NCBI GenBank assembly: GCA_030425645.1
Contig: JAUHZK010000004.1
Location: forward strand, 61,100 to 125,099
Direction of reading: 5' to 3'
DNA from: Gammaproteobacteria bacterium
GTDB taxonomy: Bacteria > Pseudomonadota > Gammaproteobacteria > JAPPPA01
Length of the DNA: 64,000 nucleotides
In this document: piece after piece, positions 1 to 64,000 of the stretch
Layout of the letters: every line of letters starts with the position of its first letter
Position numbering within the stretch: position 1 is the first letter of the stretch
Notes under the pieces: generated by a model
Database searches by the model: none
What the model saw: only the letters and a program-made list of their open reading frames with translations
Told to the model about the DNA's origin: nothing
Translations under genes and position numbers: made by a program

Positions 1-13
1 TCATTACCGACTA

Positions 14-418
14 ATGCCTGAGCATTCCGTCGTCGTTTTTGATGGTGTGTGTAACCTCTGTAATGGGGCGGTGCAGTTCATTCTTAAACGCGACCCTAAG
101 CAGCGTTTTATTTTTTGCCCGGCGCAAAGTGCCTATGCTCAGGCACAGCTGGCAGAGCATGGGCTGCAAGATCTCGGCTTAGAAAGTTTTGTTTTGATCG
201 AAAACCAGCAGGCCTATTTACGCACCGATGCGGCGCTGCGGATTGCGCGACAGCTGTCCGGCCTGTGGTTTCTGTTTGGTATTTTTTGGCTAGTGCCGCG
301 GCCGCTGCGCGACTGGTTTTATAACGCCTTAGGCCGCCGCCGTTACCAGTGGTTTGGTAAACGCCAGCAGTGCATGTTGCCTACTGACGAGCTAATGCAG
401 CGTTTCCGCCTAGAGTAG
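14..418 (+). CDS. Thiol-disulfide oxidoreductase, DCC family (DUF393)
   Basis: 134-aa ORF. N-terminal VVFDGVCNLCNGAVQF (CxxC) is typical of DCC/DUF393 proteins. Confidence 0.75.
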   Translation: MPEHSVVVFDGVCNLCNGAVQFILKRDPKQRFIFCPAQSAYAQAQLAEHGLQDLGLESFVLIENQQAYLRTDAALRIARQLSGLWFLFGIFWLVPRPLRDWFYNALGRRRYQWFGKRQQCMLPTDELMQRFRLE

Positions 419-442
419 CGGCCCCGGTATCGCTAACTTGAA

Positions 443-1234
443 CTAGCTAAGGCGGTCTAATCGCAGACGCTGGCGCTCGTCGAAAAGGCTTCTTGATAGC
501 CAAGTGAGGGCCAACAAGGTGCCAAAGCCGGTGCCGGCGGAAACAATAAACATAATCAAGATTTGGTAGCTAACAGCCTCCATCGGCGGCGAGCCAGCTA
601 GGATTTGGCCGGTCATCATGCCGGGCAGGCTAACAATGCCAGCGGCGGCCATAGCGTTAATCATCGGGATCATGCCGGCCCGTGCGGCTTCTTTAAGCTG
701 AGGCTGAATGGCGGTTTTGGCGGTTTGGCCGAGCATGAGTCGCTGCTCAATCTGCGGCCTTAATTCCACTACCGCGTTTTGTAGTCGGTCCATGCCCACG
801 GCAATGCCGGTCATGGTATTGCCCAGCATCATGCCGAGTAGGGGAATGGCGTATTGCGGTTTGTACCAAGGCTCAACGCCAATCACTACGGTGAGGGCGA
901 ATACAGTCAGTAAGAAAGACGAAACAAACATGGCACCGGTGCCGAGCAACCAGCCTTGCAAACCACGTAAGCGCCTTTTTTGGCGTGACATCACTTCGCG
1001 CCCAGCGGCGGCCAGCATTAGCATCGCTAGAGGTGCTAGCCATAATGGGGGCAGGCTTTCGAATAGCAGTTTTAGCACTAAGCCAATCAGGCCCAGTTGT
1101 AATACCGTGCGAACCGCGGCGATCAAAATGGTTTGCGTGACCCCGAGTTGCATACGCAGGCTGATGCCCGCCAGTGCCAGTACGGTGGTGGCGGCCAGCA
1201 TTAAATCCCAAGGGCTGAGGTGGATTACTGACAT
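443..1234 (-). CDS. fetB: Iron-export ABC permease, FetB-like (UPF0014/YbbM family)
   Basis: Track ORF 443..1309 trimmed to the ATG at 1234 (MSVIHLSPWDL...). Multi-TM protein. Its start overlaps the upstream ATPase stop in ATGTCAGTAA. Confidence 0.7.
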   Translation of the reverse strand: MSVIHLSPWDLMLAATTVLALAGISLRMQLGVTQTILIAAVRTVLQLGLIGLVLKLLFESLPPLWLAPLAMLMLAAAGREVMSRQKRRLRGLQGWLLGTGAMFVSSFLLTVFALTVVIGVEPWYKPQYAIPLLGMMLGNTMTGIAVGMDRLQNAVVELRPQIEQRLMLGQTAKTAIQPQLKEAARAGMIPMINAMAAAGIVSLPGMMTGQILAGSPPMEAVSYQILIMFIVSAGTGFGTLLALTWLSRSLFDERQRLRLDRLS

Positions 1235-1797
1235 TGCAGTACTCCGTTGGCGACACGCCATTGCTGCGTGGCGACACGTTGTCGCTGAGTGCCATCGTGT
1301 GACACCCAAATGATTGCGCGCGGCTGTGCCTGTACCCAGTTGCGTAACAGCGCCTCTACTTTTTCGGTTGCGCTTTGATCCAAAGCGGCGGTGGGTTCGT
1401 CTAATAGCAGTATGGACGGAGATACAGATAAGCTGCGTAATAGGGCAAGGCGTTGTCGTTCGCCGGTACTTAGGCGGCTAATCGGCTGGTCTAGTAATTG
1501 GGCTTTTAGGTTGAGACGGTTGGCTAAGGCGGCGTAATCAGGGGCAATCACTTCAGCTGCAGTTTCTGTCCACCAAACCGGCTCTGCGGGTAAATATTGC
1601 ACACGCTGACGCCAAACTGGGGCTGTATAGCTGTTACGGGTCCTATGGTTTAGCCAAACTTCTAACGTGTTGGGATCTAGGTCTGCCAGAGACCTTAACA
1701 GGCGGCTCTTTCCGGCGCCGGATGCCCCGTATAAAGCGATGGTTTCGCCTGGGCGTGCTTCGAAGTTGCTCGCTCCAGTGTTTAAGAGTGCGAACAA
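1225..1797 (-). CDS. fetA: ABC transporter ATP-binding protein, FetA-like (YbbL family)
   Basis: Walker A GASGAGKS, signature LSTGERQR, Walker B LLLDEPT. Small single NBD translationally coupled to the UPF0014 permease. Confidence 0.75.
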   Translation of the reverse strand: MFALLNTGASNFEARPGETIALYGASGAGKSRLLRSLADLDPNTLEVWLNHRTRNSYTAPVWRQRVQYLPAEPVWWTETAAEVIAPDYAALANRLNLKAQLLDQPISRLSTGERQRLALLRSLSVSPSILLLDEPTAALDQSATEKVEALLRNWVQAQPRAIIWVSHDGTQRQRVATQQWRVANGVLQCQ

Positions 1798-1808
1798 ACT
1801 ATCACCCT

Positions 1809-2615
1809 CTATGACAATGATTTGTGCTCTAGGTTTTGATCGGCACCATGCTCTTGAAACAGTGCGGGATCAAAGTAATGGGTGGAAACGACTCGGTCTA
1901 ATGGAAGTACAACTTTTCTATTTTCATACCATTCGCGCTCTGCCTCGCCGCCCGGTGGGAGTTCAGCAGGGGCATATATACCATATGATGTTGTGATGGA
2001 GACTTCTTGTGTTTCTGGTAAGCGAACGCCGCTGGCGCACATAATCATGGTGCCCCAAGTAATGCCTTCGTCTACTTTCCAATCATAGGGTTGCCCGGCG
2101 TATACTTTTCCTGTGTCTAGAGTGACTAAAATTAGACCGCTTTCTTGCTTCGCCGCCGTTATCCAGAACTCAAGGAGCTTGCTTTGGCTAAACAGCACTT
2201 TTTCGTACTGCTGTATGTTGAACTCTTTAGGGGAAAGGAGTTTGAGGCAGTACAAAGGGTGATTGTGTAATCTCCGTGAAAAAACTTCTCGGCAGTATGT
2301 AGTGACCCAGTGTATAAGAGAAATTGCTGGACTTAACATAATGCCGACTATTGCATAATTAACCAGCTCAGCCTGAGCGTACGGGGTTGGTAGTAGGTCA
2401 ATGCTGCGAGACCACATTAGGAGTTGGTGGTCGAATATGGCTTTATCTAGTCCTGACGCAGAAAAAGAGGCGATGGTGCCCCATAACGTAATTCGAATTG
2501 CAAAAATTCTAGGACGAGCTGATTCAGTTCGAAACTTTAGCGTCGGTGTTAAAACTATTACTAAGTAGCCGCTAATGGCTACTAGCATTAGAAATGCGGC
2601 GTATTGATACTGCAC
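1809..2615 (-). CDS. Hypothetical membrane protein (three N-terminal TM helices plus ~150-aa soluble C-domain)
   Basis: 268-aa ORF with a GTG start, visibly AT-richer than its flanks. No family recognised and no clear RBS. Confidence 0.5.
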   Translation of the reverse strand: MQYQYAAFLMLVAISGYLVIVLTPTLKFRTESARPRIFAIRITLWGTIASFSASGLDKAIFDHQLLMWSRSIDLLPTPYAQAELVNYAIVGIMLSPAISLIHWVTTYCREVFSRRLHNHPLYCLKLLSPKEFNIQQYEKVLFSQSKLLEFWITAAKQESGLILVTLDTGKVYAGQPYDWKVDEGITWGTMIMCASGVRLPETQEVSITTSYGIYAPAELPPGGEAEREWYENRKVVLPLDRVVSTHYFDPALFQEHGADQNLEHKSLS

Positions 2616-2637
2616 CGTTAGCAGTTACGTGGCAAGC

Positions 2638-2883
2638 CTACGCAGGGCGAACTGTATGCGTTCGTCGGAATTTGAGGTTCCTGGTTTTGCGGCGAGGTTC
2701 TTGGCGTAGTTGTTCTTTGCCAGATTCAGCAATGGCGTCTAAAGTCGATTGAAGCATTTCAGCTTTTTCTCTATTCGTTTCAAAAGCTAGCCTACGAGCC
2801 CGCGCTAGATCTGTGAGATCAACATTGCCAGAGCCCTGCCGAGCGATTTGGATGTTGAGTAATGTCGGTTGTTTCTTTGCCAT
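2638..2883 (-). CDS. Hypothetical small basic protein (81 aa)
   Basis: Co-oriented ORF 22 nt upstream of 1809..2615. Helical, with an Arg/Lys-rich tail. No family recognised. Confidence 0.4.
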   Translation of the reverse strand: MAKKQPTLLNIQIARQGSGNVDLTDLARARRLAFETNREKAEMLQSTLDAIAESGKEQLRQEPRRKTRNLKFRRTHTVRPA

Positions 2884-2978
2884 AAGTAGCTTGCTATAGA
2901 AGCTTAAGTAATTTCCTCTATGAGTTTTAATTTAATACTTAAGTATTTAAAAGTCCATGGGCAATAAGCTTGGTAAAT

Positions 2979-2997
2979 GTTATTGCAAATCATTCTC
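2979..2997 (+). promoter_or_regulatory. Putative Fur box upstream of bfd
   Basis: gttattgcaaatcattctc matches 14/19 positions of GATAATGATAATCATTATC and lies ~20 nt upstream of the bfd start. Confidence 0.45.
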
Positions 2998-3018
2998 ATT
3001 AGTGTTTAAATGCTTCGC

Positions 3019-3285
3019 ATGATCGTATGTGTATGTAAAAACGTCAGTGACCGCCAAATCCGTGCCGCTATGGCCAACGGGGCCGATACTGTGCGTGGCT
3101 TACGCAACGAGCTTGCAGTTTCAACCTGCTGCGGTAAATGCGCGCCGCAGGTGAAACAAATGGTGGATATGCAGGACATGAGTGCTGGTCAGCAAATGGC
3201 CGCTAAAGTCTCTTCTGCAACACAAACCACCGTACGCGACGCCGGTGTGCGCTTGCGTTCAGCGCTTTATCAGTCAGCGCTTTAG
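3019..3285 (+). CDS. bfd: Bacterioferritin-associated ferredoxin (2Fe-2S)
   Basis: MIVCVCKNVSDRQIR...CCGKC shows the Bfd cysteine pattern. The gene sits directly upstream of bfr. Track ORF trimmed to the second ATG. Confidence 0.85.
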   Translation: MIVCVCKNVSDRQIRAAMANGADTVRGLRNELAVSTCCGKCAPQVKQMVDMQDMSAGQQMAAKVSSATQTTVRDAGVRLRSALYQSAL

Positions 3286-3350
3286 TCCTAAACCCTTCTT
3301 TTGCTTAGTTTTTGGGCTCTGGCTCAGCTGTCATGCTGCCTGTAGTAATC

Positions 3351-3369
3351 CATAATGCAAATCGTTATC
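3351..3369 (+). promoter_or_regulatory. Putative Fur box upstream of bfr
   Basis: cataatgcaaatcgttatc matches 15/19 positions of the Fur consensus, in the bfd-bfr intergenic region. Confidence 0.45.
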
Positions 3370-3477
3370 ATTCATATTTGCCTTAAATATCAATAACTTA
3401 TGGATAATTATTGATTGCCATAGCGGCTTTCTTGGGCTAATCTATTGCCAATCTGAACACTATCCTGGGGCAAGGCC

Positions 3478-3954
3478 ATGAAGGGCGATCCAAAAGCAAT
3501 TGAGTATTTAAATAAAGTATTGGGCAACGAGCTGGTTGCGATTAATCAGTACTTCCTGCATTCGCGCATTCTTAAAGATCGTGGCCTAGCTAAGCTGGCG
3601 GCGGTTGAATACAAAGAGTCGATTGAAGAAATGAAACACGCCGACAACTTGGTCGAGCGTATTTTGTTCCTAGAAGGTCTGCCGAATATGCAGGACCTAG
3701 GTAAGTTAAATATCGGCGAAACCGTAGATGAAATGTTACGCGCCGATTTAGACCTAGAGTTTCGTGCTCACGCTGATCTAAAAGATGGCATCGAATACTG
3801 TGAAAGCATTCGTGACTACGTTACTCGTGATCTTTTCCAACACATCCTAGATGACGAGGAAGAGCATGTGGATTGGCTAGAAACCCAGCTTGGTCTGATC
3901 GACCAAGTGGGCATGCAAAATTACTTGCAGGCGCAAATGGAACCAGGCGAATAA
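3478..3954 (+). CDS. bfr: Bacterioferritin
   Basis: 158 aa. [31 protein letters not shown]... is a canonical Bfr N-terminus, and the ferroxidase E/H residues are present. Confidence 0.95.
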
Positions 3955-3977
3955 GCTAACCCCATAGCGCATAAAAA

Positions 3978-4001
3978 AGCCGAGCTATTGCTCGGCTTTT
4001 T
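3978..4001. terminator. Rho-independent terminator between convergent bfr and lipoprotein gene
   Basis: agccgagc-tatt-gctcggct stem-loop flanked by an A-run and a T-run, so it could act in both directions. Confidence 0.6.
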
Positions 4002-4020
4002 CTGTTTCTGTTTGCGAGAT

Positions 4021-4407
4021 CTATCGTGCCTTTTTGCCTAGCGCTGGGGCGATGGCGTTGGTAATCCGAAAAGGTCTCTGCAGATCCAGTCCTAATGTCT
4101 CAGGGTTAACAGCAACTTTCGCCACATAAGGCATGCGCCGGCACGGGTCTGCTTGTAAGCGCCAGAGTAAAACCTGCTGCTCGCCGTCTACCCACTCGGT
4201 GTTGCCGGCAATGTCTTTGGCTGTTGTGCAGCCATTGCTTGCAACGTTGATCATCAGTTGCTTGCCATCCACTTGGTGGCCGTAGTAGCTGATTGCATGT
4301 TGCGAAACATGGTTTTCAGAATCCGTTTTGTTAGCCGTATTACAGCCGCTGACGTTAAGTGACAGCAGCGCAGTAATAGCGAGAAAGGCGTATTTACCGC
4401 TACGCAT
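4021..4407 (-). CDS. Hypothetical lipoprotein
   Basis: 128 aa with a signal peptide and lipobox (LSLNVSGC). The start overlaps the protease stop in ATGCGTAG. Confidence 0.6.
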   Translation of the reverse strand: MRSGKYAFLAITALLSLNVSGCNTANKTDSENHVSQHAISYYGHQVDGKQLMINVASNGCTTAKDIAGNTEWVDGEQQVLLWRLQADPCRRMPYVAKVAVNPETLGLDLQRPFRITNAIAPALGKKAR

Positions 4408-6121
4408 GGTGACGCTGCCTTTGCCGACGCCATAAGCCCATGCCCGCTAATACAAGAAGCGCTAAACCGCCGGAGTGACCACCGCCGCCACCGCCGGTGT
4501 TGCCAGAGCCATTGCCGCCAGTCCCGCCGGTATTGCCTCCGCCTCCGGTACCGCCGCCTGTGCCGCCACCCCCTGTGCCGCTACCTGGAGTGTCGGCTAA
4601 TTCGATGTTGTCTATATACCCAGCGTCATCGCCGTCACTGACGGTTGTATCTTTTTCATACAGCCACAGTAGTTTGTCGTTGGTGCTTACGGAGTCGCTT
4701 ACCGTAGCCCAGCCTTGATCGCCTGAAATAGAGCTACTGATAGAGCCATTTTTAAGATAGCGGAGGAAGTCATACGTGGCTTCTGAACTAACTTGCCAGT
4801 CAAAGCTAAGGCTGCCGCTTTGGGTGACATAGGTCAGCACGGCAGAGAGTTGGCTATTGCCGATGTCGCCTGATTGGAGCGCGTTACCACCGGTCGTAAA
4901 GGTGTTGGATTGAGCAAGCCAAGCGGCGTCGCCACCTGAATAGAAATCAAGCTGTGGGTTTTCGGCGTCGTCTGCCAAGTCGCCGGCGGGCGCCAGTGAA
5001 TGACCACTAGCGGTGCCTGCGACAACCGTATTGGTTAGGTTGTAAGTGGCGTTAATGTCTGCCGACAATGGCCCGGTTGCGCCGTTGGGAATGAAATCAA
5101 CGGTGACAGCACACTGCGCTTGGGGCGCCAACACCTGAGAGGTGCAACTGTTTGCACTAATAGCAAACTGCGCGCTGTCATTGTTGGCGCCGCTGGCAAC
5201 GGTCACGCTGTTCACCGTAATAGCGCTGTCGCCACCATTAACAAGATTGGCGCTGATGCTGGCTTGGCGGTCACTGCCTTCAAAGCCGAAGTTAAGCGCG
5301 CGGTCGAAGCGTAGGTCTGAGAGGATGTTTTCAATCCAGTCGTTGAAGCTGGCGACGCGAGTGTAAACGCCTGGTACGCCGGCGTTAGCGCAGCCCCGGC
5401 CAAAGCTAACAATGCCGAGCACGTGCCAGTTGCCATTGCGAAAAGCCATCAATGGGCCGCCGCTGTCGCCTTGGCAGCTATCTTTGCCGCCCGCCGCAAT
5501 GCCGGCGCAAATGGTGCCGTCTGGCAAACCAGCATACGAGTTCTCGCAGGCTTGTTGCGAGACAACTTGCAGCTCAACTTCCTGCAATACCTCCGCATAA
5601 ACCGGCCCATTTTCGTCAACCACTCCCCAGCCGGTGACTGTCACAAAGTCATCTGTGTTCACTGACGCCATTAGGGTTTCATCAGCGCGACTTACGGTAG
5701 TTGCAGAGGCGCTGTTGTTTAGCCTGATAAGTGCAATATCATTCGCCAGAGTGGTAGTGCTGTAGTTTTCATGTACGAAGATCTGCAGTGCCTCGATCCG
5801 TTCGTCGTTGGTTTCAGTATCTTCTTCAGTAAGGTCGTGAATATTCACAAGGAGGTCGACAGCATCGGGTGTTGCGACTTGACCTTGATCGTTTACCAGA
5901 CAATGTGCAGCCGTCAGTATCCAGTTAGGGGCAATTAAACTGGCCCCGCAGAACTGGCCATTGAATGCGTCAGTATTGGGGCGCACCATCGCCGTCATCC
6001 ACGGCCACTCGCCAGGGCTAGCGTCGTTGCCGCCGATGATTTTTGGCTGGTTAGCGGCGCTAGCGACGAAGGTGACTGAGAAGAAAGCGTTGACCAATAA
6101 CGCTTTGCTGAACATCTGCAT
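4400..6121 (-). CDS. Secreted trypsin-like (S1) serine protease with GlyGly-CTERM sorting tail (VesB-like)
   Basis: Signal peptide. IIGG mature N-terminus. Catalytic motifs TAAHC, NDIALIRL and GDSGGPL. About 250 aa of beta-rich extension. Gly-rich linker, then GGLALLVLAGMGLWRRQRQR (GG + TM + basic tail). Confidence 0.85.
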   Translation of the reverse strand: MQMFSKALLVNAFFSVTFVASAANQPKIIGGNDASPGEWPWMTAMVRPNTDAFNGQFCGASLIAPNWILTAAHCLVNDQGQVATPDAVDLLVNIHDLTEEDTETNDERIEALQIFVHENYSTTTLANDIALIRLNNSASATTVSRADETLMASVNTDDFVTVTGWGVVDENGPVYAEVLQEVELQVVSQQACENSYAGLPDGTICAGIAAGGKDSCQGDSGGPLMAFRNGNWHVLGIVSFGRGCANAGVPGVYTRVASFNDWIENILSDLRFDRALNFGFEGSDRQASISANLVNGGDSAITVNSVTVASGANNDSAQFAISANSCTSQVLAPQAQCAVTVDFIPNGATGPLSADINATYNLTNTVVAGTASGHSLAPAGDLADDAENPQLDFYSGGDAAWLAQSNTFTTGGNALQSGDIGNSQLSAVLTYVTQSGSLSFDWQVSSEATYDFLRYLKNGSISSSISGDQGWATVSDSVSTNDKLLWLYEKDTTVSDGDDAGYIDNIELADTPGSGTGGGGTGGGTGGGGNTGGTGGNGSGNTGGGGGGHSGGLALLVLAGMGLWRRQRQRHHA

Positions 6122-6192
6122 GTGTTTACCCTAGAACATAAATTTTGACCCAAGCTCTATTTTAGAACCCGACCGAAGCTGCCGCAAATTTA

Positions 6193-7290
6193 GTGTCTGC
6201 CACGATTAAAAATCGCAAGATCTTACATATTGATATGGACTGCTTTTACGCGGCCGTAGAGGTGCGTGATGACCCGCGATTACGTGGCAAACCGGTCGCC
6301 GTAGGAGGGCGTGCTTCTGGTAGGGGAGTGCTAACTACGGCTAATTATGAGGCGCGCCAGTTTGGTGTGAGTAGTGCGATGCCAACGGCGACGGCATTGC
6401 GAAAATGCCCCGAGTTAATTTTAGTGCCAGTGCAGATGGACAAGTATCGCCAGGCATCGCAGGCAATCCACAAAATTTTTGCCGACTATAGCGAGAAGAT
6501 TGAACCATTGTCGCTGGATGAAGCGTTCTTGGATGTCACCGACTGTGAGCGTTGTGACGGCAGTGCAACCCGAATTGCCGCCGAAATTCGGCAGCGTATC
6601 TGGCAGGACCAACAGCTAACCGCGTCGGCCGGTATTTCGGTCAATAAATTCGTTGCCAAGGTCGCATCAGACTGGAATAAGCCCAACGGTCAAACGGTAA
6701 TTCCGCCGGAGCAAGTCGATGCTTTTGTCGCAGCCTTGCCAGTGGGAAAGGTGTTTGGTGTTGGCAAAGTGACTGAGGCCAAATTGCATGATTTACAGGT
6801 TAATACCTGCGGTGATTTGCGGCGCTTCACTGAACTAGAGCTGCAGCAACGGTTTGGCAGCTTTGGTGCGCGTTTGTACCGATTATGCAGAGGGATAGAC
6901 AACCGCCCAGTACGACCCAATCGCGTGCGAAAGTCGCTAAGTGTGGAGCGCACTTTTGCAGAGGACAGGGCAGATAGCGCTGCGCTGTTGGAGCAGCTGC
7001 CAGAACTGTTGGTCGAGTTAGAACGTCGTTACGCTAAGCAACAGAAGCGATATGCCATCAATGGCATTTTTGTAAAACTCAAATTTCATGATTTTCAGAC
7101 CACCACAATGGAGCATTCCGGGCGCTACTTTTGGGATCAAGCCTTGTTGCGAAGGGAGTTTGCGCAGCTAATTGAACAGGCGTGGTTACGAGGGCAGCGC
7201 CCGGTACGCTTGCTTGGCCTTGGCTTCCGTTTTGTAGAGCTAGATACCGCGGCCAACCAACTGGATTTATTTACGAATGCCGAAGATTGA
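6193..7290 (+). CDS. dinB: DNA polymerase IV
   Basis: KILHIDMDCFYAAVE, SLDEAFLDVT and the remaining Y-family motifs are present. GTG start. Confidence 0.95.
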   Translation: MSATIKNRKILHIDMDCFYAAVEVRDDPRLRGKPVAVGGRASGRGVLTTANYEARQFGVSSAMPTATALRKCPELILVPVQMDKYRQASQAIHKIFADYSEKIEPLSLDEAFLDVTDCERCDGSATRIAAEIRQRIWQDQQLTASAGISVNKFVAKVASDWNKPNGQTVIPPEQVDAFVAALPVGKVFGVGKVTEAKLHDLQVNTCGDLRRFTELELQQRFGSFGARLYRLCRGIDNRPVRPNRVRKSLSVERTFAEDRADSAALLEQLPELLVELERRYAKQQKRYAINGIFVKLKFHDFQTTTMEHSGRYFWDQALLRREFAQLIEQAWLRGQRPVRLLGLGFRFVELDTAANQLDLFTNAED

Positions 7291-7543
7291 ATTTTTCCTT
7301 CGCCGAACGGGAGTGTTTGGCAGCTTGGGTGCGGCCATGGCTATTCTCATGTTCCTTGCCCTGTTCGAGGTCACGCTAAGCAATTGGCGCGGCGACACCA
7401 CCATCTGGGTGCAGCCCTTAGCTACCCTAGTGAACTGCCTATGTTGGCTGGCTTACGGCCTCGGCAAACAAGATTGGTTTGTGGTGACGCCGCAACTGTT
7501 TGGTATTGTGCTCGCTGTTGCCACATTAGTTGCTGCCGTATAA
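7277..7543 (+). CDS. SemiSWEET/PQ-loop family small membrane transporter
   Basis: 88 aa with three TM helices. NCLCWLAYGL...DWFV..PQLFG resembles the MtN3/SemiSWEET pattern. Overlaps the dinB end by 14 nt. Confidence 0.55.
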   Translation: MPKIEFFLRRTGVFGSLGAAMAILMFLALFEVTLSNWRGDTTIWVQPLATLVNCLCWLAYGLGKQDWFVVTPQLFGIVLAVATLVAAV

Positions 7544-8125
7544 ATGCCCTTAACTCAGCTACTGAAAGACATTGAAGCCTGCCAGCTCTGCGCTGGGGCG
7601 CTGGCGCATGATCCGCGCCCAGTGGTGCGTGCCAACGCGGCGGCGCGAATCTTGATTATTGGGCAGGCCCCAGGACGGCGGGTGCACGAAACGGGCATTC
7701 CTTGGAATGACCCCAGCGGTAAGCGTTTACGAGAATGGTTGGCGGTTGATGACGAAACGTTCTACGACGCCAGCCAGATAGCGATTATGCCAATGGGTTT
7801 CTGTTTTCCCGGTACTGGAAAATCGGGTGATCTGCCGCCGCGGCCAGAATGCGCCCCGGCTTGGCACCAAAAGTTGTTGTCTGAGCTGCCGAATGTCGAG
7901 TTAACCCTGTTGATTGGTCAATATGCACAAGCGCAATACTTAACAGACAAGCCGAAAACACTAACCGACACGGTGCGGAACTGGCAGGCTTGGGCGCCAC
8001 AGTATTTTGCCTTGCCGCATCCGTCACCGCGTAATCAGCTTTGGCTGAAAAAAAATCCTTGGTTTGGCGACGAAGTCATACCTGCCTTGCAGCAACAAGT
8101 GCATGATTTGCTAGCTAAAAACTAA
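7544..8125 (+). CDS. Uracil-DNA glycosylase superfamily protein
   Basis: CQLC...ILIIGQAPG...GIPWNDPSGKRL...HPSPRN motifs. The ATG directly abuts the upstream TAA. Confidence 0.75.
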   Translation: MPLTQLLKDIEACQLCAGALAHDPRPVVRANAAARILIIGQAPGRRVHETGIPWNDPSGKRLREWLAVDDETFYDASQIAIMPMGFCFPGTGKSGDLPPRPECAPAWHQKLLSELPNVELTLLIGQYAQAQYLTDKPKTLTDTVRNWQAWAPQYFALPHPSPRNQLWLKKNPWFGDEVIPALQQQVHDLLAKN

Positions 8126-8148
8126 ACTTATTATTTAAAGAGAGACCT

Positions 8149-9204
8149 ATGTCTAAGCAATGGATGATTTACGGAGCCTATGGATACAGCGGCGAGCTAA
8201 CGGCACGCGCTGCAAAAGAGCGAGGCTTAAGCCCCATACTGGCCGGGCGTCGTGAAGACAAAGTAAAGCCGCTGGCTGATGAATTAGGCCTGAGCTACCG
8301 CGTATTTGGCTTAGACAACGTCGCTGAAGTTACCGAACAGCTGAAAGATATTGACGCCGTTACCCACTGCGCCGGGCCGTTTTCTGCCACTGCAGAGCCG
8401 ATGATGAAAGCCTGTATTCAGGCTAAAACACATTACGCTGATATCACCGGTGAAATTGAAGTGTTTGAGCTAGCCCACAAGCTAGACAGCCTAGCCAAAG
8501 CTGCCGGTATTGTTTTATGCCCCGGCGTTGGCTTTGACGTAATCCCAACCGACTGTGTTGCCTCTGCCTTAAAAGAGGCCTTGCCTGACGCGACTGAGCT
8601 AACTCTTGGTTTTGATTCGCGCTCTGGTTTCTCGCCAGGCACTGCCAAAACCTCGGTAGAGGGTATGGCGCAGGGTAATAAAGTCCGCGTAAACGGCACT
8701 ATCGAAACCAAACCAATGGGCAAGCTGGTACGTAAAATTGATTTTGGCGACGGCGAGAAAACCGCCATGTCGATTCCTTGGGGTGATGTCTCAACCGCGT
8801 TCCATACCACCGGCATTCCTAACATCAGCGTTTATATTCCGATGCCACCTGCGCGCATCAAGCAGGCGCAAAAACTTAACTACGTTAAGTGGTTGCTGAA
8901 ATTTGGCTTTGTGCAAAACATGATGAAGAAGAATGCCGCCAAAGTGCGTGGCCCTAATCAGGAAAAACGCGCCAAGCTCATTACCTACGTTTGGGGTGAA
9001 GCGAAAAATGCGGCAGGCGATACCAAGGTCGCACGTATTAAAACCGCTAATGGTTACGACGTGACCTGGCAGGGCGGCATCCTGATTCCGCAAAAACTGC
9101 TAAATGACGCGCCAGAAATGGGCGGCCACTACACGCCGGCGCTATTAATGGGTTCAGGCTTTGTTGAAAGCCTAGAGGGCTCTGAGACCATTAGCATCAG
9201 CTAG
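8149..9204 (+). CDS. Saccharopine dehydrogenase family NAD(P)-binding protein
   Basis: N-terminal MIYGAYGYSGELTARAA Rossmann motif; 351 aa. Confidence 0.75.
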   Translation: MSKQWMIYGAYGYSGELTARAAKERGLSPILAGRREDKVKPLADELGLSYRVFGLDNVAEVTEQLKDIDAVTHCAGPFSATAEPMMKACIQAKTHYADITGEIEVFELAHKLDSLAKAAGIVLCPGVGFDVIPTDCVASALKEALPDATELTLGFDSRSGFSPGTAKTSVEGMAQGNKVRVNGTIETKPMGKLVRKIDFGDGEKTAMSIPWGDVSTAFHTTGIPNISVYIPMPPARIKQAQKLNYVKWLLKFGFVQNMMKKNAAKVRGPNQEKRAKLITYVWGEAKNAAGDTKVARIKTANGYDVTWQGGILIPQKLLNDAPEMGGHYTPALLMGSGFVESLEGSETISIS

Positions 9205-9223
9205 GGCCTACAGTCGACTACAG

Positions 9224-11050
9224 TTGATGAGTGGGTCGCCGTCTTCGAGCTGGATGCCGCGGTTGTTATTACTGACAACCGCGGTGCTTTTGCTCGCTAG
9301 TTTTGTTGCGCGCTTAGGTATTTACCTTGCGCATGGCGACTTTTTTGCTGGCATTGCCATTGCTGACTTTGCCCTCGCGGCCTTCCGCGGCCTGCGTTAT
9401 GACATGGCAGCGCTGGCGCTGTTGTTATTGCCACCTTTGTTGTTGATTTTGCTGCCGGGTCAGTTTTGGGCCTTACGGTGGCTGCGCAATAGCGGGTATG
9501 TGTTCCTAACGGTGGCGGCAGCTGCGACGGTGTTATTCGGTGTCGCCAGTACGCAGTTTTTTGCCTTTTTCTACCGGCACCTTGGAGTTGAAGTAAAAAC
9601 GGTTTTTTCCGATTTCGACTTTATTCTGCAAATGGCCGTAGAGCAGAATCTGGCTGCCTTAATCGTTGTGATTATTGGGCTGATATTGGCTTTTGTGGCG
9701 GGCTATCGGGTCATTCCGAGATTGCCGGCCCCCCAGTATGGTTTCGCCGGTTATAGCTGGCGCTTAGCGCTGGTGTTGGTGATCGGCCACTTCAGCTTAT
9801 GGGGCCAACCCGGGCGCGAGTGGGTAGATGATAAGCACGCCTTTGTAGAACAGGATTTGCGCCTAGGGCAGTTGGTTTTAAATCCGGCGTTCGCGGCTTT
9901 TAATAATCTGTTCTTTCCGCAATCTGTTACTGCCAGCTTGGCGGGTGTGCCTGAGGCCCAAGCAACATTGCCGCCGGCCACCGCCAGTGGGCAGCCCTTA
10001 CTGGCGTCGTCGGGCGTTTCTCGGCCCAATATTGTGATGGTGATTCTAGAGAGTTGGACGCCGGACTTTATTGGCGCTTTTGGAGCCGAGGAATCTATTA
10101 CACCGCATTTTGACGCCATCGCGGCAGAGGGCCGTCGCTACCAACAAGCGTATGCCAATGGCCCAATCAGTATTTACGGCCTGCAGGCGATCTTGTCCGG
10201 CATGCCGCATTTACCGGGAATGCCGCTAATGGGTTTTGGTGGCGTTGAAACTTTGCAGCTAAAAGGTGTTGCCCAGCTAGCGGCCGAGGCGGGCTATGAA
10301 ACGCTGTGGGCGCAAGCACCGCGGCGGGCCTCATTTAATATGGATACGCTTGCCGCGCGTTGGGGGTTTGAGCATATTGCTGGGCGTGAAGATTTTCAGA
10401 CCCCAGAAGATTGGAACAAAACCCCGTTTGGCTGGGACTGGCCAATGTATGAGTATGCGCTGCAGCGCCTGGCCGAGTTTGAAGCGCCATTCTTTGCCAC
10501 TTTATATACCGGGGTTACGCACGTGCCTTACGTGCAAGTGCCCGCTGAGCACGAGTTGCGACCACATAACCCAGACACTGTTGACGGTTTCATAAACACC
10601 TTAAGCCGAGCCGATTGGGCGTTAAACCAGTTTTGGCAGCAGGCCCGCCGCAGCGCTTGGCATGCAAATACGGTTTATCTGTTTGTGTCTGATCACGTGG
10701 TGCCGAAAGATATGCCCGACAAATCTGTGCGCGGCCGCTACCGCATTCCCTTGCTGATTGTTGGCCCCGGCATTGAGGCCGGCGATGACCGGCAAACGGC
10801 CTCGCATATCGACCTCTTGCCAACAGTGGCGCAGTTGACCGGGGCTACAATTTACGCCGTAGTTAGGCGACAACCAGCACTGAGCAGTGATGGCGCCATG
10901 AGTTATTTTCTAGCCCCTGAAAACGTGCTCGGACACTATCGCAATAAACCGGTTTTTGCGGCGGATGATGGTGAGTTGCTTGCGCCGCAAGAGGCCGCGT
11001 TCTTGAGTCGACTGCGAGCAAGTTATGAGCGTTACTTGGCGCTGCAATAG
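9224..11050 (+). CDS. LTA synthase/sulfatase family membrane protein (phosphoglycerol- or phosphoethanolamine-transferase-like)
   Basis: Five N-terminal TM helices plus a periplasmic sulfatase-like domain (NIVMVILESW...VSDH). Confidence 0.7.
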   Translation: MMSGSPSSSWMPRLLLLTTAVLLLASFVARLGIYLAHGDFFAGIAIADFALAAFRGLRYDMAALALLLLPPLLLILLPGQFWALRWLRNSGYVFLTVAAAATVLFGVASTQFFAFFYRHLGVEVKTVFSDFDFILQMAVEQNLAALIVVIIGLILAFVAGYRVIPRLPAPQYGFAGYSWRLALVLVIGHFSLWGQPGREWVDDKHAFVEQDLRLGQLVLNPAFAAFNNLFFPQSVTASLAGVPEAQATLPPATASGQPLLASSGVSRPNIVMVILESWTPDFIGAFGAEESITPHFDAIAAEGRRYQQAYANGPISIYGLQAILSGMPHLPGMPLMGFGGVETLQLKGVAQLAAEAGYETLWAQAPRRASFNMDTLAARWGFEHIAGREDFQTPEDWNKTPFGWDWPMYEYALQRLAEFEAPFFATLYTGVTHVPYVQVPAEHELRPHNPDTVDGFINTLSRADWALNQFWQQARRSAWHANTVYLFVSDHVVPKDMPDKSVRGRYRIPLLIVGPGIEAGDDRQTASHIDLLPTVAQLTGATIYAVVRRQPALSSDGAMSYFLAPENVLGHYRNKPVFAADDGELLAPQEAAFLSRLRASYERYLALQ

Positions 11051-11145
11051 CGCTTGTTAACTACAGCCTTAGTAAATCTCGCAACAGCGCGCGGTGATTA
11101 GGCTAAGCTAGCCGCCGTCTACAGGGTTTTATAGAGAATATTTGA

Positions 11146-12372
11146 ATGCGGCGTTCTTTCGTCTTTAGCTCGGCAGTGCTGGCAATGCTACTGGTGGGCT
11201 GCGCCATGCCGGGTAATGCCTCTAGTGCAAAAGAGCCGCCTAGCGAGCACGGCTTTGCCGCTTGGGTCGCCGTGTTTTATGAAAAGGCGAAAGATGCTGG
11301 TGTTTCTGCGGCAACCTTGAATACAGCCTTGGCCGATATTCAGCTTAATACTCAGGTATTAGAACGCGACGCTTATCAACCTGAATTTGTAAAACCGGTT
11401 TGGGGCTATTTGGCCACCGCCGTGTCAGATACGCGGGTTAGAAATGGCCGCGCCAAGTTTGCACAGCATTCGGCATTGCTGAAAAAGATAGCCGCTGAAT
11501 ATGAGGTGTCGGCACCGCTGCTGGTGGCGATATGGGGTTTAGAAACCGCCTATGGCGCCACCTTCGGTGGTTTTAACGTGGTGGAAGCGCTGGCGACGCT
11601 GGGTTATGCGGGCCGCCGTACCGAGTTTTGGCAGCAAGAGTTATTGGCAGCGCTACGCATTATTGATCAAGGTGATATTGCCGCTAGCCAAATGATAGGT
11701 TCCTGGGCCGGGGCGATGGGTCACACCCAATTTATGCCAAGCAGTTATCAGGCGCGCGCGATTGATTACGACCAAGACGGTAAGCGCGATATTTGGGGTT
11801 CGTATGGTGATGTCTTCGCCTCAACCGCCAACTTTATGCAGCGTGCCGGCTGGCGGCAGGATGAAAGCTGGGGTGCGGCAGTGGCCTTGCCGGCTGATTT
11901 TGATTGGGCCTTGGCAGATCGTTCAGTGGCTAAAACTGTCGACGAATGGGCGGCCTTGGGCGTTAAACCGCGGCAGGGCAAGTCGTTACCGAGTAGTGAA
12001 AGTGAAGCGTCAATTTTGTTGCCAGCCGGGCATAAAGGCCCAGCGTTTTTAGTGTTGCCAAACTTCCGCGCCATTATGCGTTACAACAACTCAACGGCTT
12101 ATGCCTTGGCAATTAGCTTGCTCAGTGATCGTATTGCCGGTGGCGGCAAGCAGCGTTTTCGTTGGCCAACAGATCAGCAGGCGCTAACCCGCGATCAACG
12201 TACGGAACTGCAAAGCCTACTCACCGCCAAAGGTTTTGATACCCAAGGTGTTGACGGCATTCTTGGTGCCAACAGCCGCAAAGCGCTGCGAGCTTGGCAG
12301 TTAAAAACCGGTTTGGTGCCAGACGCCTTTGCCACGCTTGAGCAGTTGCAACGCCTAAGGCTGTCACCTTAG
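11146..12372 (+). CDS. Lytic murein transglycosylase (MltB/Slt35 family) with C-terminal peptidoglycan-binding domain
   Basis: Lipoprotein-type signal (LLVGCA), GLETAYG catalytic region, C-terminal DGILGANSRKALRAWQ PG_binding_1 motif. Confidence 0.85.
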   Translation: MRRSFVFSSAVLAMLLVGCAMPGNASSAKEPPSEHGFAAWVAVFYEKAKDAGVSAATLNTALADIQLNTQVLERDAYQPEFVKPVWGYLATAVSDTRVRNGRAKFAQHSALLKKIAAEYEVSAPLLVAIWGLETAYGATFGGFNVVEALATLGYAGRRTEFWQQELLAALRIIDQGDIAASQMIGSWAGAMGHTQFMPSSYQARAIDYDQDGKRDIWGSYGDVFASTANFMQRAGWRQDESWGAAVALPADFDWALADRSVAKTVDEWAALGVKPRQGKSLPSSESEASILLPAGHKGPAFLVLPNFRAIMRYNNSTAYALAISLLSDRIAGGGKQRFRWPTDQQALTRDQRTELQSLLTAKGFDTQGVDGILGANSRKALRAWQLKTGLVPDAFATLEQLQRLRLSP

Positions 12373-12375
12373 CGG

Positions 12376-12744
12376 ATGACCGAACTCGCACTTCTTTTAG
12401 GCTTTGGGTTGGCGGCTTATTACCTTTGGCATAGCCGCGGGGTGGATGAATACGCTACGGTGCTAGCGCGGCAAGCCTGCCGCCAGCGTCATCTGCAGTT
12501 TTTAGATTTCTCGGTGCAGAAACAGCGAACTCGGCCGGTTTTGGCAACGGGCGGGCAACCGCAATGGCAGCGGCAATATGTATTCGAGTTTCATGTGGGC
12601 AGTGATCTTGCTGCGCCAGAACGTTATAGCGCGCGAATGACTTTGGTTGGTCGTCAACTTATACAAATGGAATTCGATCCGCACCCGCTGCCGGACGAAA
12701 ACGTTGACTATGTCGAAGGCCCCGGCCAGTGCATGCGTCGTTAA
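12376..12744 (+). CDS. DUF3301 domain protein
   Basis: 122 aa with an N-terminal TM helix followed by ARQACRQRHLQFLDFSV, as in DUF3301 proteins. Confidence 0.55.
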   Translation: MTELALLLGFGLAAYYLWHSRGVDEYATVLARQACRQRHLQFLDFSVQKQRTRPVLATGGQPQWQRQYVFEFHVGSDLAAPERYSARMTLVGRQLIQMEFDPHPLPDENVDYVEGPGQCMRR

Positions 12745-12754
12745 CTAATCGTTC

Positions 12755-13402
12755 TTAGCCAATCCACAATAGCGCCAGCGATAACGCGCCCGCGTAAAAC
12801 ACTGCCAAAGATAAGGCGCCCGCGAGCTGTGGAAGCCACGGCTGCGTTTTTAGTTGCTTCCACATCCATAAACTGCCGAGGCTAAGTAGCATTTCTGGAA
12901 TCAGCGGATAAGGTGCAAAGCCAGCGACTTGGCGCACGCCAATGGCTTCCCAAAGCTGCATTGGTCGAGCGGCCCATTCCCATACTAAAAAGGCAGCTAA
13001 GCCGAGTAATGCGACGGCCCAGTACGGCCGCTTGAATACGGGTGCAAACCAACAGAGCTGCCACAGCAACATAATCCAGAGGCCGCAAAAATACAGCGGC
13101 ACCGCGCCGCCTAGTCGGGTGATGCCGTGATCGGGAAAGTGTAAGGTGCCTTGGTTTACTAGCATCCAATCGGCACAGGGTAGTGCGCAAGAGAGCGGCA
13201 GCAAAAAACGCCAGAGCGCGGCCCAATCTTCGTGCTGCCGCCAATGCCCGACTAGTGGTAGGGCAATGTTATAAGCAAGCGCGAGTAATAAAACGGTCCA
13301 GCCTAAAGCGTCGCTGCTGGCATTTAGCGCCAAGGGGATGGCTAGGGCGAAGAAAGCGCCGTGAAAGATCAGTGCGTCGCGTAAACCAGTGCTGCTAGGC
13401 AT
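12755..13402 (-). CDS. Hypothetical polytopic membrane protein
   Basis: Track ORF trimmed to the ATG at 13402 (MPSSTG...), which has AAAGGA about 8 nt upstream. At least six hydrophobic segments. Confidence 0.55.
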   Translation of the reverse strand: MPSSTGLRDALIFHGAFFALAIPLALNASSDALGWTVLLLALAYNIALPLVGHWRQHEDWAALWRFLLPLSCALPCADWMLVNQGTLHFPDHGITRLGGAVPLYFCGLWIMLLWQLCWFAPVFKRPYWAVALLGLAAFLVWEWAARPMQLWEAIGVRQVAGFAPYPLIPEMLLSLGSLWMWKQLKTQPWLPQLAGALSLAVFYAGALSLALLWIG

Positions 13403-13505
13403 GGCAAAGTCCTTTGTCGGGCCTTTCACTGTAAACTTAATGCCATATCCACGCCATATAATTGGGATGTGGTCGTTTGGCCTTACCTACACGGATAATA
13501 TTTGA

Positions 13506-14009
13506 ATGAAACAACTAGAAAACGCCTTTGAACACTTACTGTTTTCCAGCCGTTGGCTATTGGCGCCGGTCTACCTCGGTTTGGTAGGCGCCTTAATCGC
13601 CTTGCTGTTTAAATTCTGTAAGCAGGTATGGGGCATTTTCTCGCAACTCACCACCGCGACCGACTCAGAGATCATTATCGGCGTGCTGTCGATGGTTGAT
13701 GTAGCCCTAGTGATGAGCTTGCTGATTATCATCATCTTCAGCAGTTACGAAAACTTCGTCTCCAAGATGGACGACCTGCACGACCACAGCGACCGCCCAG
13801 AATGGATGGGGCATATCGGCTTCACCGACCTAAAAATCAAACTGATCGGTTCTATCGTCGCCATCTCAGGCATCGAGCTGCTAAAAGCCTTTATGAACGT
13901 AGACAACCTCACCGACCGCCACATGGCGTGGATGGTGGGTATTCATATGACCTTTGTGATTTCCGGCGTGCTCTACGCCGTAATGGACAGGCTCAGCGCT
14001 AAGAAGTAA
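13506..14009 (+). CDS. yqhA: UPF0114 family membrane protein YqhA
   Basis: SSRWLLAPVYLGL...FSSYENFVSKMD closely resembles E. coli YqhA. Confidence 0.85.
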   Translation: MKQLENAFEHLLFSSRWLLAPVYLGLVGALIALLFKFCKQVWGIFSQLTTATDSEIIIGVLSMVDVALVMSLLIIIIFSSYENFVSKMDDLHDHSDRPEWMGHIGFTDLKIKLIGSIVAISGIELLKAFMNVDNLTDRHMAWMVGIHMTFVISGVLYAVMDRLSAKK

Positions 14010-14016
14010 TCACGCT

Positions 14017-14119
14017 CCGTTCGCCCTGAGCCTGAGCTTGCCGAAGGATCGAAGGGTGAACTAACCAAGCCAACAAAACATGCTAAACCCCAGGCTTCGA
14101 CCAGGCTCAGCCCTAACGG
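14017..14119. repeat. REP-like 103-bp hairpin element, copy 1
   Basis: Arms are ccgttcgccctgagcctg...cgaaggg and cttcgaccaggctcagccctaacgg (imperfect inverted repeat). Core is gtgaactaaccaagccaacaaaac. Confidence 0.75.
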
Positions 14120-14150
14120 TTATCGAGTCCTAAACATCGTAACTAACGTT

Positions 14151-14253
14151 CCGTTCGCCCTGAGCCTGTCGAAGGGTGAACCAACCAAGCCAACAAAACC
14201 CGAGAATCCTAGGCTTCGATTCTTCGGCAAGCTCAGAACTTCAGCCTGAACGG
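14151..14253. repeat. REP-like 103-bp hairpin element, copy 2 (tandem to copy 1)
   Basis: Same ends and core as copy 1. A 15-nt insert (agcttgccgaag...) has moved to the opposite arm. Confidence 0.75.
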
Positions 14254-14263
14254 AAATTGGGGT

Positions 14264-14728
14264 TCAGGCTTGGCGGTGTTTCAACATCGCCGGTAAAAGC
14301 TGACGCATAAAGCCAAGTTGGCTGCGCAAAGAGCCACTGTACTTAGGCAGCTTGTCCGGCATATCTTCCACCCGGCGGTGATAGAACATATGTAACGCCG
14401 GTGCAGGAATTGCATTTGCATCCGCAAACGTTTCAGCTGGCACAAACACCATGGCTGGCAGTCCGGGAATCTTCATCTTCTCAACCACCGGCTTACCACA
14501 GGCTCTGCACTTGCCGCGAGGCAAGGCCATGGCCGAATCAGTGAATTTTACAAACTCAACTTTATCGGCCGGTATTTCAACATCGTCTGCGTAGAAAATC
14601 GCCACGTCGGCACAAGGCGCCTGATTGAATTCTTGGCATATCAGGCAGTGGCAATAACCACGGCTCAGTGCCTTGCCGCTGATGTTTAGTTTGGCTTCGC
14701 CGCATTGGCATTGGCTTTGTAGGTTCAT
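14264..14728 (-). CDS. GFA (glutathione-dependent formaldehyde-activating enzyme) family Cys-rich protein
   Basis: CQCG...CHCLICQ...CRACG zinc-cysteine pattern; 154 aa. Confidence 0.6.
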   Translation of the reverse strand: MNLQSQCQCGEAKLNISGKALSRGYCHCLICQEFNQAPCADVAIFYADDVEIPADKVEFVKFTDSAMALPRGKCRACGKPVVEKMKIPGLPAMVFVPAETFADANAIPAPALHMFYHRRVEDMPDKLPKYSGSLRSQLGFMRQLLPAMLKHRQA

Positions 14729-14747
14729 CGGTGGACCCTGTGCTTAG

Positions 14748-15971
14748 TTAGATATGCTCTTGCGGCACTTTAACATTGCCTTCCATCAGTACCCGTGCGC
14801 TGCGGCTCATGATGGCTTTGTTTACTTTCCATTCTCCGTTGTTTTGCTCGGCTTCGGCGCCTACGCGTAGGGTGCCGGAAGGGTGGCCGAAGGTAACACT
14901 GTTACGTTCGCCTCCACCGGCGGCTTCATTCACTAGGGTGCCGGGAATAGCTGCTGCGGTGGCGATGGCGACGGCGGCGGTGCCCATCATGGCGTGGTGT
15001 AGTTTGCCCATGCTGAGGGCGCGTACGTTGAGGTCGATGTCGTCGGCGCTAATGTCTTTGCCGCTGGATGCGGCGTAGCTGGCTGGTGGTGCAACGAAGG
15101 CGACTTTAGGTGTGTGCTGGCGGGCGGCGGCCTCGCTGATGTCTTGAATCAGGCCCATTTTTACGGCGCCGTGGGCGCGAATGGTTTCAAAACGTTCTAG
15201 TGCTTCCGCGTCACCGTTAATGGCTTCTTGCAGTTCGGTGCCGGTATAGCCGATGTCTTGGGCGTTGATGAAAACGGTGGGAATGCCAGCGTTAATCATG
15301 GTGGCTTTTAGGGTGCCCCCTTTAACGATATGGGCCGGGACTTCTAGGTCGTCAACTATATTGCCGGTGGGGAACATGGCTTCAGAGGCGTCTACCGGTT
15401 CTAGGAATTCCACTTTCACTTCGGCCGCCGGGAAGGTAACGCCGTCTAGCTCAAAGTCGCCGGTTTCTTGTACTTCGCCGTTGGTCACCGGCACTTGGGC
15501 GATGATGGTTTTTTGAATGTTCTTTTGCCAAATGCGAATGGTGGCGATGCCGTTCTCTGGTACGCGCTCGGCGTCGACTAAGCCGTTGCTGATAGCGAAG
15601 GCGCCAACAGCGGCGGTGAGGTTGCCGCAATTGCCGCTCCAGTCGACAAAGGGGCGGTCGATAGCGACTTGGCCGAAGAGGTAATCAACGTCGTGATCGG
15701 GCTGCTCACTTTTGGCGAGAATCACGGTTTTACTGGTGCTAGAGGTGGCGCCGCCCATGCCGTCGGTGTGTTTTCCGTATGGGTCTGGGCTGCCGATAAC
15801 GCGTAGTAATAAATTGTCGCGCGCCTCGCCCGGTACTTGGGCGGCTTCGGGTAGGTCAGTCAGGCTAAAGAAAACGCCTTTGCTGGTGCCGCCACGCATA
15901 TAGGTGGCGGGAACCTTAATCTGGGGTAAGTGAGTCATTACGGCATTCATGATCGTTGAGAATAGCGGCAC
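14748..15971 (-). CDS. prpF: 2-methylaconitate cis-trans isomerase PrpF
   Basis: PQIKVPATYMRGGTSKGVFF and the rest are PrpF-like. The start is uncertain: GTG at 15971, ATG at 15950 or ATG at 15938. Confidence 0.9.
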   Translation of the reverse strand: MPLFSTIMNAVMTHLPQIKVPATYMRGGTSKGVFFSLTDLPEAAQVPGEARDNLLLRVIGSPDPYGKHTDGMGGATSSTSKTVILAKSEQPDHDVDYLFGQVAIDRPFVDWSGNCGNLTAAVGAFAISNGLVDAERVPENGIATIRIWQKNIQKTIIAQVPVTNGEVQETGDFELDGVTFPAAEVKVEFLEPVDASEAMFPTGNIVDDLEVPAHIVKGGTLKATMINAGIPTVFINAQDIGYTGTELQEAINGDAEALERFETIRAHGAVKMGLIQDISEAAARQHTPKVAFVAPPASYAASSGKDISADDIDLNVRALSMGKLHHAMMGTAAVAIATAAAIPGTLVNEAAGGGERNSVTFGHPSGTLRVGAEAEQNNGEWKVNKAIMSRSARVLMEGNVKVPQEHI

Positions 15972-16054
15972 ATTATACGCGGCGCTGGGGATAGGCTGGG
16001 TTTCTCAAAGTCTCGTTATAGTGAAGCCAAGATTTAAAGCACAGAGGAAAGGGT

Positions 16055-16834
16055 GTGGACGCGTTTTATATCGCTGAGGGCGATCACTTTATTTCAACGG
16101 CAAACACCACCGGGCCGTGGCATCCAAAATTTCAGCATGCCGGGCCGCCGTCAGCTTTACTGGGTCGGGCGCTAGAGTTGGAAATGGCCGCGCTACAGAT
16201 TGTGCGCTTTAGTGTTGATCTGCTGAAGCCAGTGCCGGTTGCGCCGTTAAAAATAGAACTACGTGATATTACGCCGGGTAAACGCCGCCGCGTGATTGAG
16301 GCGAGTTTGATTGCCGTGGAAGGCGGGCAATTGGTGGCGAGAGCGACTGCGCTGGGTTTGCGCCAAGAAGATATTCCTTTAGACGATTTGCCGGTTCATG
16401 ACGGCCCGGCACCTAAATCTGTTGCTGAGTCTGAAGCCTTTAATTTCAGCTTCTTTAAAACCGACATTGGTTATCACACCTCGATGGAATTGCGAAAAGC
16501 CAGCGGTGGCCCCGGCACCGGACAAACCCAAATGTGGGGGCGGCAAAAGGTGGCCTTGGTAGCAGGTGAAGCGCCTAGCCCATTGCAGCGATTATTGGCG
16601 ATTGCGGACTCTGGCAATGGTGTGAGTATGGTGGTGGATAAGAACCGCTATAGCTTTATGAATCCAGACCTGACGGTGAATATCCGCCGTCTGCCGCAGG
16701 ACGAGTGGATTTGCTTGGATGCGCACACGCATTTTCAAGGCAACGGTTTAGGTATGGCCGAAAGTCGGCTTTGGGACGAGCAAGGCGTAGTAGCTAACGG
16801 CACCCAAAATTTATTACTAGAGTTGGCGCCCTAA
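16055..16834 (+). CDS. Acyl-CoA thioesterase-like (hotdog fold) family protein
   Basis: 259 aa. [16 protein letters not shown]-terminus typical of TesB-like or 4HBT_3 thioesterases. GTG start preceded by AGGAAAGGG. Confidence 0.65.
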
Positions 16835-17544
16835 ACGCTGCGCTTATCTAGGCGCTCGCGTAGTTTTTCGTAGCTTTCTTTGCGCTCGGAATAGCGGTCG
16901 GCGAAGTAGTCGCGACTGCCTTTAAGTAAGCTGGTGAATTTCACCAGTTCTTCTACTACATCGACAATGCGGTCGTAATACGACGACGGTTTCATGCGGC
17001 CGTCTTCTTCAAACTCTAGCCAGGCTTTGGCGACCGATGATTGATTTGGAATCGTCACCATGCGCATCCAGCGGCCGAGAATGCGCATTTGGTTAACGGC
17101 GTTAAAGGACTGTGAACCGCCGCTGACCTGCATTACCGCGAGGGTTTTGCCTTGCGTTGGTCGTACGCCGCCTAGCGACAGTGGAATCCAGTCAATCTGC
17201 GCTTTCATAATGCCGGTCATGGCGCCGTGGCGTTCTGGCGAGCACCAGATCATGCCGTCGCTCCAGTTCACTAGTTCACGGAGCTCCGCCACTTTCGGGT
17301 GGTCGACATCGGCGTCGTCTGGTAGCGGCAAACCGGAAGGGTTGAAGGTTTTGGCTTCAACGCCAAAAAACTCGAGTAGGCGGGCGCATTCTTCGGTCAC
17401 TAGGCGGCTGTAAGAGCGTTCGCGTAGCGAGCCGTAAAGCAGCAGAATTTTTACAGGTTGCTCGGATGGCAGTGTTGGCGCGAGTTGCTCGTGGTCGATG
17501 GCGAGCAAGTGTTGCGAGTCGATATTAGGAAGCGAGTCTGACAT
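16831..17544 (-). CDS. arsH: NADPH-dependent FMN reductase ArsH
   Basis: [17 protein letters not shown]...PERHGAMTG...[10 protein letters not shown] motifs. No other ars genes are nearby. Confidence 0.85.
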
Positions 17545-17549
17545 GTTGT

Positions 17550-17849
17550 TTAAGCGCGTAGCGCGTGCCAGCGTTTGTTGCGTTGAATAAAGTAGTCGGT
17601 ATAGCGGCAGACCGGCTGTACTTTAAGGTTGTGCATCTCAATTTCGGCCAGCGCAGCATTCATAAGCCGCCCGCCAAGCCCTTGGCCTTTGCGGCTGGCG
17701 GGAACTTCAGAATGTATCAGGTGCAGGGTGTTGCCTTGGCGTTGGTAAACCAATTCGCCACGATTATCCTCACCTTGGCCATCGTCAAAGTACACCACGA
17801 ACCGATTGTTTTCCGGTTCGTGGATGACGTTATCTGTAGTTGTGTTCAT
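17550..17849 (-). CDS. Small GNAT-family N-acetyltransferase (YjdJ-like)
   Basis: 99 aa. [11 protein letters not shown] acetyl-CoA loop and a C-terminal PVCRY motif. Confidence 0.7.
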
Positions 17850-17884
17850 TGGCTTACGGTCTTGATAATGAGCATTGCTTTAAT

Positions 17885-18184
17885 TCATGAGCCCTTTGAC
17901 TGCGTGTTTCGAGCGAGTGCAGACACTTTGTTCCAATCGCCCTGCATCATCGCCTGTTTCTTTTTCCGGCTCCAGCCTTTGATTTTTCGCTCACTTATTA
18001 GGGCTTCTTCGCGTGTGGCGAATGTCTCTGTAAAACAAAGCTCTACTGGTCGTCGCTTATAGGTGTAGCAGCTGGTAAATGCGCCTTGTTGATGCTGGGC
18101 TATACGTAAATCTAGATTGTCCGTATGGCCGGTGTAATAACTACCGTCGGCGCATTTTAGAATGTAGACCCAGAAGGGTTGCAT
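17885..18184 (-). CDS. GIY-YIG nuclease family protein (small UPF0213-type)
   Basis: Track ORF trimmed to MQPFWVYILKCADGSYYTGHTDNL...R...H. The upstream 66 codons of the track ORF are a translated repeat (SLSKD/LRTNG). Confidence 0.85.
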   Translation of the reverse strand: MQPFWVYILKCADGSYYTGHTDNLDLRIAQHQQGAFTSCYTYKRRPVELCFTETFATREEALISERKIKGWSRKKKQAMMQGDWNKVSALARNTQSKGS

Positions 18185-18204
18185 GGTCCTTGTTGCTCTA
18201 AACC

Positions 18205-18316
18205 TTGGCTGGTTCACCCTTCGATCCTTCGACAAGCTCAGGATCAGGGCGAACGGAACGTTTGTGCCAAGAGTTGGCATTTTTATTCCGTTAGTCCTGA
18301 GCCTGTCGAAGGACGG
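18205..18316. repeat. REP-like element arms, same family as 14017-14253, abutting the GIY-YIG start and the acnD stop
   Basis: The reverse complement of 18185-18256 matches copy 1 (14017...) with only a few mismatches over ~55 nt, weaker beyond. A second arm, ccgttagtcctgagcctgtcgaaggacgg, lies at 18288-18316. Confidence 0.75.
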
Positions 18317-18326
18317 ATTGGCAGTG

Positions 18327-20936
18327 CTAAGCCGTTTTCTCGCCCGCCAAAAAGTCCTTCGCAAAGGCCTGCAAAATACCACCCGCTTTGTACACGCGGA
18401 CTTCTTCAGCGGTATCTAGGCGGCAAATCACCGGTACTTCTACTTTTTCGCCGTTAGCGCGGGTAATGATCAAGTTGAGTGTGCCGCGCGGTGCGAATTC
18501 ACCTTCTACATCGTAGGTTTCGGTGCCGTCGATGTTGAGGGTTTTGCGGGTGGTGCCTTCTTCAAACTGAAGCGGCAAGCAACCCATGCCAACCAGGTTG
18601 GTGCGGTGAATACGTTCGAAGCCTTCGGCTACAATCGCTTCTACACCGGCTAGGCGTACGCCTTTGGCGGCCCAGTCGCGGCTTGAGCCTTGGCCGTAGT
18701 CGGCACCGGCCACAATGATCAGCGGCTGACGGCGGTTCATATAGGTTTCGATGGCTTCCCACATGCGCATGACTTCGCCTTGCGGTTCTACGCGGGCTAG
18801 TGAGCCTTGAATCACTTCACCGTTTTCGTCACGCACCATTTCGTTCATCAACTTAGGGTTGGCGAAGGTGGCGCGTTGGGCGGTGTGGTGGTCGCCGCGG
18901 TGGGTGGCGTAAGAGTTGAAGTCTTCTTCCGGCAAGCCCATTTTGTCTAGGTAATCGCCAGCCGCACTGTCACGCAAAATTGCATTGGATGGCGACAGGT
19001 GATCGGTGGTGATGTTGTCTGGCAGCACGGCTAGCGGGCGCATGCCTTTTAGAGTGCGCTCGGCGTCCATCGCGCCTTCCCAATATGGCGGGCGGCGGAT
19101 GTAGGTGCTTTGCTCGTTCCAATCGTATAGCGGGCTAGGTGCGCGCTCGGCGGCACTGAGGCGGAACATTGGCTCGTATACGCTGCGGAACTGCTCGGGT
19201 TTCACCGACTGCGCCACAATGGCGTCGATTTCTTCGTCGCTAGGCCAGATGTCTTTTAGGGTGATTGGGTTGCCGTCTTTATCTTGGCCCAGTACGTCTT
19301 TTTCAATATCAAAACGAATGGTGCCGGCGATGGCGTAAGCCACAACCAATGGCGGTGACGCTAGGAATGCTTGCTTGGCGTAGGGGTGAATACGGCCGTC
19401 AAAGTTGCGGTTGCCGGATAGCACCGCAGTGGCGTAGAGGTCGCGATCAACCACTTCTTTTTGAATAGTTGGATCAAGCGCGCCGCTCATGCCGTTGCAG
19501 GTGGTGCAGGCAAAGGCCACCACGTCAAAACCTAGTTGCTGCAGTTCTGGCAGTAGCTCGGCTTCTTCCAAATACATTTTTACGGTTTTAGAGCCGGGTG
19601 CCAGTGAGGTTTTAACCCAAGGCTTGCGGCTAAGGCCTAGCTTGTTAGCGTTACGAGCGACCAAACCGGCAGCAATCATATTGCGTGGGTTGCTGGTATT
19701 GGTGCAGCTGGTGATGGCCGCGATGATGCAAGCGCCATCCGGCATATTGCCTTGCCAGTTGTCGTCGGCTGGCATAACTGATTCGCCGCTGATGCCGCGC
19801 TCTGCTAAGTCAGCAACCGGCAGCAAGGCATGTGGGTTTGATGGGCCAGCTAGGTTGCGGCCAACGGTGTTGAGATCGAAGCTCAGCGTGCGTTCGTATT
19901 CGGCTTCTTCTAGGGTATCGGCCCAGTAGCCAGCTTCTTTGGCGTAGGTTTCTACCAGCTTCACTTGCTCATCGTCGCGGCCTGTTAGCTTGAGGTAGTC
20001 GATGGTTTTTTCATCGATTGAAAACATGCCCGCGGTAGCGCCGTATTCTGGCGTCATATTGGCAATAGTGGCGCGGTCGCCCAGTGAGATGCTGCGCGCG
20101 CCTTCGCCGAAGAATTCTAGGTAAGCGCCAACTACGCGTTCGTCGCGTAGGAATTTGGTCAGAGCTAGCACCAAGTCGGTGCCGGTAATACCTGGGTTTA
20201 GTTTGCCGGTCAGCTCAACACCGACGATGTCTGGAAGGCGCATCATTGATGGGCGACCCAGCATGACGGTTTCGGCTTCTAGGCCGCCAACGCCGACAGA
20301 GATCACGCCTAGCGCGTCGACCATTGGGGTGTGTGAGTCGGTACCAACACAAGTATCTGGATACGCAACGCCGTCTTTCACCTGCACAACCGGAGACATT
20401 TTCTCCAAGTTGATTTGGTGCATGATGCCGTTGCCCGGTGGGATTACATCCACGTTTTCAAACGCGGTTTTGGTCCAGTTAATAAAGTCAAAACGGTGGG
20501 CGTTGCGGCGCTCTTCTACGGCGCGGTTTTTCTCGAAGGCGTTTTCTTCAAAGCCCGGGTGCTCTACCGCCAGCGAGTGATCTACGATCAGCTGGGTTTG
20601 TACCACAGGGTTTACTTTGGATGGGTCGCCGCCTTGCAGGGCAATCGCATCACGCAGGCCAGCTAAATCAACCAAGGCGGTTTGGCCCAAGATGTCGTGG
20701 CAAACCACGCGCGCTGGATACCAAGGGAAATCCAAATCACGCTTACGCTCGATCAGCTGTTTTAGCGCATCGGTTAATTCTGATGGCTCGCAGCGGCGCA
20801 CCAATTGTTCGGCCAACACGCGGCTGGTGTAAGGCAGCTTGGCAAAAGCGCCGGGTTGAATGGCATCAACGGCTGCGCGAGTGTCGAAATGGTCTAAATC
20901 GGTGCCGGGAAGAGAGGTGCGGAATTCTGTATTCAT
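18327..20936 (-). CDS. acnD: Fe/S-dependent 2-methylisocitrate dehydratase AcnD
   Basis: 869-aa aconitase-family protein with the AcnD-type N-terminus (DTRAAVDAIQPGAFAKLPYTSRVLAEQL) and Cys ligands (CTNTSNP, CTTCNG). Confidence 0.93.
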   Translation of the reverse strand: MNTEFRTSLPGTDLDHFDTRAAVDAIQPGAFAKLPYTSRVLAEQLVRRCEPSELTDALKQLIERKRDLDFPWYPARVVCHDILGQTALVDLAGLRDAIALQGGDPSKVNPVVQTQLIVDHSLAVEHPGFEENAFEKNRAVEERRNAHRFDFINWTKTAFENVDVIPPGNGIMHQINLEKMSPVVQVKDGVAYPDTCVGTDSHTPMVDALGVISVGVGGLEAETVMLGRPSMMRLPDIVGVELTGKLNPGITGTDLVLALTKFLRDERVVGAYLEFFGEGARSISLGDRATIANMTPEYGATAGMFSIDEKTIDYLKLTGRDDEQVKLVETYAKEAGYWADTLEEAEYERTLSFDLNTVGRNLAGPSNPHALLPVADLAERGISGESVMPADDNWQGNMPDGACIIAAITSCTNTSNPRNMIAAGLVARNANKLGLSRKPWVKTSLAPGSKTVKMYLEEAELLPELQQLGFDVVAFACTTCNGMSGALDPTIQKEVVDRDLYATAVLSGNRNFDGRIHPYAKQAFLASPPLVVAYAIAGTIRFDIEKDVLGQDKDGNPITLKDIWPSDEEIDAIVAQSVKPEQFRSVYEPMFRLSAAERAPSPLYDWNEQSTYIRRPPYWEGAMDAERTLKGMRPLAVLPDNITTDHLSPSNAILRDSAAGDYLDKMGLPEEDFNSYATHRGDHHTAQRATFANPKLMNEMVRDENGEVIQGSLARVEPQGEVMRMWEAIETYMNRRQPLIIVAGADYGQGSSRDWAAKGVRLAGVEAIVAEGFERIHRTNLVGMGCLPLQFEEGTTRKTLNIDGTETYDVEGEFAPRGTLNLIITRANGEKVEVPVICRLDTAEEVRVYKAGGILQAFAKDFLAGEKTA

Positions 20937-21041
20937 GCTGGGCCGTGTGTTTTTTAGCAGTGAGCTGGGCGCTAAGCGCCAGATAAGGCGCGGAATTATA
21001 CAGCGGCGACTAGGCGGTTCCCAAATCTCTAATTAGAGCAG

Positions 21042-22775
21042 TTATTCGGTGATACGAAAGACTCGGTAGTGGTTGCCCCCTTTGAAATGTGTGTAATCCA
21101 TATATTCTTTGGTTAACTCATTAACAAGGTAGACTTCTTCGTAATGAACCTGCGTGTCGTTGACGTGAGTTGTTACCGTGGCGTAAAGGCAGTTGGAGTA
21201 CGTCCATAAGCCACTTTCAACATGCTCGCCGTTCGGGAAATTGTCATGTAAATCAAACGCGATAGAGTAGTGCCCGTTTGCATGTCTGGTGACAATCCAG
21301 GTTTGGTCTTCGTTACTCCCATGCCATGACCCAACAAGTGCTTCAGATGAGAACGGAGGGCAGTCCTTTGGGGCTTCTAATCTCACCGGCTCTGAAGGTG
21401 GTTTGTTAGCATTTGGCGCTGACCACCGTTCTTTTTTCTCAAGAAGGCGTTCTAATCCCTGGCGTTGTTCGCTGTTAATTTCAAATGATGAGTCGTCAAG
21501 AGCTTGGGTTAATGCGCTATAGCCGTTTAGACCGCTTTCAAATCGCAAATATGCGAAATCAAATTCGCCCCAAGCTGTTCGTCCGCTAGTTAGCTGTTGC
21601 ATTTGGCTGTTAACTGCAATGCTGAAAAAGCTGGGTAGGCCGAGGTTGATAGCGCTGAGGCTGAGCACAATGATTAAGGCGACGGCAGTGTTATGCGCCT
21701 TCATCGCATTTAGCCAAACGCTATTGCGAATGCCTGAGCGGATCACGGCAAAGGCGTAACCGACACCATAGGCAAATAACACCAGCATGGCGTATAGCGC
21801 CCATAGCCGCGTGACGCTCCAGCCATATTGTTCGACGCGTAAAGAAATGGCCCAGAGGCCGAGTCCTGCGAAAACGGGTAGTGCGAGCAAGGAGGCGTTC
21901 ACCAGCCAGCGAATCAGTTTCGGGTAGTGCGTTTGGTGATTGCCGTTTAGAAAAACGGCGTTAATAAACACCACGATCGCCAGTGCTAGCCAAGCTAATA
22001 AGCTGCCCGCGCGGCCGGTGGCCCAGAGTACATCGATACCGAGTAAGGCGATGGCGGCAAGGAAGAGCAGGCCAATGCTCGCCAGCAGTGGTAATAGCGA
22101 TTTAAATATCCAAAATAGGCTGTGTTCGCGCACGCTGGCTAGCAGCTCGGTGCGGGTGCGGGCAATCGTAAGGCCGATACCGACTACCAGCCCGGACACC
22201 GGATAGATAAAGATTTCTTGGCCGAAAAGGTCGGCGAAAAAATCGACATCTAATAATTTGAACAACCCGGCCCATAGCAGCAATAACAACCAAAATAGGC
22301 CAAGGAATAGCCCACTTAGCACGAGCGATAACGCGTTGTGCCAGCTGTATTCAAACAGCAGGTTGTAATCACCGCTAGGTTTGCCGTGGTGTTGCCAAAC
22401 TTGTAGAAATGCTAGGCCAATAAAACAACTCACCGTCAGCGTTAATGCATAGGGGAAGATGATGTTGCCGCAACCCACGGCTAGGGCCGGGTTGCAGTTG
22501 TTACCTGCTTGCCAGGCTTGCAGGCCAATAATGGCGATTAAGCCAAAGGCAAACAGCCACGGCAGCATGCGGCGGACGTCATTAATTAGCAGCATCAACA
22601 TGGTCGGCACGCTGATGCTGAGTGAATACCAGAGGGTTAATCGTGGTGTGGTTTCGGCAATCCAGCCGTTTTCGTCGATGGACCGTTGAGCAAGTAGCAG
22701 TAACAGGCTTTGGATAACCGCAATCAGCACTACCCAACGTTGTGATTCATTATTTGGTTGCTGGCAGTGGCTCAT
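21042..22775 (-). CDS. DUF4153-like polytopic membrane protein with soluble C-terminal beta-rich domain
   Basis: 577 aa. About 10-12 TM helices followed by a ~170-aa hydrophilic domain. The 3' part is AT-richer. Confidence 0.6.
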   Translation of the reverse strand: MSHCQQPNNESQRWVVLIAVIQSLLLLLAQRSIDENGWIAETTPRLTLWYSLSISVPTMLMLLINDVRRMLPWLFAFGLIAIIGLQAWQAGNNCNPALAVGCGNIIFPYALTLTVSCFIGLAFLQVWQHHGKPSGDYNLLFEYSWHNALSLVLSGLFLGLFWLLLLLWAGLFKLLDVDFFADLFGQEIFIYPVSGLVVGIGLTIARTRTELLASVREHSLFWIFKSLLPLLASIGLLFLAAIALLGIDVLWATGRAGSLLAWLALAIVVFINAVFLNGNHQTHYPKLIRWLVNASLLALPVFAGLGLWAISLRVEQYGWSVTRLWALYAMLVLFAYGVGYAFAVIRSGIRNSVWLNAMKAHNTAVALIIVLSLSAINLGLPSFFSIAVNSQMQQLTSGRTAWGEFDFAYLRFESGLNGYSALTQALDDSSFEINSEQRQGLERLLEKKERWSAPNANKPPSEPVRLEAPKDCPPFSSEALVGSWHGSNEDQTWIVTRHANGHYSIAFDLHDNFPNGEHVESGLWTYSNCLYATVTTHVNDTQVHYEEVYLVNELTKEYMDYTHFKGGNHYRVFRITE

Positions 22776-22798
22776 CGATCCGTCCGTGGAAGCTGGCC

Positions 22799-23782
22799 CT
22801 AGGGTTTCATGCTGAAGCGTTTGGGCTCTGGTGTGTCGGGTTTGATAGGAATCTGGCTATTCAGTTTTTCGCCGTTAATAACCTTTTCATAGGCGGCTAG
22901 ATAATCTCGCGCCATACGTTGGTTATTAAATTGGTCGCAGATATATTGGTGAATATGTTGGCGGTTAAATTGGTCGCGATTGCGGATGGCGTCGACCAGT
23001 TCGGACTCGCTGTCTGAGCAAAAGCCAACGTCATTGGGAACTAGTTCGGGCAACGAGCCCCATATTCCCCCAAAGACGGGTTGTCCGTAATACATGGCTT
23101 CAATAATGGCTGCGCCAAACGGCTCATGCCACAATACGGGGAATAATAAAGCTTCTGTGCGTCTTAATAGAGGAAGCTTCTCGTCCTGGGCAATCATGCC
23201 TAGAAACTTTGCATTTGGATCGGCTGTGAAGCGAAACCCCATTTTCAAGTTCAGTCGGGTGCCACCAGCCACTTCAATTCCAACGCCGGCTTTCCTGGCC
23301 ATTCGAATGGCCCCAGAAACGTTTTTTACTTTCCACGCGGCTTTCGCTAGGAAGACGACGTTCTTGCGAGGTTGACTGAGAGCCGGATCGCCGTATTCGT
23401 CCAAGTCTAGGCCGTAGTGTATGTGGCATTCTCCACCGTACCTAGAGGCGTGGTTTGCCGTTAAGAAAACTGTGTTTTGCGGCAGGGTTTGTCCAGGGGG
23501 GGCGTTACAGTGGAAAGTAAATAGGTGTGGGCGATCGTAGTCTGGGTTGTAAGTGCCGTTAAAGTGCACAACGTCAACGTCATCTGGAATTTGCTGCTCC
23601 GGCCGACGGTTAGGGTCCCTAATGAGCATTTGTCCAAATGAACAGCTGCTTCCTGCTGGGGCTAGGTAGCTGACTTTATGGCCTTGATCGACTAGGGCTT
23701 TTCCTAGCCACCATAGGGCGCGCTCAATGCCCCCGTATTTAAGGGCTGGTATTTGCAGGTCTGTTTCTATAAGTACGTGCAT
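22799..23782 (-). CDS. Glycosyltransferase family 4 (GT-B)
   Basis: GGIERALWWL N-terminus and EPFGAAIIEAMYYGQPV E(x7)E region. Confidence 0.8.
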   Translation of the reverse strand: MHVLIETDLQIPALKYGGIERALWWLGKALVDQGHKVSYLAPAGSSCSFGQMLIRDPNRRPEQQIPDDVDVVHFNGTYNPDYDRPHLFTFHCNAPPGQTLPQNTVFLTANHASRYGGECHIHYGLDLDEYGDPALSQPRKNVVFLAKAAWKVKNVSGAIRMARKAGVGIEVAGGTRLNLKMGFRFTADPNAKFLGMIAQDEKLPLLRRTEALLFPVLWHEPFGAAIIEAMYYGQPVFGGIWGSLPELVPNDVGFCSDSESELVDAIRNRDQFNRQHIHQYICDQFNNQRMARDYLAAYEKVINGEKLNSQIPIKPDTPEPKRFSMKP

Positions 23783-23784
23783 GC

Positions 23785-24534
23785 CTAAATTCGATCATTC
23801 GGTTTAATTATATTGTGGATGGCAAAGGCTGCATTGTAGACGCTTCTCATGACGCCGTTCACAAGTTGATCCCAGAGCCGCTGCAGCCGTAAGCCAAAGG
23901 TTTTTCCATCGCCACTATTGTGAGGGATAGCGCTGATTAACCAGTGGTCGCTCAAAGTGATGGGCTCTGGTGAAAGGTGGTATGCCCGCTGTTTGCTGAC
24001 CCAAAAGCGTTTTAGGTAGTAGTCCACGGGCTCTACATATTCGCTGAAGTTATCAACTAACGTTTGCGCGGCTGCCGGGGATAGTGCATAAGCCAATGCT
24101 AGCAGCGGGGCTTTTTTGTACCGGCGTAGCTTGTAAGTGCCGTGGGTTGTTACTGGTATGATGTGTTTGCTGTCGCCATTTAGCCTAATAAATCCGTATT
24201 GTTCTATTAGCGCATCAGTTGCGGCGAGTGCATCAACGATATGTTCTTTCAGTAAAAAGTCATCCTCAAGTATAAGGATGGGCTGCTGTAATTCGACGCA
24301 TTTTTTCCAGAGCATCAGGTGGCTAGCAAAGCATCCGATTGCGCCCTTCGGCGATGGGCATCCGGTACGTACTTTGAATGCATCTTCGTTCCAACTGAAT
24401 AAGTTTTCTTCGAGTGCTCGGTCGCCAGTCCAAGCGTCAAAGAATTCGTATTCCAGGCCGTGTTTTTGCAGTTGTAGTAGCGCTGACTCGCGACGGGCTG
24501 TGGCTTTCTTTAGGTTAATTACAAAAATCTTCAT
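23785..24534 (-). CDS. Glycosyltransferase family 25 (LPS/LOS biosynthesis)
   Basis: KIFVINLKKATARRE...GAIGCFASHLMLWKKC...ILEDD motifs of the GT25 (Lic2B/LgtB-like) family. Confidence 0.8.
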   Translation of the reverse strand: MKIFVINLKKATARRESALLQLQKHGLEYEFFDAWTGDRALEENLFSWNEDAFKVRTGCPSPKGAIGCFASHLMLWKKCVELQQPILILEDDFLLKEHIVDALAATDALIEQYGFIRLNGDSKHIIPVTTHGTYKLRRYKKAPLLALAYALSPAAAQTLVDNFSEYVEPVDYYLKRFWVSKQRAYHLSPEPITLSDHWLISAIPHNSGDGKTFGLRLQRLWDQLVNGVMRSVYNAAFAIHNIIKPNDRI

Positions 24535-25289
24535 TGGGCAGACCGTTTGAGCTTGTGAGTACGTATGCGCAACATAAAATAGGTGATTTTTCGGAGAGTG
24601 GAGTTTTTGATCTGATCTAGCAGGCGAGCTAGGCGAAGCTCAAAGGTCTTTCGTACAACATTAGGGTTTGCGATTGTGGTTTCATCGGCCAAGTCGCTAT
24701 GACGTACCGGGTCTGGGGTGACCTGGTAAACAGGTTGCCTCGTGATCCAAAAGCGTTTCATATAGAAATCAATAGGCTCAATAAACTCATCAAATCCGTC
24801 AATCAAATGTTGTGCGCCGCGGGGTGATACTGCATACGCAAGCGTCATCATTGGTGCCTTGTTAAGAAGCCTGATCGTATTTTTGCCTTGTGCCAATACC
24901 GGAAGGCCTTCGACGTCTGCACTGTGAAACCGGACTAGACCCAGGTTGTCGATATGGGACTCAACGAAGTCGTAGCATTGATGAAAATTTTTCTGGATTC
25001 TGAAATCGTCTTCGAGCACGAGAATGCTCTCATTTAGCTCTACGCACTTTTTCCACAGCACTAGGTGGCTGGCAAAGCAGCCCATTTGGCCGTTGCTCGC
25101 TGAAGCGCCGGTACGAATTGCGAATTTTCTGTCGTTGTAGCGGAAAAGATTGTTTCTCAGGGCTTGTTCGCCGGTCCATGCATCGAAAAAATTGGCGGAT
25201 AGGTTATGCCTGTCCAATTCTTGCTGGCAGTCTTGGCGCCTGTCAGGTGATGAAGGTAAATTAATGACGAATATTTGCATCCTGCGCAC
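24531..25289 (-). CDS. Glycosyltransferase family 25 (tandem paralogue)
   Basis: IFVINLPSSPDRR...GQMGCFASHLVLWKKC...VLEDD. Overlaps the downstream paralogue by 4 nt. The start may be the ATG at 25280. Confidence 0.8.
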   Translation of the reverse strand: MRRMQIFVINLPSSPDRRQDCQQELDRHNLSANFFDAWTGEQALRNNLFRYNDRKFAIRTGASASNGQMGCFASHLVLWKKCVELNESILVLEDDFRIQKNFHQCYDFVESHIDNLGLVRFHSADVEGLPVLAQGKNTIRLLNKAPMMTLAYAVSPRGAQHLIDGFDEFIEPIDFYMKRFWITRQPVYQVTPDPVRHSDLADETTIANPNVVRKTFELRLARLLDQIKNSTLRKITYFMLRIRTHKLKRSAQ

Positions 25290-25291
25290 CT

Positions 25292-26098
25292 CTATAAAAA
25301 TAAATCAGGCAGCGGCTCGCCACCTTGGTCCCATTGGCTTAAATCACTGATACCGGCTTTTGTTAATACGTCTTCATCAATCATGCAGTCGGCGTTATAG
25401 CTACTATCACAAAGTAGGTGATAGGCGGCTTCGCTCATAATCTCTGGCACACGGGTGCGTTCTAGCGGAACCGGGCCAACGGCTTTCATGGCGGCCGTGC
25501 CGATTACCGTGGCTGGCCATAGGCAGTTGGCTCTGACTTTGCCGCGTGATTCGTGGGCCAGGCCTAGCGTCAGCATGGTCATGCCGTATTTGCTGAGCGT
25601 GTATGGGGCATAGCTGGCCAGCCATTTCTTGTCCAAATTAATGGGTGGCGACAGCGTCAGTACTTGGCCGTCTTCGGACTTTTTCAAATGCGGCAAGCAG
25701 GTTTGGATGGCAATAAAGCTACCACGTGAGTTGGCTTGGGTAACCAAGTCATATTTTTTCAGCGGCGTTGCTGCAATGGGTGACAGGGAAATGGCGCTGG
25801 CGTTGTTAATTAGAATGTCGATGCCGCCAAAGCGTTCCACCGCGGCGGCAACAGCGGCTTCCACCGAGGCCTCGTCGCGAACATCTAGTTTAACGGCTAG
25901 GGCATTGCCACCGGCGGCTTCTACATCTGCTGCCGTCTCATGGATGGTACGCGGTAGTTTTGGGTTGGGCTGGTCAGATTTGCCGGTAATCACCACGTTG
26001 GCGCCGTCGGCGGCAGCGCGTAGCGCAATGCAGCGGCCAATGCCGCGAGTGGAGCCAGTGATAAATAGAGTTTTGCCTGCGAGGTTGTTGCTGCTCAT
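25292..26098 (-). CDS. SDR family oxidoreductase (HSDL2-like)
   Basis: TLFITGSTRGIGR Rossmann motif and the YTLSK catalytic motif. Confidence 0.85.
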   Translation of the reverse strand: MSSNNLAGKTLFITGSTRGIGRCIALRAAADGANVVITGKSDQPNPKLPRTIHETAADVEAAGGNALAVKLDVRDEASVEAAVAAAVERFGGIDILINNASAISLSPIAATPLKKYDLVTQANSRGSFIAIQTCLPHLKKSEDGQVLTLSPPINLDKKWLASYAPYTLSKYGMTMLTLGLAHESRGKVRANCLWPATVIGTAAMKAVGPVPLERTRVPEIMSEAAYHLLCDSSYNADCMIDEDVLTKAGISDLSQWDQGGEPLPDLFL

Positions 26099-26223
26099 TG
26101 CTTATTGCTGCCGAATTAAGTTTGGTGAAAAAGCCGTGAAGGCAATGTTAACCTGCTTCCAGCAAAGATAAACAGCTCCCTAAAAACGTTTTTATAGGGT
26201 GTTACATAAAAAAAGGATATTTC

Positions 26224-26955
26224 ATGTCTGATAGTGCCCAGTCGGCTCAGTTAGGTAAAAAGCTGTATGACCTAAAAGAGGAAGTTGCCAATGGCGTTAC
26301 CCACGGACTTGGTGCGGTCGCCAGCATTGTTGGTTTAGCCGTATTGGTTGGTTACGCGGCGATGAATGGCGACGCCCAAGATGTCACCGCGGTGGCTGTT
26401 TTTGGCGGCAGTATGATTCTGCTTTACACCTCGTCAACGCTCTACCACAGCGTGCCACACGAAGGTGCGCGGGCCGTTTTTAAGGTTTTTGACCACGCCA
26501 GTATCTACCTGCTCATTGCGGGCACCTACACGCCTTATACATTGATTTCTCTACGCGGTGACTTGGGTTGGGAGCTATTTGCCATTATCTGGACGCTGGC
26601 GGGTATCGGCGTCTGCTTTAAGCTGTTTTTTACCGGCAAGTTCGACAAATTATCGACTCTAATTTATTTGGCGATGGGTTGGTTGGTTGTGTTCTACGGC
26701 AAAGCCGTTGCTGAGGCGGTGCCTGCCGGCGGCTTGTGGTTGTTACTGGCTGGCGGTCTAAGTTATACCGTCGGCGTGGTGTTTTATGTCTGGGACCGTC
26801 TGCCGTTCAATCATGCTATTTGGCATCTATTTGTGTTGGGTGGCACGGTTTGTCATTACTTCTCGATCTTGTTGTACGTGGTGCCAGATTCACCCGCGCA
26901 ACCGCTGCTTGACCCCGCGGCGATCCAAGATGCAATACGGTCAATTAAGCCTTAG
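26224..26955 (+). CDS. Hemolysin III / PAQR family channel protein
   Basis: Seven TM helices. EEVANGVTHGLG...STLYHS...HLFVLGG motifs. Confidence 0.85.
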   Translation: MSDSAQSAQLGKKLYDLKEEVANGVTHGLGAVASIVGLAVLVGYAAMNGDAQDVTAVAVFGGSMILLYTSSTLYHSVPHEGARAVFKVFDHASIYLLIAGTYTPYTLISLRGDLGWELFAIIWTLAGIGVCFKLFFTGKFDKLSTLIYLAMGWLVVFYGKAVAEAVPAGGLWLLLAGGLSYTVGVVFYVWDRLPFNHAIWHLFVLGGTVCHYFSILLYVVPDSPAQPLLDPAAIQDAIRSIKP

Positions 26956-26979
26956 CGGCGGTTATTCAAGGGGACTTTA

Positions 26980-27759
26980 ATGACGGCCGTTATTTTTGAA
27001 AAAAAGGGTGAAATTACCCTTATCTCTTTGAACCGCGAACAGGCGCGCAATGCCGTTGATGGACCTACGGCTAAGTTATTAGCCGATGCGTTCTATGCCT
27101 TTGATGAAGACGATGAAGCCAAAGTGGCGGTGTTTTACGGCCAGCATGGCAACTTTTGTGCGGGTGCAGATTTAAAGGCGGTGGCGTCGGCCGACGTTAG
27201 CAGAATGAATCGCCTAGAGGAAAAAGGCGACGGCCCAATGGGGCCTAGCCGAATGCTACTGAATAAGCCGGTGATTGCCGCGGTGGAGGGTTACGCCGTT
27301 GCCGGCGGCATGGAGCTTGCGCTGTGGTGCGATATGCGGGTGATGGCGGACGATGCCGTGATGGGTGTGTTCTGCCGGCGCTGGGGTGTGCCGTTAATTG
27401 ATGGTGGCACGGTAAGGTTGCCGCGTTTGATTGGTTTGTCGCGAGCTTTGGATCTTATTTTGACGGGACGCCCGGTAACGGCGGATGAGGCTGAGCGGAT
27501 TGGCCTGGCTAACCGTGTCGCGCCAAAGGGACAGGCCCTAGCTAGCGCTATCGAGTTGGCGCAGCAGTTGGCGCAGTTTCCCCAGACCTGTATGCGTGAA
27601 GACCGGTTATCCGCTTACGAGCAATTTGGTATGGACCTCGACGAGGCCATGATGAACGAGTTTCGACGCGGCAGAATGAGTGTTGCTAGCGGCGAGCTGT
27701 TTGCGGGTGCCGGGCGTTTTGCTGACGGCGCTGGCCGTGGCGGTGACTTTGACGGCTAA
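26980..27759 (+). CDS. Enoyl-CoA hydratase/crotonase family protein
   Basis: NFCAGADLK...GYAVAGGMELALWCDMRV crotonase motifs. Confidence 0.85.
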   Translation: MTAVIFEKKGEITLISLNREQARNAVDGPTAKLLADAFYAFDEDDEAKVAVFYGQHGNFCAGADLKAVASADVSRMNRLEEKGDGPMGPSRMLLNKPVIAAVEGYAVAGGMELALWCDMRVMADDAVMGVFCRRWGVPLIDGGTVRLPRLIGLSRALDLILTGRPVTADEAERIGLANRVAPKGQALASAIELAQQLAQFPQTCMREDRLSAYEQFGMDLDEAMMNEFRRGRMSVASGELFAGAGRFADGAGRGGDFDG

Positions 27760-27968
27760 ATTAGTGCAGCGGTTAATCTAGCCGAGAAGTTCTGATTTGG
27801 GCTCGATACGCCGCTTTAAGGTTTTGTCGCGTTATAATGCTGCAAGAGTCAGCGCGCTTAATGTGTAAATAGAGTTTCAACGCCGCCCGGCTCTCGCCAC
27901 GAGAGTGGTGGACTGAACTTACAGAACAAAAAAAATCGCCCGATGGCCGGTTTTGAAGGATAAATCAA

Positions 27969-28757
27969 ATGAATCACTCGCCACTGCCGAATTTTATTGC
28001 GGCGCCGCTGTATAGCTTTGCTAAAAGGATTATTAAGCTATATGAGGGTTATAGCTATACGTTTAGGAAAAATGGAGAAGGTCGTCTCGTTGAACAGGTC
28101 AAAAATTTAGGGTTTAGGACGGTGTTTGACGTCGGTGCCAATGTCGGTGAGTGGGCGTTACTGATGGCTAAAAACATCCCCGCGGCTGAAATTCACGCAT
28201 TTGAGTTGTCGAGCGAGACCTACAAAACGCTAGTGGCCGAGTGCTCAGGACAGTCTGATATCTATTGCAATAACGTAGGTCTCAGTAACGAGTCTGGAGA
28301 GATTGAGTTTAAAGATTATGGAGCCAATTCAGGCGTCTCTACATTGGTCACTCAGTCAACAATTCATGATAAATCTGATTACGTACTCAGTAAGGCCTCT
28401 GTGCTGACGGGGCAGGAATATTGTGCGAGTAAAGCCATCCGTGAAATCGATTTTTTAAAAATTGACGTTGAAGGAGCTGAACACTTGGTTCTTAAAGGCT
28501 TCGAGGCAATGCTCCGAGAAAAGAAAATTCGCTTAATTCAGTTTGAGTATGGCTTTAACAATGGCGACCTGCATTTTCTGATGCGTGATTTTTATCAGTT
28601 ATTTGAAAGTTATGGTTATAGCGTGGGTCCTTTGAAGCCGAAAGGTGTAGATTTTTCTGGCTGGACTTATGACCGAAATTTGTTTGCGTCTGGGCCAAAT
28701 TACGTGGCGGTTCGAGCAGACGATGACGAGTTAATCAGTCTGCTGTCTGTGCGCTAG
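27969..28757 (+). CDS. FkbM family methyltransferase
   Basis: VFDVGANVGEW SAM motif and IDFLKIDVEGAE motif. AT-richer than its flanks. Confidence 0.8.
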   Translation: MNHSPLPNFIAAPLYSFAKRIIKLYEGYSYTFRKNGEGRLVEQVKNLGFRTVFDVGANVGEWALLMAKNIPAAEIHAFELSSETYKTLVAECSGQSDIYCNNVGLSNESGEIEFKDYGANSGVSTLVTQSTIHDKSDYVLSKASVLTGQEYCASKAIREIDFLKIDVEGAEHLVLKGFEAMLREKKIRLIQFEYGFNNGDLHFLMRDFYQLFESYGYSVGPLKPKGVDFSGWTYDRNLFASGPNYVAVRADDDELISLLSVR

Positions 28758-28926
28758 TCCGCTAACTGATTTTAGTGCTGGCTTAGTGAGGCCCCTTTGG
28801 TGGGGCTCCGTTACGGGCAGCGTCTACTGACTTCAGAGCCGCGGCGCTTCTGTTATACAGTTGCGCTTGGTAGGTGTTTACAATGACGCAACGCAACATT
28901 TTGCTTTTTAGCTCATAATAGTCGGT

Positions 28927-29808
28927 ATGCAGTATTTACTTGGGATCTTCAATTTAACGATGTTGGTGGCGATTACGCTGCTACATGGCGTGCCTGCCTG
29001 CGTGGTTGGTGTGGTGAAGTTGCTGACTCCAGTGCCCAAGTGGCAGCACGTATTAGGTCAAGCAATTGCGCGGCTGTGCCAGAACTGGCAAGTCAGTTGC
29101 GGCTGGTGGTTGGGTACATTTGCTGGGGTTAAATACCATCTAAATGTGGCGGCCGACTTTGATGTGCGTGGCAAATATATCGCCATGCCTAATCATCAGA
29201 GCTGGGTTGATATTCTGATGTTTGGCCCTGCCTTTAATTACAGCGCGCCGCCGACCAAGTTCTTTATTAAGCAGGAACTACTGTGGGTGCCAGTAATTGG
29301 CTTTGCTTGCTGGGCCGGCGATATGCCGTTTATGAAGCGCTACAGTAAGGAAAAGCTGGCTAAGCATCCCGAGCTTAAAGGTCAGGACATCGAAACCACG
29401 CGTAAGTCTTGCGCTAAATTTCGCGACCATCCGGCGATGGTAGTGAACTTCTGTGAAGGCACCCGTTTTCGGGCTGAAAAACATAGTCAGCAACAGTCTG
29501 AATATGCCAATCTGCTGAAGCCAAAAGCCGGTGGCATTGCTTACGCTATTCAAGCGCTAGAAGACCAGCTAGACGGCTTTGTAGATATGGATATTATCTA
29601 CGGGCCAGAGTCTGCTGAGCTATGGGAAGTTTGCTGCGGGCAAGTAAATGATGTTTACATCAATGCTCGAGTGATTCCGATGCAGGAGTGGTTTAAAGGC
29701 AAGTCGTACGGCGATGACCCTGAATACCGACAGCGTTTCCAGGCGTGGTTAAGCGACGTGTGGCAGGCCAAGGATCAAGCCATTAGTGCGCTTAAAACGG
29801 AGATTTAG
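28927..29808 (+). CDS. Lysophospholipid acyltransferase family protein (YihG-like)
   Basis: N-terminal TM helix, NHQSWVDI (HX4D) and CEGTRF motifs. Confidence 0.75.
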   Translation: MQYLLGIFNLTMLVAITLLHGVPACVVGVVKLLTPVPKWQHVLGQAIARLCQNWQVSCGWWLGTFAGVKYHLNVAADFDVRGKYIAMPNHQSWVDILMFGPAFNYSAPPTKFFIKQELLWVPVIGFACWAGDMPFMKRYSKEKLAKHPELKGQDIETTRKSCAKFRDHPAMVVNFCEGTRFRAEKHSQQQSEYANLLKPKAGGIAYAIQALEDQLDGFVDMDIIYGPESAELWEVCCGQVNDVYINARVIPMQEWFKGKSYGDDPEYRQRFQAWLSDVWQAKDQAISALKTEI

Positions 29809-29826
29809 TTAGCAGCGAGGTCGCGG

Positions 29827-30747
29827 ATGATGCAGGATCGAAGCCCCAAAATTAGCTTAAATGCCAGTGGCCCACTGGTCGGCGCGTTGTTAATGACGCT
29901 GCTGATTCTGAACACCGTGTTCTGGTGTATTCCGTTTTACCTCATTGTTTTGTTAAAGCTGCTGACCCCCGTGCAATCTGCCCGCCGTTGGTGGACACGC
30001 CGTTTAGCTTGGGTGGCGCAGACTTGGTTCAACGGCAATTTGGTTTATGCCGACTTTTTCTTAGGTACCAGCTGGAAAATTGAGCTGCCGGAAGGGCTAA
30101 GCAAAGATAAAACATACCTGCTAACCAGCAACCACCAAAGCTGGGTAGATATCTTGGCCTTGGAAAAAGCCTTAGGAAATGAGATTCCTTTTTTCCGCTT
30201 TTTCCTCAAACAAGAACTGATCTATGTGCCTTTATTAGGGCTTTGCTGGTGGGCCTTGGAATACCCATTTATGAAGCGACATAGCAAGGAAGAGATTGCT
30301 AAAGACCCGTCGCTAAAGGGTAAGGACATTGAAACCACGCGTGTGGCCTGCGAGCGTTATCGGGGCCATCCGGTGACGGTGATGAACTTTATGGAAGGCA
30401 CCCGCTATACCGCTAAAAAAGCCGCCAAGTCGTCTTACCAATATTTGATTAACCCCAAAGCCGGCGGTGTGGCGTTTGTGCTGAACGCTATGGGCGAACA
30501 AATTTATAGCCTGCTGAATGTCACCATTATTTACCCGCAGGGCGTGCGAGAGCTCTGGGATTACCTCTGTGGGCGTTTGCCGGAAATTCGCGTGTTGGTA
30601 AAAGAAGTCAAAATTCCAACGGAATTTGTTGGCGGCAATTACCAACAAGATCCGGTTTACAAAGCCAACTTCCAAGCCTGGGTAACCGCGCTTTGGCAGG
30701 AAAAAGATCAGCAGATAGCCGAGCAGCTCAGAGAGGCTCAGTCCTAG
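29827..30747 (+). CDS. Lysophospholipid acyltransferase family protein (YihG-like, tandem paralogue)
   Basis: NHQSWVDI and MEGTRY motifs. Collinear with the upstream paralogue. Confidence 0.75.
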   Translation: MMQDRSPKISLNASGPLVGALLMTLLILNTVFWCIPFYLIVLLKLLTPVQSARRWWTRRLAWVAQTWFNGNLVYADFFLGTSWKIELPEGLSKDKTYLLTSNHQSWVDILALEKALGNEIPFFRFFLKQELIYVPLLGLCWWALEYPFMKRHSKEEIAKDPSLKGKDIETTRVACERYRGHPVTVMNFMEGTRYTAKKAAKSSYQYLINPKAGGVAFVLNAMGEQIYSLLNVTIIYPQGVRELWDYLCGRLPEIRVLVKEVKIPTEFVGGNYQQDPVYKANFQAWVTALWQEKDQQIAEQLREAQS

Positions 30748-31064
30748 TGAGTAATCGTGCCCAGCGAATTGAGGCGGCGGTTTCAGCCGCGCTAGCGCCG
30801 AGCCTTATTCAGCTCGAAGACGAATCGCACAAACACTCGGTGCCAGACGGTGCTGAGTCGCACTTTAAGCTGGTTTGTGTCAGTGAGGCATTTTCGGGCT
30901 TAATGCCGGTGCGTCGTCATCAAAAAGTGTATGGCGAGCTGCAAGCGGAATTAGATAGTGGCCTGCACGCTTTGGCGTTACACCTATACACGCCAGACGA
31001 GTGGGCTAAACAGCAGCAGGCCCCGGCTTCGCCAGACTGTCAGGGCGGCAGCAAAGCTGGCTAG
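30747..31064 (+). CDS. bolA: BolA family protein
   Basis: Trimmed to the GTG that overlaps the upstream TAG by 1 nt. LEDESHKHSVP...SHFKLVCVS..F...RHQ...HALALHLYTPDEW matches BolA. Confidence 0.8.
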   Translation: MSNRAQRIEAAVSAALAPSLIQLEDESHKHSVPDGAESHFKLVCVSEAFSGLMPVRRHQKVYGELQAELDSGLHALALHLYTPDEWAKQQQAPASPDCQGGSKAG

Positions 31065-31104
31065 CTCCGGTCAGCTGTTTACCAGCGACAGCTATCTCGG
31101 TCCG

Positions 31105-32085
31105 ATGGCCGAGCATGGCTGTGTCTCAGCTGAGAAAGGTTGGCAAGCCGTGGCAGAGGCCCGCGGCCTGTATTTGAAGAATCATAGTTGGGGCGAATTT
31201 GTCTTTGATTTCGCCTGGGCCAATGCCTATGCGCAACAGGGGCTCAACTACTACCCCAAGCTTGTAAGTTGCGTACCATTTACTCCGGTGGCTGGCCCAC
31301 GCTTGCTGCTTGCGCCAGAGCAACTGCAAGAGATTGCCCAGCAGCATGACTGTAGTTCGGCCCATGCCTTATTCTGCATGCCATCAGAGGCGGAGGAGTT
31401 AGCACAGGCAAACTGGTTGCGACGCGAAGACCTGCGGTTTGTTTGGCGCAACCAAGGCTATCGGGATTTCGCGGATTTCCTCGCGGCTTTGTCGCAGAAG
31501 AAGGCTAAAAACATCCGCCGTGAGCGCCGCCGCGTAGCCGAAGCTCATGTGGAGATTGAATGGCTGGCGGCCGATCAGTTGCCAGCATCTGATTGGCCCA
31601 AGTTATTCCAGCTATACGCCAGCACTTATGCCATGCGCGGCCAAGAGCCATATCTCAATATGCCTTGCCTAAAAGCTTGGGCGAGCAATTTTGGTGAACG
31701 TTTACAGTTTTGCTTGGCACGCCACGCCGACGAGTTGATTGCCATGGCGTTTTTCTTCATTGATGGCGACACGCTGTATGGACGCCACTGGGGCGCTGCA
31801 GCGGATTTCCATAGTCTGCATTTTGAGCTGTGTTATTACCAAGGCATCGAATATGCCATTGCTCAGCGCCTGTCATGTTTTGACGCGGGTGTGCAGGGTG
31901 GTCATAAGTTGGCCCGCGGTTTTGACCCAGAAATCAGCGTCTCTATGCATTGGATAGCCGATCCGCGTTTCCGTGCTGCCATCGCTCGCTGGCTGGCTCA
32001 TGAACGCGATGCGGTTGGCGAGCAATGCACCGCGATTGACGAGCACTCGGCTTACAAAGCCAGTCGGCGCGCGCTTGCTTTATAA
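31105..32085 (+). CDS. DUF482 / FemAB-like GNAT family protein
   Basis: GW...LKNHSWGEFVFDFAWANAY...YYPKL...PFTPV pattern. The start is ambiguous: similarity seems to extend upstream of ATG 31105, and the alternative ATG at 30958 overlaps bolA by 107 nt. Confidence 0.65.
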   Translation: MAEHGCVSAEKGWQAVAEARGLYLKNHSWGEFVFDFAWANAYAQQGLNYYPKLVSCVPFTPVAGPRLLLAPEQLQEIAQQHDCSSAHALFCMPSEAEELAQANWLRREDLRFVWRNQGYRDFADFLAALSQKKAKNIRRERRRVAEAHVEIEWLAADQLPASDWPKLFQLYASTYAMRGQEPYLNMPCLKAWASNFGERLQFCLARHADELIAMAFFFIDGDTLYGRHWGAAADFHSLHFELCYYQGIEYAIAQRLSCFDAGVQGGHKLARGFDPEISVSMHWIADPRFRAAIARWLAHERDAVGEQCTAIDEHSAYKASRRALAL

Positions 32086-32148
32086 TGTCGCGCTAGGATT
32101 TTTCCCGATTAACTTTGTTGGCCGTTTACGTCGGCCGGGACAGAGCAA

Positions 32149-33141
32149 ATGACAACCTCACATATTCAGGGTGACCACCACATTGTGGTTGCCGCACTCT
32201 ACAAATTTGTGCGCTTAGAAAACTTTGCCGAGTTGCAGGCGCCCTTACTCGCGGTCTGTAATGCGCATGACGTCAAGGGTACGTTACTGCTCGCTGAAGA
32301 AGGCATTAATGGCACCGTTGCTGGCAGTCGAGAAGGCATTGACGCGATGCTGCAGTGGCTTAAGAGTGATGCGCGGCTTGCTGACGTAGAGCACAAAGAA
32401 AGCTACACCAGCGAGCTGCCGTTCTTGCGCATGAAGGTGAAGCTAAAGAAAGAAATTGTCACCATTGGTATTCCAGAGGTAAGCCCAACCAAAACCGTTG
32501 GCACCTATGTGCGCGGCAAAGACTGGGACGCGCTGTTAGATGACCCAGATGTGGTGGTGATTGATACCCGCAATGAGTATGAATATGCCGTCGGCTCTTT
32601 CGAAAATGCGGTGAACCCGCATACCGAAACCTTTCGTGAATTTCCGGATTACGTGCGTCAAAACCTAGACCCGAAAAAGAATAAAAAGGTCGCGATGTTC
32701 TGCACCGGCGGCATTCGTTGCGAGAAGGCCAGTAGCTTTATGCTCGAGGAAGGCTTTGAAGAAGTCTTTCACCTAGAGGGCGGTATTCTTAAATACCTAG
32801 AAGAGGTGCCGCCAGAAGAGCAAAAATGGCAAGGCGAATGTTTTGTGTTTGACGAGCGAGTGACGGTTGATAATCAGCTCAATCAAGGCAAATACGACAT
32901 GTGCCACGCCTGCCGTATGCCGATCACCAAAGCCGACCAGCAGCGCCCAGAGTTTGAAGCGGGCGTGTCTTGTCATCATTGCATCGACCAACGAACTGAG
33001 GCTCAGAAAGCCGCTGCCCGTGAGCGCGAAAAACAAGTGCGTTTGGCGGCAGCCCGAGGTGAGCAACATATTGGTTCCGCACAGGGCGCTGGCAGCAAAG
33101 GCGGCAGCGGGCCTAAGCCCAAGGCCCTAGTCAGTAATTGA
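32149..33141 (+). CDS. trhO: Rhodanese-domain tRNA uridine(34) hydroxylase TrhO (YceA/UPF0176)
   Basis: VAALYKFV...GINGT..G, rhodanese [11 protein letters not shown] loop, C-terminal Cys cluster. Confidence 0.9.
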
Positions 33142-34296
33142 GACTAAGCGATTGCGGCCGCCGCTCTTAGCTTTATAGAGTGCATCGTCAGCCGTTTTTA
33201 GCATTTGTTCGCCGTCTAACGGTGCATAGCTCCAGGCAAGTCCAGCACTAACCTCAACTTCAGTTTCGATGCTGAGATTGCGCTGTGCCGCCGTGCTAAC
33301 GGCGTCTCGCATTTGCTGTACGGCGGCGACGGCGTCGTTGTTCGAATGGCCGGTCCAAACTGCTACAAATTCATCGCCGCCATAACGTGCCAACAATGCC
33401 GGCCGAATTTCGCTGCCGCTGGCAAGGCCTTCCGCGACCGCTTGAATTACGCGGTCGCCAAACTGATGGCCGTGCTGGTCGTTATGTTTCTTAAAGTGAT
33501 CAACATCAAACATCGCTACCGCTACGCTGTGTCCGTGCAAATTGCAGTCTTTGACGAGTTGACGGTATGAGATATCAAAGTAGCGGCGATTATTAAGGCT
33601 GGTCAGGCCGTCACGCTCGGCCACTTCATTAAGCAGTTGGGCGCGTAGGAAGCCCCCGCGCACGGTGTACTCCAAACCCCAAGCGGCGGCGGCACCAACG
33701 GCTAGCGCCGAGACCAAAAACAGCGAGTGTTGCCCCAGCATAATGGCGTCGTACTCAAGCCAAATGGCACCGATGGTGTAAATGCTGATGACCAAACCGG
33801 CCGATATCATCGCCTCCCGCGTGAGCAGTCCGCAGAAGAAAAAGATGTACATCATCACTAGCATCAGGCCTTCGTAGGCGAGTTCAAAGCCCATGCTGTA
33901 AGCCAGCAAGACAATGGCAACAATGGAGAGGCCGCCAATAATGGAAAACAGCATGGCCAGTGGGAATAGCCAGCGCTTGTAACGATTGCTACGCGCCAAG
34001 GCTAAGCCGCAAATAACCAAGGGCGCAAAAATAATGGCGCGCACTTTCTGTGCTGCCGCGAGCACCTCTGGCGGCATAATTAGGAAGTCGTAGACGCTGA
34101 AAATGCCGGTCAGAATCAAGGCCAGCAATAAGGCAATGCGCACTTTGCGCATCGACATGCTGCGCCAAGTGTTACGAAACTCGATTTCTAGCTGCTGATC
34201 GTCAAAACCAAAGCCGCTATAGCCGTTTAATATTTGTTGCGCGTAACGCGATCGCGAGCCACTAATGACGTCGCTTAGACTAGGCGTGCTATCCAA
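33127..34296 (-). CDS. Membrane-bound diguanylate cyclase (GGDEF)
   Basis: Five to six N-terminal TM helices and a C-terminal GGDEF domain (RYGGDEF). TTG start. Confidence 0.85.
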
Positions 34297-34369
34297 TGTT
34301 TTTCCCCAACGAACAGAACGTTAGTTTAACAAATGGCTGGCCGCCTCACGACATATCGAATTGATACCG

Positions 34370-34600
34370 CTAGTAATGAGGCGGGGGAGTCTCGTCGCGC
34401 TCGTCGCCAACCGCAGAAACGCCGGTGTCGCGCAACCAGTCAACCAGATCAAGTAGGCTTTTTTCTAACTTGGTGATTCGGTGCTCGTGGTCAGAAATGG
34501 TTTTCAGGGCTTGGTCTAGTTCGTCGCTGAGCAGGGCGTAACGCGTTTCCAATTCCGTTTGATCAACCGCCGGGTTTGAACTTTCCATAAGCGCCTCCAT
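34370..34600 (-). CDS. slyX: SlyX family protein
   Basis: Coiled-coil protein ending in ETPPPHY, as E. coli SlyX does. Confidence 0.85.
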   Translation of the reverse strand: MEALMESSNPAVDQTELETRYALLSDELDQALKTISDHEHRITKLEKSLLDLVDWLRDTGVSAVGDERDETPPPHY

Positions 34601-34646
34601 CTATGGGCATGGCAGAATAGTTAGATTACAAATAACAGATAGAACA

Positions 34647-35624
34647 ATGTCTACCGAACACGACAAGCAACTTGCAAGTGCATTTTCAGCCTTACAGTCT
34701 CACTTGAATAAACGCATTATCGGTCAAACCGCTTTGGTAGATCGACTTTTAATTGCCTTACTTGCCGACGGTCACTTGCTAGTGGAAGGCGCTCCTGGCT
34801 TGGCCAAGACCACCGCTATCAAGGCGCTGGCTGAGGGCGTAGAGGGCGATTTTCACCGCGTTCAATTTACGCCGGATCTGCTGCCTTCAGATCTGATTGG
34901 TACCGACATCTTCCATCAAGAAACCAGTCAGTTTGAGTTTCAGCAGGGGCCGTTGTTCCACAATCTGGTGCTGGCGGACGAGATCAACCGCGCGCCGGCC
35001 AAGGTTCAGTCAGCGTTGCTAGAGGCCATGGCCGAGCGCCAAATCACGGTAGGGCAAACCACTTACCCATTGCCAGAACTGTTTTTAGTAATGGCGACGC
35101 AAAATCCAATTGAACAAGAAGGCACTTATCCGCTGCCAGAAGCGCAGCTCGACCGTTTCTTGCTCTATGTGGATATCGACTTTCCGGATGTAAATGCTGA
35201 GCGAGAAATCCTCAAGCTTGCCCGTGGCGAGGCTCAACAAGGCCACGCAGCGCCGGCACAAAAAATTACTCAGCAACAAATCCTTGCGGCACGACAGCAG
35301 GTGTTGGCCTTGCATATGAGTGACGAGATCGATGAATACCTAGTACAGCTAGTGATGGCAACGCGTCGGCCGCAAAGCTATAGCGCCGATTTGGGGCGTT
35401 GGATTAGTAGCGGCGCCAGCCCTCGCGCCACCATCGCCTTGGATCGCTGCGCCCGTGCGCACGCTTGGTTGGCTGGCCGTGACTATGTCTCGCCGTCTGA
35501 TGTGCAGCTGGTTGCTAAAGACGTATTGCGGCACCGTCTGTTGCTGAGCTTTGAGGCCGAGGCCGAGGGCGTCACCGGGCCAGCTTGTGTTGAGGCCTTG
35601 TTGCAAGCAGTGCCTGCGCCATAA
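34647..35624 (+). CDS. MoxR-family AAA+ ATPase
   Basis: GAPGLAKT Walker A, LADEINRAPAK Walker B, ATQNP sensor. Confidence 0.92.
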   Translation: MSTEHDKQLASAFSALQSHLNKRIIGQTALVDRLLIALLADGHLLVEGAPGLAKTTAIKALAEGVEGDFHRVQFTPDLLPSDLIGTDIFHQETSQFEFQQGPLFHNLVLADEINRAPAKVQSALLEAMAERQITVGQTTYPLPELFLVMATQNPIEQEGTYPLPEAQLDRFLLYVDIDFPDVNAEREILKLARGEAQQGHAAPAQKITQQQILAARQQVLALHMSDEIDEYLVQLVMATRRPQSYSADLGRWISSGASPRATIALDRCARAHAWLAGRDYVSPSDVQLVAKDVLRHRLLLSFEAEAEGVTGPACVEALLQAVPAP

Positions 35625-35629
35625 CGTTG

Positions 35630-36568
35630 ATGGCCACGCGGGCACCTCATCAAGTCACTCTAGATGCGCTGTTAGCCTTGCAGGCTGATGCGCGTGGCGT
35701 CGATTTGTCGAGCCGCAAACGAGTCCTAACGGATATTGCTGGTACGCATTTGTCCGGCTTTCGTGGCCGTGGCATGGAGTTTGAAGAGCATCGCATCTAT
35801 GAGCCGGGCGACGACGTGCGTGCGATTGATTGGCGCGTTACCGCGCGCACTGGCCAACCGCACATTAAGCGTTTCCGCGAGGAGCGCGAGCGCCCGGTGT
35901 ATTTGGTAACCGATCTCGCACCGTCAATGTTTTTTGCCACCCGTGGGGTTTATAAGTCCGTTCTTGCTGCCGAGGCCGCGGCTGTGCTGGGTTGGGCCGC
36001 GGTTGCCAACCGTGACCGCGTTGGCGGCATGATTGCCGGCCCTGGCGGTTTGGTGGAAGTACGTCCAGCGAGTGGCCGCCGGGGCTTGCTTAGATATTGC
36101 AGTGAGCTGGTTAAGGTTCACGCCGCTGGTGTCGCGGCTAGCGAATCCACACTGCAAGATGCCTTACAGCACGTGCAGCGTTTGGCTCGCGGTGGTGCGG
36201 TTGTGATTGTCTTAAGTGACTTTCAGTCTTTGCCGGAAACAGCGACACCATTGCTACAAAAAATTGCCAGCCGTTGCGAGTTGGTGGCGGGCATGATCTC
36301 GGACCCGTTCGAGCGGGCGTTGCCCAGTAAGTCCGATTTGCCAGTGGCGTCTGCATTAGACGAAGGCCAGCGTTGGTTTCTTAAATCGAAGAAAGGTGGC
36401 GCGGTGCAATGGGCCGAACGCTTTCAGCAGCGCCGAATGTTTTGGCATAAACAGTTGTTGCCGTTTGGTGTGCACTGGTTGTCGCTGGATACCGCGATGC
36501 CGTTACGAGAACAGCTGTGGCAGGGTTTAGGTCATCGGCGTCAGCCGCTGGTGGCAGGACAATCATGA
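35630..36568 (+). CDS. DUF58 domain protein (MoxR partner)
   Basis: GMEFEEHRIYEPGDDVRAIDWRVTAR motif. Follows moxR by 5 nt. Confidence 0.85.
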   Translation: MATRAPHQVTLDALLALQADARGVDLSSRKRVLTDIAGTHLSGFRGRGMEFEEHRIYEPGDDVRAIDWRVTARTGQPHIKRFREERERPVYLVTDLAPSMFFATRGVYKSVLAAEAAAVLGWAAVANRDRVGGMIAGPGGLVEVRPASGRRGLLRYCSELVKVHAAGVAASESTLQDALQHVQRLARGGAVVIVLSDFQSLPETATPLLQKIASRCELVAGMISDPFERALPSKSDLPVASALDEGQRWFLKSKKGGAVQWAERFQQRRMFWHKQLLPFGVHWLSLDTAMPLREQLWQGLGHRRQPLVAGQS

Positions 36569-37059
36569 TGGTGCAACAGGGCGCTGGCATAGATCCGCAG
36601 CAACTGCAGCAAGCCTTAGCGCAGTTGCATGATATCGCCGAGCCGGCGGCGCCGGGCTGGTGGCCCTTGGCACCCGGCTGGTGGGCTCTATCGGCCTGTG
36701 TTGTGCTGGCCGTGCTGGGGCTTGCTGGGGCTTACTACTGGTGGCGTAAAACCGCATTGCGCCGCGCAGCGGCACAGCACTTGCGCAATCTAGAGCAGGC
36801 CAGCGCCACTACAGATGATTTGGAGTTTTTGAGCAATCTAGCTGATTTGCTGCGCCGTGCGTCACGGCAGCGCTACCCGCAGTCGGTAGCGCTTACCGGC
36901 CAAGCTTGGGCTGAGCATTTAAACCAAGTTGGGCAAACGGATTTTTTCACTTCCGAAGCGGGTAAAAAGCTTTTAGAAAGTCGTTTCTCCGGTGCCGTTT
37001 CGGTCGCGCGTGAGCCTTATATAACCGCCGTCGCTATGTGGCTGCAAAAGGCCTTGTGA
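36565..37059 (+). CDS. DUF4381 domain membrane protein
   Basis: LHDIAEPAAPGWWPLAPGWW followed by a TM helix. ATGA overlap with the DUF58 stop. Confidence 0.7.
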   Translation: MMVQQGAGIDPQQLQQALAQLHDIAEPAAPGWWPLAPGWWALSACVVLAVLGLAGAYYWWRKTALRRAAAQHLRNLEQASATTDDLEFLSNLADLLRRASRQRYPQSVALTGQAWAEHLNQVGQTDFFTSEAGKKLLESRFSGAVSVAREPYITAVAMWLQKAL

Positions 37060-38096
37060 TGGAGTCGTTGCCGATGGAAACGCTGCTGCAAGGAGACTGG
37101 GTTGAGTCCTTGCAATTTCTATGGCCGCAGCTGTTTTGGCTGTTGCCGCTGCCATTGTTAATAGGATTGCTACCGAAGGTGGCGACGGCACAACAAGCGG
37201 CGTTAAGGCTGCCACAGACCGAAGCTTTGGCACCGTGGTTGGGGCAGGCAGGTGCCGCGCGCACGCCGCTTTGGCGGCAGTTGTTGGCGTTATTGGCGTG
37301 GCTGTTTTTGGTGCTGGCTGCGGCTCGGCCGCAATGGGTTGGTGATCCTATCGAGCTGCCAACGTCGGGTCGAGACCTGATGTTGGCGGTCGACATCTCT
37401 GGCTCGATGGAAGAGCAGGATTCAGAAATTCGCGGTAAGCCTGTGACCCGTCTACAGGCCGTGCAGCTAGTGGCGAGTGATTTTATTCGCCGCCGTGAGG
37501 GCGACCGAGTTGGGCTGCTGCTGTTTGGTGAGCGCGCTTACCTGCAGGCGCCGCTGTCGTTAGATCGAGAGACGGTGGCGGCCTTGTTGATGGACGCTAG
37601 CGTTGGCCTAGCGGGTCAGAAAACGGCCATCGGTGACGCCATTGGTTTGTCGCTTAAAAAGTTACGGGACTCGGAAAAGGAGCAACAAGAGCGGGTGCTG
37701 GTTTTGCTCACCGACGGTGCTTCCAATGCCGGTTCCTTAACTCCGGCTAAGGCAACCGAGCTGGCGAAGACAGAAGGCCTACGCATTCATACCATTGCCT
37801 TTGGCAACGAGCGCGAAATTGGTTTCGGTTTTTTCAAACAAAAGCTGCGGGCCGACGTTGACGAACGTACCCTGCGTTACGTGGCTGAGCAAACGGGTGG
37901 ACAAGCGTTTCGGGCGCGAGATGCGGCTGACTTAGCGAAAATCTACGCGCTGATTGATGAGCTAGAGCCGATTGAACGTGACGTGCAGGTTTATCGCCCG
38001 ATCACGGCGCTGTTTTGGTGGCCGCTGTTAGTGGCAATTGCCACCTCTGTGCTATTGGCATTAACCGCAGCGGGGAGGCGTTGGTGGAATTCCTAG
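37059..38096 (+). CDS. batA: VWA domain protein BatA
   Basis: N-terminal TM helices, VWA MIDAS DISGSM, C-terminal TM helix. The start overlaps the upstream TGA. Confidence 0.85.
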   Translation: MESLPMETLLQGDWVESLQFLWPQLFWLLPLPLLIGLLPKVATAQQAALRLPQTEALAPWLGQAGAARTPLWRQLLALLAWLFLVLAAARPQWVGDPIELPTSGRDLMLAVDISGSMEEQDSEIRGKPVTRLQAVQLVASDFIRRREGDRVGLLLFGERAYLQAPLSLDRETVAALLMDASVGLAGQKTAIGDAIGLSLKKLRDSEKEQQERVLVLLTDGASNAGSLTPAKATELAKTEGLRIHTIAFGNEREIGFGFFKQKLRADVDERTLRYVAEQTGGQAFRARDAADLAKIYALIDELEPIERDVQVYRPITALFWWPLLVAIATSVLLALTAAGRRWWNS

Positions 38097-40054
38097 CCTC
38101 GTTTAATAGCGACTTGTTCCATTTTCTAAGACCGCAGTGGTTGTGGGCTTTGCTTGGTTTGTTGCCGCTGGCTTGGTGGTTGTGGCGTGGTGCGCATGCC
38201 GTGGGCGTTTGGAAACAATGGATTGATCCGCAACTACAACCACATGTGCTTACCCAGGGCCAAGCCGCGCGCCACTGGCACAAGCGCTTGTGGTTGTCGC
38301 TGCTGTGGCTGTTAGCCTTGTTGGCGCTTGCTGGGCCGACTTGGGAGCAGCGGCCAACGCCGTTGTTGCGTAGCGATCAGGCGCGCATTGTGGTGCTAGA
38401 TTTGTCGCGTTCAATGTTGGCTAATGATTTACGGCCTAGTCGCCTTGAGCTGGCGCGTTTGAAAGTACGTGACCTGCTAGAGCAAAGCCGTGACAGCAAG
38501 GCAGGCTTGGTGGCCTTTGCCGCGCAAGCCTTTGCTATTGCGCCGCTGACTGACGATATCCAAACGCTAATGTCGCAGGTGCCGACACTACATCCAGACC
38601 TGATGCCCGCTCAGGGAGGTCGCGTCGACCGGGCCTTGTTGCAAGCTCAGGAAATGCTGAAAAACGGCGGAGCTGGCGGTGGCGGGCAAGTTTTGTTGGT
38701 GACTGATTCGAAACCGCAAGAAGCGGCTTTCGCAGCCGCGCAATCGCTGCGAGACATGGGTTATGAGCTTTCGGTGTTGGCTGTTGGTACTGAACAGGGT
38801 GCGCCAATTCCCGAAGATACACGCCGTGGGCGCGGTTTCGTGAAAGACCGTAACGGCAACATTGTTGTTGCCTCCTTACCAAGCTCAGAACTGCGGCAGT
38901 TGGCCCTGAGTGGCGGTGGTCAATTTAGCAGGCTTACAGCTGACGACAGCGATATCAAGAAACTGAGTAAGGTCTTGGCGGGGCAGCAAGAAGGTGACCT
39001 CGATTCGGCTGATGCGGCTAAGGCTGGTGATCAGTGGCTGGAAGCCGGGCCTTATCTGCTGCTGTTACTGCTGCCCTTGGCTGCGCTCGGTTTTCGGCGC
39101 GGATGGTTGCTGGCGGTGTGCTTGTTTGTCGGGTTGCCGTCGGCGCCAGATGCCTATGCTGCGGATGAGGCTGCCAGTGGTGCCGGGGAACGCGACACGG
39201 TCGGCTCATCGCTTTGGTTTAACGCTGATCAGCGCGGCAAACAGGCCTTAGATGCTGGAGATGCGGCGCAGGCGCAGCAGCTGTTTGAATCGCCTGCTTG
39301 GAAAGCGGCCGCGCAGTATCAGGCTGGTGAGCATCAAGCGGCGGCCGACTACTGGGCACAGCAGCAGCTTGCGGAAAGCTATTACAACCAGGGTAACGCC
39401 TTGGCGCACACGGGTGATTTGGCTGGCGCAATGGCCGCTTGGCAGAAAGTGCCAGAGACGCATGCTTTGGCTGCTTCGGCGCAGCACAATATGCAGGTGA
39501 TTCAGCCGCTGTTAGAGCAGCAGCAACAGAATCAAGACAGCGATTCGCAACAAGTTGGCGACCAACAAGACAGCGGCGACTCCTCGCAGGCTGACCAGCA
39601 GTCGCAGAACTCGCCGCAGGAAGGCGAGCAAGGTGCCGAGCAAGAGCAGCAATCGTCAGAGTCCGAAAGCCAGTCCAATGAGGGGCAGTCCAGCGAGGGC
39701 CAGACCAACGACAGCCAACAACAATCGGAACAGAAGCCGTCAGCACAGAACGCAGATCAACAACCAGCTGAATCAGAACCAGCTGAGTCTGCCGAGCAGT
39801 CAGCAGAGCCGTCGGCGCAGGAAGCTAGTGAAACGGATGAGGAGTCGGGCGATGAACAGGCCGCCAACGCTCAAGCGCAGCTCAGTCCGGAGGAGCTAGC
39901 GGAAGAACAGGCCAAACAGCAGGTGATCGAGCAATGGTTAAATCGCATTCCAGATGACCCCGGCGGCTTGCTAAGGCAGAAGTTTAAACGAGATTATCAG
40001 CGGCGGGCGCAGCAGCGCGGCACGCAATACACAGACGAGGAACAGGCGTGGTAA
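38084..40054 (+). CDS. batB: VWA + TPR protein (BatB/BatC-like fusion) with acidic low-complexity tail
   Basis: GTG start 5 nt after GGGGAGG. VWA motif VLDLSRSM, a TM helix, a TPR unit (YYNQGNALAHTGDLAGAMAAW), then ~130 aa rich in Q/S/E/D. Confidence 0.8.
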   Translation: MEFLASFNSDLFHFLRPQWLWALLGLLPLAWWLWRGAHAVGVWKQWIDPQLQPHVLTQGQAARHWHKRLWLSLLWLLALLALAGPTWEQRPTPLLRSDQARIVVLDLSRSMLANDLRPSRLELARLKVRDLLEQSRDSKAGLVAFAAQAFAIAPLTDDIQTLMSQVPTLHPDLMPAQGGRVDRALLQAQEMLKNGGAGGGGQVLLVTDSKPQEAAFAAAQSLRDMGYELSVLAVGTEQGAPIPEDTRRGRGFVKDRNGNIVVASLPSSELRQLALSGGGQFSRLTADDSDIKKLSKVLAGQQEGDLDSADAAKAGDQWLEAGPYLLLLLLPLAALGFRRGWLLAVCLFVGLPSAPDAYAADEAASGAGERDTVGSSLWFNADQRGKQALDAGDAAQAQQLFESPAWKAAAQYQAGEHQAAADYWAQQQLAESYYNQGNALAHTGDLAGAMAAWQKVPETHALAASAQHNMQVIQPLLEQQQQNQDSDSQQVGDQQDSGDSSQADQQSQNSPQEGEQGAEQEQQSSESESQSNEGQSSEGQTNDSQQQSEQKPSAQNADQQPAESEPAESAEQSAEPSAQEASETDEESGDEQAANAQAQLSPEELAEEQAKQQVIEQWLNRIPDDPGGLLRQKFKRDYQRRAQQRGTQYTDEEQAW

Positions 40055-41748
40055 AGGCTAAATTCCTGCAGCGAGTTTTACTGGCGTATTGGCTGGTGCT
40101 GGCAGTCCCAGCAGCGGCTGAGGTGACAGCGACGATTGATCGCAACCCCATAATGCAAGGGGAGGCGGTGACGCTGACGATTCGGGTTAGCGACCAAGAC
40201 GGAGAGCCTAATCTAGACGGATTGGGTTCGGATTTTCGGGTTTTAGGCCAGAGCACTAGTTCGCAGGTGCAGTACATCAATGGCAATTTGAGCAAATGGA
40301 AAGATTGGAATATTCAGTTGTTGCCGGCGCGGACCGGCCGGCTAACGATTCCGGCGATAAGGGTAGGTAATACCGCCACCGCGCCTATTCTGCTGACGGT
40401 TGCGGAGCAAAGTGCCAATAGCCCTAAAGAGGCCTGGATAGAGTTTGAGGTGTCGCCAAAATCTGTTTGGCAAGGTCAGCAAATTAACGTCAAGGTGCAG
40501 CTGTATTACGCGGCTTCGGTGCGTTCTGGTGAGTTGTCCTTACCGCAAATTGATGCCGGTGTGATTGAGCAAATTGGTGACGATCAGACCGAGCAGCTAG
40601 TGAAAAATGGCGTGCGTTATAACCGTCTCAGTCGACGATATGTTGTGTTCCCCGAAAGTGTGGGTGATTTTCGTATTCAGGGGCCGGTTTTTAACGGCCA
40701 AGCAGAAGCCAGTGGCCGACAGCCGAGCCGTAGCTTTGGCGGCTTGTTTCGCAGTACCCGGCAGGTAACAGCGGCGGTGAATGATGCCGTAGTACGGGTG
40801 CGTCCTGCAGAACCGGGGGCTGATTTTTGGCTGCCAGCGCAAGATGTTAGCTTGCAGGCTAGCTGGGCCGACGCCGGGGCTAATGGCCCAGTGTTTAAAG
40901 TAGGTGAGCCAGTAACACGGGTGGTGACCTTAACCGCCTATGGCTTGTTGGCGACGCAGTTGCCGGATCTTGAGTTTGATTACGGTTCTTTGCGGGCTTA
41001 CCCAGAGGCGGCTGAACAGGAAACTCGAGGCACGACCGATGGCGTGATCGGTATTCGCCACTTTCGCACCGCAATTATCCCGCAGGCTGCGGGCGGCTAT
41101 GTATTGCCTGAACAGCGTGTTAAGTGGTGGGATGTTAATCGTGGCGAATGGGCAACAGCGACCCTGCCGTCGGAGCGCATAGAGGTGCAAGCTGCAGCCC
41201 CAGCTCCGCTGGCGGCTGTGGCCGCAGAGCCCTGTGAGCCGGTGGTTTCCACTCCAGTCGCGAGCAACGGCGGTGAGGCAATGGTGTGCCCGGAATTTAC
41301 AGAGCCCGCTGTGCAGGGCGGGGTCAGTCGTTGGTGGCCATTGTTAACTGCCGTGTTTGCCTGCTTGTGGCTGATAACCTTGGCTTTGTGGCTCTTCTCC
41401 AAGCGTCGCGAGGAAATTGCTGCTCCGAGCAGTGACCAGTTGTCGCTGAAAGCGGCCAAGGCCGAATTGCTGGCGGCGGCTGAACGTAACGATGTAGAAG
41501 CCGCTCAAAAAGCCTTAGCCGCTGTCGCCGCCGAGGCAGGCTTATCGGTGGCGGCACCAGCCGCGGTTGCCGCCCACGTTGAACAGCAAGCTTTAGCGGC
41601 GGCATTGGTTTCATTAGATGAAGCGCGTTATGGCAGCGCCGCCCAGTGGGATGGTTCGCTGTTAGTGAAGGCGCTACGTGACAGTGATTGGCCAACGGCC
41701 AGAAACACGCGAAGAACTGAGGCTTTACCGCCTTTATATCCGCTTTAG
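40048..41748 (+). CDS. batD: BatD-like (oxygen tolerance) protein
   Basis: Signal peptide, repeated beta-sandwich regions, a late TM helix (WWPLLTAVFACLWLITLALWLF). The GTG start overlaps the batB stop. Confidence 0.8.
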   Translation: MVKAKFLQRVLLAYWLVLAVPAAAEVTATIDRNPIMQGEAVTLTIRVSDQDGEPNLDGLGSDFRVLGQSTSSQVQYINGNLSKWKDWNIQLLPARTGRLTIPAIRVGNTATAPILLTVAEQSANSPKEAWIEFEVSPKSVWQGQQINVKVQLYYAASVRSGELSLPQIDAGVIEQIGDDQTEQLVKNGVRYNRLSRRYVVFPESVGDFRIQGPVFNGQAEASGRQPSRSFGGLFRSTRQVTAAVNDAVVRVRPAEPGADFWLPAQDVSLQASWADAGANGPVFKVGEPVTRVVTLTAYGLLATQLPDLEFDYGSLRAYPEAAEQETRGTTDGVIGIRHFRTAIIPQAAGGYVLPEQRVKWWDVNRGEWATATLPSERIEVQAAAPAPLAAVAAEPCEPVVSTPVASNGGEAMVCPEFTEPAVQGGVSRWWPLLTAVFACLWLITLALWLFSKRREEIAAPSSDQLSLKAAKAELLAAAERNDVEAAQKALAAVAAEAGLSVAAPAAVAAHVEQQALAAALVSLDEARYGSAAQWDGSLLVKALRDSDWPTARNTRRTEALPPLYPL

Positions 41749-41756
41749 GGGCTTGC

Positions 41757-42611
41757 CTAGAGGGGCAATTCGCTTTGTTCCGCTAGGCAAACGCGGTTGC
41801 CGCCTTTGCGCTTGGCGTTAATAAGTGCCTCGTCGGCGGTACGGATTAAGTCAAAACCGTTGCCCATGCTTTCGTCTAGGCAGGCGACCCCCGCAGATAG
41901 CTTTAATGTGACGGGTTGTCCTTGCCAGGCAAAGCTCATATTGCGTACTGCGGTTAGTACTTCGTTAGCGATCTTGCCGCTGGCGCTTAGCCCGCTATTG
42001 GGAATGACCAAAACAAATTCTTCGCCGCCTAAACGTCCCACAAAGCGCCCATCGCTGCCATTTAGGATATTAGCGAGTTGTTGTAGCGCGGCATCTCCGG
42101 CTAGGTGTCCGAAGCAGTCATTAATGTGTTTAAAGTCGTCGTAATCAAATAGCACCACGCTCAGTGGGTCGTTGCTTTTGAGTGCGCTTTTCACGGTTGC
42201 GTCTAGTTGCGCGAAAAGGCCGCGACGATTCAGTGTGCCAGTCAATGCGTCGCGCTCTTGTTGTTGCTCTTGGCGCGTGATGTTGGCGTGATAAGTCAGT
42301 TGTCGCCAACCAATAATGGCGGCGGTCCAGATAAGAAAAATAGCTAGAGCGCGGTTGGTTGCCAGGATTTGGATGTCGACCAACGACGTTTGGCTGTAAA
42401 AGCCATAAATGGTTAGCAAAGTGCCAGCCACAGCCATGCTCAACATAAACCAGCGCGAGTGCAGCAAAATGCCAAACATCACCAAGGCGGCATAGGGCAC
42501 GCCTGCGGCAACCCCAAGTGGCTGCAACAGATCAAACAAAAACACGCTGGCAAGCAGTACTAACCCCAGTACTGCATACACTGCAGGATGTAATGGCGAT
42601 TGCTCAGCCAT
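41757..42611 (-). CDS. Membrane-bound diguanylate cyclase (GGDEF)
   Basis: Four N-terminal TM helices and a GGDEF domain (RLGGEEF). Confidence 0.85.
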   Translation of the reverse strand: MAEQSPLHPAVYAVLGLVLLASVFLFDLLQPLGVAAGVPYAALVMFGILLHSRWFMLSMAVAGTLLTIYGFYSQTSLVDIQILATNRALAIFLIWTAAIIGWRQLTYHANITRQEQQQERDALTGTLNRRGLFAQLDATVKSALKSNDPLSVVLFDYDDFKHINDCFGHLAGDAALQQLANILNGSDGRFVGRLGGEEFVLVIPNSGLSASGKIANEVLTAVRNMSFAWQGQPVTLKLSAGVACLDESMGNGFDLIRTADEALINAKRKGGNRVCLAEQSELPL

Positions 42612-42791
42612 TGCTGCCCCCTTAACTGACCCATCTTTTTTAGCTGTTAAGGTTTAGTTTAGCGTTTGTCGCCAGGCAAACGAAGTTTTGTGGCGGCGGG
42701 GCTTAGAGTGAAGCCGCTTTTTCTGCGATAATGCGCGCCACTTTTAGGCAGCAATGCTCTAAATCAATTTTATGATCCAGTTTCACGCGGA

Positions 42792-44222
42792 GTGCTCATG
42801 ACTCAACAGCAAGCTCATCTTCAAGCCTGGCAAGAACGCCAAGAATTAGCAGAACGTATGGTGCCAATGATTGGCCGTATGTATCGCGAAAGCGGCGTTA
42901 CCGTGCGCATTTATGGACGTCCGTTGATGAATGCATCAACTATCGACATCCTTAAAGCGCATCGCTTTGTTAAGCAGTTTGAAGGCGAAGGCCTAGATAT
43001 TCGTGAGAGTTTCCCGCTGTTTGAAGCCATTGCTGGTATGCAGCTAAAAGCTTGCCGCATCGACTTGGGCGAGCTGGCTGTGGCCTATCGTAATGAGGGT
43101 GGCGATTTAAATGCATTTTTAGCCGCCAAACTGGCTGATGTAGAAGGCGAGAACGCTGATGACGAGCCACGCGATGTGGTGCTTTACGGCTTTGGCCGTA
43201 TTGGTCGTCTACTTGCACGTTTGCTAATTGAGCGTACTGGCCACGGCCAGAAAATGCGCTTGCGCGCCATTGTGGTTCGTAACGGCGGCGCTGGCGATTT
43301 GCAGAAGCGTGCTAGCTTGCTACGTCGTGACTCGGTACACGGCCCATTCAACGGCACCATTACTGTTGACGAAGAAAACAATGCGTTGATCGCGAATGGT
43401 TCTTACATCCAAGTAATTTACGCCAATGCGCCAGAAAGCATTGACTACACCGAATACGGTATCGACAACGCAATCGTTGTAGATAACACCGGCGTATGGC
43501 GTGACCGTGATGGCCTAGGTCGTCACCTACAAGCCAAAGGCACCGCCAAAGCCTTGCTAACCGCACCGGGCAAAGGCGATATCAAAAATATCGTTTATGG
43601 CGTAAACAACAACATGATTGAAGCAGACGACACTATTTTGTCTGCGGCTAGCTGTACCACCAACGCCATTACGCCAGCGCTAAAAGCGATTTACGACGAG
43701 TACGGCATTGAAAACGGCCACGTTGAAACCGTTCACAGCTTTACCAACGACCAAAACTTAATCGACAACTACCACAAGGCAGAGCGTCGTGGTCGTGCTG
43801 CGCCGCTGAACATGGTAATCACCGAGACTGGTGCGGCTAAAGCGGTATCTAAAGCGCTACCAGAACTAGAAGGCAAGCTAACCGGTAACGCCATCCGCGT
43901 GCCAACGCCAAACGTATCGATGGCGATCATGAACCTAAACCTAGGTCGTGAAACCACTAAGGAAGAAATCAACGAGTTCTTGCGTGAAACCGCATTGCAC
44001 TCAAGCTTGTCAGAGCAAATCGATTACACCTCGTCTACCGAATTGGTATCGACTGACTTGGTTGGCTCACGCCACGCTGGTGTAGTTGACTCACAAGCCA
44101 CCATCGTTGCCGGTAGCCGCGTGACTCTTTACGTGTGGTACGACAACGAGTTTGGTTACAGCTGCCAAGTAATGCGTGTGGTTGCCGATATGGCAGGTAT
44201 CACCATTACCGACATCGCTTAA
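42792..44222 (+). CDS. gap: Glyceraldehyde-3-phosphate dehydrogenase (long ~480-aa form)
   Basis: YGFGRIGR NAD motif and SCTTNA active site, with a ~120-aa N-terminal extension. Confidence 0.9.
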   Translation: MLMTQQQAHLQAWQERQELAERMVPMIGRMYRESGVTVRIYGRPLMNASTIDILKAHRFVKQFEGEGLDIRESFPLFEAIAGMQLKACRIDLGELAVAYRNEGGDLNAFLAAKLADVEGENADDEPRDVVLYGFGRIGRLLARLLIERTGHGQKMRLRAIVVRNGGAGDLQKRASLLRRDSVHGPFNGTITVDEENNALIANGSYIQVIYANAPESIDYTEYGIDNAIVVDNTGVWRDRDGLGRHLQAKGTAKALLTAPGKGDIKNIVYGVNNNMIEADDTILSAASCTTNAITPALKAIYDEYGIENGHVETVHSFTNDQNLIDNYHKAERRGRAAPLNMVITETGAAKAVSKALPELEGKLTGNAIRVPTPNVSMAIMNLNLGRETTKEEINEFLRETALHSSLSEQIDYTSSTELVSTDLVGSRHAGVVDSQATIVAGSRVTLYVWYDNEFGYSCQVMRVVADMAGITITDIA

Positions 44223-44230
44223 AAACTATC

Positions 44231-44305
44231 GGGGACAGACCCCTCCGTCATCGGCAGCGCTAGCCTTAATAGTTGGATAGCGCTGGAGGGGCGGGGTCTG
44301 TCCCC
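44231..44305. repeat. 75-bp hairpin element with GGGGACAGACCCC / GGGGTCTGTCCCC termini
   Basis: Perfect 13-bp terminal inverted repeats. The internal arms also pair (ctcc...agcgcta / tagcgct...ggag). Confidence 0.85.
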
Positions 44306-44313
44306 TTGCTCGA

Positions 44314-44910
44314 TTGTCAAAACCTCACGCTCCCGCTTGCGATAGAAACTCAGCGCCTATATTTGAGGTGCTGAAAACCCATTGCGCCACAGCGGGGCGT
44401 TTGCTTGAGATCGGTAGCGGTACCGGCCAACACGCCGTGTATATGGCCGAGCGCTTACCGCATGTGGAATGGCAAACCAGCGATTTGCCCGAGCATCATG
44501 TCGGCATTCAGCAATGGTTAGATGATGCCGCACTGCCGAACGTATTCAGCCCCATTGCCTTAGATGTCACCGAGCGCTGGGCGCCGAAGAATCCATTCGG
44601 CACCGTGTTTACCGCCAACTCGCTACACATCATGAGCTGGCTAGCGGTAGAAGACTTTTTTGAACAATTACCCGACTGGCTCGCGCCGCAAGGCAAACTG
44701 ATTGCCTATGGGCCGTTTAACTATAACGGCGAGTTCACCTCGGCTAGTAATGCGCAATTCCAGCAATGGCTACAAGCGCGTGACCCGCTAAGCGGCATTC
44801 GCGACTTTGAAGCCGTAAACGAACTAGCGCTTGCCGCCGATTGTGTTTTGCTCGACGATATTGAAATGCCAGCCAATAACCGCTGCCTTGTTTGGCAGCG
44901 ACAACAGTAA
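44314..44910 (+). CDS. DUF938 family class I SAM-dependent methyltransferase-like protein
   Basis: APACDRNSAPIFEVL N-terminus and EIGSGTGQH motif. TTG start. Confidence 0.7.
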   Translation: MSKPHAPACDRNSAPIFEVLKTHCATAGRLLEIGSGTGQHAVYMAERLPHVEWQTSDLPEHHVGIQQWLDDAALPNVFSPIALDVTERWAPKNPFGTVFTANSLHIMSWLAVEDFFEQLPDWLAPQGKLIAYGPFNYNGEFTSASNAQFQQWLQARDPLSGIRDFEAVNELALAADCVLLDDIEMPANNRCLVWQRQQ

Positions 44911-44924
44911 CGAACACCGAAACC

Positions 44925-45647
44925 ATGACTTTTGCCGCCAAAGATATTCCCGCTAAAGACCGCCTGATTTTTGCCCTGGACGTACCTAGCGCCGACGAGG
45001 CCAAAGCACTGGTAGAAGAACTTGGCGATGCCGTTACCTTCTACAAAATCGGTATGGAGCTACTCATGGCGGGCGGCTACTTTGAACTGCTGGATTGGCT
45101 CGTAGCCAAAGGCAAAAAGGTCTTTGTTGACCTGAAGTTTTTCGACGTGCCGGCTACCGTTGGCAAAGCCATTGCTGCTTTAAGCGACAAAGGCGCGACG
45201 CTAGCGACTATCCACGGCAACCAATCCATTATGGAAGCTGCCGCCAAAGCCAAAAGCGGTGACCTTAAAGTCTTGGCCGTAACCGCACTCACCAGCCTAG
45301 ACCGTGGCGACCTCAACGACCTTGGCTTCCAGTGTGAAGTCGAAGACCTTGTGCTTAGCCGCGCTAAGCGCGCACTAGAGGCTGGTGTGGATGGCGTGGT
45401 TTCTTCCGGTATGGAAGCCGAACGCCTACGCGAGTTTATCGACCACAAGTTATTGGTAATCACGCCCGGTATTCGCCCAGTTGATAACACCGAAGATGAT
45501 GACCAAAAGCGTGTGATGACACCTGCCGCTGCGTTAAAAGCTGGTGCTGATTACTTGGTGGTTGGGCGTCCTATTCGTAACGCCCAGAACCGCCGCGAAA
45601 AAGCCTTAGAAATTCAGGCTGAAATCGCGGCGGCTATTTCGGCTTAG
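44925..45647 (+). CDS. pyrF: Orotidine-5'-phosphate decarboxylase
   Basis: LIFALDVP...FYKIG...VFVDLKFFD...TPGIR motifs. Track ORF trimmed to the ATG at 44925. Confidence 0.95.
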   Translation: MTFAAKDIPAKDRLIFALDVPSADEAKALVEELGDAVTFYKIGMELLMAGGYFELLDWLVAKGKKVFVDLKFFDVPATVGKAIAALSDKGATLATIHGNQSIMEAAAKAKSGDLKVLAVTALTSLDRGDLNDLGFQCEVEDLVLSRAKRALEAGVDGVVSSGMEAERLREFIDHKLLVITPGIRPVDNTEDDDQKRVMTPAAALKAGADYLVVGRPIRNAQNRREKALEIQAEIAAAISA

Positions 45648-45649
45648 GC

Positions 45650-46219
45650 TTATAGGCCTTTAATAATATCGATGATTTCGCGGCCGCCTTTCACGACGGT
45701 GGCAACGTCGTCGCCGACACGAATAATTTCTACCACCTCTTCAGGTAGGTCTATTTGGGCGCGAATTTCTTCTGGGATGCGTTCAGCATCTTCGTATTCT
45801 TGCTCGGTTAGCGTGTCGCCCTTTTCGATTTTACGTTGCCAGCCTGGAGGTAGATCGCCACCACGCTCTAGTTTTTTCTGTAAGCCTTTAGGTAGGCCTT
45901 TGCCGTTGCGCTGTGAGGCCACCGCGTCTTGGCTCATCCAGGCTTGTAGCTTGGCGCGATCAGCATCAGATAGCTGTGTGTTTTGGCCTTTGTCTTTTGC
46001 TGCTTTATCTTTTTTGGCTTTGTCGCTGTCGGCTTTATCCTCGTCAGCGTCTTTCTTGGTTTCTTTATCGGCTTTTTCTTTGTCTGCCTTTTCTGGCTTA
46101 GCTTCAGCAGCTTGAATACCAATATTTTCTTTAAAGCTGTCCCACCAACTTTTTTCGGCCGCAGCCGCGGCTGTGCCGGTTATTGCAATTAGTGCTGTAA
46201 ATACCAGTGACTTCATCAT
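45650..46219 (-). CDS. Secreted Lys/Asp/Glu-rich hypothetical protein
   Basis: Trimmed to MMKSLVFTALIAITGTAAAAAE (signal peptide) with GGGGA upstream. KADKEKADKETKKDAD low-complexity region, then GLPKGLQKKLERGGDLPPGWQRK. Confidence 0.55.
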   Translation of the reverse strand: MMKSLVFTALIAITGTAAAAAEKSWWDSFKENIGIQAAEAKPEKADKEKADKETKKDADEDKADSDKAKKDKAAKDKGQNTQLSDADRAKLQAWMSQDAVASQRNGKGLPKGLQKKLERGGDLPPGWQRKIEKGDTLTEQEYEDAERIPEEIRAQIDLPEEVVEIIRVGDDVATVVKGGREIIDIIKGL

Positions 46220-46322
46220 TTTATGATCCCCGTGAATGAATAGAATTAGCTCTGACACGTTATCACTGACTAAGTTCTTCGAAAAGCTTTACCTTAAGGG
46301 CAGATTGCGCGAGGCTGCGCCT

Positions 46323-47255
46323 ATGTACAGCTACGCCATAAAGCGATTGCTAGGGGCATTGCCCACCTTGCTCGTTTTGTTCACCTTGTCGTTCTTTTTA
46401 ATGCGCGCTGCGCCCGGCGGGCCGTTTGATGCCGAGCGTTCCTTGCCGCCGGAGATTGAGGCTAACCTCAATGCGCGCTTCCATTTAGACCAACCGCTGT
46501 ATCAGCAATATTTCAGCTACTTAGAAGACGTAGTGACTGGCCGTTTTTGGCCGTCGATTCAGTACAGCGACTTCAACGTCAAAGAGCTGATTACGAACGG
46601 TTTTCCTATTTCCATGCAGCTGGGTTTGGCGGCTTTGTTACTGGCCTTGCTGGTTGGCTGCAGCATCGGTGCCTTAGCGGCCTTAAAACAAAATAGCCGC
46701 ACCGACTATTCCGTGATGGCGTTGGCAATGACGGGCATTTCGGTGCCGTCCTTCGTGCTTGCGCCGCTATTGGTTTTGGTTTGTGCGGTGTGGTTGGGCT
46801 GGTTGCCAGCGGGTGGCTGGAATAACGGTGCCTTGGCGAATCAGGTATTGCCGGTGATTGTGTTGGCTCTACCGCAAATCGCTTGGATTAGCCGCTTAAC
46901 CCGCGGCAGCATGATTGATGTGTTGCGCAGTCCGTTTATTCTCACCGCGCGCGCGAAGGGTTTGCCGTGGTTGCTGATTCTGCGCCGCCACGCGCTCAAA
47001 CCTGCGTTATTGCCGGTGGTGTCCTATCTCGGGCCGGCGGCGGCTGGCATTGTCACCGGTTCCATTGTGGTGGAAACCATTTTTCAGCTACCTGGCATTG
47101 GCCGCTATTTTGTACAAAGCGCGATTAACCGTGATTACACCCTGGTCATGGGCGTGGTGCTGTTTTACGGCACGCTGATTATTGTCTTTAACTTTTTGGT
47201 CGACCTGCTTTATGCCTGGCTCGACCCGAAAGTGCGTAAGGAATACACCTCGTGA
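46323..47255 (+). CDS. Peptide/opine-type ABC transporter permease (OppB/YejB-like)
   Basis: MYSYAIKRLLGALPTL N-terminus and the EAA-loop region. Track ORF trimmed. Confidence 0.85.
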   Translation: MYSYAIKRLLGALPTLLVLFTLSFFLMRAAPGGPFDAERSLPPEIEANLNARFHLDQPLYQQYFSYLEDVVTGRFWPSIQYSDFNVKELITNGFPISMQLGLAALLLALLVGCSIGALAALKQNSRTDYSVMALAMTGISVPSFVLAPLLVLVCAVWLGWLPAGGWNNGALANQVLPVIVLALPQIAWISRLTRGSMIDVLRSPFILTARAKGLPWLLILRRHALKPALLPVVSYLGPAAAGIVTGSIVVETIFQLPGIGRYFVQSAINRDYTLVMGVVLFYGTLIIVFNFLVDLLYAWLDPKVRKEYTS

Positions 47256-47277
47256 GTATTTCGTTGTTAGAAAGTTC

Positions 47278-47353
47278 GGGGACAGACCCCTTCGCTCTGG
47301 AGTTAATAAAGCCGTTTAAATTGGTAGCGCTTCTCGAAGCGGGGTCTGTCCCC
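47278..47353. repeat. 76-bp hairpin element with GGGGACAGACCCC termini (intercistronic)
   Basis: Perfect 13-bp terminal inverted repeats, located between the two permease genes. Confidence 0.85.
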
Positions 47354-47376
47354 TTTTCCTGCGGAGAGAGTAGCTA

Positions 47377-48225
47377 ATGCAAAGCCGTTCGCTGTGGGCC
47401 GATGCTGGAAGGCGTTTGCGAGCCAATCGTGCGGCAACGGTCAGTGCAGTATTGCTAGTGTTGTTGTCGGTGGCGGTGATTATCGGGCCGATGTTATTGC
47501 CTTGGTCTTACGACGCCGTGGATTGGGAGCATATTGCCGAAGGACCATCGGCGGCACATTGGTTGGGCACCGATCAAATTGGCCGTGATCTATTGGCGCG
47601 CCTGCTTTACGGTGGCCGTATTTCGCTGATGATTGGCGTGGTCGCGACTTTGGTGAGCTTGGTCATCGGCATTAGCTGGGGTGCAATCGCCGGTTATTTC
47701 GGCGGCAAGCTAGATGCGGTGATGATGCGGATTGTCGATATTCTTTATGCGCTGCCGTTTATGTTTTTTGTGATTCTGCTGATGGTTTTTTTCGGCAGAA
47801 ATATCTTTCTGATGTTTGTCGCTATCGGCGCGATCAACTGGCTGGATATGGCGCGGATTGTGCGCGGCCAAACCTTGAGTTTAAAACGCCGCGAGTTTGT
47901 TGAGTCTGCTGTGGTCATGGGCGTAGGGCCGCTTACTATTATTCGCCGTCATATTGTTCCGAACTTGCTCGGCGTAGTGGCGGTGTACGTCACGCTCACG
48001 ATCCCACAAGTGATTTTGGCCGAGTCGTTTTTAAGCTTTTTAGGTTTAGGTGTGCAAGAGCCACAAACCAGCTGGGGTGCCTTGGTAAACGACGGCGCGC
48101 AGGTAATGGAAACCATGCCCTGGATGCTAATCGCGCCGGCCATAACGCTAGCGCTGACCTTGTTTTGTTTTAATTTTTTAGGTGACGGCTTACGCGATGC
48201 GCTGGATCCGAAGGAGCAGCGGTAG
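47377..48225 (+). CDS. Peptide/opine-type ABC transporter permease (OppC/YejE-like)
   Basis: HWLGTDQIGRDLLARLLYG motif and six TM helices. Confidence 0.85.
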   Translation: MQSRSLWADAGRRLRANRAATVSAVLLVLLSVAVIIGPMLLPWSYDAVDWEHIAEGPSAAHWLGTDQIGRDLLARLLYGGRISLMIGVVATLVSLVIGISWGAIAGYFGGKLDAVMMRIVDILYALPFMFFVILLMVFFGRNIFLMFVAIGAINWLDMARIVRGQTLSLKRREFVESAVVMGVGPLTIIRRHIVPNLLGVVAVYVTLTIPQVILAESFLSFLGLGVQEPQTSWGALVNDGAQVMETMPWMLIAPAITLALTLFCFNFLGDGLRDALDPKEQR

Positions 48226-48228
48226 ATG

Positions 48229-48316
48229 GCCGCGAAACCCACTAAACCCACGAAAAGAAATAGAAGTGGGCAGCTGTCATTTCAAATTTTTTCGTGGATT
48301 TCGAGGGTTTCGTGGC
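48229..48316. repeat. Intercistronic inverted repeat (about 29-bp arms)
   Basis: gccgcgaaacccactaaacccacgaaaag pairs imperfectly with ttttttcgtggatttcgagggtttcgtggc. Single copy in the window. The right arm ends 1 nt before the ATPase ATG. Confidence 0.7.
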
Positions 48317-48317
48317 T

Positions 48318-49958
48318 ATGTTAAAAGTCCAAAACCTCGCAGTCAATTTCAATACGCCAGATGGTGTGGTTAACGCCGTGCGCGGCGTGAGCTTTGATCT
48401 GGCGGAAGGTGAAACGCTAGCGGTTGTCGGCGAGTCCGGTTCTGGCAAAAGCCAAACCATGATGGCTTTGCTGGGTTTGTTGGCGGGCAATGGTGAGGTC
48501 AGCGGTTCGGCGCAGTTTGAAGGCCAAGAGCTGATTGGCGCGGATGATAAAACGCTGTTGAATGTGCGCGGTGACCGTATTGGGCTGATCTTCCAAGACC
48601 CGATGACCTCGCTGAATCCCTACTTGCCGATTGGCCTGCAAATGGCTGAGGTGCTGGAAGTGCATCGCGGCTTGTCGCGCAAAGCGGCTTTGGCCGAAAG
48701 CTTGGCGATGCTTAATGCCGTGCATATGCCGGATGCTGAGCGCCGACTAAAACAGTATCCGCATGAGTTCTCGGGCGGCCAGCGCCAGCGCGTGATGATT
48801 GCGATGGCCTTGTTGTGTAAACCTAAGTTACTGATTGCCGACGAGCCAACCACCGCCTTGGATGTAACTATTCAAGCGGAAATTCTAAAACTGCTTCAAG
48901 AAATTCAGCAGCAGTTTGGCACCAGCATTATTTTTATTACCCATGATTTGGCTGTGGCGTCGCAGCTATGCGACCGGGTGATGGTGATGCGCCACGGTGA
49001 GGTACTAGAGCAGGGTAATGCGACGCAGTTGTTTGAAAACCCGCAAGCGCCATACACAAAAGCCTTGCTGGATTGCTTGCCCAATATGCAAACCCAACAG
49101 TTGCGCCTAGCAACAGTCGAATCCGTCGAAAATGGGACAGACCCAAATGGGTCTGTCCCAGATCGGGTTGCGCCGGGTAATGTTTTGCTTAGCGTTTGCG
49201 ATTTGGCGGTCGACTACAAACTCGCCAGCGGCAAATCGTTTACCGCAGTGGAGGGCGTGAGTTTTGAACTGCGCCAAGGCGAAACCTTAGGCGTAGTGGG
49301 TGAGTCTGGCAGCGGTAAGTCATCAGCAGCGCGTGCGCTATTAGGTTTAAACCCCATCAGCCGCGGCGATGTCGAATGGCGCGGACAGTCTTTAAACGCT
49401 TTAAGTCAGGCCGACTGGCGTGCTTTGCGCCGCCACATGCAGGTGGTGTTTCAAGACCCCTTGGCATCGTTAAATCCGCGCCAAACCATTGGTGATTCCG
49501 TGGCCGAGCCGCTGACCGTGTTTGAACCGAGCTTGGACAGAAAACAGCGGCTAGATAAAGCTGCGTATTGGTTAGAAAAAGTCGGTCTATCGCGCGATAT
49601 GCTCAATCGCTATCCGCATGAATTTTCCGGCGGGCAATGTCAGCGGATTGGTATCGCGCGCGCCTTAATTTTAGAGCCGCCATTATTAATTTGCGACGAG
49701 GCAGTTTCCGCGCTCGACGTCTCCGTGCAGGCGCAGGTGCTTAACCTGCTGCAAGACCTACAGAGTGAATACGGCTTGGCGCTGCTGTTTATCGCGCATG
49801 ACTTGTCGGTGGTAAAACATATTAGCGATCGTGTGCTGGTGATGTCGCAAGGCCAAGTGGTAGAGCAGGGCGATGCAGAGCAGATTTATCAGGCCCCGCA
49901 ACACGCCTACACGCAATCTCTTATTAAAGCTGTGCCACAATTGCACTCTGAGACTTGA
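48318..49958 (+). CDS. Fused double-NBD ABC transporter ATPase (YejF/OppDF-like)
   Basis: Two complete sets of motifs: [13 protein letters not shown](R/C)QR and ADEPT/CDEAV. Track ORF trimmed to [11 protein letters not shown]. Confidence 0.9.
49134..49159. repeat. Bare 26-bp GGGACAGACCC-aaat-GGGTCTGTCCC palindrome inside the ATPase linker
   Basis: Same arm sequence as the 75-bp elements. It is read in frame as GTDPNGSVP between the two NBDs. Confidence 0.8.
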
Positions 49959-50020
49959 TCGCTCAGCGCGAGTGTCGCCGGTAACGGCGGCGCTCGCACT
50001 CTTAATTCAGGAATTCGAGC

Positions 50021-50662
50021 ATGGAATGGTTCGCACTGGCTGCCGCCTCTACCGGCGCGGCGCATATCGTTACCGACTACAAAGGCCCACGTTGGGCGAC
50101 CTACATCTTTAAGCCGGGCACTATGCTCATCATTATTGCCATGCTGTGGTCTTTCCCCGTGGTAGATGAAAGCTACCGCTGGTGGTTGACGGCGGGCTTG
50201 CTCGCATCCTTGGTGGGCGACTGCTTTTTGATGCTGCCCAGCAAGCCGTTGTTGCCAGGCCTTGGCGCCTTCCTGATCGCGCATATTATTTATGTGATTG
50301 ATTTTGCCTCCCGGACTTCGGTGGTCTGGAGTTTTTGGTTAATCCTCACTGCCGTGTTGTTGCTGGTATGGATGGCTGGCTTGGGCGCGTTTATGTTTAA
50401 CAAGCTCGGCAAATTAATGATTCCGGGGCCGATCTATATTGGTGCTTTGGGCGGTATGGTGTTTTTTGCCAGTAATGCGGCCTCGCAAGATTTGATTGGC
50501 GGTGAGTCGCTATTGATTGGCGCGTTACTGTTTCTGATATCAGACACCGCCTTAGCCTTTAACCGAATCTATCAGCCGTACCGCGCGGCACAGTTTCTTA
50601 TTCTTAGTACTTACTATCCGGCGCAGTTCTTTATTGCTGCCTCGGCGATTGCACCTTCATGA
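50021..50662 (+). CDS. Lysoplasmalogenase family (YhhN) membrane protein
   Basis: Seven to eight TM helices. LVGDCFLM and FLISDTALA motifs. Confidence 0.75.
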
Positions 50663-51567
50663 ACCCTCAAGCTGTAGAAAGCTGGCTACGCCAGTTACAA
50701 GATGATATTTGTGCTGGCATCGAAACCTTTGAGCCGAATGCCAAATTCACAGTCGATAACTGGACTCGCGACCCTTCTGAAAAAGGGCTAAGCGGTGATG
50801 GCTCGTCTCGCGTATTAGAAGGTGGCGAAGTCTTTGAGCGCGGCGGTGTTAACTTCTCGCTAGTGCATGGCAAGCAACTGCCGCCAGCGGCCACCGAACG
50901 TAACCCGCATTTGGCCGGTGGTCGTTTTACCGCCATGGGCGTGTCTTTGGTGATGCACCCGCGTAACCCTTACGTGCCGACCTCTCACGCCAATGTGCGT
51001 TTCTTCGTTGCTGAAAAAGAAGGCCAAGATCCCGTGTGGTGGTTTGGTGGCGGTTTCGATTTAACGCCGTATTACGGCTTTGACGAAGACTGCGTGCACT
51101 GGCACCAAACCGCTAAAGACGCGGTTGGCGCGGAGCGTTATCCAGAACTTAAGAAATGGTGTGACGATTACTTCTATCTAAAACACCGCAATGAACAACG
51201 CGGCATCGGTGGTCTATTCTTCGACGACTGGACCGAAGGCGGCTTTGAAAGCGCCTTTGAAATGACCCGCAATGTAGGCGAGGCTTACCTAAAAGCCTAC
51301 GCTCCGATTGTGGAGCGCCGTAAAGATACAGAATACGGCGAGCGTGAGCGGGAATGGCAGTTAATCCGCCGTGGGCGTTATGTGGAATTTAATTTGGTTT
51401 ATGACCGCGGCACCTTGTTTGGGTTGCAGTCCGGTGGCCGCACCGAATCTATTTTGATGTCGATGCCACCGGCGACTGGCTGGCGATATGACTATCAGCC
51501 GGAGGAGGGGACGCCGGAGGCTGAGTTGTTGAGTCATACGATTAAACCCCAAAGCTGGGTTGTTTAG
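50659..51567 (+). CDS. hemF: Oxygen-dependent coproporphyrinogen III oxidase
   Basis: ERGGVNFS...HANVRFF...[14 protein letters not shown]...[10 protein letters not shown] motifs. Confidence 0.95.
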
Positions 51568-51589
51568 GTGACTTTGTTTATAGAGTGAA

Positions 51590-52168
51590 ATGAATATGAG
51601 CGTTAAGCAGTTTGCTGATGACTTAAAGTCCGAAGTGGTTAGATGTAAGGAGGAAGGGGCTGAGTCAATTAATTGTGACAGCCTAATTGGGTATCTTGGG
51701 GATGTGGTTGAGTCGACCAAAGAAGAGCCTACAGAAACGGAGCTAGCAGAATATCGAGCAAAGTGGCAGCTTCATATTGAGCAAACTAGAAGCTACAGTG
51801 AGTCACAGCTGGAAATGTTTAGGGCAGTAATAACCTCTGGACAGACTGCTATTCGGTCGTCATTTTTGATGAATGGTGGTGCTGCCGTGGCTCTTCTCGC
51901 TTTTATTGGTCATTTGGCAGCCAATGATTCGGCTCATGTGGGTGCTTTTGCTGATGCTTTAAGCCCTTTTGTTTGGGGAGTGTTGGTGGTCTCTGTGGTC
52001 TCCGGTTTTACTTATCTTAGTCAATGGTTCTACTACTCCGACTCGAAACTCTCACAGCTGGCAGGGTTGTTCCTGAATATATGCTCTATAGTTCTCGGGC
52101 TTGCGTCCTACGGGTTGTTTATTAGAGGCTTGGATAAGGCGCGATGCGCTTTCATGTTGTTTTCTTAG
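51590..52168 (+). CDS. Hypothetical protein (soluble helical N-half, three C-terminal TM helices)
   Basis: 192-aa ORF, AT-richer than its flanks, no family recognised. Its TAG stop lies in the first bases of the downstream repeat. Confidence 0.5.
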   Translation: MNMSVKQFADDLKSEVVRCKEEGAESINCDSLIGYLGDVVESTKEEPTETELAEYRAKWQLHIEQTRSYSESQLEMFRAVITSGQTAIRSSFLMNGGAAVALLAFIGHLAANDSAHVGAFADALSPFVWGVLVVSVVSGFTYLSQWFYYSDSKLSQLAGLFLNICSIVLGLASYGLFIRGLDKARCAFMLFS

Positions 52169-52408
52169 TGTTTGTTTCGGCCCTAGCTGCTTCTATCTGC
52201 TTGCGGTGCTTTCATCGCGTTGGCCGAGTGTACTTTTCTTTGCTTCGCCAAAGAAAAGTAACCAAAAGAAAGGCGATCCCACCATGCGGCCGCTATCGCG
52301 GTTCCCTGCGCTACTCGCCAAATCGAGCGCCCGCGGAACTCGCTAACGCTCAAACAGGCCGCAGGCTCAATCTCGATTTGGCTCCGTTGCTCGGCCGCAT
52401 AGAAGGGC
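52166..52408 (+). repeat. ~243-bp interspersed repeat, subtype 1
   Basis: About 90% identical from ggccgagtg onward to the reverse complement of 59756-59996. Contains the hairpin acttttctttg-N6-caaagaaaagt. Confidence 0.85.
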
Positions 52409-52734
52409 GCGTTTAGCCCGCTTCGTTATTCTGATTCGGTCTGATCGATACGTTGATTGTAGATGTCAGTATAAGAATGCCTAGCTCTGGATAAAAAACT
52501 AGATTAATCAGTGTCGCCACAAATATTAAAGCTGGTAGAAGAGGAAGCTTTAGATTGAAAGGTTTGGAGGTCATGGGGCTGCTATTTCCGGTTGTAGTTG
52601 AAGGCGGGATTCAATTTAGGTTCTATTTCTAATTGTGGCTACCACCTTAGGGTTGCAATTGCAGGGGTAATCTTCCTTCGGTTTTTAGAGCTCCGCTATT
52701 GTCAAATATTTGACAGTTGACGCCGGTGTGAGGT

Positions 52735-52997
52735 GGTGGCGTTGAGTGGGTTGTTTCTACTAGGCCCCTTTTGCGCAGCTGAGCATCGCAGTGGATTTTG
52801 GATTAAGGGAGCGGCTTGTTTGAGCGAAGCGAGTTCCCGCGACCGCCAAAATTCGCGAGAAGCGCAAGGAACCGCGAAGCGGCTGCGCAATTGGCGGTGG
52901 CGTTTTTGGTTACTTTTTTCGCCAAAGAAAAAAGTAACTCGGCCTTACCGACGAACTGCCCGAAAGCAGATAGAGCTCACTAGGGCCGAAACAACCA
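52735..52997 (-). repeat. ~260-bp interspersed repeat, subtype 2
   Basis: Its reverse complement aligns along its length with 59467-59706. It shares the outer ~40 bp (gtttcggccct.g...ctatctgctt.cgg) and the block cgcggaactcgct(a)acgctcaaaca with subtype 1. Confidence 0.85.
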
Positions 52998-53020
52998 CCA
53001 GCCAAAGCAACAATCGCAAG

Positions 53021-54472
53021 TTACGTCCCACAAAACGTTTGCATAACCCTTTCCTGCGGCTCCGGCGGCACCAACAAATCTAAATCCCCATCCGCCACTT
53101 GATACGGATCGGCCAAGGCCTCAGCGAGGCGATTAAACAACGCCCAATCATCTCGCTCAGAAGCCTCTTCCAAGGCTTTCTCCACTTGGTGATTACGCGC
53201 AATCAACACCGGGTTGGCTTGGCGCATGGTGGCGACATCGGCGTCACTAAGCTCTCGCCATTGCTTGAGCCATTCTGCGCCGACGGCTTGATCGCTAAAC
53301 AAGCTCAACAGCGGCGCTTCATCGCTACCCGCTGCCAATTCGGTGAGGCGATTAAAGAAAACGGTGAAGTCCGTTTGATCTTTAGCGAGGGTGGGGAAAA
53401 CTTGCTCCACAAACTGTTGCGCCTCTTCATCGTCGCGGCTGATGCCGAGTTTTTGCTTTAGGCCGTTAACAAAGTGGTCGCGGAATTGATCTTGAAATGG
53501 CTTGAGGGCGTTTTCGGCAAGGGTGACGGCTTTGTCGCTGTCGTCATCCAATAGCGGCAATAAGGTTTCCGCAAAACGGGCGAGGTTCCAGTAGGCAATG
53601 CTGCCTTGTTGGTTCCAAGCGTAGCGGCCTTGATGGTCGATGGAGCTAAAGGTTTTGCTGGGAATAAATTCATCTATAAAAGCGCAGGGGCCGAAGTCGA
53701 TGGTTTCGCCAACAACGGACATATTGTCGGTATTCATGACGCCGTGAATAAAACCCACCAGCATCCATTGTGGGATTAGCTTCGCTTGGCGGGCGGCTAC
53801 TGCTTCGATCAGCGCGGCGTAGGGGCTTTCGCTGTTGGCTGCCTCGGGGAAGTGGTGACTAATAACAAAATCGGCCAGCGCTTGTAGTTCATCACGCTCT
53901 AAATTGGCGGCAGCATATTGAAAAGAACCCACGCGGATATGGCTTTGGGCCGTGCGTACAACAATGCCGCCGGCTTGGGGCTGCTCACGTTGCACCATTT
54001 CGCCAGTGCCTATAACGGCAAGACTATTGGTGGTGGGGATACCGAGCCCGGCCATGGCTTCGGAAATTAAATATTCACGCAGTGAGCTGCTAAGGGTGGC
54101 CTTGCCGTCGCCGCGGCGTGAATAAGGCGTAGCGCCGGAGCCTTTTAGTTGTACGTCTAGATAGTCACCGTTAGCGGTTTGTAGTTGACCCAGCAGATGC
54201 GCACGACCGTCGCCGAGTAGTGGTGAGTAACCGCCAAACTGATGGCCGGCATAGGCCATGGCTAAGGGTTGGGTGCTGTAGTCGGCGTTGCCGCTAAAGA
54301 CGGCTACGGCTTCGGGGCTGTTAAACCAGTCGGTCTGTAAACCGAGTTGCTTAATTAGCCTATGGTTGAGTGTGAGCAGCTTGGGCGCGGGTGCTTTGCT
54401 TGGCGCGATGGCGCTGAACATTGCCTCGGGGAGGTCGAGGTAATGTTGTTTGGTGATGGGGTTTTGCGTCAT
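53021..54472 (-). CDS. selO: Protein adenylyltransferase SelO (YdiU)
   Basis: 483 aa. YAGHQFG...LGDGRA...KGSG.TPYSR...GVMNTDNMS motifs. Confidence 0.9.
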   Translation of the reverse strand: MTQNPITKQHYLDLPEAMFSAIAPSKAPAPKLLTLNHRLIKQLGLQTDWFNSPEAVAVFSGNADYSTQPLAMAYAGHQFGGYSPLLGDGRAHLLGQLQTANGDYLDVQLKGSGATPYSRRGDGKATLSSSLREYLISEAMAGLGIPTTNSLAVIGTGEMVQREQPQAGGIVVRTAQSHIRVGSFQYAAANLERDELQALADFVISHHFPEAANSESPYAALIEAVAARQAKLIPQWMLVGFIHGVMNTDNMSVVGETIDFGPCAFIDEFIPSKTFSSIDHQGRYAWNQQGSIAYWNLARFAETLLPLLDDDSDKAVTLAENALKPFQDQFRDHFVNGLKQKLGISRDDEEAQQFVEQVFPTLAKDQTDFTVFFNRLTELAAGSDEAPLLSLFSDQAVGAEWLKQWRELSDADVATMRQANPVLIARNHQVEKALEEASERDDWALFNRLAEALADPYQVADGDLDLLVPPEPQERVMQTFCGT

Positions 54473-54481
54473 TTAGGGAAA

Positions 54482-54555
54482 GGGGACAGACCCCGCTTAG
54501 AAAGTTTCTACGGCGGTTACTGGTCTACGCGGTTTAGACGGTGGGGTCTGTCCCC
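54482..54555. repeat. 74-bp hairpin element with GGGGACAGACCCC termini
   Basis: Perfect 13-bp terminal inverted repeats, between selO and ubiK. Confidence 0.85.
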
Positions 54556-54564
54556 GATAGTTGT

Positions 54565-54804
54565 TTAGTTGGCCTCTAATTCCGCCAGCTGTTTTTCCAG
54601 TGCCTCTAGCTTCATACGCGTGCGCTTTAGAAGCTCGGCATGCACTTCGTATTCTTCACGGGTAACTAGGTCCATCTTTTTCAGCTGCGCGAGCAGTACT
54701 TGCTTGATATTGGTTTCTAGCTCGCCGCGTACGGCTTGTAGCTGTGGCGGCAATAGGCCTGAGAGGCGGTTTACAAGGTCGTCGATGGCGCCGGGTTCTA
54801 GCAT
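54565..54804 (-). CDS. ubiK: Ubiquinone biosynthesis accessory factor UbiK (YqiC/BMFP family)
   Basis: LDLVTREEYEVHAELLKRTRMKLEALEKQLAELE is collinear with E. coli YqiC. Confidence 0.85.
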   Translation of the reverse strand: MLEPGAIDDLVNRLSGLLPPQLQAVRGELETNIKQVLLAQLKKMDLVTREEYEVHAELLKRTRMKLEALEKQLAELEAN

Positions 54805-54886
54805 GGTGCTTTCCTAATCCGAGGGTTTCATTCAATGGCGCGTAGGGTACCGCATCTGTTTAATTAAAGGGTGGATACAAGCGTTA

Positions 54887-54903
54887 TGCACCGAAGTGGT
54901 GCA
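54887..54903 (+). promoter_or_regulatory. Putative NtrC binding site 1
   Basis: TGCACCGAAGTGGTGCA is a perfect TGCACC-N5-GGTGCA palindrome about 110 nt upstream of the sigma54 element. Confidence 0.65.
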
Positions 54904-54946
54904 AAGTGTTAATTTTGGGGCGCGGTGGATTTTCTAATTCCGTCGC

Positions 54947-54963
54947 TGCGCCAGTTTGGTGCA
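54947..54963 (+). promoter_or_regulatory. Putative NtrC binding site 2
   Basis: TGCGCCAGTTTGGTGCA has one mismatch to TGCACC-N5-GGTGCA. Confidence 0.55.
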
Positions 54964-54996
54964 ACCAAAGCCTGTCATAAGGCGTTTTCAGTAAGT

Positions 54997-55012
54997 TGGC
55001 ACGCTTCCTGCT
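54997..55012 (+). promoter_or_regulatory. Putative sigma54 (-24/-12) promoter of glnK-amtB
   Basis: TGGCACGCTTCCTGCT has GG-N10-GC spacing, about 85 nt upstream of the glnK ATG. Confidence 0.7.
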
Positions 55013-55097
55013 TTGTACTCTGCGACCTATTGCGGTGGCGCCCTTCAGTTTCTTTTGAGGGCACCGAAACAGGACAACTCAATTGGAGATTGAATAA

Positions 55098-55436
<339 letters not shown>

Positions 55437-55473
55437 GGCTCGCTCTTTTAGAACTTTTTAGGAGTTTCAAAAA

Positions 55474-56712
55474 ATGGAAAACACTATTTTCGAACTTCAG
55501 TACGCCTTAGACACCTTTTATTTCTTGGTGTGTGGCGCGCTGGTAATGTGGATGGCGGCTGGTTTCGCCATGTTGGAAGCCGGTCTTGTTCGTTCTAAGA
55601 ACACTACCGAAATCCTAACCAAGAACGTTGCGCTATTCGCAATCTCTTGCACCATGTACATGGTTGTGGGTTACTCGATCATGTATCCAGAGCTAGGCAG
55701 TGCATTGTTGTCAGGTATTACTGGTGACGGTGTCGCTGGTGCAGAAGAGGCTGCTACTTACGCCCCTTCGGCGGACTTTTTCTTCCAGGTAGTATTCGTA
55801 GCGACTGCTATGTCTATCGTATCTGGTGCAGTTGCTGAGCGTATGAAGCTTTGGGCTTTCCTAGCGTTTGCCGTAGTAATGACCGGCTTGATCTACCCAA
55901 TGGAAGGTTCTTGGACTTGGGGTGGCGAGAAAGTATTTGGCTTGTATGCGCTTGCTGATTACGGTTGGTCAGACTTCGCTGGCTCAGGCATCGTACACAT
56001 GGCCGGTGCCGCAGCTGCTCTAGCTGGCGTATTGGTTCTTGGCGCTCGTAAAGGCAAGTACGGCCCTAACGGTGAAGTTCGCGCTATCCCTGGTGCTAAC
56101 CTTCCGTTAGCTACCCTAGGTACTTTTATCCTATGGATGGGTTGGTTCGGCTTTAACGGCGGTTCTGTACTAGCGACTGCTTCTGTAGAAAACGCTAACG
56201 CTGTTGCGGTTGTATTTATGAACACTAACGCTGCCGCTGCTGGTGGCCTTATCGCTGCTCTATTGCTTGCTCGCGTATTGTTCGGCAAAGCTGACCTTAC
56301 TATGGCGCTGAACGGTGCTCTAGCGGGTCTAGTTGCGATTACTGCTGAGCCTTCTACTCCTACTCCGCTGCTAGCTACCCTATTCGGTGCTGCTGGTGGT
56401 GCTTTGGTTGTATTCAGCATCATCACGCTTGATAAGCTGAAAATTGATGACCCTGTAGGTGCTATCTCTGTTCACGGTGTTGTAGGTCTACTAGGTCTAT
56501 TACTAGTACCTCTAACCAACGACGGCTCTAGCTTCAGCGGCCAGCTAATTGGTGCGGCTACCATCTTTGCATGGGTATTTGGCGCTAGCTTGGTTGTTTG
56601 GTTCACTCTGAAAGCCATCATGGGCATTCGTGTAAGCGAAGAAGAAGAATACGAAGGTGTTGACCTTTCTGAGTGTGGCCAAGAGGCTTACCCAGAGTTC
56701 ACTAACAAGTAA
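55474..56712 (+). CDS. amtB: Ammonium transporter
   Basis: 412 aa, 11-TM Amt family. DFAGSGIVHM and ISVHGVVG motifs. Confidence 0.95.
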   Translation: MENTIFELQYALDTFYFLVCGALVMWMAAGFAMLEAGLVRSKNTTEILTKNVALFAISCTMYMVVGYSIMYPELGSALLSGITGDGVAGAEEAATYAPSADFFFQVVFVATAMSIVSGAVAERMKLWAFLAFAVVMTGLIYPMEGSWTWGGEKVFGLYALADYGWSDFAGSGIVHMAGAAAALAGVLVLGARKGKYGPNGEVRAIPGANLPLATLGTFILWMGWFGFNGGSVLATASVENANAVAVVFMNTNAAAAGGLIAALLLARVLFGKADLTMALNGALAGLVAITAEPSTPTPLLATLFGAAGGALVVFSIITLDKLKIDDPVGAISVHGVVGLLGLLLVPLTNDGSSFSGQLIGAATIFAWVFGASLVVWFTLKAIMGIRVSEEEEYEGVDLSECGQEAYPEFTNK

Positions 56713-56752
56713 TTACTACTTCTTAGTTCTTCAACACATAAGTGTTTGGGAA

Positions 56753-56783
56753 GGCCGCTGCAGCAATGCAGCGGCCTTTTTTT
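56753..56783 (+). terminator. Rho-independent terminator after amtB
   Basis: ggccgctgca-gcaa-tgcagcggcc stem-loop followed by a T7 run. Confidence 0.75.
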
Positions 56784-56868
56784 ATGTCTGGCGTCGTTGA
56801 TGCTTGACGCCAAAGCCGACAGCGTTAGACTGGTTCCGTTGTATATGCATACTGCTAACCCACTATAA

Positions 56869-57225
<357 letters not shown>

Positions 57226-57250
57226 GCAACAAGCGCTAGTTAGATAAAAA

Positions 57251-57275
57251 GGCCCGCAGTAGCGGGCCTTTTTTT
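57251..57275. terminator. Bidirectional Rho-independent terminator
   Basis: aaaaa-ggcccgc-agta-gcgggcc-ttttttt, between convergent genes. Confidence 0.75.
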
Positions 57276-57282
57276 GTTTGCG

Positions 57283-57540
57283 TTAGGCGAGTTTTTCTAA
57301 TTTGTTATGGGCGCCATCACAGTAGGGCGGTGTGCGTGTGTGTTTGCAGTTGCACAGCCATTGGGTATAGCCGTTCTTTACTTGGAAAGCCAATGGCTGA
57401 ATGCCGCTGTCTTGGTGGTTGCCATCGCAGAATGGCTGCGTTTTCGACTGGCCACAGGCGCACCAAAGGTAGGTTTTACCGGGTTCCAGCTTTAGTGCTT
57501 CTGGTTCGGCGGCGTAGACGGTGGGTTTTAACTCAGCCAT
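57283..57540 (-). CDS. CDGSH iron-sulfur domain protein (two CDGSH motifs)
   Basis: CACGQSKTQPFCDGNH and CNCKHTRTPPYCDGAH. The ATG at 57540 overlaps the upstream TGA (ATGGCTGA). Confidence 0.8.
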   Translation of the reverse strand: MAELKPTVYAAEPEALKLEPGKTYLWCACGQSKTQPFCDGNHQDSGIQPLAFQVKNGYTQWLCNCKHTRTPPYCDGAHNKLEKLA

Positions 57541-58228
57541 TTTCAGTGGCACCTAAAATATTCTTGGTGGTGTTAGAGCGTACTACGTCTTGTAGTGCCG
57601 GCGCAGTACCAAGCAAGCGATCGCCGCTGCCCATAGACACTCCCCACCATTGATTTTCATTTTTGAAATGGTGCCAACGGTGTTCTTGCACTCGACGCCG
57701 ATAGTGTTTGAGCGGTGGGCACCAGTTGATATGGGCTAGGTAATGTACCCATTCGTAATGTAGCGCTAAGAGGAAATAGAGCGCTAAGTAAGTGGTTGCT
57801 ACGGTGGTGGGTAATAGCCAATAGGCGCCGCCAATTAGCAGAGGCGCTACCAAGGGCAGCACATGCAGTGGAATAAAGACCCAGTGCAAATTCCAAGGGT
57901 CGGCGTGGTGCCAGCGGTGCGTTTGCGGCAGTAGAAAATCCACCGTGCGGCCGAATATTTGGCGCGGTTTGTTATGTAGTAGGACGACGTGAATTAGCCA
58001 CTCCAGGACTGGCCAGATTGCTAGCAACGCTAGCGTTACGGCAGCATCGCGCCAGTCTAAAGCGCCTTGCTGTAGGCGTAGCACGGCAAAAACAATCGTT
58101 GCCACTAGCAAAATAATGGCGCTGGGGTGTTTAAAGAATTCGATCAGCGCGGCCTTGGCGGTGTCGGGGTTGTTGGCGGCTGTTTTGCCTGAGTGCTCTG
58201 GCAGAGGACGGGTTTGCAGGATAGCCAT
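57533..58228 (-). CDS. Fatty acid hydroxylase / sterol desaturase superfamily membrane di-iron protein
   Basis: His boxes HVVLLH, HRWHH, HYLAH and HRWHH, with a C-terminal N..WWGVS...GDRLLGT. Four TM helices. Confidence 0.7.
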   Translation of the reverse strand: MAILQTRPLPEHSGKTAANNPDTAKAALIEFFKHPSAIILLVATIVFAVLRLQQGALDWRDAAVTLALLAIWPVLEWLIHVVLLHNKPRQIFGRTVDFLLPQTHRWHHADPWNLHWVFIPLHVLPLVAPLLIGGAYWLLPTTVATTYLALYFLLALHYEWVHYLAHINWCPPLKHYRRRVQEHRWHHFKNENQWWGVSMGSGDRLLGTAPALQDVVRSNTTKNILGATENG

Positions 58229-58956
58229 TACTTAATCTCCGCTTGGCCGTAAGCATTAAGCACGGCGTTCATGGCGTTGGTGCCGTTTAGCAGGTATTCA
58301 GAAGCAAAATGCTGCGCTTGATCAGCGTCCTGCTCGGCAATGGCTTGGGTTAGCTTTTCGAGGTTGTCTAGGTCGCGTAATTCTGGCTCCAATACGCTCG
58401 CTAGCAGTGACCAAATTTTGTCGTAAGCCTTTTGCATCGAGTTAAACGCAAGCCGATAAGCAATATTGCCGCTGCCAGCCACCAGCTCGCGCCAATAGGC
58501 AAAAGCCAGCGTTTGTAGCTCTTTGGCGTCGTCCGTTTGTTGCATCTGGGTCAATAAGGATTGCATCTGCTGTAAATGTTTAGCCTTGCGCTTTTGCGCG
58601 CAAGCTTTGGCAATGTCGGGCGCCATGCTCTGACGCATGCTGACAATGCTACGGGCTACTTCTAGGCGCATTTTTCCCTCCGGGGTAATCATTAGTTGCG
58701 GCAGCAATTCAAGGCCGCCATGATCTAAGTAATCCAATACGGTGGTTTTGCCGCCGTGGCGTACATCAACTAGGCCGGCTTGTTGCAGGCGTTTGATAGC
58801 CTCGCGCACGGCGCCACGATTCACGCCTAGCAATTCGCATAGGCTGCGTTCACCGGGCAGGGTTTCGCCGGCGTCTAGTTCGCCATCGAGAATTTTGGCC
58901 GTTAGTTGGTCGAACACGGTGTCGGAAATAGATTGTTTTGCGATGTGTTGAAACAT
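58228..58956 (-). CDS. GntR family transcriptional regulator (FadR/FCD subfamily)
   Basis: Trimmed to MFQHIAKQSISDTVFDQL. The winged HTH region is LPGERSLCELLGVNRGAVREAIKRL. The TAA overlaps the downstream ATG (TAATG). Confidence 0.85.
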   Translation of the reverse strand: MFQHIAKQSISDTVFDQLTAKILDGELDAGETLPGERSLCELLGVNRGAVREAIKRLQQAGLVDVRHGGKTTVLDYLDHGGLELLPQLMITPEGKMRLEVARSIVSMRQSMAPDIAKACAQKRKAKHLQQMQSLLTQMQQTDDAKELQTLAFAYWRELVAGSGNIAYRLAFNSMQKAYDKIWSLLASVLEPELRDLDNLEKLTQAIAEQDADQAQHFASEYLLNGTNAMNAVLNAYGQAEIK

Positions 58957-58965
58957 ATTGGTCTT

Positions 58966-58978
58966 CTGGTATGACCAG
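58966..58978. promoter_or_regulatory. Putative GntR-type operator
   Basis: CTGGTATGACCAG is a perfect 5-3-5 palindrome 10 nt upstream of the gntR ATG and resembles the FadR half-site CTGGT. Confidence 0.5.
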
Positions 58979-59064
58979 TTGACTATAGCCGGTATTGGCG
59001 GCCACTGCAAAACAGGGCTATTTATCTAGCTGACGCCTACTTGGGTTAGCAGGGGTGCTGCGCT

Positions 59065-59448
59065 ATGCTGAGGCCTATGAAGACGCTTTTGATTATCCCG
59101 TTGTTGTTTGCCGTGGTTGGTTTTGCGGAGGCCCGTAATGTTTATCGCTGGGTAGCGCCTGATGGCACGGTGACCTTTGCTGATCGCCCGCTTTCGCAAG
59201 ACGCGGAGGTGTATGTGCCGCAGCAAAGAACGCCAGTAGAGGTTGCCGAGCAGGGTGACCCGGTGGAAGAACGCAAAAAGCGCAAATGTATTGAGGCGCG
59301 TGAGCGTTTAGAGCAGTACACCAGTCAGGCGGAGATACGGCGGGTAGATAAGGCCAGTGGCCGTATTGTGCGTTTGGAGCCCGAGGCGCGGGAAGCGTTG
59401 ATTGCCGAGGCGCGGCAGGATGCGCAGGTTTGGTGTGACGACGAATAG
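59065..59448 (+). CDS. DUF4124 domain protein
   Basis: Signal peptide followed by VYRWVAPDGTVTFADRP, which is typical of DUF4124. Confidence 0.75.
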   Translation: MLRPMKTLLIIPLLFAVVGFAEARNVYRWVAPDGTVTFADRPLSQDAEVYVPQQRTPVEVAEQGDPVEERKKRKCIEARERLEQYTSQAEIRRVDKASGRIVRLEPEAREALIAEARQDAQVWCDDE

Positions 59449-59466
59449 CACTAGCGTTTGCATTTG

Positions 59467-59706
59467 CTAGTGTTTGTTTCGGCCCTGGCAGCTTCTATCT
59501 GCTTTCGGTAGGTGTGTTGGTGCGGCCGAGTTACTTTTTTCCTTGGCGAAAAAAGTAACCAAAAAAGCCACCGCCAACCGCGCAGCCGCTTCGGGGTACC
59601 TTGCGCTTCTCGCGGATTTTGGCGGTCGCGGAAACTCGCTAACGCTCAAACAAGCCGCTCCCTCAATCCAAAATCCCCTGCGATGCTCAGCTGCGCAAAA
59701 GGGACC
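59467..59706 (+). repeat. ~240-bp interspersed repeat, subtype 2
   Basis: Aligns with the reverse complement of 52763-52997. Starts ctagtgtttgtttcggccct, like the subtype 1 copy at 52166. Confidence 0.85.
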
Positions 59707-59755
59707 TTTAGGGAAAGACCTCACGCTACCAATGCAGCTGGTTAGCAGTACCCTT

Positions 59756-59996
59756 GCCCTTCTATGCGGTCGAGCAACGGAGTCAGATCGAGATTAAGCC
59801 TGCGGCCTGTTTGAGCGTAGCGAGTTCCGCAGGCGCTCGATTTGGCGAGTAGCGCAGGGAACCCCGTAGGGGCCGCATGGTGGGATCGCCTTTCTTTTGG
59901 TGACTTTTCTTTGGCGACGCAAAGAAAAGTCACTCGGCCCGCACTAACAAACTTACCGAAAGCGTACAAAACCTTCTAAAGGCCGAAAACGACACC
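59756..59996 (-). repeat. ~241-bp interspersed repeat, subtype 1
   Basis: Its reverse complement is about 90% identical to 52220-52408. The outer ~50 bp are more diverged. Confidence 0.85.
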
Positions 59997-60004
59997 GGCG
60001 ATGT

Positions 60005-60871
60005 TTAACTCTCAAATGCGTCAATCAAAAACTGCGGCTGCGCAAACGCACCATTGTGAATGCCACGGTTGTAGTACTTCGTAGGCACATCACAATCCCG
60101 CTTGGCCTGCCAATCATTCTGCCCTTTGCAGGCGAAACTAGCACTCCACCAACCACTAGGATAGCTGGGTAGGAAAAACTGCTCAGTGATATCGCATTCA
60201 AAACCCACATCTCGCCAGGCTTGGCGGATGTCTTTAATCAGCTCTAAGTGCAGTAACGGTGATTCGCTTTGCTGCACGATAATGCCGCCGTCGCGGAGTA
60301 CGCGCAGGCATTCAGTGTAAAACGGACGGGTAAATAAGCCTTCGCCGGGGCCAACCGGGTCGGTGCTGTCGATAATAATGATGTCGGCGCTGGCATCGTC
60401 GGCCTCGGCCATCCATTTAATGCCGTCAATCCACATGAGTTTGGCGCGTGGGTCGTTATTGCTTTCGCAGAGTTCAGGAAAGTATTTTTCTGCGGCGATG
60501 GTGACCTCTTTGTCGATATCGATTTGCGTTGCCGATTCGACGCCGGGGTGTTTTAACACTTCACGCAGGGTGCCGCAGTCGCCGCCGCCAATAATGACAA
60601 CGTCTTTAGGGTTGGCGTGGCTGTATAACGCTGGATGCGACATCATTTCGTGATAAACGAAGTTGTCTTTGCTGGTAACCATGTAACAACCGTCAATTAG
60701 CATGACGTTGCCCCATTTGTCCGAGCGATAGACTTCGACCTTTTGGAACGGCGATTGCGCCTCGTGTAGCTTTTCAGCGCCAGCCAGCGCAAAGGCGCTG
60801 CCGGCAGGGTCCCAGGTTTCTATAATCCAATCGTTGGTATTGAGGTTGCGGTTGGGGCTAAGTTCAGTCAT
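60005..60871 (-). CDS. speE: Spermidine synthase (polyamine aminopropyltransferase)
   Basis: YHEMMSHP...VVIIGGGDCG...IIIDSTDPVGPGE motifs. Confidence 0.9.
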   Translation of the reverse strand: MTELSPNRNLNTNDWIIETWDPAGSAFALAGAEKLHEAQSPFQKVEVYRSDKWGNVMLIDGCYMVTSKDNFVYHEMMSHPALYSHANPKDVVIIGGGDCGTLREVLKHPGVESATQIDIDKEVTIAAEKYFPELCESNNDPRAKLMWIDGIKWMAEADDASADIIIIDSTDPVGPGEGLFTRPFYTECLRVLRDGGIIVQQSESPLLHLELIKDIRQAWRDVGFECDITEQFFLPSYPSGWWSASFACKGQNDWQAKRDCDVPTKYYNRGIHNGAFAQPQFLIDAFES

Positions 60872-60952
60872 TGCAGTCGGGCCAGAAGTTGAATTGGGTG
60901 CGATAATAGCCGCCTATTTTCGCATAGCGTTTAGTTTGAAAGCATTGTTGTT

Positions 60953-62713
60953 ATGAGTTATTCCGCCAGCCAGCTGTATCGCATCCCGCAGTGGGGTGAG
61001 GGTTATTTTTCTGAAACCAACGATGGTTTTATGCAGGTGCAACCGGCGGGCGCTGATGCGGCGGCGATTAATTTGCATGCCCTAACCGAAGACTTACGAC
61101 GCCAGGGTCTGCATGCGCCGGTGTTATTACGTTTTAACGACGTCTTACATCAACGTGTGAGGCGTTTACATGGCGCCTTTAGTGCGGCCCTAGGTTCTAG
61201 CGAAGCCTATTTGCCGGTTTATCCAATCAAGGTAAATCAGCAGGCTTCTATTGTTGAGCATTTGTTGCAATACCAGCAGCTCAACCCGCAGCAGCCAGTG
61301 GGTTTGGAGGCAGGTAGTAAAGCCGAGCTGTCGGCAGTGATTGGCGTCGCGCCGGTGGGCACGCGCGTGATCTGTAACGGTTATAAAGACCGTGAGTATA
61401 TGCAGCTAGCGCTGGCTGGTTTGGCAATTGGCTTGGACTTGACCATTGTGCTGGAGAAAGCCGACGAGCTGGATCTGGTATTGGAGCAGGCCGAAGAGTT
61501 GGGCATTGAGCCGCAGTTGGGTGTGCGGGTGCGCATGGCCTGCATGAATGGCGGCAAATGGCAGAACACCGGCGGTGCCAAGTCGAAGTTTGGGTTGTCG
61601 GCCTCGCAGTTGCTACCAATATTGGAACAGCTAAAAGCTGCAGATAAGCTGCATTGCCTGCAGTTATTGCACACGCATTTAGGGTCGCAAGTTTCGGATT
61701 TGGCCGATCTTGAAGATGGCTTGTCGGAGTTGCTGCAGTACTACGTACAATTGCAGCGTTTTGGTTGTGAGATTGCCGACCTCGACATTGGCGGTGGCTT
61801 GGCAGTGGATTACGAAGGTGGTGGCAGCGCCCACTACTATTCGATGAACTATGGCTTAGACGATTACGCGGGCTTGATTGCTCGGCTGATTGCGCAGCAC
61901 TGCCAAGAATACGAATTGCCACGGCCGCGTTTGATTACCGAGGCGGGCCGCGCTATGGCCGCACACCATGCGGTATTGGTGGTGGATGTCACCGGCTATG
62001 AACCAGACTCGGAAATGCAGCAGCTGAACGATGCGCAGAATACTAGCCAAACCTTGCAACGGGCGCTGCAAAACATCCATGACGAATTTGTAGCCGGAGC
62101 GATGGATTTAGCGCAACGGGCTGCAGCGGAAACGGCGGCGCGAGAAGCGTCACTGCAATGCCATGAGTCGGCGTCGGTAGACAAGTACTTTTGTAACTTC
62201 AGTGTCTTCCAGTCTTTGCCAGATGTATGGGCCATTAACCAAGTATTTCCGATTGTACCGCTGCAGCGCTTGGGCGAAGAGCCCACACGCCAAGGGGTAT
62301 TGGTGGACCTGTCTTGTGATTCGGACGGCCGAATTGACGATTACGCGGTGGAAGGTGAAGTGCGCCACTCCTTACCGCTACACCCCGTCAAAGCCGGTGA
62401 ACGATACTATTTGGGTATATTTTTGGTCGGCGCTTACCAAGAAATTTTGGGTGATATCCACAACCTGTTCGGCGACACCAATGCCGTTAATGTGTTGCTT
62501 GATGCCAACGCTGCCGATGGCTACCGCCTGCTGACACCTGAGCACGGTGATCGCGCCGATCAGTTGCTTGAGCAAGTGCATTTTGATGTTGACCGATTAC
62601 GTGCGGGCTACCGCAGTAAGGCTGCTAGCCATGTAGAGTCTGCCAAGCAACGCCAGCGTTTGCTGCATATTTTGGAAAGCGGTTTAAGCGGCTACACCTA
62701 TTTAGAGGAATAA
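60953..62713 (+). CDS. speA: Biosynthetic arginine decarboxylase
   Basis: YRIPQWGEGYFSETNDGFMQVQP N-terminus, YPIKVNQ PLP-lysine motif, DIGGGL. Confidence 0.88.
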   Translation: MSYSASQLYRIPQWGEGYFSETNDGFMQVQPAGADAAAINLHALTEDLRRQGLHAPVLLRFNDVLHQRVRRLHGAFSAALGSSEAYLPVYPIKVNQQASIVEHLLQYQQLNPQQPVGLEAGSKAELSAVIGVAPVGTRVICNGYKDREYMQLALAGLAIGLDLTIVLEKADELDLVLEQAEELGIEPQLGVRVRMACMNGGKWQNTGGAKSKFGLSASQLLPILEQLKAADKLHCLQLLHTHLGSQVSDLADLEDGLSELLQYYVQLQRFGCEIADLDIGGGLAVDYEGGGSAHYYSMNYGLDDYAGLIARLIAQHCQEYELPRPRLITEAGRAMAAHHAVLVVDVTGYEPDSEMQQLNDAQNTSQTLQRALQNIHDEFVAGAMDLAQRAAAETAAREASLQCHESASVDKYFCNFSVFQSLPDVWAINQVFPIVPLQRLGEEPTRQGVLVDLSCDSDGRIDDYAVEGEVRHSLPLHPVKAGERYYLGIFLVGAYQEILGDIHNLFGDTNAVNVLLDANAADGYRLLTPEHGDRADQLLEQVHFDVDRLRAGYRSKAASHVESAKQRQRLLHILESGLSGYTYLEE

Positions 62714-62716
62714 CAG

Positions 62717-63589
62717 ATGGCACGCGTCACGGTATTAGGCTTGGGCGCAATGGGCGCCGGTATGGCGGCGAATTTGCAGCGCGCGGGTTTGTTGCACCGA
62801 GTATGGAATCGTGGCTCTGAGCGAGCGGAAGTCTTTGCAAAGACAAATGGCGTGGCCGCGGCAGTATCGGTGGCTGAGGCTGTAACTGACGCTGACGTAG
62901 TGATTAGCTGTGTTTCAGCCGACAGCGATGTGCTGGCAGTCGTAGACGCCGCTGCGCCGGCCTTAAAAGCCGGTAGCTTGTGGCTTGATTGTTCAACTAT
63001 CGCGGCCGATAGCGCTCGTAAGCTAGCTGCGTACTTATCTAGTCTTGGGGTGGCGTTTATAGATGCGCCCGTATCTGGCGGTAAGGAAGGTGCGGCTAAT
63101 GGCAGCCTATCCATTATGTGTGGTGGTGAGCATGGTGATTTTGATCGCGCGCAGCCAGTATTTGCCGCTATCGGCTCGCGTTGGCAATTAATGGGAGCTG
63201 TCGGCGCGGGCCAAGCCACCAAAGCGGTGAATCAAATTATGGCGGCCGGAATGAATCAGGCCGTTACTGAAGCAATGGCATTTGCCGAGGCCCAAGGTCT
63301 GCCAATAGCAAAGGTGGTGGACGTGGTCGGCGCCGGTGCCGCCGGTAACTGGTTTGTTCAGCACCGTGGTGTAACGATGGTTGAGCGTGTATTTGAACCA
63401 GGCTTTAGGGTTGCTCTGCATCACAAGGATTTAAAAATTTGTGAGCAAATGGCCAGCGACTGCGCTGCGCCCACAGTCACTATTCAACGAACCTTGGCTG
63501 ACTATCAGCAGCTAATGGATAACGGCCGTGGCGACGAGGATATTTCGGCTTTGTATCGTCTTAAGTCGTCCGCTGATAATTCGGACTGA
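62717..63589 (+). CDS. NAD(P)-dependent oxidoreductase, 3-hydroxyisobutyrate dehydrogenase family
   Basis: VLGLGAMGAGMA Rossmann motif, DAPVSGG, and the K of the GQATKAVNQ catalytic region. Confidence 0.85.
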   Translation: MARVTVLGLGAMGAGMAANLQRAGLLHRVWNRGSERAEVFAKTNGVAAAVSVAEAVTDADVVISCVSADSDVLAVVDAAAPALKAGSLWLDCSTIAADSARKLAAYLSSLGVAFIDAPVSGGKEGAANGSLSIMCGGEHGDFDRAQPVFAAIGSRWQLMGAVGAGQATKAVNQIMAAGMNQAVTEAMAFAEAQGLPIAKVVDVVGAGAAGNWFVQHRGVTMVERVFEPGFRVALHHKDLKICEQMASDCAAPTVTIQRTLADYQQLMDNGRGDEDISALYRLKSSADNSD

Positions 63590-63680
63590 ATTTACTCCTA
63601 AGCGGCTGGCTTAAGCTGCGGTTTCTCGGCTGGTATATGATTAGGCGATCTACAGCGAGCAATGGATAAGGCCACAGAGC

Positions 63681-64000
63681 ATGACGGACGTAACGACTGA
63701 TAGCTTAATTGAGTCGCTATACGCCAATTCGTTAACCGTGCCGGCGGCGGAGTACAGGGATTGGGCGTTGCAACATTTGCGTGCTTGGTTGCCGTTTGAT
63801 GCGGCTCAGTGGCGGCGGATTAACAGCCCCGCACAACGTGTCTTTGGCGTCAGCTACAGCGGCTTGCCGCCGTCGTTCTCGTCGGCGTTTGATCGTGTTC
63901 GACACGTTGACCCGGTGTATCAAAAGCTTGACCGCGGTGAGGCGGCGGCGGTGGCGTCTAGCGAATTTGATGGCTTGGAGTTTAATCCCGCCTGGGCCCG
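63681..64000 (+). CDS. Hypothetical protein, 5' partial (runs off the window)
   Basis: ATG at 63681 followed by 106 sense codons to the window end (MTDVTTDSLIESLYANS...). Absent from the ORF track because it has no stop. Function unknown. Confidence 0.45.
   Translation, partial: MTDVTTDSLIESLYANSLTVPAAEYRDWALQHLRAWLPFDAAQWRRINSPAQRVFGVSYSGLPPSFSSAFDRVRHVDPVYQKLDRGEAAAVASSEFDGLEFNPAWA

Follow-up and report, generated by a model that had tools for sequence, protein, structure and literature searches.

The window, i.e., the whole stretch of 64,000 nucleotides that was analysed, contains between convergent genes two composites of large inverted repeats, and these raise the question of which entity is being repeated and what it is. 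We identified a ~250-nt non-coding unit, present in four copies of two subtypes (s1 and s2) that are arranged as two inverted pairs. Units A and D, both s1, are 93.6% identical over 187 nt, and units B and C, both s2, 89% over 238 nt, the identity between the subtypes being 72-77%; the BLAST E-values among the four units (1e-16 to 1e-85) leave chance far behind, and an nhmmer search of the window retrieved these four copies and no others. The alignment shows three elements common to all of them: an outer block, a small hairpin and the sequence cgcggaactcgct(a)acgctcaaaca.gccgc. The features obtained by alignment and folding, each unit being given on its better-folding strand, are the following:

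52161-52410, minus strand: unit A (s1)
52276-52409, minus strand: long hairpin of A, with its apical loop at 52335-52360 (minus-strand reading GGCCUGUUUGAGCGUUAGCGAGUUCC)
52263-52275, minus strand: U-rich linker of A, whose minus-strand sequence UUUCUUUU mirrors the hairpin arm UUUUCUUU
52230-52262, minus strand: small A/U hairpin of A
52178-52226, minus strand: third hairpin of A (CGGCC...GGCCG), which together with the terminal motif makes up 52161-52229
52411-52737, no strand: spacer of locus 1 between A and B, unique, AT-richer and outside the repeat
52738-53010, plus strand: unit B (s2), inverted relative to A
52738-52762, plus strand: inner tail of B
52763-52898, plus strand: long hairpin of B, loop at 52813-52838
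52899-52908, plus strand: linker of B
52909-52938, plus strand: small hairpin of B
52940-52988, plus strand: third hairpin of B, followed by the terminal motif AACAACCACCAGCC
59458-59733, minus strand: unit C (s2)
59480-59528, minus strand: third hairpin of C
59530-59559, minus strand: small hairpin of C
59560-59569, minus strand: linker of C
59570-59706, minus strand: long hairpin of C, loop at 59630-59656, with a tail running to about 59733
59734-59754, no strand: short centre of locus 2, flanked by the inner tails of its two units
59755-60000, plus strand: unit D (s1), inverted relative to C
59755-59886, plus strand: long hairpin of D, loop at 59804-59828
59887-59899, plus strand: linker of D
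59900-59933, plus strand: small hairpin of D
59935-59985, plus strand: third hairpin of D, followed by the terminal motif

The first-pass annotation had already described four copies of two diverged subtypes, the blocks that they have in common and, at each locus, one s1 and one s2 copy in inverted orientation, all of which alignment and BLAST bear out; its unit extents are to be corrected, as s2 reaches ~25 nt further inward (tail GGGGCCTAGTAGAAACAACCCAC), and its two composites are the same single arrangement placed in opposite orientations, locus 2 being the reverse complement of locus 1 less ~300 bp of unique spacer. The spacer of locus 1 (327 bp) contains a 17-bp palindrome at 52699-52715 and a doubtful 53-aa ORF; at locus 2, ~48 nt separate the two long hairpins. 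Gene calls agree with the earlier placement of both composites between convergent genes, here of housekeeping type, whose gaps they fill (a 192-aa membrane-like ORF and SelO at locus 1, a DUF4124 protein and spermidine synthase at locus 2), and neither a target-site duplication nor a transposase is present at the two loci, where neither pair is bounded by direct repeats. The distance from stop codon to unit is 0-10 nt, and the terminal motif of unit A overlaps the TAG of ORF 51590-52168; the strand on which a unit folds better is antisense to the gene beside it.

No named family accounts for the units, as had been supposed from the sequence alone. Rfam gave no family at gathering score in the window, and E-value scans of the locus and 15 related loci returned sub-threshold miRNA-hairpin noise, with the exception of TwoAYGGAY in Aeromonas and Pseudoalteromonas; in 52100-53050, RF01731 has no match even at E<=10. 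Three candidate origins were rejected: tRNA or tmRNA (ARAGORN finds neither), a coding repeat (1-nt indels break the frame between same-subtype copies, in A versus D and in B versus C) and a phage or virus (0 matches in viral contigs). The units have no match in E. coli, and we found no parent IS or autonomous element for them. A k-mer search of the literature returned unrelated primers only; surveys of MITEs, REP/RAYT and stem-loop families make no mention of these organisms or elements, within a limited search that leaves a prior description possible, and the sole P. multocida repeat family reported in surveys is Pam-1, which is DUS-based.

Related units were retrieved from five contigs of one gammaproteobacterial metagenome-assembled genome (MAG) and one Desulfobacterales MAG, from more than 120 metagenome stretches, from 134 megaplasmid records of Ralstonia (2-13 places per record) and from P. 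multocida, Aeromonas and Pseudoalteromonas, so that the family spans Gamma-, Beta- (Ralstonia) and Desulfobacterales-type lineages. It is the single unit, and not the composite, that forms the basic entity. The earlier statement that copies are never solitary holds inside the window and fails elsewhere: nearly all loci of the Desulfobacterales-type metagenome contigs are solitary, Ralstonia units are solitary (at many loci) or paired, and in the related gammaproteobacterial MAG L005 is solitary and L001 and L002 are s1/s2 pairs. The wider family is mostly solitary, a condition that the first-pass annotation had named as refuting its reading; the window lineage escapes it, with an s1/s2 pair at 4/4 complete loci (the two of the window, L001 and L002). 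These four pairs are possibly of common ancestry. Ralstonia pairs mostly join different clusters, the heterotypic rule going only weakly past chance there (p about 0.04). Units may also be dense (four pairs within 12 kb in L061), truncated or nested.

Units are gained and lost between strains. At the glgB-glgX site of Ralstonia, some strains have the full pair, others a palindromic remnant of 75 bp and others again a form with an internal deletion, and an ABC-transporter intercistronic site contains a unit in R. wenshanensis and L016 and none in R. solanacearum strains. No exact empty site with its target was definable, the Ralstonia intergenic regions being too diverged for the junction; a GGTGGTG-like word occurs at both ends of some solitary Ralstonia copies (L016, L115), inconsistently.

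In each unit the long hairpin is followed by a U-rich tract and then by a small A/U hairpin, whose purine arm mirrors the tract; a third hairpin and a short terminal motif complete the unit, and its fold is conserved via many compensatory changes. The stems of the long hairpin covary strongly and its apical loop is conserved (UGUUUGA-GCGNAGC-GAGUU). In the Desulfobacterales-type units (n=51), 23 of the 46 pairs have double compensatory changes; in the gammaproteobacterial units (n=10, including the four of the window), 97.6% of the cells are paired, against ~44% with slid partners, and double changes occur in 25/60 pairs, which 0/500 shuffles match. The loop GAGCG-N-AGCGAG is kept in 23/24 neighbouring units that lie outside the search-pattern selection and are free of fishing bias. 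The predicted stabilities are -98.6 kcal/mol for full-length unit A (z -2.8), -111.4 kcal/mol for unit B (z -4.1) and -271 kcal/mol for the whole pair (z -13.5), whose read-through transcript is predicted to form a ~250-bp imperfect duplex; the terminal complementarity of the single unit is weak (in s2, GGTGGTTGTTTC / GAAACAACCCAC).

Of the two strands, the one reading outward from the middle of the pair has the more stable fold, by 9-15 kcal/mol, through G·U/G·T pairs (for the HMM-matched core of unit A, -82.7 kcal/mol on the minus strand vs -70.4 kcal/mol), and selection therefore acts on one single strand. The more stable strand is the same in 45/46 and 60/72 units, and a hand tally gave about 50 G·U cells on it vs about 4 A·C cells.

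The U-tract and small hairpin constitute a 3' module homologous to the sequence just 3' of a genuine TwoAYGGAY RNA (RF01731) in Pseudoalteromonas, a motif that was graded "probably RNA" (Weinberg 2010; PMC2864571) and for which CsrA binding has been proposed (PMC4333381). In Pseudoalteromonas (L136), a full TwoAYGGAY match, which served as positive control (56.7 bits, Rfam gathering threshold 43 bits), immediately precedes the units' 3' module on the predicted strand, and in Aeromonas we found a core match on the strand predicted from the G·U asymmetry. The module of the window units and the TwoAYGGAY flank have ~80% identity over ~55 nt, by an estimate made by eye from the alignment, and GGGA(U/G)(C/U)GCC-UUUCUUUUG is homologous in the window units and the L136 match. 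Both have a long outer stem ending in ...GGGAG/UGCC followed by a U-rich tract (RF01731 3' end ...GuAguuu); the same linker and small A/U hairpin occur 3' of TwoAYGGAY in Pseudoalteromonas and Aeromonas, and an inverted pair exists at L136 as well, although in the opposite orientation, with the small hairpins inside where the window has the long ones. Unlike TwoAYGGAY, the window units have no two AYGGAY-loop hairpins in a multistem junction, their apex being a single loop, GGCCUGUUUGAGCG(N)AGCGAGUUCC, and they stay below the RF01731 gathering threshold, with no match.

The U-rich linker (UUUCUUUU) always mirrors the pyrimidine arm (UUUUCUUU / AAAGAAAA) of the hairpin next to it and covaries with that arm (AAAGAAAA to AAAAGAAA; GAAGAAAA to AAAAGAAG; GAAAAAAG to AAAAAAG), both the (3,4) and the (4,3) forms being present in P. 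multocida. Mirror symmetry is required by pyrimidine-motif triple helices (U·A-U / C+·G-C). The covariation fits a triple helix, but a simple intramolecular geometry is problematic, because the linker joins the hairpin base by a single nucleotide and the matching purines are 5 bp up the stem. That the units and the gammaproteobacterial TwoAYGGAY RNAs form one modular structured single-stranded class, with a constant 3' module, exchangeable apical heads and possibly an ENE-like triple-helix cap, is a proposal to which we attach low credence. The heads of such a class would be two AYGGAY loops or a GCGNAGC mini-hairpin loop, and, if true, a bacterial ENE-like triple-helix cap would be present on a widely dispersed element.

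In their genomic context, the units are intergenic or intercistronic DNA adjoining gene 3' ends, essentially never between divergent genes. With gene calls from a self-trained codon model, longest-ORF calls being unreliable in high-GC contigs, divergent intergenic regions are depleted (0 pairs and only 4/46 singles) and convergent ones enriched, and in tandem contexts the orientation of the units relative to the flanking genes is random (13 vs 14), with no sense/antisense bias. The distance to the stop codon in the related MAG is 0-30 nt in 4/5 contigs and ~120 nt in L005. The 148 genes nearest to units are housekeeping genes; neither Y1_Tnp nor any other transposase, RAYT included, figures among their 25 commonest Pfam families. 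Relative to replication, unit orientation is 41:14 by total GC skew and 26:30, with no bias, by GC3 skew.

We give somewhat better than an even chance to the explanation that each composite is a back-to-back pair of diverged s1/s2 copies of a ~250-nt non-coding, non-autonomous, structure-dependent interspersed repeat, similar to BIMEs, REPINs and MITEs, whose mobility we infer from dispersal and presence/absence polymorphism. The fold would be kept because a trans-acting factor recognises it, as ssDNA or RNA, and copies or mobilises the unit, in the way that RAYT acts on REP/REPIN; pairs would combine different subtypes, since near-identical inverted copies would form an unstable long palindrome; and, once inserted, units may form very stable structures within 3' or intercistronic transcripts, as BIMEs do. 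Against this explanation, we found no mobilising enzyme, no parent IS, no duplicated target site and no clean empty site. A size 6-8 times that of REPs, the disagreement of the two skew measures on orientation relative to replication and the weak statistics of heterotypic pairing also count against it. That loop and linker are conserved across phyla could be due to an RNA function in the cell and not to a mobility signal.

Like REP, BIME and REPIN sequences, the units are interspersed intergenic and intercistronic palindromic elements at gene 3' ends, with two subtypes in inverted orientation (s1/s2 here, alternating Y/Z in BIMEs), a mosaic and nested architecture, no target duplication, contigs that break at them and a recognised form that is likely a single-strand fold. 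They differ in being 6-8 times larger (~250 nt vs imperfect palindromes of 20-40 nt), in having no conserved GTAG/CGTC head (GTAG is found only in s1 and is not kept in s2 or other lineages), in that RAYT is absent from the 25 commonest Pfam families of the nearest genes, and in conserving loop and linker rather than stem in a family that crosses phyla. With the MITEs Correia/NEMIS, ERIC and YPAL they share a small size, non-coding nature, multiple copies, long hairpins and strain polymorphism, and such elements can be co-transcribed into RNase III substrates; unlike MITEs, they have no target-site duplication, no identified parent IS and only weak terminal complementarity in the single unit, and the covariation among units that are 70% identical is far more extensive than transposase-bound ends would predict.

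The first-pass annotation had considered a MITE-like element, a carrier for the insert, a long structured RNA and a bidirectional terminator. Of the first, the non-coding, non-autonomous, strongly structured character and the position at gene 3' ends stand, the composite as basic element does not. A 0.5-0.8-kb composite MITE that is bounded by terminal inverted repeats of 40 bp, moves as a whole and can carry an insert would explain why s1/s2 pairs recur, twice in the window and in the MAG (L001, L002), with outer ends that are inverted copies of each other; but most related loci are solitary, the s1-s2 junction differs between loci, no target is duplicated and Pseudoalteromonas pairs have the opposite relative orientation, so that this reading, already largely refuted, is highly improbable. 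The ~40-bp repeats are not transposon ends, because they are simply the same end of two inverted units, and the insert that was to be carried, the 327-bp spacer, is unique and absent from locus 2, L001 and L002.

It is rather unlikely that the units encode a functional structured RNA akin to TwoAYGGAY, or form domains of one, and were multiplied by gene-family amplification; an example would be a protein-binding, sponge-like small RNA with the apical loop as binding site and the 3' U-tract/hairpin stabilising its 3' end. The TwoAYGGAY matches beside the 3' module on the predicted strand, the strong covariation, the loops conserved independently of the fishing pattern and the published grading and CsrA proposal argue for such an RNA; yet promoter signal in the units is not above chance, two divergent promoters would not fit into the 48-nt centre of locus 2, orientation in tandem contexts is random, the window loop has no GGA (CsrA-type) motif, and the high density in L061, the strain polymorphism and the truncated or nested copies are typical of repeats, not genes. 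We consider it improbable that selection in place has made the pairs cis-acting modules, which would serve as transcription barriers in both directions or as sites of RNase III processing, shield convergent genes against read-through and determine where mRNAs end. Units abutting stop codons in the window and most MAG contigs, their enrichment in convergent and depletion in divergent regions, the U-rich tract after the long hairpin on the better-folding strand, the duplex predicted for the whole-pair transcript and the presence of units inside operons (glgB-glgX, ABC transporter), as in REP/BIME, are consistent with these modules. The terminator consensus scan lends the idea no support, with sites at chance level (3 vs 2.2±1.6 and 1.3±1.3 expected), none at the expected place, and the U-tract sits 5-6 nt from the stem; moreover, the better-folding strand in the window is antisense to the adjacent gene, and a family present across phyla with strain-level gain and loss points to spread having come before function.

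These results define a family of intergenic repeats, large, strongly structured and so far unannotated, that is found in cultured bacteria of the well-studied kind (Ralstonia solanacearum complex, Pasteurella multocida, Aeromonas, Pseudoalteromonas) as well as in marine and sediment metagenomes. TwoAYGGAY, an orphan motif for 16 years, gains a genomic context, with a common 3' module, inverted pairs and repeat-like behaviour. Assemblies break at the units, which also give rise to spurious ORFs and adjoin stop codons (0-10 nt), and which thus affect annotation and models of 3'-end regulation. With its strain polymorphism inside operons, Ralstonia is a tractable system for how the units spread and what effect they have on mRNA.

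We identified four copies of a ~250-nt sequence in two regions of the window (52161–53010 and 59458–60000), belonging to two subtypes, s1 and s2.

52161–52410, unit A, s1
52738–53010, unit B, s2, inverted
59458–59733, unit C, s2
59755–60000, unit D, s1, inverted

Identity is 93.6% between A and D (187 nt), 89% between B and C (238 nt) and 72–77% between subtypes. When locus 1 (A, spacer and B) was aligned with the reverse complement of locus 2 (C and D), both presented the same order, s1-centre-s2 (reverse complement), the sole difference in arrangement being ~300 bp of additional unique spacer in locus 1, which matched nothing except itself in a similarity comparison. The copies, subtypes and inverted s1/s2 pairs reported in the first-pass annotation are therefore present, as is the position between convergent genes: locus 1 is flanked by SelO and, at its other end, by hemF plus a 192-aa ORF, and locus 2 by genes for a DUF4124 protein and for spermidine synthase. 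These flanking genes are housekeeping genes, and the units fill both gaps, starting 0–10 nt from the stop codons. A tRNA search of the loci gave no hit, and Rfam, in agreement with the failure to name the element from sequence, gave no family at gathering score and none at E ≤ 10 on the locus. A coding repeat was rejected, since 1-nt indels separate the copies and leave no conserved reading frame.

The spacer of locus 1 also contains a perfect 17-bp palindrome (52699–52715, TTGTCAAATATTTGACA), followed by a second TTGAC, that could be a regulator binding site, and a promoter-like site directed at unit A (52483–52456, minus strand), of a kind present at chance number. A 53-aa hydrophobic ORF (52413–52574, minus strand, MTSKPFNLKLPLLPALIFVATLINLVFYPELG...) is probably not a gene, because it has neither a Shine-Dalgarno sequence nor a Pfam match. 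Elsewhere in the window we noticed two further repeat families and a pair of paralogous ORFs.

44228–44243, core (A)TCGGGGACAGACCCC
47275–47290 and 47341–47356, same core, inverted doublet
49148–49163, same core
54479–54494 and 54543–54558, same core, inverted doublet just upstream of SelO
14012–14079 and 14140–14199, ~60-nt repeat, direct, 120 bp apart
18204–18261, ~60-nt repeat, inverted, 4 kb off
55098–55436 and 56887–57225, 112-aa ORFs

The (A)TCGGGGACAGACCCC core (six matches, 0.01 expected in the window; doublets ~65 bp apart) looks REP/REPIN-like, the ~60-nt family (CGTTCGCCCTGAGCCTG..TCGAAGGGTGAAC(T/C)AACCAAGCCAACAAAAC) has 91–97% identity, and the ORFs, with 75% DNA identity and on either side of an ammonium transporter gene (55474–56712), are likely duplicated P-II/GlnK-type genes.

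Every unit is composed of a long imperfect hairpin, a purine/pyrimidine-rich linker and a small A/U-rich hairpin, to which window-lineage units add a third hairpin (CGGCC...GGCCG) and a terminal motif. The stems diverge greatly between copies and keep their complementarity, with double compensatory changes in 23 of 46 predicted pairs among 51 Desulfobacterales-type units. In 10 gammaproteobacterial units (the four window units included), paired cells amount to 97.6%, versus ~44% for slid partners, and 25 of 60 pairs changed on both sides; none of 500 shuffles reached the observed values. The apical loop, CUGU(C/U)UGA-GCG-N-AGC-GAGUU with variable N, is kept in 23 of 24 units not picked by the search pattern, and its GCGNAGC is the GNA-type mini-hairpin motif, which is known from unusually stable DNA hairpins.

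In the orientation with the small hairpin first, mismatches are largely A·C, and these read as G·U on the other strand (~50 G·U versus ~4 A·C cells in our own tally of the alignment table); this G·U strand has the more stable fold in 45/46 and 60/72 units, by 9–15 kcal/mol in the window units. What is under selection is therefore one strand, as single-stranded nucleic acid. The favoured strands of the window pairs point away from the centre (minus for A and C, plus for B and D), and are thus antisense to the neighbouring genes. Folded as a single strand, transcript or DNA, a complete pair gives an imperfect duplex of ~250 bp (−271 kcal/mol, z −13.5). The linker mirrors the purine arm of the small hairpin, being neither its complement nor a direct copy, and linker and arm covary across several states (37 of 48 Desulfobacterales-type units fall on the arm-versus-linker diagonal; Pasteurella multocida has both reciprocal forms). 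Pyrimidine-motif triple helices need mirror symmetry; a linker/arm triple helix is put forward as a hypothesis only, and a simple geometry is doubtful because of the one-nucleotide connector.

A database scan with the exact pattern of the most conserved block retrieved five contigs of the MAG Gammaproteobacteria bacterium SB9156_S5_bin_6, one Desulfobacterales MAG and, among the matches listed, >120 metagenome stretches; nhmmer profile mapping gave 208 hits. No match came from E. coli genomes or viral contigs. Rfam 15 and a limited literature search yielded no prior description of this family. The high-GC members of the window units' group are from Ralstonia, where 134 megaplasmid records match at 2–13 places each, unannotated there. 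The small hairpin and linker are also present in Aeromonas caviae, Pseudoalteromonas and P. multocida, the last with a pair flanked by a DUF484 gene and dapF.

Copies had been described as never solitary. This holds within the window, where nhmmer found A–D alone, but not among relatives: Desulfobacterales-type units are nearly all solitary (several on one contig nearly always share orientation), and the window units' group includes solitary units besides many inverted pairs with 31–341 bp between units. The s1/s2 pairs recur in two more stretches of MAG SB9156_S5_bin_6 (L001, L002), making 4/4 complete loci in the window lineage, alongside L005, a solitary unit resembling s1, and two units truncated at contig ends. 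Partners in Ralstonia pairs usually come from different clusters, with within-pair identity (median 0.67, maximum 0.73) slightly lower than in random unit pairs (median 0.70; p ~0.04). Loci do not share a conserved s1-s2 junction, and in Pseudoalteromonas the relative orientation of the two units is opposite. The recurring entity is the unit rather than the composite, and we regard a pair as two units that came together rather than one transposon. Since bacteria do not stably maintain long perfect palindromes, pairs are probably tolerated only if diverged. Spacers at Ralstonia-type pair centres (L009, L032, L092, L123, L061) often have short tandem repeats, for example (GTGCGA)n, (CTTGCC)n or (CAATCACG)n, and those of L035, L121 and L061 a canonical-looking bidirectional terminator hairpin (AAGGCCAACC...GGTTGGCCTT).

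Could the units be functional RNAs? Relatives were scanned against Rfam by E-value, and Pseudoalteromonas sp. NC201 (L136, 300–463) contains a full-length TwoAYGGAY RNA (RF01731; 56.7 bits, gathering score 43), and Aeromonas a core hit (41.5 bits), both on the strand earlier predicted to fold. Directly 3' of the Pseudoalteromonas hit, GGGAGUGCC-UUUUCUUUUG-CUACCUUUUCUUUGGGCAAGCAAAGAAAAGAUAG aligns to the window GGGAUCGCC-UUUCUUUUG-GUUACUUUUCUUUGGCGAAGCAAAGAAAAGUAC (alignment A8), so that the basal stem and 3' module are common to the window units and gammaproteobacterial TwoAYGGAY loci; the window units differ, however, in the apex and do not score against the model. TwoAYGGAY itself has no known function, was rated "probably RNA, not cis-regulatory" (PMC2864571) and was proposed to bind CsrA (PMC4333381). 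A TwoAYGGAY-like functional RNA seems to us an unlikely description of the units. In A. caviae (L128, 1290–1370), an ORF of 25 codons, preceded by a good Shine-Dalgarno (GAGAGG-N7-ATG), extends into the TwoAYGGAY-like hairpin at its 5' base, which may be by chance.

We consider a terminator or processing module acting in place improbable. Self-trained gene calls place the pairs between convergent or tandem genes, with none between divergent ones; single units are found between convergent genes (15), tandem genes (13 sense, 14 antisense) and, rarely, divergent genes (4). The 148 nearest genes are ordinary metabolic and transport genes, with no transposase among their commonest Pfam families. 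At the glgB-glgX intercistronic site of the R. solanacearum complex, a full pair is present in UW386, only a 75-bp palindrome of the two outer modules in FJAT1452 and PSI07, and a form with an internal deletion in CFBP8697; an intercistronic site of an ABC transporter is occupied in R. wenshanensis and a metagenome contig (L016) but lacks the unit in R. solanacearum strains. Some copies have nested additional hairpin modules, some Desulfobacterales-type copies are enclosed by further layers of inverted repeats, and the outer module can occur as a tandem triplicate, a mosaic behaviour similar to that of BIMEs. As first noted, no target-site duplication could be defined, nor a parent IS or a clean empty site.

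Upstream of the glgB-glgX pair of the R. pseudosolanacearum UW386 megaplasmid (L130, 1110–1240), the outer module TTGGTGGTGCATCCC..TTTCA-TCCCCTGCCGGGGC is repeated three times in tandem, with a similar duplication on MAG contig L006 (3836–3895). Some Desulfobacterales-type units have additional conserved modules in the small hairpin or one long-hairpin arm (L017, 5500–5890; L097, 920–1100, minus; L031, L096, L113, L125), one of ~165 nt bounded by AAACCGAATGATGAAGC and GCTTCATCATCCGGTTT; such modules are small nested elements or else optional domains of the structure.

The window finding is real and more than a local curiosity, and its interpretation as a composite is right in part only: s1/s2 pairs recur, but so does the single unit, and the proposed MITE-like character suits an interspersed structured repeat, although not with the composite as the unit of recurrence. 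On balance of the analysis, we lean towards a non-autonomous, structure-dependent interspersed repeat, BIME/REPIN/MITE-like, whose fold would be what a mobilising or processing factor recognises and whose units would have BIME-like effects on transcripts.
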